The translations under genes were made by a program, and so were the position numbers. The notes beneath the pieces were generated by a model, which was not told the origin of the DNA, did no database searches, and worked only from the letters and a program-made list of their open reading frames with translations. From the NCBI GenBank assembly GCA_965287045.1, contig OZ336903.1, positions 7,254,001 to 7,318,000 of the forward strand: DNA of 64,000 bases, in the 5' to 3' direction. Each line of letters opens with the position of its first letter. Position 1 is the first letter of the stretch. Shown piece by piece: positions 1 through 64,000 of this stretch. This DNA comes from Carcharhinus amblyrhynchos (taxonomy: Eukaryota).

Positions 1-609
1 ATAGTGTACACACTCGTACAGAGTGCTGGAGCAAACATCGCATTCACACAGCATATTCTCACATTCTCAACAACATGTACAAGTGTATTTGACATTTATT
101 GCTCTTCACAGCAATTATACATTTAGTTACCAAATGCATGCAACTTGACTTGGACCAATTGCACTGTTAAGCTCAAATCCTTAATGCTTACAGTTTGGAA
201 ACTCTTTGGCTATATTGTGGCTTAAAACAAATCACCTGCCAGAATAGATTCTTGCCGCGTGCAACTTGTGCCCAAAATTTCCTCAGCTGCACGGGCAGGT
301 TTGGAGTTAAGTCCTTCGTGCCTATCTATTTTATTTTAGCTAATATCCTTGATACATTGGAGCTAACCTTTTCTTCTGATTTTGCAAACACCTCATACAC
401 AACTTTACTTTTCAAAACAGCAGAAAAAAATTCTGTATGCATGTAATTTTACTCTAATCAGCTTGGCACATCTTCATTTCCTGCAAGTCTGAAAATATCT
501 ACCTTATCTGCAAGAGATAAGAATAAATCTCTGGCCCTGAAGTCAATAACTGTAATGTAAACAGTTTATTAGCCAACAGTCACCAACGTCATGCTGTGTT
601 GCGTCTCAC

Positions 610-728
610 CTCCAGTGCAAGTTCCTGAACTTGTTGAAATAAGTCCAGGTCTTTCTCTGTCACAATGTCTTTGCTCAGTGATTGGTCATCCTCATTTTCA
701 AGTTTGCAGCCCCACGAGTCCTGATTGT
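610..728 (-). CDS. KAT6A: KAT6A internal coding exon (119 bp), just upstream of the MYST domain
   Basis: ttctgaatctgcag|ACAATCAG...CTGGAG|gtgaga translates to (D)NQDSWGCKLENEDDQSLSKDIVTEKDLDLFQQVQELALE, matching the KAT6A pattern DNQDGW...TEKDMELF..IQEQALQ. Confidence 0.94.
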
Positions 729-1809
729 CTGCAGATTCAGAAAAACATCATATTAACGGAGAGACTTTCCTTCAGCAAAACCTCCTGCAATCAACCTTGA
801 CTGACAGAGGGGCAGACTGAGAACTGACAACCTCAATGTGTTAATATAGCTGTTAAAAGTTAATGGAGCCATACAGCAACATTAAGGCCCTCAAATCTCC
901 AAGACTACAACCAATCTGGGGGATAAATTTAACAACTGCTGAACTGCCAATTAGATTGGACTCGGGTATTTTGTTTCTTTTGCTCATCCACCTGGAGTTT
1001 TGTGCATCTTTTTTATTGGACCAGCAGGCAAGTCAGCATCAATCAAGTATCCGACAGCCAACACATGACAATCAACCCCAAATTACAAGGTTCTGACTTC
1101 ATGTACTGAGGGTTCCCTCTCTTAGCTGGTTCTCCACAATTTTACAGCTAACAGGGCGAGGCGAAGTATTCCAGGTCTCTGCCACCAGTGCTGTGACTCT
1201 TGGAGGTGGATGGGAGTACACCTTTCCCTTTCTGTTTTACTGGAGAAGCTCCTCAACTCTGTTTGGAGCACCTTTCATACTGGAGGGCTCAGATCAGGGA
1301 CTCACCTCAGGGAGTGATGGCAAAGTATATTAACACAATGAAATGACAGAAGCCTGCATCATTTAAAAAAAAACAGCCCAATACAGTCAATGTAAACTAC
1401 AAAATAAACATAAACAAGCAGGATAGCAAATATTAAAGGCAACAAGGGACACAGCAGAAGGCAGTAGCAGCTTGAATTAAATACTCTTACGGGTATAAAG
1501 CTAAGGATAAAAGTTACAATGAAGCACTCATTTGGTTGTGAGAATCAGCATCCTTTTGCTCAGTTCAGTACTTTGCCTTTGAAATGGAATCTACACTAAA
1601 CTAAAACAAAATACCAAACTACAAATCCCATTTGAGCAAGCCAGCCTTATAGTGTCGCACACTGGTGTGCCAGCATGCTGTTCACCAGGTAGGTGAGCGC
1701 TCAATTTTTATTAATAAAACCAACTTGTCCTGATCCCACTACAAGCCACTGCCGGGGGGAAAGAAGGCGATTTGTGAATCCAAGGAATCAATCCTTTTTA
1801 GTTATTTTT

Positions 1810-1908
1810 TAATTTATTTACTCATGTCACACGTAGGTTTACATTAACACTGCAATGAAGTTATTGTGAAAATTCTCTAATCGTCGCACTCCGGCGCTTG
1901 TTCGGGTA
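1810..1908 (-). mobile_element. 3' tail fragment of the SINE family seen at 52880 and 58780
   Basis: Reverse complement matches the tail cccgaacaggcgccggagtg...taacttcattgcagtgttaatgtaa.cctac.tgtgac...taaataaa. Confidence 0.75.
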
Positions 1909-2399
1909 GCCTAAGACAAGGCAAAGAATTAAGTTGAGGTCATCAGAGCGCCAGAGGAATTAAGCATGGTAAAGGGACATAGAAAACAGCATTTTTAAAG
2001 TTATTTTAACAGAAAGCTGCCAATTTCACATTAAGGGAAAGCAATGATTAGCAACAAATTTGTTAAAGTGGTAACGGGAGAGTAATAGACATCAGGAGAA
2101 TGAGGAGTACCCTGGAGCAGCCCAGGTATTTAAATAGAAGATTGGCAAAGTCAGGAGAATGAGGAGTAACTGGCATGGCCTCAACAGATGTCTCAGAGAA
2201 GCAGAAGAAAGAGGGAAAATAATTTGCAGTGACAATAACATCAGTGGAGGGGGACTAGGGCAATTGTACAGGTCAATATTGAAGTTAAGTTGCCTATAAC
2301 TAAAACTAGATTGAATCATTAGATTAAAAACTACGAACTAGCTAAGTTAATTAAATACATAGAGTAATTAACGAGACAAATTGAACAAAGTAACAGGAA

Positions 2400-4845
2400 A
2401 GCAGAACAGAAAAGGTGCTGCAACTGCATCATATGGAGGCTGTGGAAAGCATCACAATCCCAAACAATCAGACCTGTAGCAGTTGCTCCTCAGAAATTTC
2501 AGTGCAGAGTTGTCAAAATGGTTTCTGAGATACAGATGTTGTTGGAGCTTCAAAGGAACGGGACATGGCTATGGGGACACTTGGTTCAAGGGACTGTCAC
2601 CATGATATAAGAGGGCTTTAAAGCAGAAGGTCAAAGAGGAATGCAGCCATCATAGTATAGTATGGTATAAAGAGACAGACTCTGTATTCTCCAGCCATGA
2701 CCAGGAGTGCCAAAATTAAGGACACTTTCCCACAACAGGAGAAGAACTTGGGAGTAGGAAGTGAAAGATCCAGTTATCATGGTCCACTGAGGAAGCAACC
2801 TCCGTCGAGGAAGGTGGGTCTGCTGGAGGAGTTTGGAGAGCTCGGGTCGGAACGATAATGCAGAAACTCCTTGGTAATCATCTCTGGATTCTTACGAGCC
2901 ACTTGCAAATTGAAGGCAAATAGATTAGCAGGTTAAATGCAAGGCTGAAACAGTGGTGTGGAAGGCAGAGATTTTGAATCTTTGAATGCTCATATCAGTA
3001 CAGAGAAAAGAGGGAGCTGTTCAGTTGGGACTGACTCGCTTAGAGACTGGGATTAGCGCTAGAAGAACTGGACTCTCAAATAATGAAGTTCAAAATCAAT
3101 TCACCAGCAAAATTATAGTTTGGGCAAGAATATGCAGAAAGTTGAAGAAACATATTGGAGTATTCGTGACTCGGATGACATGGAGAAAAACAGAAAATAA
3201 TTCAAGCAAAAGCACTAGATTTGTACTTACAAAGCTTTCAGAACCAAATAGATGAATAGCACTCAGAGAAAAAAATGGAGACATGGTTGTACAATGATTA
3301 GGGTTAGGAATTAAATATCCCAGGATATAAGACTTTTAAAAGGTAGGCAAAGTGGAAGAGGGAGGAGGAGATGGCTCGAAACTAGAAGATGGGATAAAGA
3401 TAGCAGTGAGAAAATATGTTAGCTTGGAAAAATTAGGAAATAGAATCAGATTAGGTGGATGAAGAAATAACAAGACAGAAATGCTGGGGGTAGTTTATAG
3501 ATCTCCAAACTGTAGTTGCAGCATTAGGCAGCATATGGGTCATGAATCTGGAGGTGTATTTAACAAGGGTAAACAATCATTCTGGAGAAACATAATCATC
3601 TTGACAAAGATAATTTTCATTAAAAATGTGGAGGATGACTTCATGGAATGCAATAAGGAATCACAAGGGAACAAGCTATTTTGGATGCAGCACTGTGCAA
3701 TGGGGCAGGGTTAATTACTCCTGAAGAACGATCATTACATGGTCATTTTATTTTGAGTTTGAGTGATTTATTTACATCTGAAACTAGGTTTCAAATTGGT
3801 ATTTTCTAGAAGCATTCAACAAAGTGCCATGGAAGTTATCTCTTAGAGGGATGGGAAATAATATATCATGGATTAAGTAGTAGTTAATGGTCAGAAAACA
3901 AACACTAAGAACAAATGGGTCCTTTAGTGGATCAGGGATGGGTCTCAACTAGTTACCACCAACAAACATCGAGGGAATGGAGTGCAATTTGTTAATGTTT
4001 GCTGATGATACAAAGTTGAGTGGAAGAGTAAACTTGAGAAGGACGCAAAGAAACTGCAAAATAATTCAGTCAGATTAAAGTGAGCAGGCAAGAATGTTGC
4101 AGCTAGAATATAACATGGAAAAAATGTGAAATTATCCAGATTGATAGGATACTGTAGGGAAGCAGAATATTTTTGAGAAATTGCTATGTTGGTATTCAGA
4201 AGGATCTGGGAATCCTTGTACACAAATCACAAAGTTATCCTGCAGATGCAGCAAGCAATGAGGAAAACAAATAGCAAGCTGTCCTTTATTACAAAGCAAA
4301 TTCCATATAAAACCAAAGAAGTCTTACTGCACTTGTGAAAGGTCTTGGCGAGATCACAACTGTATTATGTACAGTTTTGGTCTCTTTCCCCAAGGCCTTA
4401 AAGGAATTGAAGGAATTGCCCCTTAGAGATTAAGCAGACAAAGCCTACATTTCCTGGACTGAGAGGTAATCCCATTGAAATATATACTTTTTATGGGGTT
4501 TGGCAAGATAGATGGTTGGAATATGTTTTGTCTAGCTGGAAAGTCTACAACTGGAGGCCACTATCTCAGAATAGAGGTCAGCCAGTTCGGACCAAGATGA
4601 GGAATAATCTATTCACATGAAAGAGCTGTCACCCTTTGGACTTCTCTACTCCAGAGAGCTGTACTCAGTTGATGTATACATTCAAGTCAGAGCTCATTCG
4701 ATTTTTGGATACGATGTAAATCAAAGGTTATGGGGATGGTGTGGGAAGGTACCTGTGAGTGAAAAGATTGGTTATGAGCTTACTGAATGGCCGAGCAGGA
4801 TTGAGGGACCAAATGCTCCTACTTCTTGTGTTCTTGTTTTAAGTT
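2400..4845 (+). mobile_element. Old, heavily decayed long CR1-clade LINE (ORF1 and ORF2 remnants, 3' tail)
   Basis: Endonuclease-like GVVYRSPN near 3485, RT-like tttgctgatgataca (FADDT) near 3998, cagttttggtct, and terminal gctcctacttcttgtgttctt as in the young CR1 at 49420. Many stops. The 5' boundary is approximate. Confidence 0.8.
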
Positions 4846-5554
4846 AGAAGTGCACTGGTCTCTCTCTCTCTCTCACACCCAATGAAAAGGTGCCAGAATG
4901 GGCAGTTTTGTTCTAATCCTACAAATGCGAATGAGCTGAAATGCTTTGAATAAAAAAGCGGGAGGCGACTAGATGCAATTCTATGCAATACAGAAAATAC
5001 TCTGCAAGTGACCTGGCCTCATCAATCTGCATGTGACCAGATTTTAATCAGCCAACTCTACCTTGGGGAATATTTTCCAGTTTAAATGGATGTTCCTCTC
5101 ATGCCATGAAAGTGATGCCCAGTAGCAGTGATACTTCAGTACTTTCCTTGAAATACTTCTATGTCACTGTTCATTTGGAGGCAAATAATGTGGTCAGACA
5201 CCTGGTGTTGCAACCCCACCCTCTTTCAAAGTGTTCATATCAGCCAATTTAATGAGCGCAATGATTATATGAAGGCAGTAAGTCTGAAATTAAGATAGAA
5301 AATAATGGAAATAAACAGCAGTATTTGACAAAGATTGTGAAGAAAGTTCCTGCCTCAAATTCTTATGGACCTATCGTGTATTTTTATTTTAATTGCTGAA
5401 ATGAAAACATGCAGAGCTACTTTCATGGCACAAGCCCAACCCCCTTCCCCTCCCAAAGGAGAACAGCAACTACCTGAAGCACCCCAAAAAAGCGTAATTA
5501 AAAAGCCAATTTCTAGTGCTAGCGATGCACAATAGCACGGCATTTACTTCTTAC

Positions 5555-6097
5555 CCTTGTCCTCGGCACTTTTACTCCTTTCTAATTCCACGGTCCCCTT
5601 CCTGTGCCAAAGGATCGTCTTTCCATGTCTCATTTTACACCGGCTGCCCCTTATTGCTTTCTCTCTCACAGAAAACGGCAGGAAATAATGAGAGTGCAGT
5701 TTAGCCGCCGTTTCTACAGATGTACTCAGTCGTAGGTAAGGTGAGATTTGCAAATTGCAACTGTTTTTCATGCTACTGCCCCAATAGCTTGGGAGAACAG
5801 AATTAGCAGTGGAAGTAGGACAAGGTTCACATGGTGTAAGACAAGGAGGAGTTAACTCAGCATCTGCTTCGCCAGAGAGTTTGGGAGAATAAAGAGAGGA
5901 AGGAGAATCAATTGGCTCCTTTCTTAACCTGGGCATTCTGCACTTAGTTAACTGGCCAGTGAATGTCTGCTTATTGAAGTTATCAAGCGGGCTAGCACAA
6001 GAAGATGATCTGATGTTACTAATGTGGCACCTTGGCGCTGGTAAAGAAATCTCAGGTGATACTGGGCATGCAGGGATTAATGTGGTCAGTGCAGTAC
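5555..6097 (-). CDS. KAT6A: Putative alternative in-frame 3' extension (543 nt, 181 codons) of the preceding KAT6A exon via a distal splice donor
   Basis: The frame stays open past the proximal donor (ORF 5544..6320) until GACAAGG|gtaagaag at 5555/5554. This consensus donor is in the same phase (1), and a stop follows within 3 codons. Confidence 0.65.
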
Positions 6098-6417
6098 CTG
6101 TGGGCCATGTGCTGCTGTCAGAAGTGCTTGATTTTCGTGGCCCCTTTTTCTTGAGCCTGTATTGCTCAGCTAAGTCCAGGAGTTCACCCCGTGGCTTGCG
6201 GCCATCAGGTGAAGGGGTGAAGAATTTGCTAAGGCCATCAATGAGCCCTTTGGTTTTCTTGTTCATTTTCAGGCGGGAAGATTTGGTGGTTCGCGAGTTC
6301 AAAGTGCTCAGTCCATCCAACCGTCCCGACTTTGATGAGGGGATTGCTGAAATTTTGCGTTTGCGACCCCGACCGGAACATTGTCTCTCTTTGTCAAATG
6401 GCTGAGAACCTTTTGAT
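6098..6417 (-). CDS. KAT6A: KAT6A internal coding exon (320 bp, proximal donor), linker with the conserved [18 protein letters not shown] motif
   Basis: ctctttcacag|ATCAAAAGG...CCCACAG|gtactg translates to (V)[23 protein letters not shown]...[68 protein letters not shown] is KAT6A-like. Phase 2 to phase 1. Confidence 0.94.
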
Positions 6418-8064
6418 CTGTGAAAGAGGGGAAAAAAATTTTGTTCAGTTATTCAAAAAGCATCTTCACTGACCGAATCAAACACATCTAAAATGCAGTT
6501 CCCTCTGCCATTAAGTTAAATAAGATACTAAGCAAGGAATCAGTTTATAATTCACAAATACTAGTAGCAAAATAAGAAGTCCGCTACACCACCTGCTGGA
6601 TAACAGGCATCACATTTTTGTTGAGTATTTTACAAGTAATCACATACTTAGGAAACCACAGAAATGTTTAAATACATATAACGACCCTCATGGTACATCT
6701 TAGAAGGTGTATGATGCTTTGGCTATCACCTTCAGTGGGTATCGTGCAGTTCCACATTTGCAAGCACAAATAAATTTCTTTTAGTGCTGGTTAACGTTCA
6801 TAACATTACTTTTCATTCTTTCTCTCTTCAAACAAAATGGGCAAACTGAGAGTTCATGAGGATAACTGGTTTGAATGGATGTTTTCCTATCGTTGATCCT
6901 CAAGGTTCAATAGACTATTGTAAATGTTTTGGGAGGGGCTGTTCTGCTGTAATCTCTGTCACTGAATGGGAGGCCATCAATGTTCAAGAAGGGATTTATC
7001 GTGATGAACCCAAATATCACAAGCCAACAAATTGGGGCAAAGTGCATGGTTGAATGGTTTCAGTTCATTAACATAGTTGACACAAATGCTCAATTGGTAA
7101 AACTGAAACACATCTCAACAAAAAGGAATGTCAAGGGTCAGGAACCTATCCTGTGTTTCGTGCATTGATGCTTTCCATTTTTCATTCAGACTTGCACTTC
7201 CTAATGGCGAGCAGAATATAAAAATCCTCACAATTTAGGTCAACCAACCCACAACAAAGATGGTATTCCTGAGCTGGTCACTGAATGAAGGAAAATCATC
7301 CATCATCAAGTTTGTTGCTTACCAGATGAAACAAATTTGCTTGGGAATGTAACAGTTTTTGCAAAGAATGCAGGAGATTGAGTAATGCCTTTGAAAATTT
7401 TAAGATGCAGTGTAGGCGTGAGGTTGAGAAGAATGTGTGGGACTACTGAGAAGATCGACAGTAGATAAGGTTTGTTAAGGGTGCCGTGAGCCGACTTGGA
7501 CAGAAGGGTTGGAGATTCAAGATACGTGCTTAATGAGGGTAACAAATCGTAAAGTCATATGATAGAGGAGAGGATGCTTGAAATGGTATTAGCATCTTCC
7601 ATATTGTCTAAAAACGGAAATGGATAAAGACAGGATGAGGAGGATTAAAAAAAAGCATCTAAAATGCTGATTTGGGTCTGTACCTATGTACATCACTTGT
7701 AGAATCAGGGGCTACCCACACTACTGAGGAGAAATTGCTGATTATAAATAGATATTGCAGCAACACTTTATACAACACTGTGTTTTATAAAGCCCACACT
7801 TCCTGTTTCAATTTGCTTCAACTTGAGCAAAACAAGTTCAGCCTTGGAGTAAACTCCAATTAGCAGCTGCCAGTATAAATAGCTCCAAATCATCATTTTG
7901 CCCCAAAAATAAAATGTAAATGATGCCATTCCTTTCTAGATTTTAGAACAGGACCTACATAAACAACTACAGGGCTAAAATGGTTTTGTTTACTTGTTGC
8001 TGATCCTCGTGGTCCATCCAGCCTGAGCATGTTTTAACACTATTGTTCACAGAACTGATACATC

Positions 8065-8500
8065 AACAACTTGCATTTATGTTGTGGCTTTAACGTAATA
8101 AAATGTCGCAAATGACAAACAAAGTTCGACACTGGCTTACATATCAAGCCAGTACAAGGAGATATCAGGCAAAATGACCAAAAGCTCAGTCAAAGAGGTG
8201 GGTTTTAGGCAGCATCTTAAATTCCAACGTTTATGATCTTTATAGCTGAAAACACAACCACCAGTGGGGCAATTTAAATTGCAGATGCTCAAGAGGATAG
8301 AATTGGAAGAGTGTTTTTTTATAAAATTGAGGAATTCAGCACGAATTCAAGTACATCAGTGAGCACAAGGGTGATGACTGAGGAAGGTTTGATGCCAGTT
8401 AAGACAAAGGCAGCAGACTTTTGAATGGCCTCTACTTTGAGAACAATGAAGTTATTCGCCAGGGTACATTGAAATGGTTAAGTCCAGAGATAACAAAAGC
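8065..8500 (-). mobile_element. L2-like LINE 3' remnant; more of the same element probably lies at about 9500-9990
   Basis: caacaacttgcatttat...atgaccaaaagct..gtcaaagaggt.ggtttta pattern, similar to segments near 13000-13480, 33680-34380 and 45630-46120. Confidence 0.55.
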
Positions 8501-8529
8501 CTGCATGAGTTTTACAGACTCTGAGAATA

Positions 8530-9390
8530 GCTACAGCACAGAAGGCCATTCAGCCTGTTGCGTCTGGCCCTTTAAAGGAGCAATTCACAACCACCTTTTC
8601 CCTGGAGCATTGCACATCCTTTCCTTTCACTGAATAATCCAATTCCCTCTTGAATGCCCCAACTGAACCTATCTCCACTACACACTCAAGCAGCTCATTC
8701 TAGACCTTAATAACTTTCAGTGTAAAAATATTTCTCATGTCACCACTGCTTATTTTACCAATTATTAAATCTATGCCCTCGTTTGCAATCCTCCCACCAG
8801 TGGGAACCTCTCTACTCTGTGCAAAAGCCTCGTGAGTTTGAACACCACTATCAAATATCCTCTCAATCTTCTCTTCTCCAGGGAGAACAGACCAACTTTT
8901 CCAAGCGATCTACGTCACTGAAGTTCCTTATTCCTGGAACCTTCTCATACTCTAGTTAATGCTGAACCACTGTTTTATACAGGGTTAACATAACCTGCTT
9001 ACTTTTATACTCCATGCTCCTATTTATAAAGCTCTGAATCTTGCAAGTTTTATTAACTGCTCTCTCAATCTGCCTGCCATCTTAAATGATTTGTACACAT
9101 GTACCCAGGTCCCTCTGGTCCTGCACTCACTTTGGAATTGTAGCCTTTACTTTACATTGTCAGCCCATGTTCTTCGTGCAAAAATGAATCACCTCACTTC
9201 TCTGCATTGAACATCATCTATCACTTGTCCACCCATTCCACCAATCTTTGTCCTTTTAAAGTTGAACACTAACCTTCTAACAATTCACATACTTAAAAAT
9301 TTTGTATCATTCACAAATGTTTAATTCCTGCACTCGACACAATTTTGGAGTCATTAATATATAACACCTAACCCTGGGGAACTCCACGAG
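8530..9390 (-). mobile_element. Decayed CR1 3' portion nested in the L2-like remnant
   Basis: Reverse-strand CR1 tail (acagcacagaaggccattcagcc), followed by reverse-complement RT-region words (tttgtatcattcacaaat, ccctggggaactccac). Confidence 0.65.
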
Positions 9391-10125
9391 AAACTCCACA
9401 ATAAACGGCAGATTCACTGTTGCAGTGTTGCAGAGGTGGAAATCAGTGGTGTTAGCGATGGTGCAGGTAAGTGACAGGAAATTCTTCAGAGGATTAGATA
9501 TATAATTGACCTTGTGAAAATTCTGGTTCAGCCTCGCACAGCTGGCAGGATTGAGTCAACGTCAAGGGAATGTAGTGTGTGATATAAACCAAAGACAATG
9601 GCTTTTGTCTTTGCAATATTTACAGGGAATTTGTGCTCATAAATAGATGATGTTGAACAAGCAATCTGACAATTTACAGGAAGTGCAGGGGGCCTGAGAA
9701 GGGATGGTGAGCTGAGTGCCATTAGTGCATATAGGAAAATTCATGTGTATTTTCCTCCATCACCGAAGGACAAATATAAATGAGAAATAGGAGGGGGCCA
9801 AGAACATCACAGGCAATGGTGCAGGATTAAAAGACAAAAAAAAGTCAATGCTTTTAGCACTTAGTTAGTACTAATTATAATATTGCCTTTTTATATCCCA
9901 GGTACAAATGAGGAGAGGTACATATCTTTGCTGTAGATGTCAACCGGCAAGAGAACGTCCAACTAGAGTTGGCAATCTCAGTTCCAAGGAACACTCAATT
10001 CAGCCTTATTCATGACTCTGACTCCCATTGTGACAAAGTGTCTGGCATCCTCTGAATGTCATTCTTCCTTGGCACCATATCAGAGGTCAGTCGACAAACA
10101 ATAATTTATTTTGTGAAATACTTAC

Positions 10126-10258
10126 ACTGTGTTATTCTTTAATCTGTTTTTCGAGTGCCCTATTGCTGTCGCGTAACGTCGTTTAATCTGTACAGCTTTC
10201 TTGTGCAACAGTTTTCTTCCCTTTTTCCGTGGTCGACAAATCTGACACACCCACATGC
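10126..10258 (-). CDS. KAT6A: KAT6A internal coding exon (133 bp), end of PHD2 and basic region
   Basis: ccatcacag|GCATGTGG...AACACAGT|gtaagt translates to (G)[43 protein letters not shown](V). Phase 1 to phase 2. Confidence 0.96.
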
Positions 10259-11019
10259 CTGTGATGGAAGGTAAAAACAAGGACTAAATATTTGACCTAT
10301 TACAAGCTAGTCTTCTCTTGTCCACCAAAATACAAACTGTGAACTATCTCAAGTGCAGCAAAGACTAGACTGCTTGTAATCTTCGCTAGCAACATGTCAA
10401 TGAGTATTTGCTTTCAAGTATTTCTCCTTCCTGTCTAATCTGGTAATAGAAGTCCCAGCAACAAAATGATTCAGGGTTCAACCTCTTGTGAAATGTGGAT
10501 CCTGTGCATCAAATGCCACTTTAGCCACAAGTCAGACAAAAGGAGATTTAACCTGAACAGGTGTTTGTTTGGTGCTGCCATCAATCTGATGTCAATAACA
10601 GACTGTGGATCTGCCCACGTGCAGTAGTACACCAGGCGGTCCTTTCAGCTTCACACTGATCATCTGACTCAGGATGGCAAGTAGAATTAATGTTTTGCAG
10701 ACACACGATCTGGGAATGTGTATACCATCACTTGTCTTTTACGATTTTACTTGTCCGTTTCAGTCACTGACATCAATCCAATTAATAATCAACACCAGAC
10801 AATTTTACCCTTAGAGGGTTTATCAGAGCAGCTGCCAGATAATTAAAGAATAATAACAACAGAGTGATCATCAAGTAATTATTGAATCCATGGGTTTAAG
10901 ACATGTCATAAACATCTGGAATTAACTAATTACCTGATGTCACAAATCAACCACTTGCTATTATTCATGGACCTCTAATGAAATATATATTAGCAATGAT
11001 TTTTCACATTCATTCAGGA

Positions 11020-11380
11020 GATGTTATTGCCCTTGTGGCGGTGCTGTGAGCTGTCTTTTTGAACCACTGCAGTCTATGTCGTGTAAGTACACCCACACTG
11101 CTGATAGGGAGGGAGTTACAGGATTTCCATCCAGCCATAGTGAAGGAGTGGCAACAGAGTTCTAAACAGGATTGCTTGTGGATTAGAGGGGAATTTGCAG
11201 GTGGGGTGTTCCCATGCATCTGCTGCCCACGTGTAGGTTTTGGTTTGGAAGCTGCTATTTAACAAGACTTGGTGAGTTGCTGCAGTGCATCTTGGATACT
11301 CTACTGCACTGCTGACACAATACTTAGGTGCTGCAGGGAATTAATGGTTTCCTTTGGTTAATGGAGTATATTTGTCCTGG
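11020..11380 (-). mobile_element. 3' fragment of a second abundant CR1-clade LINE family
   Basis: ttgaaccactgcagt...gggagttacaggattt...ggtgttcccatgcatctgctgccc...gcagtgcatcttg, shared with 18750, 30590, 41060 and the reverse of 50300-50640. Confidence 0.7.
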
Positions 11381-11704
11381 ATTCTACAACATAATAAGCT
11401 TAACACATTCAGGGAAAGTGTTTTGATCTACTATATTCCCAGGGAACATTTCCAATAACACTCAATACCATGGTAACATGAAGCTGCCTAACTCCTTCTT
11501 GGAACCCACTGATTTCATGTCACCAACTTCACATTCTCCAGCATATCCCATTTTCTTTCCTTGACCTCAATAAGCCCCCTGGTGATTTAATTCTGAAAAG
11601 TTCATTTGCATCCAGCTCGTCCAAGCCTTTCTGACACCTACGTTATTCCCATGGTAATTCTCACTAATCAATGTATTCCATTTGATGGCATTTTCTAAGC
11701 ATTC

Positions 11705-11995
11705 TGGGATGTGGATGTTATTGGCAAAATTACTGTTTACTGCCACCCCAAATCACACTTGAGAGGGAGGTAGTGATCTACCTTCTTGAATACAACCAAG
11801 TGGCTTGTTAGGCCATTTCTGAGATATTAAGAGCCAGCCAAATTGCTTTACATCTGGAGTCACATCTAGGCTGGACCAGGTAGAGCAGTTTATATTTTCC
11901 CCTGAAGAACATTCATGAGCTAGGCAGATCACAACATGACTGAATTTGAACTCATGCCCACAGATGATACATCCAAGCCTCTGGATCATGAAACC
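11705..11995 (-). mobile_element. Shark SINE-like repeat (same family as 23095-23400)
   Basis: ctggagtcacatctaggctggaccaggt...ccctgaagaacatt is the reverse complement of the core at 23240-23310. Confidence 0.6.
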
Positions 11996-12327
11996 ATCAT
12001 ACTCATATCCTAAAACCTGCAATTGCTTGCTCTTGTAACCAATGTGAAAAGTCTCTTTAAGGTTTAATTAGATACTGCATTGTACAGCAACCTACAATCA
12101 TAGCCCCTTTCACTGGTACAGAAGACCCTTTGCAATGTTAACTTCCTCATTACTTCAAGAGTTTTAAAATACTGAATCATTTGTTTACATTCAGAATAAT
12201 ACGTTTTTGCAGAAAATTACTTTGAGAAGCTCTGCAGAGAACGTTCCCAAGGTTAAGAATGGGAATCTACAGCAAGATGATTCTTGTGCTGGATTCTACC
12301 TTTCACAATTTAATGAACTGTATTTCA

Positions 12328-12426
<99 letters not shown>

Positions 12427-12984
12427 CTACAGGGGAGACAGTGGTATAAATCATTATTAGTCTTCATGAGTTTACAAGTGATATTAATGAAATAGCACAA
12501 AGGAAAATAATAGCTTGTCCCTGCCAGAGACTCAAAGACACCACAATGTCCTTTATTCTGCTTCAAGATTCTGTTTTAATAGGCAGCCCATGTCAGTTAG
12601 TTTCACCGGACAATGTATAAGCTTCCAAAGACAGCCAGGGAGAGAAGATCCCATTTTGTGTTGAAGGGCTACCTCATTTAGATTTTGCACACAATTCAGC
12701 AGTAAATTGCCAGCTTCTAAGCCATAAAATTTGCAGGCAGTCTTAGCCAACATCCATTTTACAACTTCAAAACAGTAATAATAAACAGAACAGAGCATTC
12801 CAAAGGAATAAGGAATTAGTTTATTGACTATCACCACAGCTATTAATCAAAAACAAATTCACTTTTCAATTACAGCCCTGTACTCTTGAGAGCCTTTTTT
12901 CTGATTTCAAAACTTTGATCCATCTCTACCTCCTTCAAAAACCCTGCTACGTTAAAGGCATTACATAATACAAACAGTTGTTTC

Positions 12985-13480
12985 TTAAAAATAAGAACTT
13001 TAATTTATACTTTTAGTGTGACAATACTTCTCAAGGCACTTACCAGGAGTGTTATCAAGCAAAATTTGATCTGTAGCCCTTTTCAGAGTCAGAAGCTTTA
13101 GGTGAAAAAACTAATAATCCTGTATCAAATGAAACACAGTTGCTGTAAAGGTACTAATTTGATCACACACACCTTGTGGATCTCTGCTCAAAAGAATCTA
13201 GTAGTACAAGAAATCAAAAGCCTTGTCAGGAAGGTGGCAGAGGTTTAGGGAGAGAATTCCAGAGCTTAGAGCCAAGGCAACTGAATACATGGAGCCAATG
13301 ATAGCTGCGCAAGAGGACAGAATTGGAGGAGAAGAATTTTCCAACAGAATTGGAGTGAAGCAATGGAGGGACCCGGGGCATTGTCAGACGAGCAACCAAT
13401 TCACAGGTTGTGAGCACAGAGGGTTGGATGAACAGGACTTGATACCGGTTAGGATATGTGGCCTTTCTTCAATCTCTGAA
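12985..13480 (-). mobile_element. L2-like 3' remnant
   Basis: tctcaaggcactt...gttatcaagcaaaatttga and ggcagaggtttagggagagaattccagagcttag resemble the other L2-like copies. Confidence 0.5.
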
Positions 13481-14089
13481 AAGCTTTGACTCTATATTGG
13501 CCTCAGAAATTTGAAACCATCCTCAGCCTGTACCAGAATGACATACAAGCTGTGATCCTTAGCAAAAGCTCTACCATAGTGAAGGCTGGGGTTAAGCAAG
13601 TATGATGGAATCCACGGTTTCAGAGCTTTGTCAAAAATGTTTTGGAGACAGACATTAATTGAAAAGGGAATTGAGCCTTCCAGTTTCTAAGGAAACAAAG
13701 GCTGAAACTGAGATTGAGAACCAAAACTTCTGGAGACAGACCGCTTGAAGATATGCAAAAGTGAGCCACCAAAATTCAGATGATGATTCTAGTGGTACAC
13801 TTCAGAGCGGCTGAAAAAGACAAAGGCTAGATCCAGAAACTGAGAATAGTAAAATACACAGTTGTTGCAGCCATTTCTGTGACTTGAAGATAACTGTGGC
13901 ATCTGAGCTGTGCAGCAGAGGTTCTACAAATGGGCATGTACTATTTTGAAGACTCTGGCATTGAAATTTGGGGTGATTGTGTACTGCTCTTGGCTGGGGA
14001 CTATGCTAATTTTGAGAAGAGGAGCTGAAATCCTTTGCAAGGGAGGCAAAAGTCTCCGACACTCCAACCTCAGTAATAGAGGTACATTC

Positions 14090-15000
14090 AGTTTGCAGAG
14101 GATGATCGTGTGTGCACTCACTCAGAAATTGAGTTCCACGTCATTGCCAACTCCTTTTCCAAGCATGAGAAAATGGGTCTTTCATTAAACACCAAGAAAA
14201 CAAAAGTCTTCTTCCAACCAGCTCCACAGCACATCTCCACCCATTATTCAGATCAACAGTGACATTGCAGGAAATGGAGACCACTTTCTATATGTTTGGG
14301 AGTATCTTCTCGCCAAAGGCAAAATTTATCTTCCCTCATGTGCCAACTCAGCCTTCAGCTGACCAAGGAGGAGTATTTGAGACCATGATCTCAAACCCGA
14401 GAATAACATCAAGGTTTTCCAGGCAGCAATAATACCTACTCCCCCGCAACCCCCATGCTTTGGTGACTTTAGACTTCCTGCACAGACACCTCAAAACATT
14501 GGAGAAATACCACACCTTCGCAAGGTCCTCCAAATCTGGTAGTAGGAAAGGTGGACCAACTCTCCCAAGCCAACTTGCTCAGTATCGAGTTACTAACTTA
14601 AAAATCATTCAAAATCATCTCCCCCGGTCCTGAAGCAATTTCTCCACTCAGAAGAAAACCTCCCAGGAGAACCATGGCAATGCTTTAGCGATGTCAGCAA
14701 AGTATCCTAACAGGTCAAGCTTCCCTGCCTGCCTTTAGCAGGCTCTGGCTCACGAACGGCCAAAATGAAGACACTTCACCCAGGAAGGCCCCCAACATGC
14801 AGACTTTGTCGGGAATGTGCAGAGAATAAGTCACTGCGTCGGAGGGAGCACACAAAGCTCCAAACACCTCAACTGCCCAATCCTGCAAATATTACCTGCC
14901 TCGAATGTGGCAGAGTCTGTGAACAGTGCACTGACTTTTCAGAGCCCAGCAAATCCAAGTTGAAGCAAAACACCCCCAATCCCAAAGGACTGGAGGAGGA
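14090..15000 (+). mobile_element. Decayed RTE-clade LINE, 3' part of the ORF
   Basis: RT C-terminal words (aacaccaagaaaacaaaagtc, gaccactttctatatgtttggg, ctcagccttcagc) and a terminal zinc-finger-like CLECGRVC in ORF 14765..15118, typical of RTE ORF ends. Confidence 0.65.
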
Positions 15001-16258
15001 GGAGACGAGAGGAGAAAGGAGAAGCACATTTGACCCTGCAAGTTCTGATACACATTACAATGAGAAACACTATTCTGCACATCATCATAACCATTTCTCA
15101 AATTCAATATCGTTTTAATGCTATCATTAATGGTGATCTTTTTATTTCATATACATTTGTATATAATTTAGAAAGAAGAGATGACAGAGAACAAAAGATC
15201 CTAGCTTAATCTCTCCTATTTTTGCCAGCACCTGAAATCCCTGACTAAATTTCTGGCTTCTGTGCTCTCAGGGACCAGATATTCACCATTTTGTTCTACC
15301 TCTGCGAGCTTACTCCTTTCAGGGGAAAACCATTGTTCTGAAGAACAATGATAATTAGAACAGGAATAAAAGCTCCACGCCTTGATGCTTTGCTCACTTT
15401 ACCAGATTTCCAAACTAAAATTTCCCTTTCCCTCCTCTGTTATGCTCAGCACCTTCAGACAGCTGCCATTTCAATCCCTTAAGAGTAATTTCTTGGATTC
15501 AAACTTGTTTCCCAGGCCTAAAAATCTTAATGCACCACTCAAATCAACCTTTAAAATCCCACGGCAAGGTGTTAGATGTAATGATCAATATAAAATAAGC
15601 CGAGTTAGCATACACTTACTGCAAATAGCCCTTAGTACTTGGATCACAAAATAGCAAATGTGACCATAAAAAAGTGACTGAGTATCAGAACAAAGTGATC
15701 AATAACGCTCAGCCAAATATTAAAGATCTCCCAAGTCAACCGCTGTAAAACATCAACGGCTAAGTACAATGTGGTACCAAGTAATATTCAATTAAAATAG
15801 GGGGGGGAAAATAAGTAGGCTTGAGTTTACGGCCTTTTCCTGGTCCAAAAGGTTACTGCGTGAATTGCTTTGATCACTCTCAAATATCCTGAGCAAGAAG
15901 CAAATAAATGAGCTGATGCCAGATCTGAACAGTGTTGCTGGCAGATGTACTTCATACATTGGTACAAATAAAAGCAAATAATCAAGCACTCTGTATGGTG
16001 TTTAAAGCTTCTTGCTTTAAATTCTAAAATCAAATTGTGTCACAACTAACATCATCAGCACCTAACTGGATTCAAACCAGTTGGTGAGGTCAAGACAATG
16101 TCAGAGAGCTCTTTCTTGCTGAGAGAGTTGATTGACTTTGGCTGGCATCAACACTCCACAGTGTCCTATCTATCTGCCATTTGTGTCCAAATACCCATCG
16201 TCTGTTTCCCAAAACAACATTATTGAGAAGGCATTGACACCAATATCAACCAGCACCC

Positions 16259-16330
16259 CACTCACTTGTCAAACTCAAAACAGTTTGTTTGGTCACTCAC
16301 TTGTCAAACTCAAAACAGTTTGTTTGGTCA
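16259..16330. repeat. Perfect 35-bp tandem duplication
   Basis: cactcacttgtcaaactcaaaacagtttgtttggt occurs at 16259-16293 and 16294-16328. Confidence 0.95.
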
Positions 16331-16659
16331 AATCAAGTTTCAAGAGTAGATGTTTGCAGCTGTGTCCATGATTGACTTTCAGAATCAAGTGAATAAAGTA
16401 CAACATTTTACAGACGCATTGATCAAACCCAGCTCAAACCTAAAAACTAGTCCACTTATTTTTTGAAAGTTGAGTGATTGCTTTTCTTTAAAAAGCCTTC
16501 AAAAGTGTCCTATAATAGTAATTCTGAATACAATAGACAATGAGCAAAATAACTTTCACAGCAAAGATGGCAATGACATAAAATTGGCAAGTGGTTGGTG
16601 TTATTCACACGTTGGGCAGCAAGATAAGCTGTTGAGTGTTGGGTACACATGAGAGGGTT

Positions 16660-16975
16660 GATACTTTAGTGCAGTGCAGAAGGACTGCACTGTAAGCAAT
16701 GTTGTCAAATGACATCCTCACCACACATTCAGGTGGATAATATAGATCTCATGCAATTATCAAAAGGAAAACACAAATTCTTGTGATGTTCTGTCCTACA
16801 TCACTCTCAATTAATTCTGACATAAACAGGTTAATTGGTCATTTATGGATTTTGTTGGCAACTGTGGTTGCCAACTGTGTCCAAATGCAATCATTTCACT
16901 CCAAGTTAAATAATTGTATGTGAAGCACTTTAGAAAATCATGCAAAACATGTTAAGGCACTTTATAAATGGGTGC
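16660..16975 (+). mobile_element. Ancient SacSINE1/Deu-domain-like SINE remnant
   Basis: caggtggataatatagatctcatg...aaacaggttaattggtcatt...tgtgaagcacttt...aaggcactttataaatg; similar remnants occur at about 39430-39710 (-) and 44690-44880 (+). Confidence 0.5.
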
Positions 16976-17079
16976 AATGTATATTACAAGAGATTCATGA
17001 TGGGTTCCATTCATTGCAGTGACTAGCAACATGAGGGGTGCCCCAGGGAATTGATGCAACTCCAGCACTATTTTGTTCA

Positions 17080-17292
<213 letters not shown>

Positions 17293-17301
17293 TTATTCAC
17301 A

Positions 17302-17306
<5 letters not shown>

Positions 17307-17368
<62 letters not shown>
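17307..17368. repeat. (CA)31 microsatellite
   Basis: Uninterrupted CA run read directly. Confidence 0.98.
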
Positions 17369-17369
<1 letters not shown>

Positions 17370-18297
17370 CTGTCACTCAGATGGAATGTGCATCATTGCA
17401 AGTTATTATCGAGATTATTATCTCCATTTTGTGGATGGGTAGCATGTGTTGTTCTGCAAAGTGATGACCAAAAAAAGGTCAAGACAAAATAAACTAAGTA
17501 TCCTCAACATGTACGGATGTAAGATTTGATTTCGATCGCTTGGAATAGCATGTGAACTTGAGGGGGCAAAGTCACATCAATATCAAGGTAACGATGCCAG
17601 CAGAAGTGATGTCGTGTAATCTAGAGTATGCAGGACAGTTGTAAGGTTCAGCTGTTAACATGGGCTTGCTCCTTTAAGGGCAGTGCTCAAGTCTCCTTAT
17701 GTTGAAGTGATGCAAATGGACAAATCCAAATAACTGTAACTGCTTGTAAACCACCAAGGTCAGAGGACAATTGAACATGCTTACAAGTTCCAGGTCAATG
17801 ACTGGCCTGCTTTTCCATTTTTTAAGGTTGGTTTACCAATGTAATGAAGTGTGACAGATTTGTGTTTGACGGAACATATAAACCGAGATACCAGTGGACA
17901 TTCTGAGGCTTTATACAGTGTGTCATCGGGCATATTTTACTGCAACGTATTATCAGGACCAAGAATTTATGATAGCTGAAATTAATCTTTTAACAAGTGC
18001 AACTGGAGTGTAATATCAGGTTTATATGTGATTAAAAGCAACTCTGAATTCTGAAAGCGAAAAAAAAAGCTCTGGCCGCATCTGTTGACAGAAGAACAGA
18101 GTTAACGTTTTAAGTCAAATAGATTGTTTCTTCAAAACTGAGCATATGATTGTGTCCACATTTTAACTGAAATCTTAATTCCGGGAGGATGACTATTACA
18201 TTTCAGTACTAACTAAGTAACATTTTTTAAGACCAGCATCCAACAAAAGGTAAGATGAAAGATGTTCCAGGCAATATGTAGGCGACAAGATGCTGAA

Positions 18298-18444
18298 GAT
18301 ATCCAAGTCTTGGGATCTGGAGCAGTAGATAGCAGTATTGAGATGGTGCTCTGGTGATATCCAAGTTTTGGGATCTGGAGCAGTGGACAGCATTATTGAA
18401 ATGGTGCTCTGGAGATATGGAAATCTTGGGATCTGGAGCAGTGG
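18298..18444. repeat. 58-bp tandem repeat, about 2.5 diverged copies
   Basis: Units start at 18298, 18356 and 18414 (gatatccaagtcttgggatctggagcagt...atggtgctctgg). Confidence 0.9.
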
Positions 18445-18699
18445 GTACTATTATTATGCACATCATGACAAATTGGGCTCTGAAATACTTGGGTGAAGGT
18501 GGAAATAAAAGAAAAGCCATGTCTATCAGCTATTCACTGCAACTATACCATGGATATACTTTTTTTCCAACTATACTGAGGAATAGGTACGATACCATAA
18601 CAACTGTTGTGAAAAACTGCCAGCAAACATAAATACTAGCTGCAAGGCCAACTGTGTTCCTGGTGAGAGGCAGAAAATCTCTACTTCTTGCTTTTCCTT

Positions 18700-20010
18700 C
18701 TTTGTTCATGGGATGTGGGCACAGCCAGCAGATATTGCCCATCCTAAGTTATCTGAAATAGATGGTGGTGAGCTGACTTCTTAAACCGCTGCAGTGTAGG
18801 TGGTGTAAATGAATCCACAGTGATTTTAGGGAAGGAGTTCCAGGATTTTAATTCAGCGACAGCAAAGGAGTGGCAACATATTTCCAAGTCAGGATGGCGA
18901 GTGGCTTGGAAGAACTTGTTGGCGGTGTTCCCATGCTGCCCTTATTCTTCTAGATGGTAGTGGCCGTGGGTTTGGAAGTCGTACCTAAGGAGCCTTGGTC
19001 CTGCAGTGCATCTTGTAGATAGTACACACTGCTGCTATTGTGTGTCAGTAGTGGAGAAGTAAACATTGAAGAAGGTGGATAGGGTGGTGACTACATGGCC
19101 TGCTCTTCCCTGGATGGTGTCAAGCTTCTTGAGTGTTGTTGGAGTTACACCCATCCAGGCAATTGGAGAGCATTTCATCACTTTCGTGACTTGCGCTTTG
19201 TAGATAGTGGACAGGCTTTGGGAGTCAAGAGATGAACGACTGTTTGTAGCTTCTGACCTTCTCTTATAGCCACAGTATTTACATGCTAGTCCAGGTAACC
19301 TAATTCAAACATCTGAGATCCTGAAGGTTCATGAACACATGGAGAGGATATTTCCTCTTGTAGGACATTCTAGAACTTGGGCCAATGTCGAAAAGTAAGG
19401 GATTTGGGACAGAGATGGGGGAAAAAAACAATTCTCTCAGAGGGCTGCAAGTCTTTAGAACTCCCTTCCACAAAAGGCAGTGGAGGCAGAGTCTTTGAAT
19501 ATCTTTAAGACAGCGCTAGATAGATTCCTGGTTAACAAGGGAGGTTACCGGGACTAATACCAAGTAGAGATTAAAATCAAATCAGCCATGTTCTTCTTGA
19601 ATGATAGATCAGGTTCAAAGGGGCCAGAGGCCTAATTTTCTCAATGTGTACTGTTCTTAAATTGTTCATATGTTCCTCGTCAATGATAACCTAGGTTTCG
19701 ATAGTGCAGAGTTCTGTATTAATACAATTTAATGTTAAGTTGAATAGATCCTCTAGTGATTGTGATGGTCATTGCTTGACGCCAATACTAATCAGCCCAA
19801 GCTAAACGTTATCCAAATATTGCTGCATTTGAACGCAGACTGCTTCAGTGTCTGAATGTTGTGCAGTGAACATCTCCACTTTTGGCATGATGGAAGGTGG
19901 TCATTAATGAAGGAAGATCATTGATGAAACAGCTCAAGATGGTTAGATCTAATATGGATGGATGGTTGGATGTTGATGGAGGTGTCTGGAACATTGCCTG
20001 CAAGGTATGA
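18700..20010 (-). mobile_element. Second CR1-clade family fragment, with an oppositely oriented CR1 3' fragment nested at about 19300-19675
   Basis: Host-family words on both sides (ttccaagtcaggatgg, gagtgttgttggag, gtcaatgataacc, cagcccaagct). The inner segment has ttctctcagaggg, gtggaggcagagtc.ttgaatat and ends ttcatatgttc. Confidence 0.7.
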
Positions 20011-20164
20011 TTTCATGAGGCTGTTCCTTGAGTAATCTGAGCGAGAGAGAGCTCTCCCAGATATTAGTGAGGAGGACTCTGAAGTGTTGACAGGGCTGGG
20101 TGGACTGTTGTCACAGCCAGTGCCTAGGCTGGTGCCAGGTCAGTCCAGTTCCATCCCTGTTAGA

Positions 20165-20440
20165 TATTTTAGTGGTTTGATACAACTCATTGGCTTGCTA
20201 AGCTATTTAGAAGGCATTTATGAATTAATCAAACAAGGCAAGGATGGTTGCACTCCCGAAAGGTCATTAGTGAACCAGATGGGTTTTGACAACTTCAACA
20301 ATGGTTACGCGGTCACCATTAGACTAGTTTTTAATTCCAGATTTATGAATCATACGTAAATTCCACCAGCCGTTTTGGTGGATTTGAACCCACATTAGGC
20401 TTCTGGAATTATTTGTCCAGTGATGCTGCTATTATATCAT
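20165..20440 (-). mobile_element. Shark SINE-like repeat (family of 23095-23400)
   Basis: cattagtgaaccagatgggtttt...aattccagattt...ggatttgaaccca is the reverse complement of that family. Confidence 0.65.
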
Positions 20441-21614
20441 GACCTACTCCAATCATACAATGGTGAACTAAAACCATGATATTTCTCAAAAAGGATCTCT
20501 TTGAAGAGTTACTTTACTTTGAATCTGTTCAAGAGTAGAAGGCAAAAGTATTAATCAACAAATAAAATGTTCCAACATTCCAGCCTGTGATTTCCAACAA
20601 CAGGAATACGTTGCTGCATTCATCTTGGGTTAATCATGAGGGAGCAACATAAACTGACATCTTCACTTGAATTAGAGCTGTTTCATTCAACAAGGTTGAA
20701 GCAGAATAAAATGTTTCATAGGCAAACAAAAAAGACCTGTGATGCAAGCTCTGCTGGCTTGAAAGAAACATAGAGTTATGAAAGTAACAGATAACTTGCA
20801 TCTCCAGAGCTGCACGCAAATCCCCTGCGACTGAAGTAGGTTCTCAGAGTGTTTTTATAGCTTCAATTTAAGTCACACAATCTAACAAAGGACCCAATCA
20901 AGCTGAACGAAACAGCAGTCTTCCTTGTATACAGAGACCCAGCAAATAAATTATGTGTATCCTGCATCTAACATGCACTTCCTATTTGCCTACTTATCTG
21001 TGCTGTGACTTATAAATGTTCAAACAGAAAGAACAAGTTTAGAACTACAGCACCCACCCCTGGTTTAATACACCAAAGTGCTTTTCAGTTGAACTATTAT
21101 TAATTGTTTTGCAGGAACCAATGTTCCAAATGCCAAGCTCTGCTCCAACCACAGCTCCACATTGCCAGGTAAACATTTCACCTCCTTCAATTTAAATTCA
21201 GTTGAAGATTCCTTCAAGGGATCCCCATCAGTTCTGGGGCCTGCAATTCCCCCCACCAGCTCCCCACAGCTGGACATATCTGTTTGAACTTTCCTGCTCG
21301 AGCGCATTATAGTTTGCTACTCAAGCTGCCTGACCGTCCCAGTTATGGCAGCCATGCAGTCAGTCAAGCTCTCCTGTCCTGCTCACCCTTTGCCAGTTTC
21401 AATTTATCCAATCCCAGCCTGAAGAATCGGGCCAGATCCTAAATCACAACTCGTAATATAGAGGTCACTCAGTGGGGGGGGGGGGGAGGCAGTTAACCTA
21501 TCTTCAAATGGAAACCCAGCTTCCACAACCACAGCCAAGACACAAACATGTGGCACCATTCTGTGTCCAGTCAAATATTCTCTTTTATTCAAACCCTGTT
21601 AGACAGATAGGACC

Positions 21615-22492
21615 TGAAACATCACCACCCGTCACACAAGATCCGTAGGCTTGCGAAGAGGACATATGGAGTCTGTGAATGTATACGGACGGGTTAACTG
21701 ACTGGGCAAAAAATCTGGCACATAGAGTATAATGTGGGAAAGCATGGACTTGTAAAACTGGCAGCATCAATCAGAAAGCATTATACTGTTTAAATGGAGA
21801 GAGATTGCAGAATTCTGTGGCACGTGAATCACGAAAGGTTAGTGTGCAGGTACAGCAAGTTACCAGGAAGGCAAACAGCATGTTATCATTCGGAGAGTGG
21901 AATATAAAAATAAGAAATAAAAGCAAATTACTGCAGATGCTGGAACCTGAAGCCGAAAGAGAAAATGCTGGAAAATCTCAGCAGGTCTGGCAGCACCTGT
22001 AAACAGCATCTCCTCACAGATGCTGCCAGACCTGCTGAAATTGTCCAGTATTTTCTCTTTTGATAAAAGTGAAAACATTTTATTTTAGGTGTACAGAGTG
22101 TGGGTGAGATCATACCTAGAGTACGAGGATACAGCTGCATTTGAAGCAGCTCAGAGAAGGCACACTTGACTGATTTGGATAAGGGGGTTATCTTTAAGAA
22201 AACTTTGAAATAGCTGGGTCTGTACCTACTGGAGTTAAGAAAAATGAGCTGTTATTTTATTGAAACAGACAAGATCCTGGGGGAAATTGACAGGGTGGAT
22301 GGTAAGCAGTTATTGCCATTGGTGAGAGAGATTCCAACAAGGAGGCACAGTTTAAAAAGAAGGGGTCTCCCTCTCGAGGTGAAGACAAGAAGAAATATTT
22401 CCTCTCACAGGGTCGGTTCGTCTGTTGAATGCTCTTCCTCAGAGATCAGTAAGACTGTATCATTGAATACACTTAAGGCTGAATTAGACACA
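21615..22492 (+). mobile_element. Decayed CR1 RT-to-3' fragment interrupted by a palindromic element
   Basis: tgggcaaaaaatctggca..tagagtataatgtggg, caggtacagcaagt..ccaggaaggcaaa and gaggcacagtttaaaa, homologous to 48560-49300. Confidence 0.75.
21910..22062. mobile_element. Palindromic non-autonomous element (probably derived from Penelope termini) with candidate 6-bp TSD
   Basis: Arms aaagagaaaatgctggaaaatctcagcaggtctggcagca and tgctgccagacctgctgaaattgtccagtattttctcttt. ataaaa occurs at 21904-21909 and 22063-22068. Confidence 0.7.
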
Positions 22493-22859
22493 TTACCCCC
22501 TGCTCCGAATTCTTGTGTGCATTTTGTGTGAATCACTGGTCACCAGTTGATCCACTCTCCTGCCCATCATCACAATGTTCTGGCCATTCTGCTTTTGTTC
22601 GCAATGGCCATTCCCTTCTCTCAACCAATTCCAAACACTGATCCAGGAATCAGGACTTCTATTGCCCAAAAATTTTAACCTTATCAAGAACAAATCTGCA
22701 AAAATACATATAAATGGCTTGATTGCAATTAAATCAATACTCAGGGAGAGAAGTTTCAATGTTTCTTTAGCTCTCTGAACCACCATTTCTGTCACAGGGG
22801 ATTATAATTTGAAGGCAAGTAAAAGAACAAGGCTACATTGAAGTTATGAATTACAGTGA

Positions 22860-23075
22860 AGGAATAAGTTAGAAATGGAGGCGCAGTATGAGGAAAACAA
22901 GACAGAAAAAAGAAAGGGGACAAAGACGAAATGTCAAAAGTTGGAGAGGGAATGATGAAGGGAGAAGGGTAATCGGAAAGGGGAAACAAGCAAACAAATG
23001 AGAAAAGGAAGGAGAAATGAACAAGGGAAAGGGAAGGTGAGATACAAAGAGACAGGAAATAATTGCAAATGACAA
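22860..23075. repeat. Purine-rich (GA) low-complexity tract
   Basis: Strong A/G bias on the + strand over about 200 bp. Confidence 0.7.
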
Positions 23076-23094
23076 GTGGATTAAATGGGAAGAT

Positions 23095-23400
23095 TAATCC
23101 AGAAACACAGCAAATGTTCTGGGGACCTGGGTTTGAATCCGGCGTAGCAGATGGTGGAATTCGAATTCAGTTGAAAAAAAATCTGGAATTAAGAATCTAC
23201 TGATGACCATGAAACCATTGTTGGAAAAACCCCTCTGGTTCACTAATGTCCTTTAGGGAGGGAAATCTGCCATCCTTACCTCGTCTAGCCCATATGTGCC
23301 TCCAGAGCCATAGCCATGTGGTTGACTCTCAACTTCCCTCCAATGGCAACTAGGAGGGAAATTGCTGGCCATCAACACCCATGTCTCACAAATGAATTTT
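23095..23400 (+). mobile_element. Shark tRNA-related SINE-like repeat sharing its 3' end with the second CR1 family
   Basis: B-box-like gggtttgaatcc; core ggttcactaatgtcctttagggagggaaatctgccatccttacc; tail ggcaactagg...gctggcc...aatgaat resembles 50590-50650. Confidence 0.7.
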
Positions 23401-23539
23401 TAAATATTGCAAAGAGATAAAGATGGGGTCAGAGAGAATGAGGGGCATTCGAAGAAAAATACAACTTTCACGTAAATAGTTGTAAACAAAGCATGCCAAA
23501 AGTCACACTGATGAACTTGGTTTCAAAACTCTTTGCATC

Positions 23540-23895
23540 GAATCACAGAATAAATCCCGACAGTGCAAGAGGCTACCTGCCACTCGGCCCATCGAGTCTG
23601 CATCGACCCGCTGACAGAGCATCTTACTCAGGCCCTATGCCCATAACCCCAAATATTTATCCTGCCAATTCCCCCGACCCACACATCCTATGACACAAGG
23701 GGTAGTTTAGCATGGCCAATCAACCGAACCAGCACATCTTTGGACTGTGGGGGGAAACCGGAGCACCCGGAGGAAACCCACACAGACACAGGGAAAATAT
23801 GCAGACTCCACAGACAGTCACCCAAGGCTGGAACTGAACCCAGGTCCCTGGCGCTGTAACATAGCAGTGCTAACCACTATGCTACCAAGCCTCCC
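23540..23895 (-). mobile_element. HE1-like tRNA-derived SINE
   Basis: Reverse complement has head gtggttagcactgct...cagcgccagggacctgggttcagttcc, body gggtttcctccgggtgctccggtttcc, and a CR1-like tail. Confidence 0.88.
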
Positions 23896-24249
23896 CTAAC
23901 TAAATATTAGTAGTCACGAATAAACATTTTAAAAATATACTTTATTTTGCTGGCCTTTAGTTTTGAAACATTAGTTGCCCTTATCCAAGGAGTAGACTGG
24001 TTCACTCAATCACTTATTCTATCTGTTATGGACTCCTGGCACCAACAGAAACCAGTGAATTTGTTGCTCATTCAAATCACACACACCTCAATCTTCATAA
24101 TCCATATAAAGCAGACTATTATTGCACAAGATTTGACATGTCCTTCCACAGAGAGTCTGTGGAGCCTCAAAAAAATCATTCAACTAACAACTTGAACTTG
24201 CTCTATGAAAATTCAACCAAATGATTTAAATGTTGAGAGAAGTACTTAC

Positions 24250-24358
24250 CACTATTACCACAGTCTGCACACGAAATTAATTCCTCACGTTTCTTCTCGC
24301 GATTCTGCTCTTTTGTACCCAGACAAAACCCACAGATTGGAATTGGCTCCGCACGGGG
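24250..24358 (-). CDS. KAT6A: KAT6A internal coding exon (109 bp), start of PHD finger 1 of the double PHD finger
   Basis: Minus strand reads ttatgtcaacag|CCCCGTGCGGAG...GGTAATAGTG|gtaagt and translates to [36 protein letters not shown](G). EQNREKK, ELIS and CGNSG are KAT6A-type residues rather than KAT6B-type. Phase 0 to phase 1. Confidence 0.96.
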
Positions 24359-25489
24359 CTGTTGACATAAGAAAGCAAAAGTTTATTTTCAAGAGCTGCT
24401 TTGCTGCGATTCAGCACTTACAGATGCCAAATGGAACACCAGCCTGGTGAAGAGATAAATATCATCAACTAACTTAACAACTCAAACCTAAGTATAGTTT
24501 GCATAAGAGTCCTGGGGACACCCCGGTTTTGTGTGGCAGTTGGCATACAATCTGGATAGTTCGCTAAGCAAGGCAGACAAACTGCCACTCAAGATTAACA
24601 GTTTTACATCTTAAACCAAGTCATGGCATGAACCCAGAAGATCCATCTCAAAAATAATACTGCAGTCAATGATCAAATAAAAGGTTTCTTTATTAGGTGT
24701 CTTTTTCACGTGCTCACTGCTATTCATTTTTGAAGTCTCACCATTATAATTCAAAAATTGTAACTAAAAGATCAAAATTTAAGATATGAACAAACTGTCA
24801 ACCCGATAATCATATCAAGACACACATCAGTTCTGAAACAGCAGAACAGTGAAAACAGACATTATCCTTTACGAACTCTGGGTCTGAAGCAAGGGCCATG
24901 TCATAGTGGCTGTCTGCTACACATGAAATAGTAAAACATTTTGATAGTAGCTCTGCAGACTTCAATGTTGACTGTCAACCCAACTTGTGTTCTTCAAAGC
25001 AAAATTATGCAATGGAGGGAAGTTCAGTCAAAGAAGGAAGGGTTTTTCAACACATCCATCTCCGCCTCAGTCATTAGAGTTCTCAGGATTTAATCATCTG
25101 CCTCCTTCTTGATCATCACATTATCATCCATCAATTTGCAAGTGGATTAAGAACTCCCAAGATTACAGCAAAGGCATTTGTACTGTTACTGGGCTTTGAA
25201 AGACAAATAATAAACACAATTCTAGAAGGGAGGCTTCCAGAAATGCCAACACTGGTGAGAACATCTTGACAGTAATATGCACCATCACAAAACAGACAGC
25301 AGTGCACTCCTCCATATTGCCTTTCTACTGACAGACAGCACTTGCTACATCCCACAGTATGTCAGAGGTTCAAATCAGCCCCTGACATTATCAGCTCTCC
25401 TTGAACAGCTTTCCTGCTTCTTGCTGCCGTAAGCCTCTATCGTCCCTGTATAATACACAGCCGTGTCCCTGCAAAATACAAATTATGGA

Positions 25490-25720
25490 AAAGCCTGGTG
25501 GAGTTAAATGTTGGCCAGCACACAAGGAGAATTCACATGTTCATCTTTGAAATGGAATCTTATATATACACCCAGTACAGTCACAGGAACCCAGTTAAAA
25601 GCCTCAACCATAACAGCACTGTGGTGAAGTGCCAGCCAAGCTTTTACGTTCCAATTTCTGAAGTGGGATTTGAACCTACAACCTTCTGACTTGGCGATTA
25701 TACTGCTACCACTGAGCCAA
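25490..25720 (-). mobile_element. tRNA-headed SacSINE1-like SINE 5' part
   Basis: Reverse complement tggctcagtggtagca...agtcagaaggttgtaggttcaaatcccact has A- and B-box-like motifs. Confidence 0.6.
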
Positions 25721-25819
25721 GTTGATATTTTAACTCAAAGATCATGTTACTATTCTCCTCATTACATAGCACAGGTTGCATTCCCTGCAAAGTTTACATT
25801 CTGACCTAAGTATACTCAT

Positions 25820-26227
25820 GATGTGGAGATGCTGGCATTGGACTGAGGTAAACAAAGTCAGAAGACTCACAACACCATTTATTTGGTAGCACAGGCCACT
25901 AGTTTTTGGAGTGTTGCCCCTTCATCAGGTGAGTGAGATTTTATTTTGCAAGCAGGCTTGCCTCGCTAACCCTCTTGTCTAGAGACAATACACATCTCTT
26001 TAACCTGTGCTTAACACCCTCTCCACTCACACTGTTTGTACCTTGAAGACTTGATTATCTGTAAAGACCCGCATTCCAACCATTATTTTGTAAATTGAAT
26101 TTGTATTTTTATATGCCCTGCTTCTGAACTGAAATCCACCCGATGAAAGGGCAGTGCTCCGAAAGCTCATGGCTTGTGCTACCAAATAAACCTGTTGGAT
26201 TTTAACCTGGTGTTGTGAGACATCTTA
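25820..26227. mobile_element. Non-autonomous Penelope-like element with inverted terminal segments, hammerhead ribozyme remnants and a 14-bp TSD
   Basis: ctaagtatactcat flanks both ends (25806-25819 and 26228-26241). Inverted arms include tttatttggtagcaca/tgtgctaccaaataaa and ctcacaacacca/tggtgttgtgag. Each arm carries a CTGATGA...GAAA-like core. Confidence 0.8.
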
Positions 26228-27539
26228 CTAAGTATACTCATAAGTGTTGTAACAAATTTAATGCATGGTAATTGCAAGCTTAACATTTAGTCCCACCCAT
26301 CTACATCCCATTTGGTCCCCCCAACATCCTTCACTTTATCTTCTTTTATTCTTCTGTACAATAGTTGTTCTCCCTCTGAAAAGCCATCCATTTCCCATGT
26401 GGTCGTGGTTTCAAAATAGGAATGGAACAAAAGTGTCTTATGTACAAAGACACATTGATTCTCTACATCTGCAATGTGATGATGCCTGCGCAACTTTCTG
26501 GCCGGGTAAGGGGTGAACTAGCTCCCCTCAATTCAGCCTCCTCAGTTCATCGCGACAAAAAGTTTATCCAACTTCTAACTTGACTCCAGGCACTCTCGTC
26601 GGCAGCAAGGGCTTCCCAGGCATCAATCCCAAGATTTTAGTTCACTGGTAGATTTCTAAGTTGGATTGCTCCCAAATCAGGTTGTACAAATGTTCCAAGA
26701 CACAGGGACAGGGAGAGATAGAGAGAGGTGCTTTCAGCTCATTTCTTTCACTGAAGTTTATGTTGCAAGCTCTCTTAATGGCTGCACCCTGGCTGGTTAC
26801 ACTTCACCCATTGTGCACTGCTGAGGGGTTTTGGGTGGGTCTGTCTGTGGCACCACTGTTTCAATATCCAGCACTTTAGATTTTATTATCTCATCCTCCA
26901 ACAGTTCAGAGTTTTGATGGGTCTTTAAACTATAGGAAATGTCTCCCATTTCACACTCCAGAGGGTATCCTGTTTGCCTTTTCACCTTCGTCTTCAAGGT
27001 GCGTTTGCATTTTTATGTAGTTCTGGCTCATTTCAATTTGCTAAATCTCCATTCAGTCAAAATTTTGAGAATCATATTTTGAAAATTAAAGGAACTAGCC
27101 TTGCCACAACTTAGTTAACTCAAGTCATTTCTCTATATTTCTATATCCCAATCTGCATTCTTGACACTTTTACATAGTTAATCTGTAGAATGGATAATAA
27201 TAATTGACATCATCTATGCATAGACAACCATAAGAAGGTAAACTCAGGGCATTTTGCAGTCTTCTGGAGAGAGAAAGCAAATTTAAAGACAGAATAAATT
27301 ATTAAACTTTCCTGACAGCATTGAGAACTGGTTATGACCTCTGTCACTGCTGTGATATTGACAACTAGCACTGTCAAAGAGTTGCTGTCCAGTTGCCCAA
27401 GAACAAAGGAAACACACTGCACAAAGTACACATCACTGGAGCAACTGATGAGCAGAGATATAGATCCAACAAGAGAGCACTCAGTAGAACACATACCTCT
27501 GCCACAAAATTACACAGCTCTTACTTCAGGCTTTTCACT

Positions 27540-28830
27540 TCCTGGTTGATGCTCTGTAATTTTATTATGGCGTCTGCCCATCTTGTGAAGTGATGGACTG
27601 TGCCCAGGGTCTCTGTCACTTCTGTACTGAATATGGTTTGCTGCAACAGTCCCTTCCACAGCTGGAACACCTGAACAGAGTTGGCCCAAGAGTGACTGTG
27701 ATTTTCTTTTTCCAGCAGGTTCTTTTGTGTGTCACCTGGTCATTTCTTTGTTTTCCACACTGTTCCAACTTGACTCCAGGCACACCAGTCAGCAGCAAGG
27801 GCTTCACAAACACCAATTCCAATCAACTTGGAGTCATGCTTGTAGACATCCTGACATCACAGGCATGGGCAACCTGTTGTTCTTGTGCCAACAGAAAGCT
27901 CAACACCGAGTATGTCTTTGCGATGAGCTGTCATCAATTCAGATTACACGACACAGCCAGCAACACTGACAAGAAGGTAAACATGCTGGGGGGCCCTGAC
28001 ATACTGGTGTACTTCCATATTCAGCACTGTGTTTTGCTAAGCAATGCCCATTATTCATCTCAGGTAATGAAGGTGGGACCTGTCCAGGCACTTTTCATTG
28101 TCCATGCCCCTCTAGTGTAAAGGAGGGTGCTGAGAACACCTGCCTAGTGCACACAGCTTCAAATTCCCCACTAGCCTGCTTATGGTCCATACCAGCCTTG
28201 ACCAGTGGCCTGGGCAATCCTTGTGCTGATTTCAGTTTCAAGGGACAGGGTACTGATAATTGTTGAGCCAAGGTATTGGAAGCTGTCACCAACACAATGT
28301 TGCTACAGGGTGAAATCTCTACATCCTGGCCCACAAGTTTGGTCTTCCTAAAATTGATGGTCAGTCCAAACTCCTTGTAGGCCTGGGAAAAGTGACCTAC
28401 AAGTGAACTTCAGTATGAGCTGCCAGTGCGGTGTCATCAGCAAAAGAGCATCAGCCACCAGGGCATCACATACTTTGGTCTCTGGAGACAGTCTTGCCAG
28501 TTGAACAGCTTGCTGTTGGCTCTGGCATGCAAGTAGACATCGTCATTTATGTTGCCCAATTGAACAATAACAGTCTGGAGAAAACTTTGCCAGAGAGTTG
28601 GCACCAGAATGCACAACTGCATTACCTTTGCTGCTGGTGTTGAAAAAGCCTTCAATGATGCTCCATTGCAACTGACAAAACTGTGTATTCTTGGTAAGAA
28701 GAAATAATGTACAGGAGTCCAGGTCAGCAGCCTATTCTCTGCAACAGTTTGCAAAGTCTCAAGTCAAGGCCTTGCTGAGGTCTGTGAAAGCAACGGAAAC
28801 TAGTCTGCAATGTTCACAGCACTTTACCCA
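27540..28830 (-). mobile_element. Decayed RTE-clade LINE 3' half
   Basis: Minus-strand fragments VYLHARANSKLFN, tttgctgatgacacc (FADDT), ggactgaccatcaat, and terminal FRCSSCGRDC. Confidence 0.75.
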
Positions 28831-30514
28831 CTTCCACCTTGGTAAGGAGATTTCAGCCAATCCACATCCAACAACCTGCTCTGAAAACTCTGCTCACATT
28901 CTGACAGCTGTGGCAAATTGCCCTACAATCTGTAACATTTCAAAACAATTAGTAAAAAAAACCCCAAAACTAAAATAACCTACAACATGCTGAAAAACAA
29001 TTCAATTTGCCTTATCTCCCAATGTTAACAGATCCTTCACAACATTCCACATACAGACCTGTATCTTTGCATAAAAAACAAATCGGTTTTTTGGGACATA
29101 CCTTGTGTACCAACTTTTACTGAAATCCATCCATTTGTTTTTGAGATTTGTGTTTGCAGACAAGTCAGGGTGAAAACATTACGTCCACCACCTACTGAAG
29201 GAAGTGTGTGTCAGTGGGAAACAGACTAAACTGATAGTAAGCTTTATCATTTTCCTTCACAACAGAGGAGAATTCTGAAATTAAAGAAAATGCTCATCTG
29301 GACTTTCTTTTCATTTTTAATTTGCAGAAAGGTGACTCATTTTGACGTCCCACATCTACTGGATTTCCACCACTAGAGGTCACCAACTGCAGCAGCATGG
29401 TCAGCCAAGACTCTGGTTTGCCGTATAAACGCTACCCTTTTCCATTGCAGAATCACAGAAATGTACAACACAGAAGGCAGCCATTCGAATAAATTTGTGC
29501 TGGCTCTTTGAAAGAGCAATCATGCTCGTTCAGATATCATGACATGAATTTATTTCTTGCAGCAGCAGAGCGCTCAGGCTGACACACCAAACATTGCAGC
29601 TGCGCTGTCGTCAGAAGCTGGTTTTCACAGATCCATCCGGCATTTTTTTTCCATAATTTTATTTGTGCGCAAGGACATTTCTTCTAGATTGGTGTAGCAG
29701 CAGAGAGCATTGCCCATGGCTTTCCCCATGGCGTGAACCAACTCCAAATAGCACGTGGAAAATGACATCATGTACAAAAAACAAATATTTGCTGATTCAA
29801 ATTATTATTGAAATAAACTGCTTCGTGAATGTAGTTTAATGAATCAAGGCTGTTATTCCTATGATGTTAGCCTGGACGTGGAGAACATTAAGTAATGAAC
29901 ACTGAAGCACATTTAAAGAAATATTCAACTGCTTTTCATGATTGTATTTGAGGCAATGATTTTTTTAAATGTTATTACTGAAGGAGGGTCACAGCAAGTC
30001 TTTCACAGAATGCCTGGAAAGGAAAATCAGATGGAAGAGAAAGAGATAAACATTCAACCTGACTTTCAAACAGTTCTGTTAAACGAAGTTGTGCCTTCCT
30101 GTTCCAAGTATTGCTGACAACAACTTGTATTTTTTTAAAATCCTGTAATGTGAAAGCTTATTTCAAGACATTTTAGAGTGGTTTTGAAGATTGTATAGCA
30201 ACTTCTCAAGTGAAGAATGGAGAAGTTGAATGCGCAGAATCTAATTTTAAAAAAACTAGTCTACTAGTCCACCTCACTTCTTCCCCAACTCCATTTGTAT
30301 TTGTGAAGCTTCCTTCCTACTTCAGAGCAGGAAAGGTTTGTACCTCTAGTAACCCAAGATAGTGTTGCTCAACTCTGGACAGAAGCTTTGCTTTATTCTA
30401 TAACCGGGAATCCACAATCACTTCAAAGTGCAGTAGAATTATTTCAAGGTACTTAGTGCAAATAATTGAATTTTTCTCATTCCACGTGGTCAGGGAAAAG
30501 TGCATTTTAATTGT

Positions 30515-32470
30515 ACATGGGCCACAGGTATCATTTGAAGGTAAGTACTTATTGCCCATTGCCAATTACCTTGACAAAGTGATGGTGAATGGCCTTCTTG
30601 AACCGGTGCAGTCCATGTGGTGTAGGTACATTCCGTGTTGTTAGAAAGGAAGTTTAAGGATTTTGACCTAGCAATGTGTAAGGAATGGCTGTATATTTTC
30701 AAGTGCAGATGGTATGCAACTCAGAGGGGAACATGCAGGTGGAGGCATTCCCATCAATCCATTGCCCTTGTCATTCTAACTGGCAGAGGTTGTGGATTTG
30801 GAACATGGTGTTGAAGGAGCCATGGGAAGCTGCTCCAGTGCATCTTGTAGATATGGTGCACACTATAGCCATTACTATAGGGAGTAATGGATGGTGGTGG
30901 TGAATGGCGTGTCAATAAAGCAGGTTACTTGGTCCTGAATGGTGTTGAGCTTCTTAGGTGCTGTTGGAGCTGCACTCAAAGTGCAGAGTATTTTATCATA
31001 TTCCTGATTTGTGCCTTGATGGTGGACAGGATTTGCAAAGTCAAGAAGCCACATAGCACAGAATTCCCAACTTCTGATCTAATCTTGTAGCCACAACATT
31101 GATCTGGCTGTTCTGCGTAAGATTCTTTCCATGATTACTCCCATGTTGTTGATGAGGGAACTCAGTGATGGTAATAGCACTGAATGGCAAGGAGAGGTGA
31201 CTAGATTCCCTCTTGTTAGAAATGGCTACTGCCTGGCATTGTGTGGCATTCATGTTACTTGTCACTTACCAATTCAAGCCTGAATGTTGTCCAAGTCTTG
31301 TTATATGCGACATGGACTGATTCAGTATCCAAGGAGTCACAAATGGTACCCAACACTATTAGATCAAAAACAGATCCCAAATACTGACTTCACAATAAAG
31401 GGTCAGCCATTGATAAAGCAGCTAAAACATGGTTGGGGTCTATGATACTACCGTGTGTAACTCCTGCAGCCATCTTGCGGGACTGAGGTGATTGGCACCC
31501 AACAAGCACAACCATTTTACTTTGTTTGAAGTACAACTCCAGTCAGAGGAGGGTTTCCCCTTGATGTAATGATGTCTGAAGCCAGTGTTCCTGGCAAAAC
31601 ACAAACTGACCGCCAGTGAGCAGGTCATTGCTGATTTAAGTGTCACATGATGGCACTATAATTTGGCAATACCTTGTCACTTTGCTAATGATCGAGAGTA
31701 AATTGCTACAGTGCTAAGCGGATGGATTGGGTTTGTTCTGTTTGTGCACAGTACATACCTGGACAATCTTCCACATCCTTGGGGAGATGTTAGCGTTATT
31801 GCAAATGTGATGCAGCAACTTAGCTCGAGACATGGCTCACTGTGAAACATGTCTCTCATCGTAAAGCATGCCTTCAGTATTCCAGCTGGAATATTATTTG
31901 GGCTTTGCTTTGTCCAGTGCTGTCAGCTATGTTTTGATATCACATGGAGTGAATCAAACTGGCTGAAGACTGGCATCTGTGATGCTGGGAATCTCAGGAG
32001 GAAGTCAAAAGGGATCATCCACTCAGTAATTCTAGCAGACAATGGTTGCAAAACTTCAGCCTTGTTTGCACTGGCTCACGCTTACACTGAGGATGGAGGT
32101 ATTTGCAGAGCTGCCTCCTCTGGTTAGCTGTATAGTGGTAGAGCTTTAGTGTGATCTGTGGAGTTGTTTAGCTTATCAATGGCATGCTAGTTCTGCTGTT
32201 TAGCATTTTTAAACCCCTCAGGTGTTGTAGCTTCATCAGGCGGTCCCTCATTCTTAGCGATATATGGTGATGCTCATGACATGCTCTCCGATACTCCGCA
32301 CTGAACTGGGTCCATTGGCTTGATGGTCATGGTAGGGTGAAGGATATGCTGGGCCGTCAAGTAATATATTGTGGTGTACAATTTGGCTGCTGCTGATGGC
32401 CCACTGTGCCTCATGATGCCCAGCTTCGAGCTGCAAGATCTGATCTGAAAATATATCTTCTATTGTCCTC
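30515..32470 (-). mobile_element. Long decayed copy of the second CR1-clade family
   Basis: Family words from the 3' end (ttattgcccat, ccttcttgaacc.gtgcagtcc) through the RT region (tgaatgttgtccaagtcttg, atgatcgagagta, acctggacaat.ttccacat). Confidence 0.72.
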
Positions 32471-33679
32471 ATCAAGGATCATAGATGGAAAGCTGGACAT
32501 TGATATTCTATCAGTATAAAATGACCACCATACCAGTCACTTCAAGTAGATTGATCCAGGATGAGTCAGATATGATGCACTACTGTGCGGCGGGGGATAA
32601 CGGCCAGTTTGAACATGGAGAATTGTATGCATCTAGACCATCCACGTCAATACGGTTTTTCATCAAGATGTACAAAGTGGGCCTGAGAAAGCTAGCCTTT
32701 AATTTGTGCTTCAAACTGAATGAAAGTGATACTCAGAAAGTAAGAGCAGTTTCCGCGCCAGTAAGCCCACGCTGTCTTTCGCTCAACACAGCAAACATAC
32801 AAGGCATACTGGTAAAAGAGCTTTATATTAAATGGCACAGGTTATCTGTATAATTGCCCTCTTGTCAGCCAATAAACGTACAATTCTTGTTGAAATGACT
32901 GATCATGGTATATGCACTGCCAAAGTGACATTGTTTTAAATGAAATAAGCACACACTGGCATCTTCACCAGTAATACGTCCTCCATCCATTTCAGCTGCA
33001 GGGCAGAATCTTTGAAGCACTGTATGGCCAGACTGCCATGGTGTGTACACAGGGCAGGATGGATCTATGGGAAACTGACATTCTGACCTAACTGCCTCAG
33101 GGACTGGAGTTCTCTAACCCATGTCAATAACAATCTACTTAAACCGGATGGCTTCAGAATCAATTATCCCTGGATAAATGGACTAGTTTGAGAGCTCAAA
33201 AGACTGAAACGCTACAGGATTTTTACTCAGTGCTGTGAGCGATATTTGAAACCCAAGCCAGGACAATCAGTGAACCACCTTATGGAACAAGTTAAGCCAG
33301 ATAACAAATACTGACATATTTCTCTGTGAGACACACACACTGCTGTGCTGACAGATCACTCAGGAGTCAGGGGACTACTTCAGAAATATTCAATCATGGA
33401 AATGTGAGGGGATGGACTTTTTGCAATATTTATCAAACGCAGTGATGCCATTGAACTCATGCTTGGCTTACTTTTCCCTTTATTTCCTGCACAAACCAAG
33501 TTAGTTTGCTTTCTCTCTTTTGTGCATCAGTTGAAATGAACAAAAAGGCAGCCTGCATCACTGTTCCATTTCTCATCTCCAAGAGGTATGAATAGTGATT
33601 CTGATACACCTGCCAGTTGCCCTCACAGCTGTTTCTTTTTTTCTAGGTTTCCCCCTAAAGCAGAACTACAAAAACAACT

Positions 33680-34380
33680 ACAACTTATGTTTATACAGCA
33701 TTTTTGTACAGAACAAACATCCAAACTTGCTTTGCAGTGTTCTAAGAACATGGGAGAAGTGACCAAAAGCTTAGTTTGTGATATTTGGGATGGGACTTGG
33801 ATAAGGGGATAAAGGGGCAGAGGGATTTTATGAAATTAACTCCAGAAGATAGGACCTAGGCATCTGAATGTTCAAACATCAATGGTGGAGCAAAGCATCA
33901 AGGGATGCACAAAAAGCCCAAGGAAAAGTACTCTAAAGGGTTAGGAGGGGTGAGAAAGGGACATAGTTGTGAAGGCTTGATGACATTACATCAGAAGGGG
34001 CAAGGCCAGGATGAAAATATTTACAGATCAGGATTTGGAAATAATTTACAGATCAGAGTTTGGACCAATTCAGATTAATGGGGATAGGATTTGCTGCAAG
34101 ATAGGAATATTTGGGATGAGTTTATGGAGGCGAAAGATTAAGCGCTTTATCAAAACATGGGCTGCACGGGTAACGTGATTCAGATGAAAGTAGTTGGTTG
34201 TCGTAATGGAGAGAGGATGGAGTTGGAAGATCACCATGAGGTTGAAGATAATGTTCAGGTTCACTGAGACAACGAGGAGGCTGGGAAATGGAATTGATGG
34301 GAAGGTTACAAGGATGATGTTGTCAGGTTGAATGGTTCCAGTCTTACCTGTATTTAGAGAAATTATGGCATGAATTGAGT
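33680..34380 (-). mobile_element. L2-like remnant
   Basis: gtgaccaaaagcttagt, ccagaagataggacctaggcatctgaa and ttccagtcttacctgtatttag resemble the other L2-like copies. Confidence 0.5.
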
Positions 34381-34608
34381 TCCAATTCATGCATTAAATT
34401 TGGCTCTTTTGTTGAATTCTCCCAGGAGAGAAACAGTTTGTTCAGACTATGAAAGTATCTTATTTCTCAGTTGGGAGTTTTGAGTCCTGTCCCTGAAAAC
34501 AATTCAAGTGATGATGGGTTTAAGCAGCTAAAAGACATCAAATAAGGATTTATGAATTTAAAGCGAAAACCCTTGCGACACTTGATGCAAGTCAAACATT
34601 GAACGATC

Positions 34609-34901
34609 GGATGGCACGGTGGCACAGTGGTTAGCACTGTTGCCTCACAGCGCCAGTGGCCCAGGTCACTGTCTGTGTGGAGTCTGCACATTCTCCCCTT
34701 GCCTGTGTGTGTTTCCTCCGAGTGCTCCGGTTTCCTCCCAAGTCCGAAGATGCATAGGTTAGATTGATCATCCATGCTAAATTGTCCATTAGTGTCAAAG
34801 GACTTGCAGTATAAATACATTGCGTTACGGGGATAGGATGGGATTGTGGTCAGTGCAGACTCGATAGGTCGAATAGCCTCCTTCTGTATTGTAGGGATTC
34901 T
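34609..34901 (+). mobile_element. HE1-like SINE with CR1-type tail and internal deletion in the head
   Basis: ggcacggtggcacagtggttagcactgttgcctcacagcgccag...gtttcctccgagtgctccggtttcctccca...gcagactcgataggtcgaatagcctccttctg. Candidate TSD acgat at 34603-34607 and 34902-34906. Confidence 0.9.
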
Positions 34902-35941
34902 ACGATGCACCATTCCCATTGGAGGTTGTTAGGAGAATAAGTAAAATTATACTGGTGCTCAGTACCCAAGTATGCATGAACTCGATGGGCTAATCACAAA
35001 CACATTCAACAAAAAGATTGAATGCCATCTCAAATTGCTGTACCATTGAGTGTTCAGTGCCTCAAACTCCGGACAGAGAGACATACAATATCAAGTCATC
35101 TGAGACCTGTCTCACACACCAAGCTACTGGTAATAGAGAGGGAGGGTTGCAATGACAAGTGTGTGGGAACACATACTCTACCTGCCTTTTTATAACCTGT
35201 TCCAAAGCTAGACGACTTTCATTATTAACTTCTGTGCTTCATTTCATGCTCTGTGGGGCTTCACTATCAGATGGCCCATTGAACACATAGGAACACTTCA
35301 ACGGTTGATGCTTTGAAATTCCTAAATTACTTGTGAAGCAGTGAGGAAAATAAACAAGAGCTGGAAAGGCAGCGAAAAGAGCCTGGTCCCAGGCCAGTAC
35401 TCCGCGTTAGGCAGCCAGCCAAGTTTGCTGATCAGCTTCCTCTTGTATATTGCAAATTCATTGGTCCTTGTACCTTAGCGACTTAACTGATGATGCAAAT
35501 ACTTACGGCAAATCAATTCATAATCCTGAGAGATGTTCTCTATCATTTAGTGTTGGGTACCTGATTTTGCCAAGGTGAGGGGCAGAAACACCAGGAATGC
35601 AAATGTATTCCTTTTAATGTTAAATAACTGCATAAAATAAGGCTCAAATTAGTTTGTTTTTCTGCAATGAGTCAATAGTGGTCTTGTGGCTATCATTCTG
35701 AGTTTACCCCCACAATAAAAATCTACTGGCCACAATTCAGTCACATCATTTTTTAAACACCACTTGCAAATCAGGTGAGCAAGTGTCCTTGCCTCCAGAG
35801 TGACTTCTGAGGAGGCAGCCAGGTAGTTGATGTCACACAGATGGAATGTAACGGAGCCAATCGAAAGGATATCAATTTCTACAAAATTAAATTGCACACC
35901 ACGAGAAAAATACTGGGTGGGGCCATGTGAGATTCTGAAGA

Positions 35942-36508
35942 AGAGTCATAGAGCTTTACAGCATGGAAACAGGCCCTTTGGTCCAAGTTGTCCATGCCGC
36001 TCCTTTTTGTTTTAAGCCACTAAGCTAATTCCAATTCCCCACATTTGACCCATATCCCTCTACACCATTTTACCCATGTAACTGTCAAAATGCTTTTTAG
36101 AAGTCAAAATTCTACCCGCCTCTAGCAGCTCGTTTCAGAAACTCACCACCCTCAGTGTGAAACAATTGCCCTTCTGGACCCTTCTGTATCTCTTGCCTCT
36201 CACCTTAAACCTATGACCTCTAGTTTTAGATATCCCTACCTTTGGGAAATAATGTTGACTATCTAGCCGATCTATGCCCCTCATTATTTTACACACCTCT
36301 ATAAGATCACCCCTAAGCCTCCTACGCTCCATGGAAAAAAAGTCCCACTCTATCCAGCCTCTCCAAACTCAAACCATCAAGTCCCGGTAGCATCCGAGTA
36401 AATCTTTTCTGCACTCTGTCTAGTTTAATAATATCCTTTCTATAATTGGGTAACCAGAACTGTACACAGTATTCCAAGTTTGGCCTTAACAATGCCTTGT
36501 ACAACTTC
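35942..36508 (-). mobile_element. 5'-truncated CR1 LINE (RT C-terminus and 3' UTR)
   Basis: ORFs 36322..36546 (LYKALLRPNLEYCVQFWLP...RVQKRFTRMLPGL) and 36135..36332 (ERRRLRGDLIEVCKIMRG...TRGHRFK) are hallmark CR1 ORF2 C-terminal peptides. Confidence 0.92.
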
Positions 36509-38633
36509 TTGTGGACTCTAAACATTAATGATGTTTCTCCCTCCACAGATGTTGTCAGAACTGCCGAGTTTATCCAGCATTTTGTGCTTTTAATGTGCGT
36601 TTTTAATTCTTTAACACTAGGATCAACAGTTGGCTTTTATTTCTCCAGCACAGCAGAAAGTACAACTTATTACTCAAAATCACAGTTGAATTAGTTCTTG
36701 CTTTTTGGCCCTGTTGAGTTCTTCTCGGCAGATTTGCCTTTAATAACTTGGGGATTGTCACAGTAACTTCATTGCAGTGTTCATGTCAGCTAACATGTGA
36801 TGATGCAAATAAATAAACTTTAAGCAGTTCTCTTGGAACACCATGAATTTCTCAGTCAAATGCCATTATCGCAGTCATTAATCAGATCTGGTTATTATAG
36901 CAATGTACCTTTTTTTCTGTGAACCTATGTTTCGCGCTTTTAATCTCACCACTGCTTATTCTTTTTAATATCGATTCTATAAATAAGGTAAGGGGGTTAA
37001 TTGTCAATCTCGTGACTCCCTCCAGAGAGCTGAGCAGAGAAACTAAGCAATCGATCAGTTTATCTGCTTTTGTACAATGAAATGCATGTTGGGAACACAA
37101 ACCACTGCATCGTCTATCCAATCCCTACAAGATAACACTCATAATTTAAGCGTGGGATTCCAAGTTGTGAACTTTTTATGACTATGCTTACTAAACGCGC
37201 AACTTGTTAGTGGTATTAAGTTAACATTTTTTATAACTAATCCGACACATGATATAATCGGGTTTCTGAAAATCATTTAAAATCGGGTTTGCAGTTACAA
37301 AGGCCATTTTGTAATGATACATAACCAGGGGTGAAATTACTGATGCTTTGATTATGTTATTAGCAATTTATACATATAAATATTCAAATCTAACTGATGT
37401 AGCCAGGTTCAAGTTTGCTCACAAATCAGAAAACTTCCAAATCTAAGGTTTGAATACTCCTTCAAATTCAATTTCATTTCCAAAAGAAGATGAATACAGC
37501 CTTAGTGACCATGTAGGATATAACATCTGGGGCCTCAACAAGCAACAAAAAGAGCCAAAATACCAAATATGCATATATTAAACACACTGCACACTTCAAA
37601 ACCTCATTCTCAAAAACTTCTCAGCAAATTTTCTGAGCTAAAATACTCTGACAGATTCAGCTGATCTGTAATCCTCTCACAAATAAATATACTTTAGTGC
37701 AGCCAACTGACAGCACACAAAAGCAAAACTAAAACTGAGTTTGAAAGTCAACACTGAAAGATATCACGAGTGCCGAAATGAGGTGTTCCTCATGTAATGC
37801 AGTTCACTAATCCCTCGTGGAGTTCTTCACTGGTGCATGTTGCGAGGGATAAGATGGCACTGATGTATCCCAACATAATTTATATTAGTGCATTGCGTGG
37901 GAATAAATGAAAAACGGTTTGGTAATTAGTCTCTCATGAGTTGAGATTCCTTTAAAAGGGATCCCTTGTCTGTGGAGTGTAAATTTATTTTACTTGATCC
38001 TTGTTTTTAAAAGCCTGCTTCCCCCTGCACTTCGGGTTAGTCTTCCTGTAACATCTTGCACCAATTTCTGCCTGAGGCAGACAGATCAGTAAATGCTGCT
38101 CCATGTCAAGCCCCTGGGAGATACACAGGTGCAGTCTGGGGTGACTTGTACTCCCATTTTTCATTTCAGAGAGCAGATGCTTCATCTCACTAGCCTGCAC
38201 AGACAAGATCAGGAAAGTACCATGTGACAAACACTGGAACAAAGCTTCACGTTGCAGCATCTGGAGTTACAAAATAACCTGACCGACAAAGCTGTTATTA
38301 CTGATAGAATTGTATTCATTGGCACCCATTGATTAAATTACATCTCGTGAAATTCTGAACATGGAATATTCAAATACACCAGAATGCGCATACGTATTAA
38401 GACTGGCTGAAATAAATTCCACAGATTTGTTGTGTATCTGGTATTTTGTGGCACATCCTAGGAAATGTCCAGCTGCGGTACGTAATGCACTTGTGAAAGA
38501 GCATACAGAGAACATCAAGCTGAAATTACTGGCTTGAGTGTGTGTGGTAAAACATACCATGCCTAAACTATGGATCTTACTTCCTCTGCATTTTTCCCAA
38601 CTGGGTTTCCAGAAAGATAGACTCAACTCAAAA

Positions 38634-38951
38634 GGCAGCAGAACGAGAGGGCACAGCCTCAAAATAAGGGGGGGGGGGTGTCAGTTTAGATCAGAGTTGA
38701 GGAGGAACTTCTTCGCTCAAAGGGTGGTGAGTCTCTGGAATTCTCTGCCCATTGAAGTGGTGGAGGCTACCTCACTGAATATATTTAAGTCACGGGTAGA
38801 TAGGTTTCTGATAGACAAGGGAATTAAGGATTATGGGGAGAAAGCGGGAAAGTGGAACTGAACCACTTCAGAGCAGCCACGATCTTGTGGAATGGTGGGG
38901 CAGGCTCGAAGGGCTAGATGGCCTACTCCTGCTCCTATTTCTTACGTTCTT
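38634..38951 (+). mobile_element. Short young CR1 3' fragment with 9-bp TSD
   Basis: TRGHSLKIRGG...RRNFFAQRVVSLWNSLP. aactcaaaa occurs at 38625-38633 and 38952-38960. Very similar to 49125-49440. Confidence 0.93.
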
Positions 38952-40984
38952 AACTCAAAAACAAGGAAGTGAAAATGCTCCCATATACCCGTTTTTGCTG
39001 GCCTGAAGATAGCTACCAGGAACTGTGGGTGATTCTGACTCCAATTTGCCATACTAACAGATGGCAACATAGACAGAACGCACAAGTGTTTTTCACCTGA
39101 TTATGTAGGAAATTGTGTGACTGCTGCTCGCTCCTTTGGGAACAGCAGGTTAGTTAGTAACACAGTGTTGTGGGTGGAATCAGGAAAATGTATTTCGGTG
39201 CTATTGAGCTAAGACCCATTTGTGAAAAATGGTCAATTCATCAGGTACAAGCAGTGTCCATTATCTGACATGTCAAGTGTGTAAATCACAGTGATTGCAA
39301 GTCTTTGGCAACACCACCATCCTCACTTCACTGGATAACGTGTTTACCTCACCTCAAATAAATATGCCATGAAGTGAACATGGCATTTGAATAAAAACTG
39401 ACAGTGGACAAAAATCAGGAAAAAATCTGGCATTTATTTTGTACCTTTCATGAGACAATATTTTTAAGTTTCAAGAACTATCTTCATCACAGTCTCCACT
39501 ATGTCATGTTGGCAAATGCAGCATCCAATTTGCACACCGCAAGATCCAAAACTATTAACGGTATCCTGTAGTGTATTTTTCATTTTGTGGCTGATGGATA
39601 AACATTTATCAGGTCAACAGGAGAGCTCCTTTGCTCTTTTAGTAGTTTGATGAAATCTTGTTCATTCTGTTGAGCAGGCAGATGGGGCACCAGTTTAATG
39701 TCTCCTCCAAAAATCATAAAACAAGCCATTCGGGCCCTTTGAACATCAATTCAATGGACTGGATTTTAAGGTGGTGAGCAGTGAACCAAGGATGCTCACC
39801 AGTGACCTTTTTCAGAAAGCCCTGACATGCAGGTGGATGTCATCGAGCTAAGCAACCAATTTTCAGACAACCCATTAGGACAAGGTCTGAATGGAATCCC
39901 ATGTTTCACTTCTAGCAAAAGTAAGGGAGTTGCAGGGCCACAGCACAATCTCTGGAGGAGCAACTAAGAGCAATTTCAGGATCTTCACATTAATCTTCAC
40001 TTGCTCTAAATCTTGAAGCTACTGAAGAAGGGCAACACTGATACCTGTTGACAGCTCACCATCAAAACCTTGTGTAAAATCCAGACCTTTGTGTAAAAGC
40101 TTGGCGGGCATTTCAACTGCATGATGTGCTGCCATCTAAATGAAAAATACAACTGCTCACCTGATTCAAAGCACCTGAGGGATTATGGAAGAAGCAAAAC
40201 TGTCTGCTCATCTGATAATCACTTACATGTAATAATTCAGCACAGAAGAGGATTAAATTCTCCTCCTTTGGCTCAGAAAACAGGACTGTTTGCTGTTCCA
40301 GGCCACCCAGTAATGTACGCTCATCCCAAATGACTGACAAAGTAGCATTCAGTATCGTGGAGAGCACAGGTTAACTAATACAACTCCCACTCCCAGGCAG
40401 GCCCTGCTGTAACATTGACAGGACAGGTCACAGAGTTTAAAGAGCGACTGCTGTGATCAGAGCTCAATGCTTTCACAGTTCCACCCCACTAAAACAGCAC
40501 TGACGTGGAAATATTACATGTATCTGTGCTAAAGAGAATGATTAACCCTTGCCATGACCCATGAGCCAATAGCTGGAACATGCCTTTGCCAGCAGCTCCA
40601 AACCAAGAAACAGTCCACACATCAAAAGGCAGAGAGTTTCCTCAAATTAATTGAAGTACACCACCATGAATGTATATCTGCTTTGACAACAAAATATGCT
40701 GTAGGTGAGCATGGACCACACACACACCTGAATTCTCTGCTGTACTATCCAAAATAATTGATTCCAGTTCACACACAAGATCTCCTTGTTTTTCTCAAAT
40801 CAGCCATGCTGAGTTACTCACGTTAAAGAGTTCTGGTGAATTTGTACTACAAAAGTTGTGTGCCACAGATGGTCTGAGGGGAAAACATGTTACACGTGGA
40901 ATGAGAAATGTTATTACTGAACACAGCAAATTACAGGGTTTTGGTAGACAAGTTACATAGGCTTCCAAAAACCAACAATTTTTA

Positions 40985-42400
40985 TTTGTGGGAAATGAGA
41001 GCTATTGACAACGCCAGCACTTAGCTTAGGCAGGGAGCTCCATTGACAATGAAAGAATGATGATTTATTTCCAAGTCAGAGTAGTGCATGACTCAAGAGG
41101 GGAACTTGGAAGTGATGGTGTTCCAACATACCTGCTTGCCCTTGGCCTATTTAATGAAAGAGATCACAGGCTTTGGAAGTGTTGCAAAAAGTTGCTGCTG
41201 CAGTGCATCATGTAGATGGTGCACATGGCAGCCACAGTGTGCCAATGGTATAATGAGTGAATGTTTAAGATGGTAGAGATTGGAGTGCTAATCAAATGGA
41301 TGGTTTTGAACCTGCTCCTGTAGCCATGAGTCTTTGGGCCGCCTCTCCAGTTTCGTTTCAGGTCAATGATGACTCCAGGAAGCTGATGGTGCAGAATTTA
41401 GTAGTGGGTAATGCCACTCAATGTGACAGGGAAGAGCTCAGACTCTCTTGCTGGAGGTGATGTTATCTGGTACTTGAGTGGGATAAATGTTATTCGCCAC
41501 TTATCAGCCCAAGCCGAAATCTTGTCCAGGTCTGCATGCAAGCAATAGACTGTTTCATCATCTGTGGATTTGCAGAACTGAACACTGCAATCATTGGTAA
41601 ACATTCCTACTTCTGGACATATAATGGTGGGAAGGTCATCAATGAAACATCTGAAGACACAAAGAATAGTGCATGGAGGAACTTTGACAGAACTTGGAAC
41701 TGAGATAATTGATCTCCAAAAACCACACCACCTTCTTTGTGCTCAGTATGACTCCAACCAGCGAAAAGCCTTGCCCCTGATTTTCACTGACTTCAATTTA
41801 ACTAAAGCTTCAGGATGCACCACAGTCAAATACTGCCTTGACATCAAGGGCAGAAACTCTCCCCTCACTTCTGGCGTTCAGCTGCTCTGTCCATGTTTGG
41901 ACCAGGGCTGAGTTCTGGAGCAGAGTGATCCAAGTGAAACCCAAACTGAACGCCGATAAGCAAACGAAGCTTGAAAGCATTGTCAACCATTACTGATGCT
42001 GATTGAGACTAGACTGGTGGGGCACTATCTTGGTTTGCTCTTCGTCAACGCAAAATGTCTTGGCAATTATCCACTTTGTCATGTGGATCCCAGTGTTGCA
42101 TCTGGACTGAAATGGTACAGGTAGTTCTCAAGAACGAGTCTCGACACATAGCTGGAGTGTCATCAGAGTTGATCACTTTATCAGATTATCCAGCTATCAC
42201 ATTAAGTGAATCAAATGGGCTGAACACTGGATGCTACGATTGTGATAACCTGAAGAAAAGCCTGGCAATTTTGGCTGAAAATAATCTTATCTTTGGTGCA
42301 GGGCTCTGTCATCATTGAGCACTGGATGTTTATGAAGGCTCCTCCTGCCATTAGCTGCTTAACTGTCCATAAGCATTCTTGGCCAGATGTGGCAACGCAA
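40985..42400 (-). mobile_element. Decayed copy of the second CR1-clade family
   Basis: ttccaagtcaga, gaacttggaagtgatggtgttcc, ccacttatcagcccaagcc and tactgccttgacatcaagggc. Confidence 0.7.
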
Positions 42401-45400
42401 TAGCAGAAGAATCTGTTCCTGTCTCATAAAGGGGTCAAGAACGAGAAGACACAGATTTAAAGTGATTTGCAAAAGAAGTGACTTGTTTGAGTCTGGAATG
42501 CACAGCCTGGAAGTGCAGTGGAGGCATTCAAGGGAATTAATGATTATTTGAATGGAAACAGTGCATAAGGGTATGGGGAAATGGCAAAGTCATAATGCTC
42601 ATTTGGAGAGCTAGTGCAGATACGATAAGCCGAATGCTCCCCTTCTGCATCGTAACAATTCTATGGTACTGTGATAACCTGAACCAAAGGACTGGGAAGG
42701 GAGAATCCCAGGATTTGGAAACTAAAGAGTTCACTTGAGGTGAGGAAATATGGATATAGTGCAGTGAGAGCTTGACTGAGGTAAGAATGAAGGTCGGGTA
42801 AGCAACTGCAAGGGATAGTGTGAGCATGCGAGTGCAAGCGCGAGCGCAGGAAACAGTTCGTGACAATGAGGATGAATTTCATGTCAGAGGTCAAGCTTCG
42901 TGAGAAGAATAAACTGATCACTATCAGCCATGACATAGGTGAATGTAGTCACAAATTTAGTATAAGCAAGGATGGTGTATGATATAGGAGTGTTGGTAAG
43001 GGCTTTGTGGGTCACTGTAACTGTGCAGTTCGGTATTTGTATTATGGAGAGCTATAGGGAAAGAAAGGACTGGCCTAGGCTGAGGGAACCAGCAGCGAGT
43101 TTTGAGAACATTTTATTCCCCTGGATTTGATAACATGATTTTGTTGCCTTGGGTAGGGCAGCATATAAAGAATCTTGTCTGGGTCTAATGTGCCTCTGGG
43201 AATTTCCAGAGCAAAACAAGCTTGCTTGGCGTCAGCCAGTCACACCCATGACCTCTATGTGAACTCCAAGAGCAGAAGGGCGTATCTATTCATCTGCATT
43301 TGTTTCCTGAAAGTTTTGCTCAGTCGATTAAACAATACACAAGAGCAGCAATCCGTTGTGTGGAAATTGCTTGATGGCCTCTCAGGAGTCTAAATGCTTG
43401 GTGCTTTTTGACTCTCCCCTGAATGGCACAGCTAAACCTGGAGCTGACAACATATGCCATATATGTGATACAAGAATTTCAATTGTGATTTGACGAGAAG
43501 AATGGAGCATTGCCTACCAGCATAAAGCACAAACTCGATGAAAGCAGCATTGATCACTCAGGTCAATATGGTCAGCCCGTCCATGCTTTAATCAGACTTG
43601 CTGCCTGAATACCATTGATGTGGCTGCTTCAAATCCATCATCCTCTGCTTATCAAGACAGTCTCCTAGTAACTAGAGGTAGAAGCTCTTTCAACCAGTTA
43701 CTCATCTGAAATCATCAGAATCAGGCAAATCCACATATGACTATTGGCTGAAAACAGTTGGCATGAAGTAAAGCCCCCAGCCATCAAACTCATTTTTTTC
43801 CAAATTTAACACACTGGAAACCTGCTTGTCAGTTTAGACTCAAAGTCACAAATAATCATCCTGGTAGTGAGCAGTTCTCTCTGTGTGTTTGTACACCGTG
43901 TGTTTATTCCCAATCTTGCAAACAACACCGCAGCCTAAGCATTGCTCCTGCTTCTATCATTGTGGATACAGACCGATTACTGTCAGCTTCACTGCACAGA
44001 CAAAATGGCATTCACAGTTTCTCCTCTCCACCTTTTGCTTCACTCTCACTACTTTGAATCATTCTTCTTCCGATTTCTCCGATTATCTGTGTTCACATCT
44101 ATTTACATGCAGGTTTAAGTACCGCTAACAAGGTTTGTCTTGATTTCTGAAGCTTTATAGGGAGAAGGAAAATCATTAGTGACAGTTGCTTGTTGTGAGA
44201 TTGCATGCTTGGATGTGTGGTCACCGCAATCTTGTGTATGGAGATCCAACCAGGTACAAAAGTTGGTCAACCAGGTCAATCCTGGATCCTACCTCCCAAC
44301 TTGTGGGGATTGACGCAGAATAGTTTAATCACTTAATGATTCTGTTACAATTGAGAAAAATACAAAGGATAGATTACTCCAACCACAAAGCCAGAGCAAG
44401 GGTGTTTATTGTCACGCGTAAATTTCACACTGCTACCATCATCTCTCAATTAGCATTCATGCCAATAACAAACAAATTAACACCATTAATTAACAGGTTC
44501 ATGCTGATGGTTCAGTTCATATCACTCTGGCTACTCAAATCAGTAGGCAACGCGACAGCAGGACTTGAGATAATGAAGCTGATATCCCAGTGCAGGACTG
44601 AAGGCAGACTGCACTTCAATTAGTCTGAGGCTTTCCACCTGCAAGTTCTCACACTACAAAGAGTATGGCTCCTCAGTTGCTGAGCCAACATTCATCCCTC
44701 AATCACACATAATAAACAGATTAACTGGTTAATTATTTCGCTGTATCTTTATGGGACTGAGCGGGTGTAATTTCATTGAGTTTGTTGACAGCAAGAAAAT
44801 GACAACATTAAAAGTCATTCACCAGCCGTGAAGCAATTTAGAATAGCTGAAGATATATGAGACACTAAATAAATGCTAGACCTTGGTGTTCTGTATTATC
44901 GGTCAAATTGCAAAGCAGAGGGTGCCAAGTTGAATAATGCTAAACTATAACAGATTTTCCCCAGCAACAGTTCAGATGACCAAACCTTATCCATGCTTTA
45001 AGTTACCGAGGCATCGGGAGATGGCTCCCTGCAACAACTAGCTGCACGGACCGTAGCACCTTTAACACAGCAGAACGTTTCCACCTGCAACCTGTGGGGC
45101 AGCACTGGCAGAGGTTTGGGAGCAGGTTGCTGAGCCACTCAGCTGATAAAAGTTTGTAGGAAATCAATCAAAATTTGACAAATTGGAAATCTAGCAGTTA
45201 ATTCACAAAATCATGTTGAGAGTTGAATACATATGTTTCGACAACAACCTCTGCCAAACAGCTAAATATTATAATACTGTGATCATCTTATGCTGCCATT
45301 CCTTTTGGATTGTCCCAGAAATGTGGTTTTGAATAGCAATAGGCTGCTGCTCAACCCAGTTTAAATGCTGCCTTTAACATTTCAAGTGAACCTGGAATCC

Positions 45401-47074
45401 AAGCATACAGAACATCTTTTATTCTTGAATAAGCATTCCAAAGCAAAACACACAACACAATCGTAATTACTCTTGTTTGAAGTAAAACTGCTTGCATGTT
45501 ACTGGCCTTGTTTTCAGCCAACATTTTAAAGTAAATGCCCCATTTTTTTCTCGACAACAACAATGATCTGAAAGAAATACAAAACAAATAATGTTGATCG
45601 CAGCTGAAGTAATTGCTATGCCAATTTTTACAAAACAAAATGTCCCCGAGGTGCTTTACAGGAACAAGCTAACAAGCCTAATTTGTGGCATTTTAGCAGA
45701 TGTTTTTGAAAGTTCATTATATGGACCAGATTCTGGAAAGTGAAAGGTATGTGCTGGGACAGAGAGCTGGGGAATATTTCAGATGGAGGGTGCAGCAAAA
45801 CCACAGAGGGATGTGAACATAAGAAAGTAGATATTCAAACAAGTGCGCAGAGTAAGAAATAAGTAAGGGCAGGAATGATACAGAATGTCTCGTGGGATGC
45901 AGGCCAGAGAATTCTAGAAACCTGAGAACTTCATCAGGGTGAGCTGAAAAGCTAAGAAAGCGAGCTTTAAAAACACAACTGATCACAAAATGATAAAGGC
46001 ACGGATGAAGTTTTCAAAGGGGGTAGAGGCAGAGGTGGGAGATATTGCAGAGGTGTATTGTAAGTGGTTGTGGCGATAGAGAGACCTGTTTAAAGTTCAG
46101 CCTGTGTTAAGATACTAATGCATTTATAAACTGAATGTCAGGACAAAATTAGGTTCAGAAAAGGCATCGCTACAGCACTACTAACAGAAGTGCCATTGTA
46201 TGGGTAACCATGATTGTCAGGGCTGTGACCAAGATCACATTGCTTTTAAATCTCTGTGAACTTTTGAGCTCAAATGAAATATCACACACCATCAAATTTA
46301 AACTGCCAATTCCAACATTTCCAATCCTACAAGTATAATGCCACACATCACCTACAACCGAACCCACACGATTCATTACTACACTGCAGCATTCTGACGT
46401 CACTTCAAAGCCTCTGATTCAGTACATGACAAGGTTCTGATCTCAATCAGGTTGTCACATCAGTTTTCAACAACTGACATTATTCAAAACCCTTTTATCA
46501 TTGCCAATTAGTGTCTTCAAGCCTTTTTTCCTCTCCAAGATTTGCCCGTCACTATCTCGTATTTGTCTCCAAAGTAAAAAATTCTATATTCCAGACTTCT
46601 TTTTGCACCAAAATTACTCTACTCAAATTCAACGAAATGAGCTGTGATGAGAATCATGGCACATTCTATTTTCCCATCATTCTCAACCTGCAAAGATCAA
46701 TCCTGCCAACACCGCCTCCCCCCCTCTCCTCCTATGAACAGACACATTCCTGACTTGCGACTATAAGCACCATTCCTTCACTGTCAAAATCTCTCCCTAA
46801 CAGCACTGTAGGTGTACCTATACCATAGAGACTGCAGCAGTTCAAGGCAGCGGCTCACCACCAGCTTCTCAAGGACTACTTAGGATGGACAATAACGTTG
46901 GCCTAGCCAACAACATTCATTTCCCACACTAAAAAAATCATGTTGTGCGCATTCGCAACATCCCTACGAACGAGGGACTGGTTTCCACTTATATACCATA
47001 GATACTCCTCAATTCTTTCATTGATTCAAGGCCTGGTTTGACAATCTTATTCCTTCCAGTTTACTAATGATAAA

Positions 47075-50000
47075 CAAAGCAAAGGGCCTTGACAATGTTC
47101 CAGCAATCATCCTGAAGACTTGGTGCACTCTTTGCCAAGCTGTTCCAGTGTAGCTACAACACTGGTTTCTACCCAGCAATGTGGGAAATTGCCTTGCAAT
47201 GTTCTGTACACAAGAAACATCGTACTCCCCTCTGTTTGAACAGAGGGGAGTACGATAAGATGAGACAGGAATTGGCAAATGTAGATTGGGGGCGCAGATT
47301 GGTCGGTAGGACTGCTGAGGAACAGTGGAGGATCTTTAAGGAGATCTTTTTCGGTGCTCAGCAGAAATATATTCCAATGGGAAAGAAGGAATGTAGGAGA
47401 AGAGATAATCAGCCGTGGTTATCAAGGGAAGTAAAAGAGAGTATTAAATTAAAAGCTGATGCGTTTAGAGTGGCTAAAAGTAGTGGGCGAGTCGAAGATT
47501 GGGAGAGGTTTAAAAATCAACAAAGAATGACTAAGAAGTTGATAAAGAAAGGAAGGATAGACTATGAAGCGAAACTGCACTAAATATAAAAAAGGACAGT
47601 AAGACTTTTACAAATATATAAAGAGGAGGAGGCTGGCTGGAGTGAATGTTGGACCCTTAGAGGATGACAGGGGGGATTTAGTGGTGGGAGATGAGGAAGT
47701 GGCTGAGGCCTTAAATAAGTTTTTTGCCTCGGTCTTCACGAAGGAGGATGCGAATCGTCTGCCGGATATTAAAGATAGAAGGATGGGAGGAGTTGAGGGC
47801 CTGAATGCGATTACTGTCACTAGAGAGGTAGTGCTTGCTCGACTAGCGGGACTGATGGTGGACAAGTCCCCAGGACCGGATGGAATGCATCCCAGGGTTC
47901 TGAAGGAGATGGCAGAGGTGATAGTAGACGCCTTAGTGATTATTTACCAAACTTTGCTGGATTCCGGGGAAGTGCCGAAAGACTGGAAAACGGCTAATGT
48001 TACGCCGCTGTTTAAGAAAGGTAGCAGGCAAAAGGCAGGGAATTATAGGCCGGTTAGTTTAACGTCTGTAGTTGGAAAAATGCTGGAATCCGTCATCAAA
48101 GAAGAAATAGCGAGGCACTTAGAAAAGAATGGTTTGATACAGCAGACGCAGCACGGACTTGTTAAGGGGAAGTCACGCTTGACAAATTTATTGGAATTCT
48201 ATGAGGATGTGACGAGTGCAGTAGACAGAGGGGAACCGGTGGACGTGGTGTTTCTCGATTTTCAGTAGGCGTTTGATAAGGTGCCGTACAAAAGGTTGCT
48301 TCAGAAGGTTAGGGGGCATGGAGTTGGGGGTAAGGTGTTAGCGTGGATAGAGGATTGGCTGTCTAATAGGAAGCAGAGAGTTGGTATCAATGGGTGCTGT
48401 TCTGATTGGCGGTTGGTGACTCGTGGACTGCCACAGGGATCGGTGCTGCGGCCTCAGCTATTTACCATTTATATAGATGATCTGGAGGAGGGGGCTGAGT
48501 GTAGTGTGTCGAAATTTGCTGATGACACAATGATGAGTGGAAAAGCAAATTGTGCGGAGGGTGTGGAAAGTCTGCAGAGGGATCTAGATAGGCTGAGCAA
48601 GTGGGCGAGGACCTGGCAGATGGAGTATAATGTTAGCAAGTGTGAGGTTATCCACTTTGACAGGAATAATAGTAGGAGGGATTACTATTTAAAGGGCGAA
48701 AAGCTGCAGCATGCCACAGTGCAGAGGGACCTGGGGGTCCTTGTGCATGAGTCGCAAAAACCCAGTCTGCAGGTGATCAAGAAGGCAAATGGGATGCTGG
48801 CCTTTATAGCGAGGGGGATAGAATATAAAAGCAGGGAGGTCTTGCTGCAACTGTACAGGGCACTGGTGAGGCCGCAGCTGGAGTACTGTGTGCAGTTTTG
48901 GTCGCCGCACTTGTGCAAGAATATTTTGGCCTTGGAGGGAGTGCAGAGGAGGTTCACTAGGCTGAGACCGGAGATGAGGGGGGTTGGACTATGAAGAGAG
49001 ACTAAATAGACTGGGTCTGTACTCATTGGGAGTTTAGAAGGATGAGGGGGGATCTTGTAGAGACGTATAAGATAATGAAGGGATGGATAGGGTAGAGGTA
49101 GAGAGATTCTTCATGCTCAGAAAGGACAGTAGGATTAGAGGGCACAGCCTCAAGATAAGGGGGGGGCGCAGTTTAGAACGGAGTTGAGGAGGAACTTCTT
49201 CACTCAAAGGGTGATGAATCTCTGGAATTCTCTGCCCGTTGAAGTGGTGAAGGCTACCTCGCTAAATATATTTAAGTCACGGGTAGATAGGTATTTGACA
49301 GACAAGGGAATTAAGGGTTATAGGGAGAAAGCGGGAAAGTGGAACTGAGCCACTTCAGATCAGCCATGATCTTATTGAACGGCGGGGCAGGCTCAAAGGG
49401 CTAGATGGCCTACTCCTGCTCCTACTTCTTGTGTTCTTATTATGAAACAGGACAAGTTCAGCCCAACCCCATCAGTCTGCTCTCGATCATCTGTAAAGTG
49501 ATGGAAGGGGCATCAACAGTGCAATCAATGGCATTTACTCAGCAATAACCTGTTCACAGATGTATAGTTTGGACTCTGCCAGGGTCACTCAACTCCTGCC
49601 CTCATTACAGCCTTGTTTCAAACATGGACAAAAGAGGTGAATGCCAGAGATGAGAGTGACAGCCCTTGACAATAAGGCAGCATTTGACTAGAGTGTGGCA
49701 TCAAGCTGCTCTGGCAAAACTGGAATCAATGGGAATCAGGAAGTAAACGGTCCACTCGCTGGAGTCATACCTGGCATAAAGGAAGATGGCTTTGGCAGTG
49801 GAGGTTAATTATCTCAGCTCCAGGTCATCTCTACAGGAATTCTTCAGGGTTAGTGTCTGCGGCCCAACTATCTTCAGCTGATTCATCAATGATTTTTACC
49901 TCCATCATAAGATCAAGAGCTGCGGATGTTTGCAGATGACTGCACCATCAGCTTGGGTCCAAACGCAGCAAGACCTGGACAATATCTAGGCTTGCGCTGA

Positions 50001-50655
50001 CAAGTGGAAAGTAACATTAACGTCATACAAGTGCTAGGCAATGACCATCAAAAACAAGAGAGGACCTAACCATTAACAGCTGACACTCAATGGCATTAGC
50101 ATCACTGAATCCCCCACTGCCAACATCCTGGGCATTACCATTGATCAGAAACTGAACTGGACTAGCCATATAAAACTGGGCCTACCAGAGAAGGTCAAAA
50201 GCTAGGAAACCTGCACTGGTCACTCACCTCCTGAGGAGCGCCCAACCTCTTGAGGACCCCCCAACCCCTCACCACCACCACTAACAGTGGCAGCAGTGTC
50301 TACCAACTACAAGATGCACTGCAGCAACTCATCAAGGCTCCTTCGGCAGAACCTTTCAAACCCATGACCACTACCATCTAGAAGAACAAAAGCAGCAGGT
50401 GCCAGGGACACCACCATCACCTTAGGGTTCCCTTTGAAGTCACTCACCATCCTGACTTGGAAATATATCCCAGTTCTTTCACGGTCGCAGATCAAAATAC
50501 TGGAATCTCCCTAACAGCATGTGGGTATACCTATACCTCAAAGGGCTGCAGTGGTTCAAGAAGCCAGCTCACCACCACCTCTTAAAGGGCAACAAGAGAT
50601 GGACAATAAATACTGGCCTATCCAACAATGCCTTCATCCCGTAAAAGTGAATTTT
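47075..50655 (+). mobile_element. Second CR1-clade family element (host), split by the young CR1 at 47220-49443
   Basis: The left part ends tgtacacaagaaaca. The right part resumes gaaacaggacaag...cccatcagtctgctctcgatcatc and continues through atgtttgcagatgac (MFADD) to the family 3' end. Confidence 0.85.
47220..49443 (+). mobile_element. Young 5'-truncated CR1 LINE (about 2.2 kb, reverse transcriptase), inactivated
   Basis: ORFs 47179..47583, 47642..48268 and 48281..48994 give KSPGPDGMHPRVLKE, NYRPVSLTSVVGK, FLDFQ*AFDKVP, PQGSVL, KFADD and LEYCVQFWSP. It has a frameshift near 47580, an in-frame TAG at 48266, a further frameshift near 48990, and TSD gaaaca (47214-47219, 49444-49449). Confidence 0.97.
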
Positions 50656-52786
50656 AATACCAAACTGCAGTTATGACTATGACAGGGTTACCTGGGGAAA
50701 ATCTCAGACCACTTATGTCCCAGAGTCCAAGAAGCAGTATGGGTACCGATGAATGGCCCACATGGGTTGTCAGAACATTAACATAGCTTCTCATAAATTA
50801 CAATCAAGACCAGAGGATAAAGGTTTCACCATACACACCAAAAGCCTCAGATTGATTCCCAAGTTAGCTGTGAATTGAGGAATCAGCAAGGTTATTAGTC
50901 CTGATCACAACTTCTGCTAGGTGGAAGCTGAATCAAATGTGATGTCCTCCCTTGTTAAATAGCCAGCTGGCACTCAATTTCTATACCCTTGGGCAGTCAC
51001 CAGAAGTTGGCAATTGTATTGAATCCCAGGGATCCCTTCAAGAGAGGATGGGCAGTAAACTGTTAAACAAAATGGTAATTATAAATCACAAGAAGCCGAG
51101 TTGAAGTTCGCCACAGTTGTACAGCTGGAAATGATCAGAAAAGCAACATCCCTGAGTGTCAGCCATTACCAACCTTGATCCAATGACTTGGGATTTTTTT
51201 TCCTCGTACAACGGAATGGCTCGCCTGTTGATTTCCCTTTCCTCTCAACAGGGAGATATTAGCCTCTGCTCCCGACATGTCAAATTAGCAAAAATCCCCA
51301 TGATCGACCACCCAAACTACCATCTTACCAGTGATGTAACAACGCACAGGAACAAAACATGCACTGATCTCTATCCTTGCAGATTTAAGATGGCGATAAT
51401 TCATCACCTTGAGAAATGAAGTACTTCCTCCATCAGACAGCATTCAAAGTTCTTTTTCCTCCATTGTACCTCTGAGAGAAACTCCAGTTTCTCAAAATTC
51501 CTCACAGCCCCCAGAAAAACTATCGGGAGTCTTGAACATTATGTCATTAGTAGTATAACTTTCCATGACATAGAATGTTTATACGTGGAACGTGCTTGGC
51601 CCCTTTGGTGCAAACCACAGTTCAAGTCTGTTCAGCAGCATAAAGGTTAATAGAAGGACATGTTCCTGATCACCAGGAATAATTAGCCACATCTTTCAGC
51701 ATTACACATCAATTATGGCTCATCAATACAAAAACACATGGGCGTATGAGAGGGAGGAAAAAACTTGTAAACCACAGTAACTCTCCCAACGAGCTGACCT
51801 TTTGTTATATTTCATTGGGCTCAATATTAACATAGTAAACGCCAAACTTTTTTACCTTGGAATTATTTTGAACAACAAATCTATGATGTTCCTAATTCCC
51901 AGTGTACCAGTCAGGTGCAATATTTGTAATGAGTTTTTCAAAGTTTAGCATTGATAATATATCAAGCCAGCTTGATTCAGAATTTTTTTTTCATAAACAG
52001 GGTACCAAAGATCATTGCAGTTTTAAGATCTACCTGATAAAAAGTCACAATCTGCAGATTACTGTGGTGTGTTGTGTTGAGGAGAATGGAACTTTATGTA
52101 ACATGTTCCTGCCTGAGGGCCATTTTGCATCCTTGACAAGACATGCTGTTAATCGATGTTTCACATAATTGAGAGGGCCAAATAGAATTTGTTGATGCAA
52201 CTGACTGCAGACAGGAACTTCATCCTGGTGCCCCAAATCCAGTAGCTAACACACAGGATGAAGCCCACTTCTCCCGTTTGCGCTTCTGCCAGTGTTTTCT
52301 GGTCAGATTACCATTCCACTATTCAATGGATGAGAATGCTTGAGAATAGACGATTATCTCCTGCGCTATAATAAAAAGCAAATTATTTGCATACTGCAAT
52401 ATTATCTAAACAGGATAATTATGTAGGAAACCCATCAGCATATTGGGACAGGCACCACCTTTCACTTTTCTTACTCCCTGGTACACCTCTCACACTCCCT
52501 TAAGTCTAAAGGGTGCAGATTTGAAGACCTTGATGGAGAACTAAATCTGGCAATCCACTATCAGGTCTGGTTGGATCATTTGAGTAATTAATGGGTCCTG
52601 TTCTCCATTGCTAAAACTACCCATTATTCCAAGATCACATCCCTAGCTTCTTCACTTCACCACAAACTACAACTCTGACATTTCCACAGCCAATAAGTGT
52701 GAGGGGCATTTTTCTTGCAAAAATTGAGGCCATCTGCTCAGTTGTTTCTGCTGCTTCCCTCTCCCTTGCTCACCAGGCCTAAATTC

Positions 52787-53387
52787 ACACAATCTCTACA
52801 GTGCAGAAACAGGCCATTCAACCCATTGAGTTTGCACTGACCACAATCCCACCCAGGCCCTATTCCCACAATGCGTCATGTGGGGCAGCACGGTGGCACA
52901 GTGGTTCGCACTGCTGCCTCACAGCACCAGGGACCCAGGTTCAATTCCCAGCTTGGGTCATTGTCTGTGTGGAGTTTGCACATTTCTCCCCGCATCTGCG
53001 TGGGTTTCCTCCGGGTGCTCCAATTTCTCCCACAGCCCAAATAAATGTGCTGGTTAGGTGCATTGGCCGTGCTAAATTCTCCCTTAGTGTACCTGAACAG
53101 GCGCCAGAGTGTGGCAACTCGGGGTTTTTCATTGCAATGCCATTGCAGTGTGAACGTACTTGTGACTAATAAATAAACTTCATTTACCCTGCTAATCCCC
53201 TTGACAGTCGGGTCAATTTAGCATGGCCAATCCACCTAACCCGCACATCTATGGACTGTGGAAGGAAATGGGAGCACCCAGAGGAAACCCACGCAGACAC
53301 AGGGTGAACGTGCAGACAGTCACCCAAGCTGGAAATTGAATCTGGGTCCCTGGTGCTGTGAGGCAGCAGTGCTTATCACTGTGCCAC
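52787..53387 (-). mobile_element. HE1-like SINE (outer), interrupted by another SINE
   Basis: Tail at 52787-52875, body and head at about 53181-53387. Candidate TSD aaattc at 52781-52786 and 53388-53393. Confidence 0.88.
52880..53180 (+). mobile_element. HE1-headed SINE with alternative tail ending aataaataaact (inner)
   Basis: gggcagcacggtggcacagtggt...gggacccaggttcaattcc...gaacaggcgccagagtgtggcaact...cattgcagtg...taataaataaact. Confidence 0.9.
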
Positions 53388-54149
53388 AAATTCCTCGACA
53401 TGGTTACCCCTGGCCTTGATCTGAATTCACATCTTTCGCTATTTTTTTCTCACAACCATACTGTGCTTGTCTTATCCACGAGATCCACCTCCTATTTTCT
53501 TGATCCTTTTTTTAATTAAACTGCTGACAACCTAACTTACGTTCCTGGCTTCCATGTTAGTCAATGATAACAGTTTTTTTTCCCTCAAACATTGTCTCTT
53601 TTTCTCTCCAAATCTTCTATCATCAGCCCTTTCCTTAAAAGAGCAACTTGTGACCCCTTCATCCTGAAAAACTCCCACCCTCAGCTACAACCTCCCCTGA
53701 CTCTCTAAATCCACGTCAAATTTCATGAATGAATCCGTCTGGTCAGGTTTCCACCACCATCATAGCGAATTCTTACCAAAGTTATATATTTCGAGTTGAC
53801 TATAACAGTATAAAAGCATCCTTTCATACCCTTCTCAGGCTGTTTGCAGCCTTTTAGAGTTCTGCTCCAAAACCTCTCCACCACCATTTGACTGAATGGA
53901 TCTGCACATGACTGGTTCCATTCTTATCTATCCAGTCTCAGCCAGAGAATCACCTGTAATGGTTTCTTCTCTCACTTCCATACAACTACCTCTGATGCCC
54001 AAGAATTTTTCCTTGGATCCACCTATTTCTCTGCTACATGCTGCCCCTGAGCAACATCATTCAAAACACAGAGTCAGTATCCACATGAACACTGATGACA
54101 ACCAGTTCACCATCTCTAAACATGCCCAACATCTGGTAGTGCATGAGAC

Positions 54150-54800
54150 TCACTGAACAAGCTATTCAAATCTTTTCTGGCTGAAGAAGCAGTGCGGAAG
54201 GACTCGAAGAGCAGAAAATTAAGATTCCTTCTGGGCTCGAGTACCACTTCACACACAACAATAGGAGTCTCACCAGCTGAGTTGTTAATGAACCATAACA
54301 TCAGACTGAGACTGAGCCTCGTGATCAAAATTTGCCAGGGAGGGCAAAGGCCAGCCAAAGCAGCCAGAAGACAAATCCGGATTCATGTCAACCACGGTCG
54401 TTTTCAGTGGATGAAGCGAGTATCTGAGGAATTTTATAAGTGGGTTGAGTTGGGTCCCTTGAGTCATATCCGAAGCTGGGCCGCTGTCTTATCAAGTGGT
54501 CAAAAGGAGGAAAGATCATCTAGAAACACCGACCATTGAAAGAGCACAAGTTTCCCCAGCAACCAGTACTGCCATCAGGAGCTATGTTGCTATCTGGGAA
54601 TGTTGTCGACTACCCAAGCAGTCAAATACCAGGGTCGCCCTGTTACAGGCACAGGTGACATCCCCATGCAAACACGTGATATTGAGACGTCTGTGCTTGA
54701 AGAGACACCTGTAGTTGTGGTTTCTGTTGACAGCACTTCAGTGGGAAGTACCCCAGACAGAGGAGATACATCGCCCCACTAGGAATCGGAAACCAGCTGA
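54150..54800 (+). mobile_element. Gypsy-type LTR retrotransposon integrase C-terminal remnant
   Basis: ORF 54192..54539 contains RFLLGSSTTSHTTIGVSPAELLM..NIRLRL, resembling the Gypsy integrase motif RFLxxYRTTPHxTTGxSPAELLMGRxLRxRL. Boundaries are uncertain. Confidence 0.65.
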
Positions 54801-56148
54801 AAGACTTCATTAAAACGTTCTATTATCGGGGTCTGAGTAAACCAGTTAGGGACCAGATCTGGGGTTCACCCCAGCAAGCAGGGGTTTCTGTTCCAGAATC
54901 ATCTCGGGAGCTCAGGCAACCACAAGAGGCCTCTGCATGACCTTTACCTGTAAATAAACGTGCTCTTGTTTTTTCCTTAACTGGTGAACAAGTATTATTC
55001 AAGTTCGGGAAGTCAGCAAAGTAGCTGCTCATCACTGACTTAAAATGTGGACTTGATCAATGACCAGCCAGACTTTTCAATGTTACATCACCAATCCTAG
55101 TGTATAAAATGCAGGTCAATAAAGATAAGCTATATGCACTCCTTTCTTTTATATATAAGTACACACTTGGGTGGACATCACAGAACTAGCGATGGTATTA
55201 ATCATGTCCAGTAACGTAAACATCCAATCTGCTCATCATTTCAACCAACTTTTCTATTCTGGTTACCCACTGTACTTCTGAAATTTACCAGGAGTTTCTT
55301 CTCATTTCTAACAGACAACAATAACCAAATGAAATTGTACAAGGACTCATTCAGAAGTCCTGAATACCTTTACCATCTTCAACCATAAGTCAAAGTGCCA
55401 TCCAGTTTCAAAAGCACAGACAGCAAGCCATTCAGTCGAGAAACAGAAAGCAGTTTCTGTTAGCACAGAATCCCGGATCCAGTTATAATTTAAATATAAG
55501 CGTGTCAAGTTAGAATATTCCAGCACCACGTTCTCACCAATTGTTCAGCTTGGGAATCAGAACTGGAAATCATCACAACTCAAATGACACCACAATGATC
55601 AATGGATATATCTACAATTCTTTAAAAGTTCTATACATTTGAAGTCAGGTGTCCAGACATGCACCCAGTCATAAATTCACACTGGGCAGGCAAGTATTTC
55701 TGCTAGAATGCAGACCTCTCACTCGGATTTGAACCAAGTGGGCGCATGGTGTTTTTGTACGGGAACAAATTATAATGGATCTGGCATTATATTCCTTCCT
55801 TTTAAACTGGGTTCTATCCAGTTATCTGGATTTGAACAAGTGGGTTTGATGGTTGCTGGTCTGTCACTGGGTGTGGGAAGGGTCTGGTGGCACAAAGATA
55901 CAGTGGTCAAGTGTGAGTTTTCCTGTGGCATTTTGGTACCTTCATTCAAAATATCATTGCATTCCTATCTGGCATTCTGCTGACTATCAACATGAAATAA
56001 AAACATGATAAACAGAATAAGATTACTCACAAAGCTCCACCTCCAGACAGACACTGTATTGCAATATAGAAGCTACACTAAGTTTCCAGGAAACATATTC
56101 TGGGGTTGAGTTGACACTGATGAACACAAACTTTGCAATTTCTGACGT

Positions 56149-56232
56149 CATTTAAACACCTCAGTGTACTGCAGCCATTTAAACACCTCAGTGTACTGCA
56201 GCCATTTAAACAGCTCAGTGTACTGCAGCCTT
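56149..56232. repeat. 27-bp tandem repeat, 3 near-identical copies
   Basis: catttaaacacctcagtgtactgcagc starts at 56149, 56176 and 56203 (one substitution in the third copy). Confidence 0.95.
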
Positions 56233-58779
56233 TTAACACATTGCCTGTGCTTTGTACAACAGCTAACATAGGTACATGGTGAGTGTCATTTCCTGAAGCT
56301 TGGCTAGACTTTGCTCCAATCAACTTGCAGCAATAACATGACTATCAATTCCAATCTGTGGGTGTTATTCATTTTAACTTCACAGTGTCTGTAACTTCTG
56401 GCAAAGAAGTCAAAGTTGATTAAAATTTAAATTAACAGTAGAGTAATCGCAATCTACGTCTTAGCTCTTTTGAGCTTCACTCATGGTCATACTTGGTCAA
56501 GCACGATTCTAAAACTTCAATTAACACAAACAGAAATTCAGAATTTTTTTCAAAGCTGCAAATGCTGAAAAGATCCATGTGTAAACAGCATTCTCTACAC
56601 TGCTCCTGGTTCCTTCAATGTGCTTTGTAATAACTGATATGATATACTGTACATCAAATCCACAAGCAACCACCAAGCAGGAAAAGATCAGTGCTCCATC
56701 AGTTTCTTGATTTAGAATATCAACAGGCAGTGAAATGTAGATATCTGGATCCTAACTTTCAAATTTACCTGAACTGTTAAGCCTTTACACGCAATTTGGT
56801 CAAAGACTCCAATCATAACCCATCCACATGTCAATTTTCCATTCTTCAATACAAGAGGATCGCATCTGGGTACAGATGATATTAAGCTCTAAAATATTGT
56901 CAGAGTTATGTTACACTTTTAAGTTACAGAAAAAAATTGATCTTGCGCATTTTATAATTATACTTCAGAAACTTTGGCGATCTGTATAAATGAAGCTCAT
57001 GGCACAGGTGACATTCTCCCAGGGTGACAACTCTGGGCAAATGAAGGAAACATTGTAAAACATACCAGCATCTGCACAAATCCACTTTTCCCTCTGTTTT
57101 ATGAACCGGCAATTACCTGCCAGGAGTCTACAAAAGGATAAATTACTTTCCCCAACAATGATCGAAGCACATTCGCTAAACTCCGTTTGCGACGACAAAA
57201 TCTACCATTTACATTGTATGGGCATTACATCACAAAAAATCCACAATAGCTATAGTCGATTGACATCCTAGTCAAATAAGACTCCACAATATAACTGTGG
57301 GAACATTTTATATACCTGTTAATTTAATGAAAACCCAGTGAGAGCTCTATTTTGCATGCCATTTTGGCAGGTGGCTGACTATATTATTATAATACAGCAT
57401 AAACTTAAATAAAATGAGGTGAATAACCGGTATTTCATGTGGGATTTATACTTCATTGAATTTCTAGATTGAAATGCTTTAGCTACAACGTACTGCCAAA
57501 GAAATTTGAGCCAAAACACGTAAAAGCCTTAAAATTAAATGATTATACTGATCTGTATTATACAGCATACTGCACATGACAATAAGAACAAAACTATCAT
57601 GATCACTCCTGAAAAAATAAGTATACACACTTGATTTACTTTCTATTCTCAATTTCCATCTAGCAGTGCTTTGTATGGCATTTTCAGCTCACCCTATGTA
57701 AATCTATATGCAGAACCTCACTGCCACACCTGAGTGGAAGGCACTTCGCGTCAAACCCTTACAGCGCATGACAAGGCCTACAATTTCGCACACAGTAAGC
57801 TCTCAGTCTCAGCCTACCCATCTGAGAGATGACGCTGAAGCCTGGGCTTCATCATAAACTTCAAAAGGGTTGCCAAATCACCTTGTTGGCTCTCAGCATC
57901 TCCTTGCATCTGGGAAGAAACCAGCTTTAGGGGAAACCTGGGACCAAGACACCCTATTCAGTCTAACAGGCAGCAAGAAATAATACAGGGTAACAGAGAA
58001 GAACAGACAAATTAAACAATCTTAAAACAAGCAATTTAAAGAAAATAAAGTGATACGTGATGTTGAGAGACAGCTTTTATTGAAAGCATTTCAACAATTC
58101 ATCGTTTTTGGTCCAAATAATTATACTGGTCAACTACAAAGACACTAATCTCATAATGAACTCACTCCGAGTCAATTAAAAATCACGAAGTAAGATCCCA
58201 TCCTTAACTAAAAGCAGGTGCCTGTCTACAAATCAGGGGCCCCAAGTCTTTCCTCTTCAGCTGCCAAGGACTTCTTTGGCATGTAACCAGCAACCCAAGG
58301 CACTGAATCACAGTTACACCCACCATAGCTCTGCAACTAGTATCCTTCAATATATGGGTTTGATACAAGCTGTATCCACACCATCCCCAAAGGCTCAGTC
58401 AGGAATATGAGCTGAGTTCTGGTGAACATTAAATTCTCAACACACTTCCAGCTAAAGCAGCTCAGGAAGCACTGCTTTGTCACAGACTGATTCTCAACAA
58501 CTCAACTGGACACCAGCAAAACTATAAGAAATGCAGAGTAAATTTATTTACGCTGACCAACTGTAACCCTGATTTTTAATTTCAGACCATTTCTGAAAAT
58601 TCTTAACAGGAAGAGCCTTGAGAGAAGAGGGGTAAATGGCCGTTACAAGGTGAAAGGATATAATTCCTCAATTACCCACGATTAATGAGTAGCCTCCACT
58701 GATGAAACCAGAACTTCCTCAAACAAGAAAGGTCAATAACATCTGCCCAGCCTCTCCTCCTGTTGATTGTTTTAAAGCT

Positions 58780-59066
58780 GTTATGGTGGTACAGTGGTTA
58801 GCACTGCTGCCTCACAGCACCAGGAACCTGGGCTCAATACCTGGCTTGGGTCACTGTCTGTGGGGTATCTGCACGTTCTTCCCCGTGTCTTTGTGGGTTT
58901 CCTCCAAGTGCTCCGGTTTTCTCCCACAGTCCAAAAGATATGCTGATTAGGTGCACTGGCCATGCCGTGCACCCGAACAGGCACCGGAATGCAGTAACTC
59001 AGGGATTTTCACAATAACTTCATTGCAGTGTGAATGTAAACCTACTTGTGGCACTAATAAATAAAC
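58780..59066 (+). mobile_element. HE1-headed SINE with alternative tail
   Basis: Same head, body and tail as 52880-53180. Candidate TSD tttaaag at 58771-58777 and 59067-59073. Confidence 0.9.
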
Positions 59067-61014
59067 TTTAAAGGCCACAAGAATAGTAGTTCACATCCTC
59101 TGAACTAAGGTCAGATGCAGAACAGAATATAAATCATATGCTAAGTTTAAAGTCACTTATAAAAATAATTTGTTTTAAAATATGATGAAGTTATACTGTG
59201 GACCTAAGGACTAAATATTTTTGAACAAATGGAAAAAGCCTGTCATATCCATCTTCTGGTGAGAATTTAGTTAGGATGACTCAGTGTGTCACATGCACAT
59301 GATGATACGATCAATGATCCTAAAGTGCTTCTTCTCCCAATGTGACAGACTTCTAAACATGTTTTCATTCAGACAGTACCTCTTTAATAAAAGAAAATAC
59401 ATGCTTAAGCTCCACAAAGATCTTGTTTAAAGGGAAAATGCTATATTTCAACTTCACTTATGTTGATTTGCACATTTGTGTGTACTGGCTCACAGAAGGT
59501 TATTTGAATTTGGTATTTGTCAGGAAGTCTGTCCAAACTGAAATCTCAAAAATAAACTTCAATCCCTTCAGCCCAGTCTCACCAAAGGTAAGTCAAACTG
59601 ACAAATGCATAAGCAATCAAAATTTGGCAAGGAATTGCTGGTGATTTAAGTTACGAAAGGCAGCAAGTAAACACAGCAGTGAAAATGAGAGCATTCAACA
59701 TTCCGACCCAGGTTTGGTACTGTGGATCTCTATGCTTCTGGAAATTCCAGAAGCTATGTGCATGTGAGGCAAGATGATGATTGGGATTGACCTTGATCCT
59801 TCATAAAATTTAACAGCCTGCGGGCACTTGCAATACAATTAATACATGAAGAATGGTCACATGTGTAAGTTATTTGTGGGCAACCAGTATCTTGCTAAAC
59901 CATGTCTCAGCATAGTCACAAGTGTGGGAGGGGACAGCACTGCATTTGTCCTAGTATTGTATAGCCGCACAGATGATACCGTGATGGACGAAATAGTATT
60001 CAACTCAATTTAACACCTACCATAATGAGCTCATCACTTCAGTTCCAAAAATATGTTTGAACCATAAATCTCCTGTCCTCTCTGCAAAGCTAATGACACT
60101 GATCCCTGAATAACCAGTCATTGTCCAATGAATTGATGTGTGAGCCTCCTCTGAGAGTCCAATGGTCATTCTACCAGAGGAGACCATGTAGGCAAGCCCA
60201 ATCCAGCCTCCATCCAACATCCACTCGTGCAATTTCTAACAGGGGTCATAACAGGGCATCAAGATCAGGGAGGCCAATTCAGCTTTTTTCTTACCTTTCT
60301 CATTCCGGGCCAACTGTAGGCCCTGGGTCAATATCAACTTAGACCGTAATCAAACCAATGATTATTCTGCCTGCAGGCCTCAAGTGCCAATAGCCATTTG
60401 GGAGCTCAAAATCACCCTCCAAGAAACAACAAAGTGTATATATTAATGGGTGAATTACATGAGATGAAGTGGATCCGTGGAGAAGAATTTAACACCCACG
60501 TACTGAAATTGCAGATAATTTAACTGCAATGACTGCTATATTGATTCATAATGTTAATCATTCCCAGGAAGCCATCATGGGTTACCCCACAGAGTCAGTA
60601 CATCAGAAACACAAAGAAGCACATGTTAAGTTCCAGGTTGTAATCGGATGTGCTGTATATTAAAAAAAAGAATCTGCCAAATAGCTAACATGATTTCAAG
60701 CTCTGATCGGCTAATACTGCAGCAGCAGAATAATATGCAATGGGTTCAGGCGAATTTAACAATCATCAGAATTGTGCTCCACTTTGATGTGTGATTCAAC
60801 TTTATATCGTTTTATTTACCATTTTCTGCATGAAAAAAAGGAGAGGCACACATCACAAGGATGATTCATTAAAAGGCATTCCCTGCATATGCAATTTTAA
60901 ACATCTGCCAAGATCAAAAGGAAGAAAGCTATAATAAACGTTGACTTCATCGTGAAACATTAAAACAACCTTCGGGATAAGTGCTGGTGTGAATTTACAT
61001 ATTTGTGCCAAGAA

Positions 61015-61500
61015 TCATCTGGTGTTGCACAGAAGGAAGCCAATCAGCCAAACCCACCTCTGTGAAGGAGCAATCCAGTTCGTTCTATTCTCCTGTCTTT
61101 TCCCCCCGTTCTTTATTTTCCTCGTTGATTGGTTCATCCAATTCTCTTTTGAAACTTATTATTGAATTTCTTTCCAGGAAGCACATTCCAGATCATAACT
61201 CGCTACATAAGAATTCACTTTGCCTCAAGCTATTTTATTAATTAGCTTAAATCTAGATGCTCTGGTTGCTGACTCACTGGAAACAATTTCCCTTTATTTG
61301 CTCGATTAAATCTTCCCTTAACCTTCTCTGCTTGAAAGAGCTTCCCTAATCTATTCTAAACCCTCTCTTAAAAGCCTTGCCATTATTCCCAACTAAAATG
61401 GACACAATACTTCAAATGAGCTATTACCCTTATTTCAGAAAGTTTCACCTTAACTTCCTTGCCTTTGTACTCTGTGCTCCTGGTTATAAATCCAGTCACT
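61015..61500 (-). mobile_element. Decayed CR1 3' fragment
   Basis: gcacagaaggaagccaatcagcc tail, cattccagatcataac, tggacacaatacttc and aacttccttgcctttgtactct. Confidence 0.6.
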
Positions 61501-63014
61501 TATCATGTAGGTCAATATCATTAATTTGCAGTCTTCAGAGTTGATAAAGTCAAATTCTACTTATTATCCCACCCCACAACCTCCCCAAAAACAAAGCGTG
61601 AATCATTCAGCAAAGAATTGCATTAGTAGTGTGACAGGTCGAGGTGATCAGTGAATAAATTATGTTTTTTTTGAATATTTACTGGGGAACTATTGCAAGT
61701 TTCTGCAGAAGAGAGTAGGAAATTTAGGTTTCACAATGCACATCTTTGCAGGACACTTCCTTAATCTTAACTGATCCTCCACAAATAGGAGGTTTAAAGA
61801 ATGAACCTGAAATGATCAAGTAAACCAGATTTGCCCTCATATACCTGTGAATAAGGGCATCAGTAGTCAAGGAACAAGATGTCTATTTAACCTCCAAAAG
61901 GCAACTGTCTTCTCTGGAATAAGGGCAGGTTGGTGTTAAAAATGACCGGCAACAAGGCAAGAAAATGAAATGGGCTGGAGAAAATTCAGTCCAGTTTCTC
62001 ATTCTTTTGGAGCCCAAAGCACAGAAACGTCTCGAACACAAACTTACAAAATGAGTGGAAGTAGGCCATTTGGCCCCTCAAGCCTGCTTAGTCATTTGAT
62101 AAGACCATGGCTAATCTTGCATCAATTTGGCAATCTGCCTTGGCTATGTGAAAAACTCGAGATGTGTGATGACAGTGCATTAAAGGCTGGTGATCTAAGG
62201 TACGGCTGAGAAACATTGGTGGAATAAGTAAAAAGCTTTTATTTGCTCTCAGGTAGAATGTGTCCCAACATCACAACATTGCTCACCCTGGTGTCAAAAT
62301 TTACATAAATGTAATTTACCAAACTTGGAGCTTTCAACGTTTTTAAATAGCCTGCCCGATATGGAGGTTATTTGCATGTAGTTTGATCTCTTAATCTGTA
62401 CATTATCATTGATCACCCAACCACAAACTGTTCGTCATTGCCAGAAAGACATCTTGTGACTGTAATAATGAAACTTGCTGCAAAGTTTTCTCAAGACTTC
62501 TGACCAAGTATAAAGCTTTTAAAACAAAATATCTCCTACAACTGCTAGAAGAGAAGAATAAAGATTCCACATTCAGTATCCCAAGCTTCATTGGTCTCAG
62601 CTGGAATGGCAGCATTGGCACCCTTTGTCAGTGTGTGTGTGTTCCTGTTTCCTGGTTGCAATCTAGCATCACCTGCATGAGTATAATATGGGATAAGAAT
62701 GAGGTTGCAGACTGTTAAATGCCTTGATGCACAGTGACTTTGGCCAGTATCACCAGTCGGATGTCCAGAGTAGTTAGGCCTCCTACAATTTCACTCCAGC
62801 GGCAAACGTAACAATTCCAAACAACAACCAACACAGTTTGTGAACAAAGTCAGACACTCCAGACTCAACACCCAAAGCATTCTCAAACTTCATGTCAAAC
62901 CAAGACCAAACGTGTGTGGATGACAAGGTATGGTTCTTGACATTACACTACAACCCTTTAAACTCAGAAATCACAGAGTTTAATGTATTCCATGACTCAC
63001 TTCCATCAAACTCC

Positions 63015-63190
63015 AAAACAGTCCCTCATGGTAGGCTGATAGAAAAGGTGAAGGCTCATGGGATACAAGGCCAGGTATGTAGATGGGTGGAGAACTGGCT
63101 TGGGAGGAGGAGACAGCGAGTAGTAGTGGAAGGCGCGGGCTCGTTGGGCCGAAGGGCCTGTTTCCCGTGCTGTGTGCTGTGTTGTGTTGT
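63015..63190 (+). mobile_element. Internally deleted CR1 (RT fragment fused directly to the 3' terminal tail)
   Basis: VPHGRLIEKVKAHGIQGQVCRWVENWLGRRRQRVVVEG is followed immediately by ggcgcgggctcgttgggccgaagggcctgtttcccgtgctgt and short tgtgt repeats. Confidence 0.8.
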
Positions 63191-63510
63191 AGTAACATAC
63201 ACAATAGTGTATTTTCCAAACAATCACATCCAGTGACCAATACATGACAATATCCATGGCACTGTTCAGGAAATAACTGTGAAATACAATGAAAAAGTCA
63301 AAAGGCTTGCAATGAAGACCACTGATCACAATGCCCAGGAAAAGTGCATTCAAGAGTGATTTTTATCAATGACCAAGTGTTCCCGATGATCTTATCGTGA
63401 ATATTGTGGATTGTAAACTTGCAAATGGATACTTCACCAATGCCACAGTTGGACTGGTTACATTCTCCCACCAGGATGAAGAAACTGAATTAACATCAGT
63501 AAACATAAAC

Positions 63511-63516
63511 GTGTGC

Positions 63517-63555
<39 letters not shown>

Positions 63556-63584
63556 AAAGATGAGCATGGCCCATGCACAAGGAT
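63511..63584 (+). pseudogene. 3'-truncated U6 snRNA pseudogene (U6 nt 1-74)
   Basis: gtgtgcgcttcggcagcacatatactaaaattggaacgatacagaaaagatgagcatggcccatgcacaaggat matches vertebrate U6 with about 6 mismatches, including ACAGAGA to ACAGAAA. There is no TATA box at -30 and the 3' third is missing. Confidence 0.92.
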
Positions 63585-63890
63585 ACAAAGAACAAAGAAC
63601 AACCCAGCACAGGAAACAGGCCCTTCGGCCCAACGAGCCCGCGCCGCCGCATCACCCTACACCTATTCTACCCTGCGTGTCTACGAATGGAACCCCTAAC
63701 TTAGCCAGATTCAGGGGAGAATAGTGTCAATTTGGTAAACCAATCAGCCTAAGAGCACATCTTTGGGGTGTGGGAGGAAACCGGAGCGCCCGGAGGAAAC
63801 CCATGCAACCACAGGGAGAATGCGCAAACTCCCACAGACACAGGCCCAAATCCATGTATCTGCACAGCTAGCAGTGCTAGTCACCGAGCT
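63585..63890 (-). mobile_element. HE1-like SINE with degenerate head
   Basis: cacatctttggggtgtgggaggaaaccggagcgcccggaggaaacccatgca...acagggagaatgcgcaaactcc, plus a reverse CR1-type tail and acaaaga terminal repeats. Confidence 0.8.
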
Positions 63891-64000
63891 GTTGCGGCGC
63901 CCGTCTACCGGTCCACGATCAAGCACACACACCGACACGAAGTACTAGGCCACTCCCGGAACCTCCAAGAGCAGCCCACGCACGACCCACCGTGTGCATG

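Follow-up and report, generated by a model that had tools for sequence, protein, structure and literature searches.

Does KAT6A in sharks possess a long isoform of the kind known from its paralog KAT6B, and does the segment that would make it long descend from a splice choice older than both genes? The question is raised by a stretch of 64,000 nucleotides of Carcharhinus amblyrhynchos DNA (hereafter the window), where a KAT6A exon encoding part of the linker that precedes the MYST domain stays open beyond its proximal splice donor and ends at a second one. Considering the evidence set out below, we judge it quite probable that the long KAT6A isoform is used and ancestral.

The window exons of the gene share 88-100% identity with carpet-shark KAT6A-like proteins, and the downstream exons lie in order in the neighbouring DNA. 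The carpet-shark ortholog (P0122) displays in Pfam the WH/H15, double PHD and MYST domains in the KAT6A order, with MYST starting at residue 685, and the exons of the C. amblyrhynchos gene map in order to its residues 200-2036. The DNA examined yielded no exons for P0122 residues 1-199, and no KAT6A coding match was found in window positions 24362-64000. Several open runs in the upper 40 kb of the window resemble pieces of mobile repeats (e.g. near 36600, 41700 and 47900). In a quick, unrooted IQ-TREE phylogeny of the last exon (24 rows), the gene groups with carpet-shark KAT6A, and 12 KAT6A rows are split from 11 KAT6B rows with a support of 100. An ankyrin-type ZU5 match, a candidate counterpart of ANK1, which adjoins KAT6A downstream in human, is located around 0.32 Mb downstream on the same strand (C34:6.87 Mb). 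Two strong loci in the genome match KAT6, this gene and KAT6B, and they lie on different contigs; a third match (L003, E 0.006, with internal stops) was taken as chance.

One could still regard the shark gene as a third copy nearer to KAT6B and not as the KAT6A ortholog, in which case no loss in bony vertebrates would be needed. Midpoint rooting of the last-exon tree, performed with no outgroup, does place shark KAT6A beside KAT6B, but the path length from the shark gene (summed from the tree) is ~0.75 to human KAT6A against ~1.3 to shark KAT6B, and the KAT6A-type sequence after the exon, the ankyrin-type neighbour and the count of only two KAT6 loci also speak against a third copy, which we consider extremely unlikely. 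As judged from these sequence comparisons, the gene is the KAT6A (MOZ) ortholog.

The original prediction described a 543-nt open frame, two donors in the same phase and a stop past the distal donor, and all its coordinates hold on the minus strand (Table 1). The frame from 6452 to 5547 comprises 302 codons and is the longest of the 32 minus-strand stop-free runs of at least 100 codons in the window, the next having 153; given the stop-triplet frequency of the window (0.052), a run of 181 open codons would arise by chance with a probability of about 6e-5. The constitutive part of the exon shows 94% identity with residues 348-452 of the C. punctatum KAT6A-like X2 model. The exon measures 320 nt when the proximal donor is used and 863 nt when the distal one is, and the joins from 6098 to 728 and from 5555 to 728 both translate in frame. 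A stop at 5546-5544, three codons beyond the distal donor, is hit only on read-through, and a poison-exon reading was rejected because the distal join is in frame and free of stops.

Table 1. Features of the KAT6A gene of C. amblyrhynchos in the window.
Feature	Positions	Strand	Basis
Four upstream PHD-region exons	~24361-24248, 17253-17137, 12426-12343, 10259-10125	-	tblastn, 97-100% identity to carpet-shark KAT6A
KAT6A exon, constitutive part, 320 nt, between double PHD finger and MYST domain	6098..6417	-	AG acceptor, frame
Proximal 5' splice site CAG|GTACTG, short isoform	6092..6097	-	Sequence; last exon base 6098
In-frame exon extension, 543 nt, 181 codons, Ser/Pro-rich	5555..6097	-	Stop-free; 77-80% identity to four carpet-shark models, 63% to P0144
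Putative eroded trace of second GL-DGL motif, 12 residues	5886..5921	-	20/36 nt and 4/12 residues identical, ungapped
Conserved 3' block, purine-rich, basic in protein	5555..5674	-	65/120 nt identity to KAT6B, ungapped
Distal 5' splice site AGG|GTAAGA, long isoform	5549..5554	-	Sequence; last exon base 5555
Intron flank beyond distal donor	5430..5554	-	19/42 pseudo-residues match P0144 read-through, ungapped; 40/120 nt vs KAT6B
Next exon, 119 nt, AG/GT ends, acceptor common to both donors	610..728	-	

The distal donor had been described as having the better consensus, which stands in direction and by a modest margin: it matches 7/11 consensus positions against 6/11 for the proximal donor, and its predicted U1 duplex reaches -8.9 against -7.1 kcal/mol. 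The 181 residues of the extension include 26 Ser, 18 Pro and 9 Cys, with 12 Lys/Arg among the last 45, and we infer that the segment is likely disordered. Searches against Pfam returned no family for either the KAT6A extension or the KAT6B insert.

A long KAT6A isoform carrying an insert before MYST, as had been foreseen for this shark, is encountered in its relatives, where RefSeq models from five carpet-shark species (H. ocellatum, C. punctatum, C. plagiosum, R. typus and S. tigrinum) have this extension spliced to the same following exon. In the cluster of P0122 (n=7), the distal join (AEDK-DNQD) is present in six of the seven members, the seventh being a 215-aa N-terminal fragment. The long models (XP_072410284, XP_060712673, XP_060712677, XP_020386712, XP_043537474 and XP_048378701) share the 181-residue extension and the distal join with C. 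amblyrhynchos, from which they differ at the sequence level (77-80% identity in the extension); that of H. ocellatum has 2036 residues. Models for both donors exist in C. punctatum, H. ocellatum and S. tigrinum, and the long model is isoform X1 in three species. The proximal join is present in the RefSeq models P0002, P0003, P0145 and P0146 and in bony-vertebrate KAT6A. Both the long and the short carpet-shark forms are automatic RefSeq models, which come without comment on their origin; as a rule, alternative variants are retained in RefSeq only when transcripts support them. Carpet sharks are one shark order, and all the named support falls within it, together with P0144, a cartilaginous-fish-like record that reads the exon and the extension (180 residues, 63% identity) and continues through the distal donor. 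Among the records recovered there was no KAT6A of a named ray, chimaera or dogfish. Considering these records, use of the distal donor in C. amblyrhynchos is likely, and the long shark isoform, being already in RefSeq, is not new to databases. A metagenome scan with the extension gave 298 pattern matches, none of them confirmed, and the ESM Atlas returned no usable match for the KAT6A extension or the KAT6B insert.

The S. tigrinum model (XP_048378701, P0186) is weaker evidence, because it starts in mid-extension, at a Met in residue 17 where the window has Ile; it holds residues 17-181 only, leaving that species without a complete long form among its records. Its start may reflect an incomplete model, a misassembly or a genuine upstream break.

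Alignment with related sharks, proposed as a check on the frame and the donor, bore them out: the open 181-residue extension and the distal donor are kept in carpet sharks. The extension is 181 residues long in C. amblyrhynchos and in all five full carpet-shark copies, and 180 in P0144. In an alignment made without P0186 (partial), P0187 (fragment) and P0189 (duplicate insert), its last 52 columns are the most conserved, with 47-48/52 identical to carpet sharks and 38/52 to P0144, and the first 45 columns show 28-31/45 identical. Compared with C. punctatum, the KAT6A extension (139/181) and the KAT6B insert (136/177) are both 76.8% identical, the last coding exon reaching 92.8%. The extension evolves no faster than the accepted KAT6B insert between the same lineages.

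These data also bear on the idea that the extension survives in C. amblyrhynchos as a relic, already dead or on its way out, with its frame open by virtue of the slow change of shark DNA and its distal donor unused or noise. In neutral simulations (3000 runs each, with assumed indel rates) the share of runs that preserved the frame was 0.1-1.6% at 78% identity and 0-0.1% at 63%, and under substitution alone it was 17-18% and 5%, respectively. The substitution-only figure at 78% identity leaves some room for a relic, as do the late start of the S. tigrinum long model and the intron flank past the distal donor, which is also alignable, ungapped, to P0144 for at least 31 codons; since this flank is conserved too (19/42), similarity alone is no proof of coding. 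Against decay stand the exact length and the donor kept in five named species and P0144, the long models ranked as isoform X1 in three species, and a distal donor that scores no worse than the proximal one. A relic is in our opinion very unlikely, and a used long isoform is the reading we carry forward.

The second part of the question concerns KAT6B, whose locus in the same genome displays the same two-donor layout with an extension of 531 nt (L002:1835-2365); KAT6B long inserts in general span 175-186 residues. The last 120 nt of the KAT6B extension, a block chosen after the sequences had been inspected, were slid ungapped over both strands of the window, and the best position fell exactly at 5674-5555, with 65/120 identities, the highest of 127,762 offsets (next 53, mean 30.1). 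None of 158,096 further offsets in the flanking loci exceeded 53, and for each of six lengths between 30 and 180 nt the in-register match at the distal donor came out on top. The DNA score of the whole extension (64) was reached by 0/500 shuffles and 0/890 real decoys (decoy maximum 28), and that of the upstream part alone (25) by 2/500 shuffles and 0/890 real decoys. Other comparisons are weaker: the first 120 nt of the two extensions are identical at 28/120 ungapped positions, blastn gives E 0.52, and the gapped local DNA alignment score was reached by 31/1000 shuffles.

At the protein level the global score of the inserts was reached by 10/1000 shuffles, and the upstream 141 residues scored no better than shuffles (246/1000). 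The last 40 residues are identical at 9/40 positions between the KAT6A extension and the KAT6B insert, which also differ in the second GL-DGL motif, intact in KAT6B. A comparison of the insert profile with that of KAT6B, which the original prediction had proposed, gave no significant match in hhalign (E 0.13, probability 0.45%; KAT6B alignment made without P0067 and P0093, whose end was not parsed), with the two 3' ends in register along its best stretch. The likeness to the long insert of KAT6B claimed at the outset survives in the DNA homology and the same donors; it is not significant in the protein profile, and the motif is eroded. The KAT6A extension is, as far as sequence can tell, a homologous but diverged segment and not a like-for-like MORF-beta insert, because the protein profile match is not significant and the second GL-DGL motif is absent.

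Extensions that arose separately in KAT6A and KAT6B, with equal length by chance, or a later gene conversion, would be the other way to account for the likeness. The non-significant protein likeness and the 28/120 identities of the first 120 nt suit such an origin, both 3' blocks are purine-rich, and the comparison was made without an outgroup. Yet the in-register DNA match at the donor beats ~286,000 offsets, the upstream part on its own beats 890 real decoys, and a motif trace occurs at a like position; furthermore the two genes are on separate contigs, and their identity at four-fold sites is only ~40%. We therefore regard separate origin or conversion as quite unlikely, and common descent of the segment and the distal donor would be the simplest reading, in agreement with the earlier proposal that the two-donor layout predates the KAT6A/KAT6B split: the same donors are found in KAT6B of the same genome, and the extensions are DNA-homologous and in register at the distal donor. 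Among the protein search matches there was no named jawless or invertebrate KAT6.

Small variants occur at this exon join. Several KAT6B models carry one extra Ala and salmonid KAT6A models three extra residues (P0151, P0053, P0050, P0051; P0179, P0197), which suggests minor nearby splice sites.

The KAT6B insert contains a second copy (KGLFDGLSHIYT) of a GL-DGL motif that is also found in the constitutive part. This second copy was present in 12/12 of the long records listed, around 100-110 residues downstream of the first, and from sharks to rodents no other block of the insert is as invariant. The records with the motif repeat are L002, P0044, P0050, P0051, P0056, P0063, P0067, P0093, P0148-P0150 and P0180-P0182. 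An intact second copy is absent from the KAT6A extension of C. amblyrhynchos and from P0122, P0185 and P0144, where only a trace is seen; this putative trace, picked after viewing the KAT6A/KAT6B alignment, sits at a like position in the two extensions. No function or paper was found for the motif in a search of mainly open-access literature. In the constitutive part of shark KAT6B the basic residues before the first motif have drifted to TTYG or TTFG from KTKG (L002:1700-1800), and KTKG is kept in shark KAT6A and chimaera KAT6B.

What selection acts upon within the insert was approached through codon positions. Between the paralogs, the 3' block is identical at 22/18/25 of 40 first, second and third positions, the third being the highest; the corresponding counts are 309/327/179 of 357 over nine pairs of constitutive exons (one misaligned pair left out), where four-fold sites are identical at 39/97. 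These post hoc and small tests gave P 0.024 for the third positions of the block against four-fold sites, 0.047 where residues differ and 0.18 against all third positions, and the pattern may be taken as a hint of constraint at the RNA level. A conserved intron flank is often seen beside regulated splice sites.

A variant of the preferred reading follows the same lines: the long isoform would be real and ancestral, its insert protein a tolerated passenger, and selection would act on the frame, the distal donor and the RNA splicing signals of the last 120 nt and the intron flank. The 3' block lacking a coding signature between paralogs, with third positions highest, the conserved flank and the erosion in shark KAT6A of the KAT6B motif copy are all consistent with it. 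The P value of 0.18 and the post hoc nature and small size of the tests weaken this variant, as do an insert that evolves no faster than that of KAT6B in the same lineages, folding z-scores near 0 for the four donor regions (-0.35 and 0.46 among them) and the lack of any Rfam match in window positions 5300-6100. We hold the passenger variant to be a serious minority share of the reading of a real and ancestral isoform, and we are evenly divided on whether protein sequence, and not splicing signals, is the main thing under selection in the insert.

The canonical bony-vertebrate KAT6A (MOZ), ortholog of the shark gene, uses the proximal donor and carries no homologous extension in the records examined. 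This agrees with the initial statement that canonical human KAT6A (2004 aa, P0141) lacks the insert. Genomic frames of bony-vertebrate-type KAT6A end 7-41 codons after the proximal donor in 18/18 cases, all of them amniote-like or teleost-like, and some of these short frames may end at contig ends. The read-through count was made without P0177 (frameshifted, KAT6B-like) and P0183 (unassigned), and P0160 was counted despite its chimeric look. P0160 appears to be a KAT6B/KAT6A chimera joined at the common motif, and P0177 a frameshifted mammal-type KAT6B copy. A hand count over 87 bony-vertebrate KAT6A records gave two with a long insert at the join, neither matching the shark extension: that of P0012 (Colius, ~79 residues) is unrelated with a best blastp E of 2.3, and that of P0143 (Otolemur, UniRef, ~177 residues) is unrelated with no blastp match, both being probably gene-model artefacts. 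In KAT6B the long form persists, wholly or in part, in chimaera, sharks, bichir, coelacanth, teleost-like records, birds and rodents. The records point to a likely loss of the long form from bony-vertebrate KAT6A.

We propose that the two same-phase donors, 543 nt apart, would both be used in C. amblyrhynchos, giving KAT6A in a short form and in a long form that has 181 more residues before MYST, and that this donor choice would have been inherited from the single gene ancestral to KAT6A and KAT6B. The choice would set the length and content of the PHD-to-MYST linker with the frame unchanged and no premature stop. The long form of KAT6B adds the second GL-DGL copy and a basic block, probably its ancestral function, and the ancestral switch may have determined whether a binding motif was present once or twice. 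KAT6B would have kept this switch, shark KAT6A would have lost the motif copy and retained the frame along with the basic 3' block and its distal donor, and bony-vertebrate KAT6A would have lost the long form altogether. The order of events and any function of the insert are inferred from these comparisons. In its most specific version, the long KAT6 isoform would be an ancestral one-copy/two-copy GL-DGL switch and shark KAT6A a fossil of its loss, in which the motif decayed first and the distal donor and last 120 nt were held at the nucleotide level since the duplication, pointing to a common RNA-level control of splicing still acting in KAT6B; this version we offer tentatively and consider rather doubtful.

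The KAT6B (MYST4) variants MORF itself, MORF-alpha and MORF-beta involve the same exon, with two same-phase donors and a 3' block and donor homologous to those of shark KAT6A. MORF-alpha is given as 109 aa shorter than MORF-beta and the function of the MORF splice variants is called uncharacterised (PMC2190771). Database pairs of long and short KAT6B differ by 179-183 residues, which equals 292 minus 109. Exon 37 of NCoR2 and NCoR1 offers a similar case: two donors allow a short linear motif to be included or omitted, and the authors argue that this choice is older than the duplication and was lost in one paralog, Xenopus NCoR1 retaining the long form after loss of the inner donor, with a Ciona outgroup seen and function tested (Short et al. 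2015, PMC4554918). As there, KAT6 presents a two-donor motif choice that would predate the duplication, with one paralog losing the choice; in contrast to NCoR1, KAT6A would have lost the outer donor and the long form, with sharks in between.

No paper was found on the long shark KAT6A isoform, its homology with the KAT6B insert, the repeated motif or the bony-vertebrate loss in a search of mainly open-access literature. The accessible portions of PMC9454415, PMC1949830, PMC10297931, PMC12678635, PMC11861323 and PMC9881136 make no mention of the long shark isoform.

KAT6A and KAT6B are disease genes that also serve as drug targets, and to our knowledge the KAT6B insert is usually regarded as KAT6B's own. 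That one paralog loses an old splice choice is a pattern already known. If the preferred reading is true, two small targets would be marked in KAT6B, namely the motif repeat and the 120-nt block adjoining the distal donor, and the KAT6B insert would be ancestral and lost by KAT6A in bony vertebrates.
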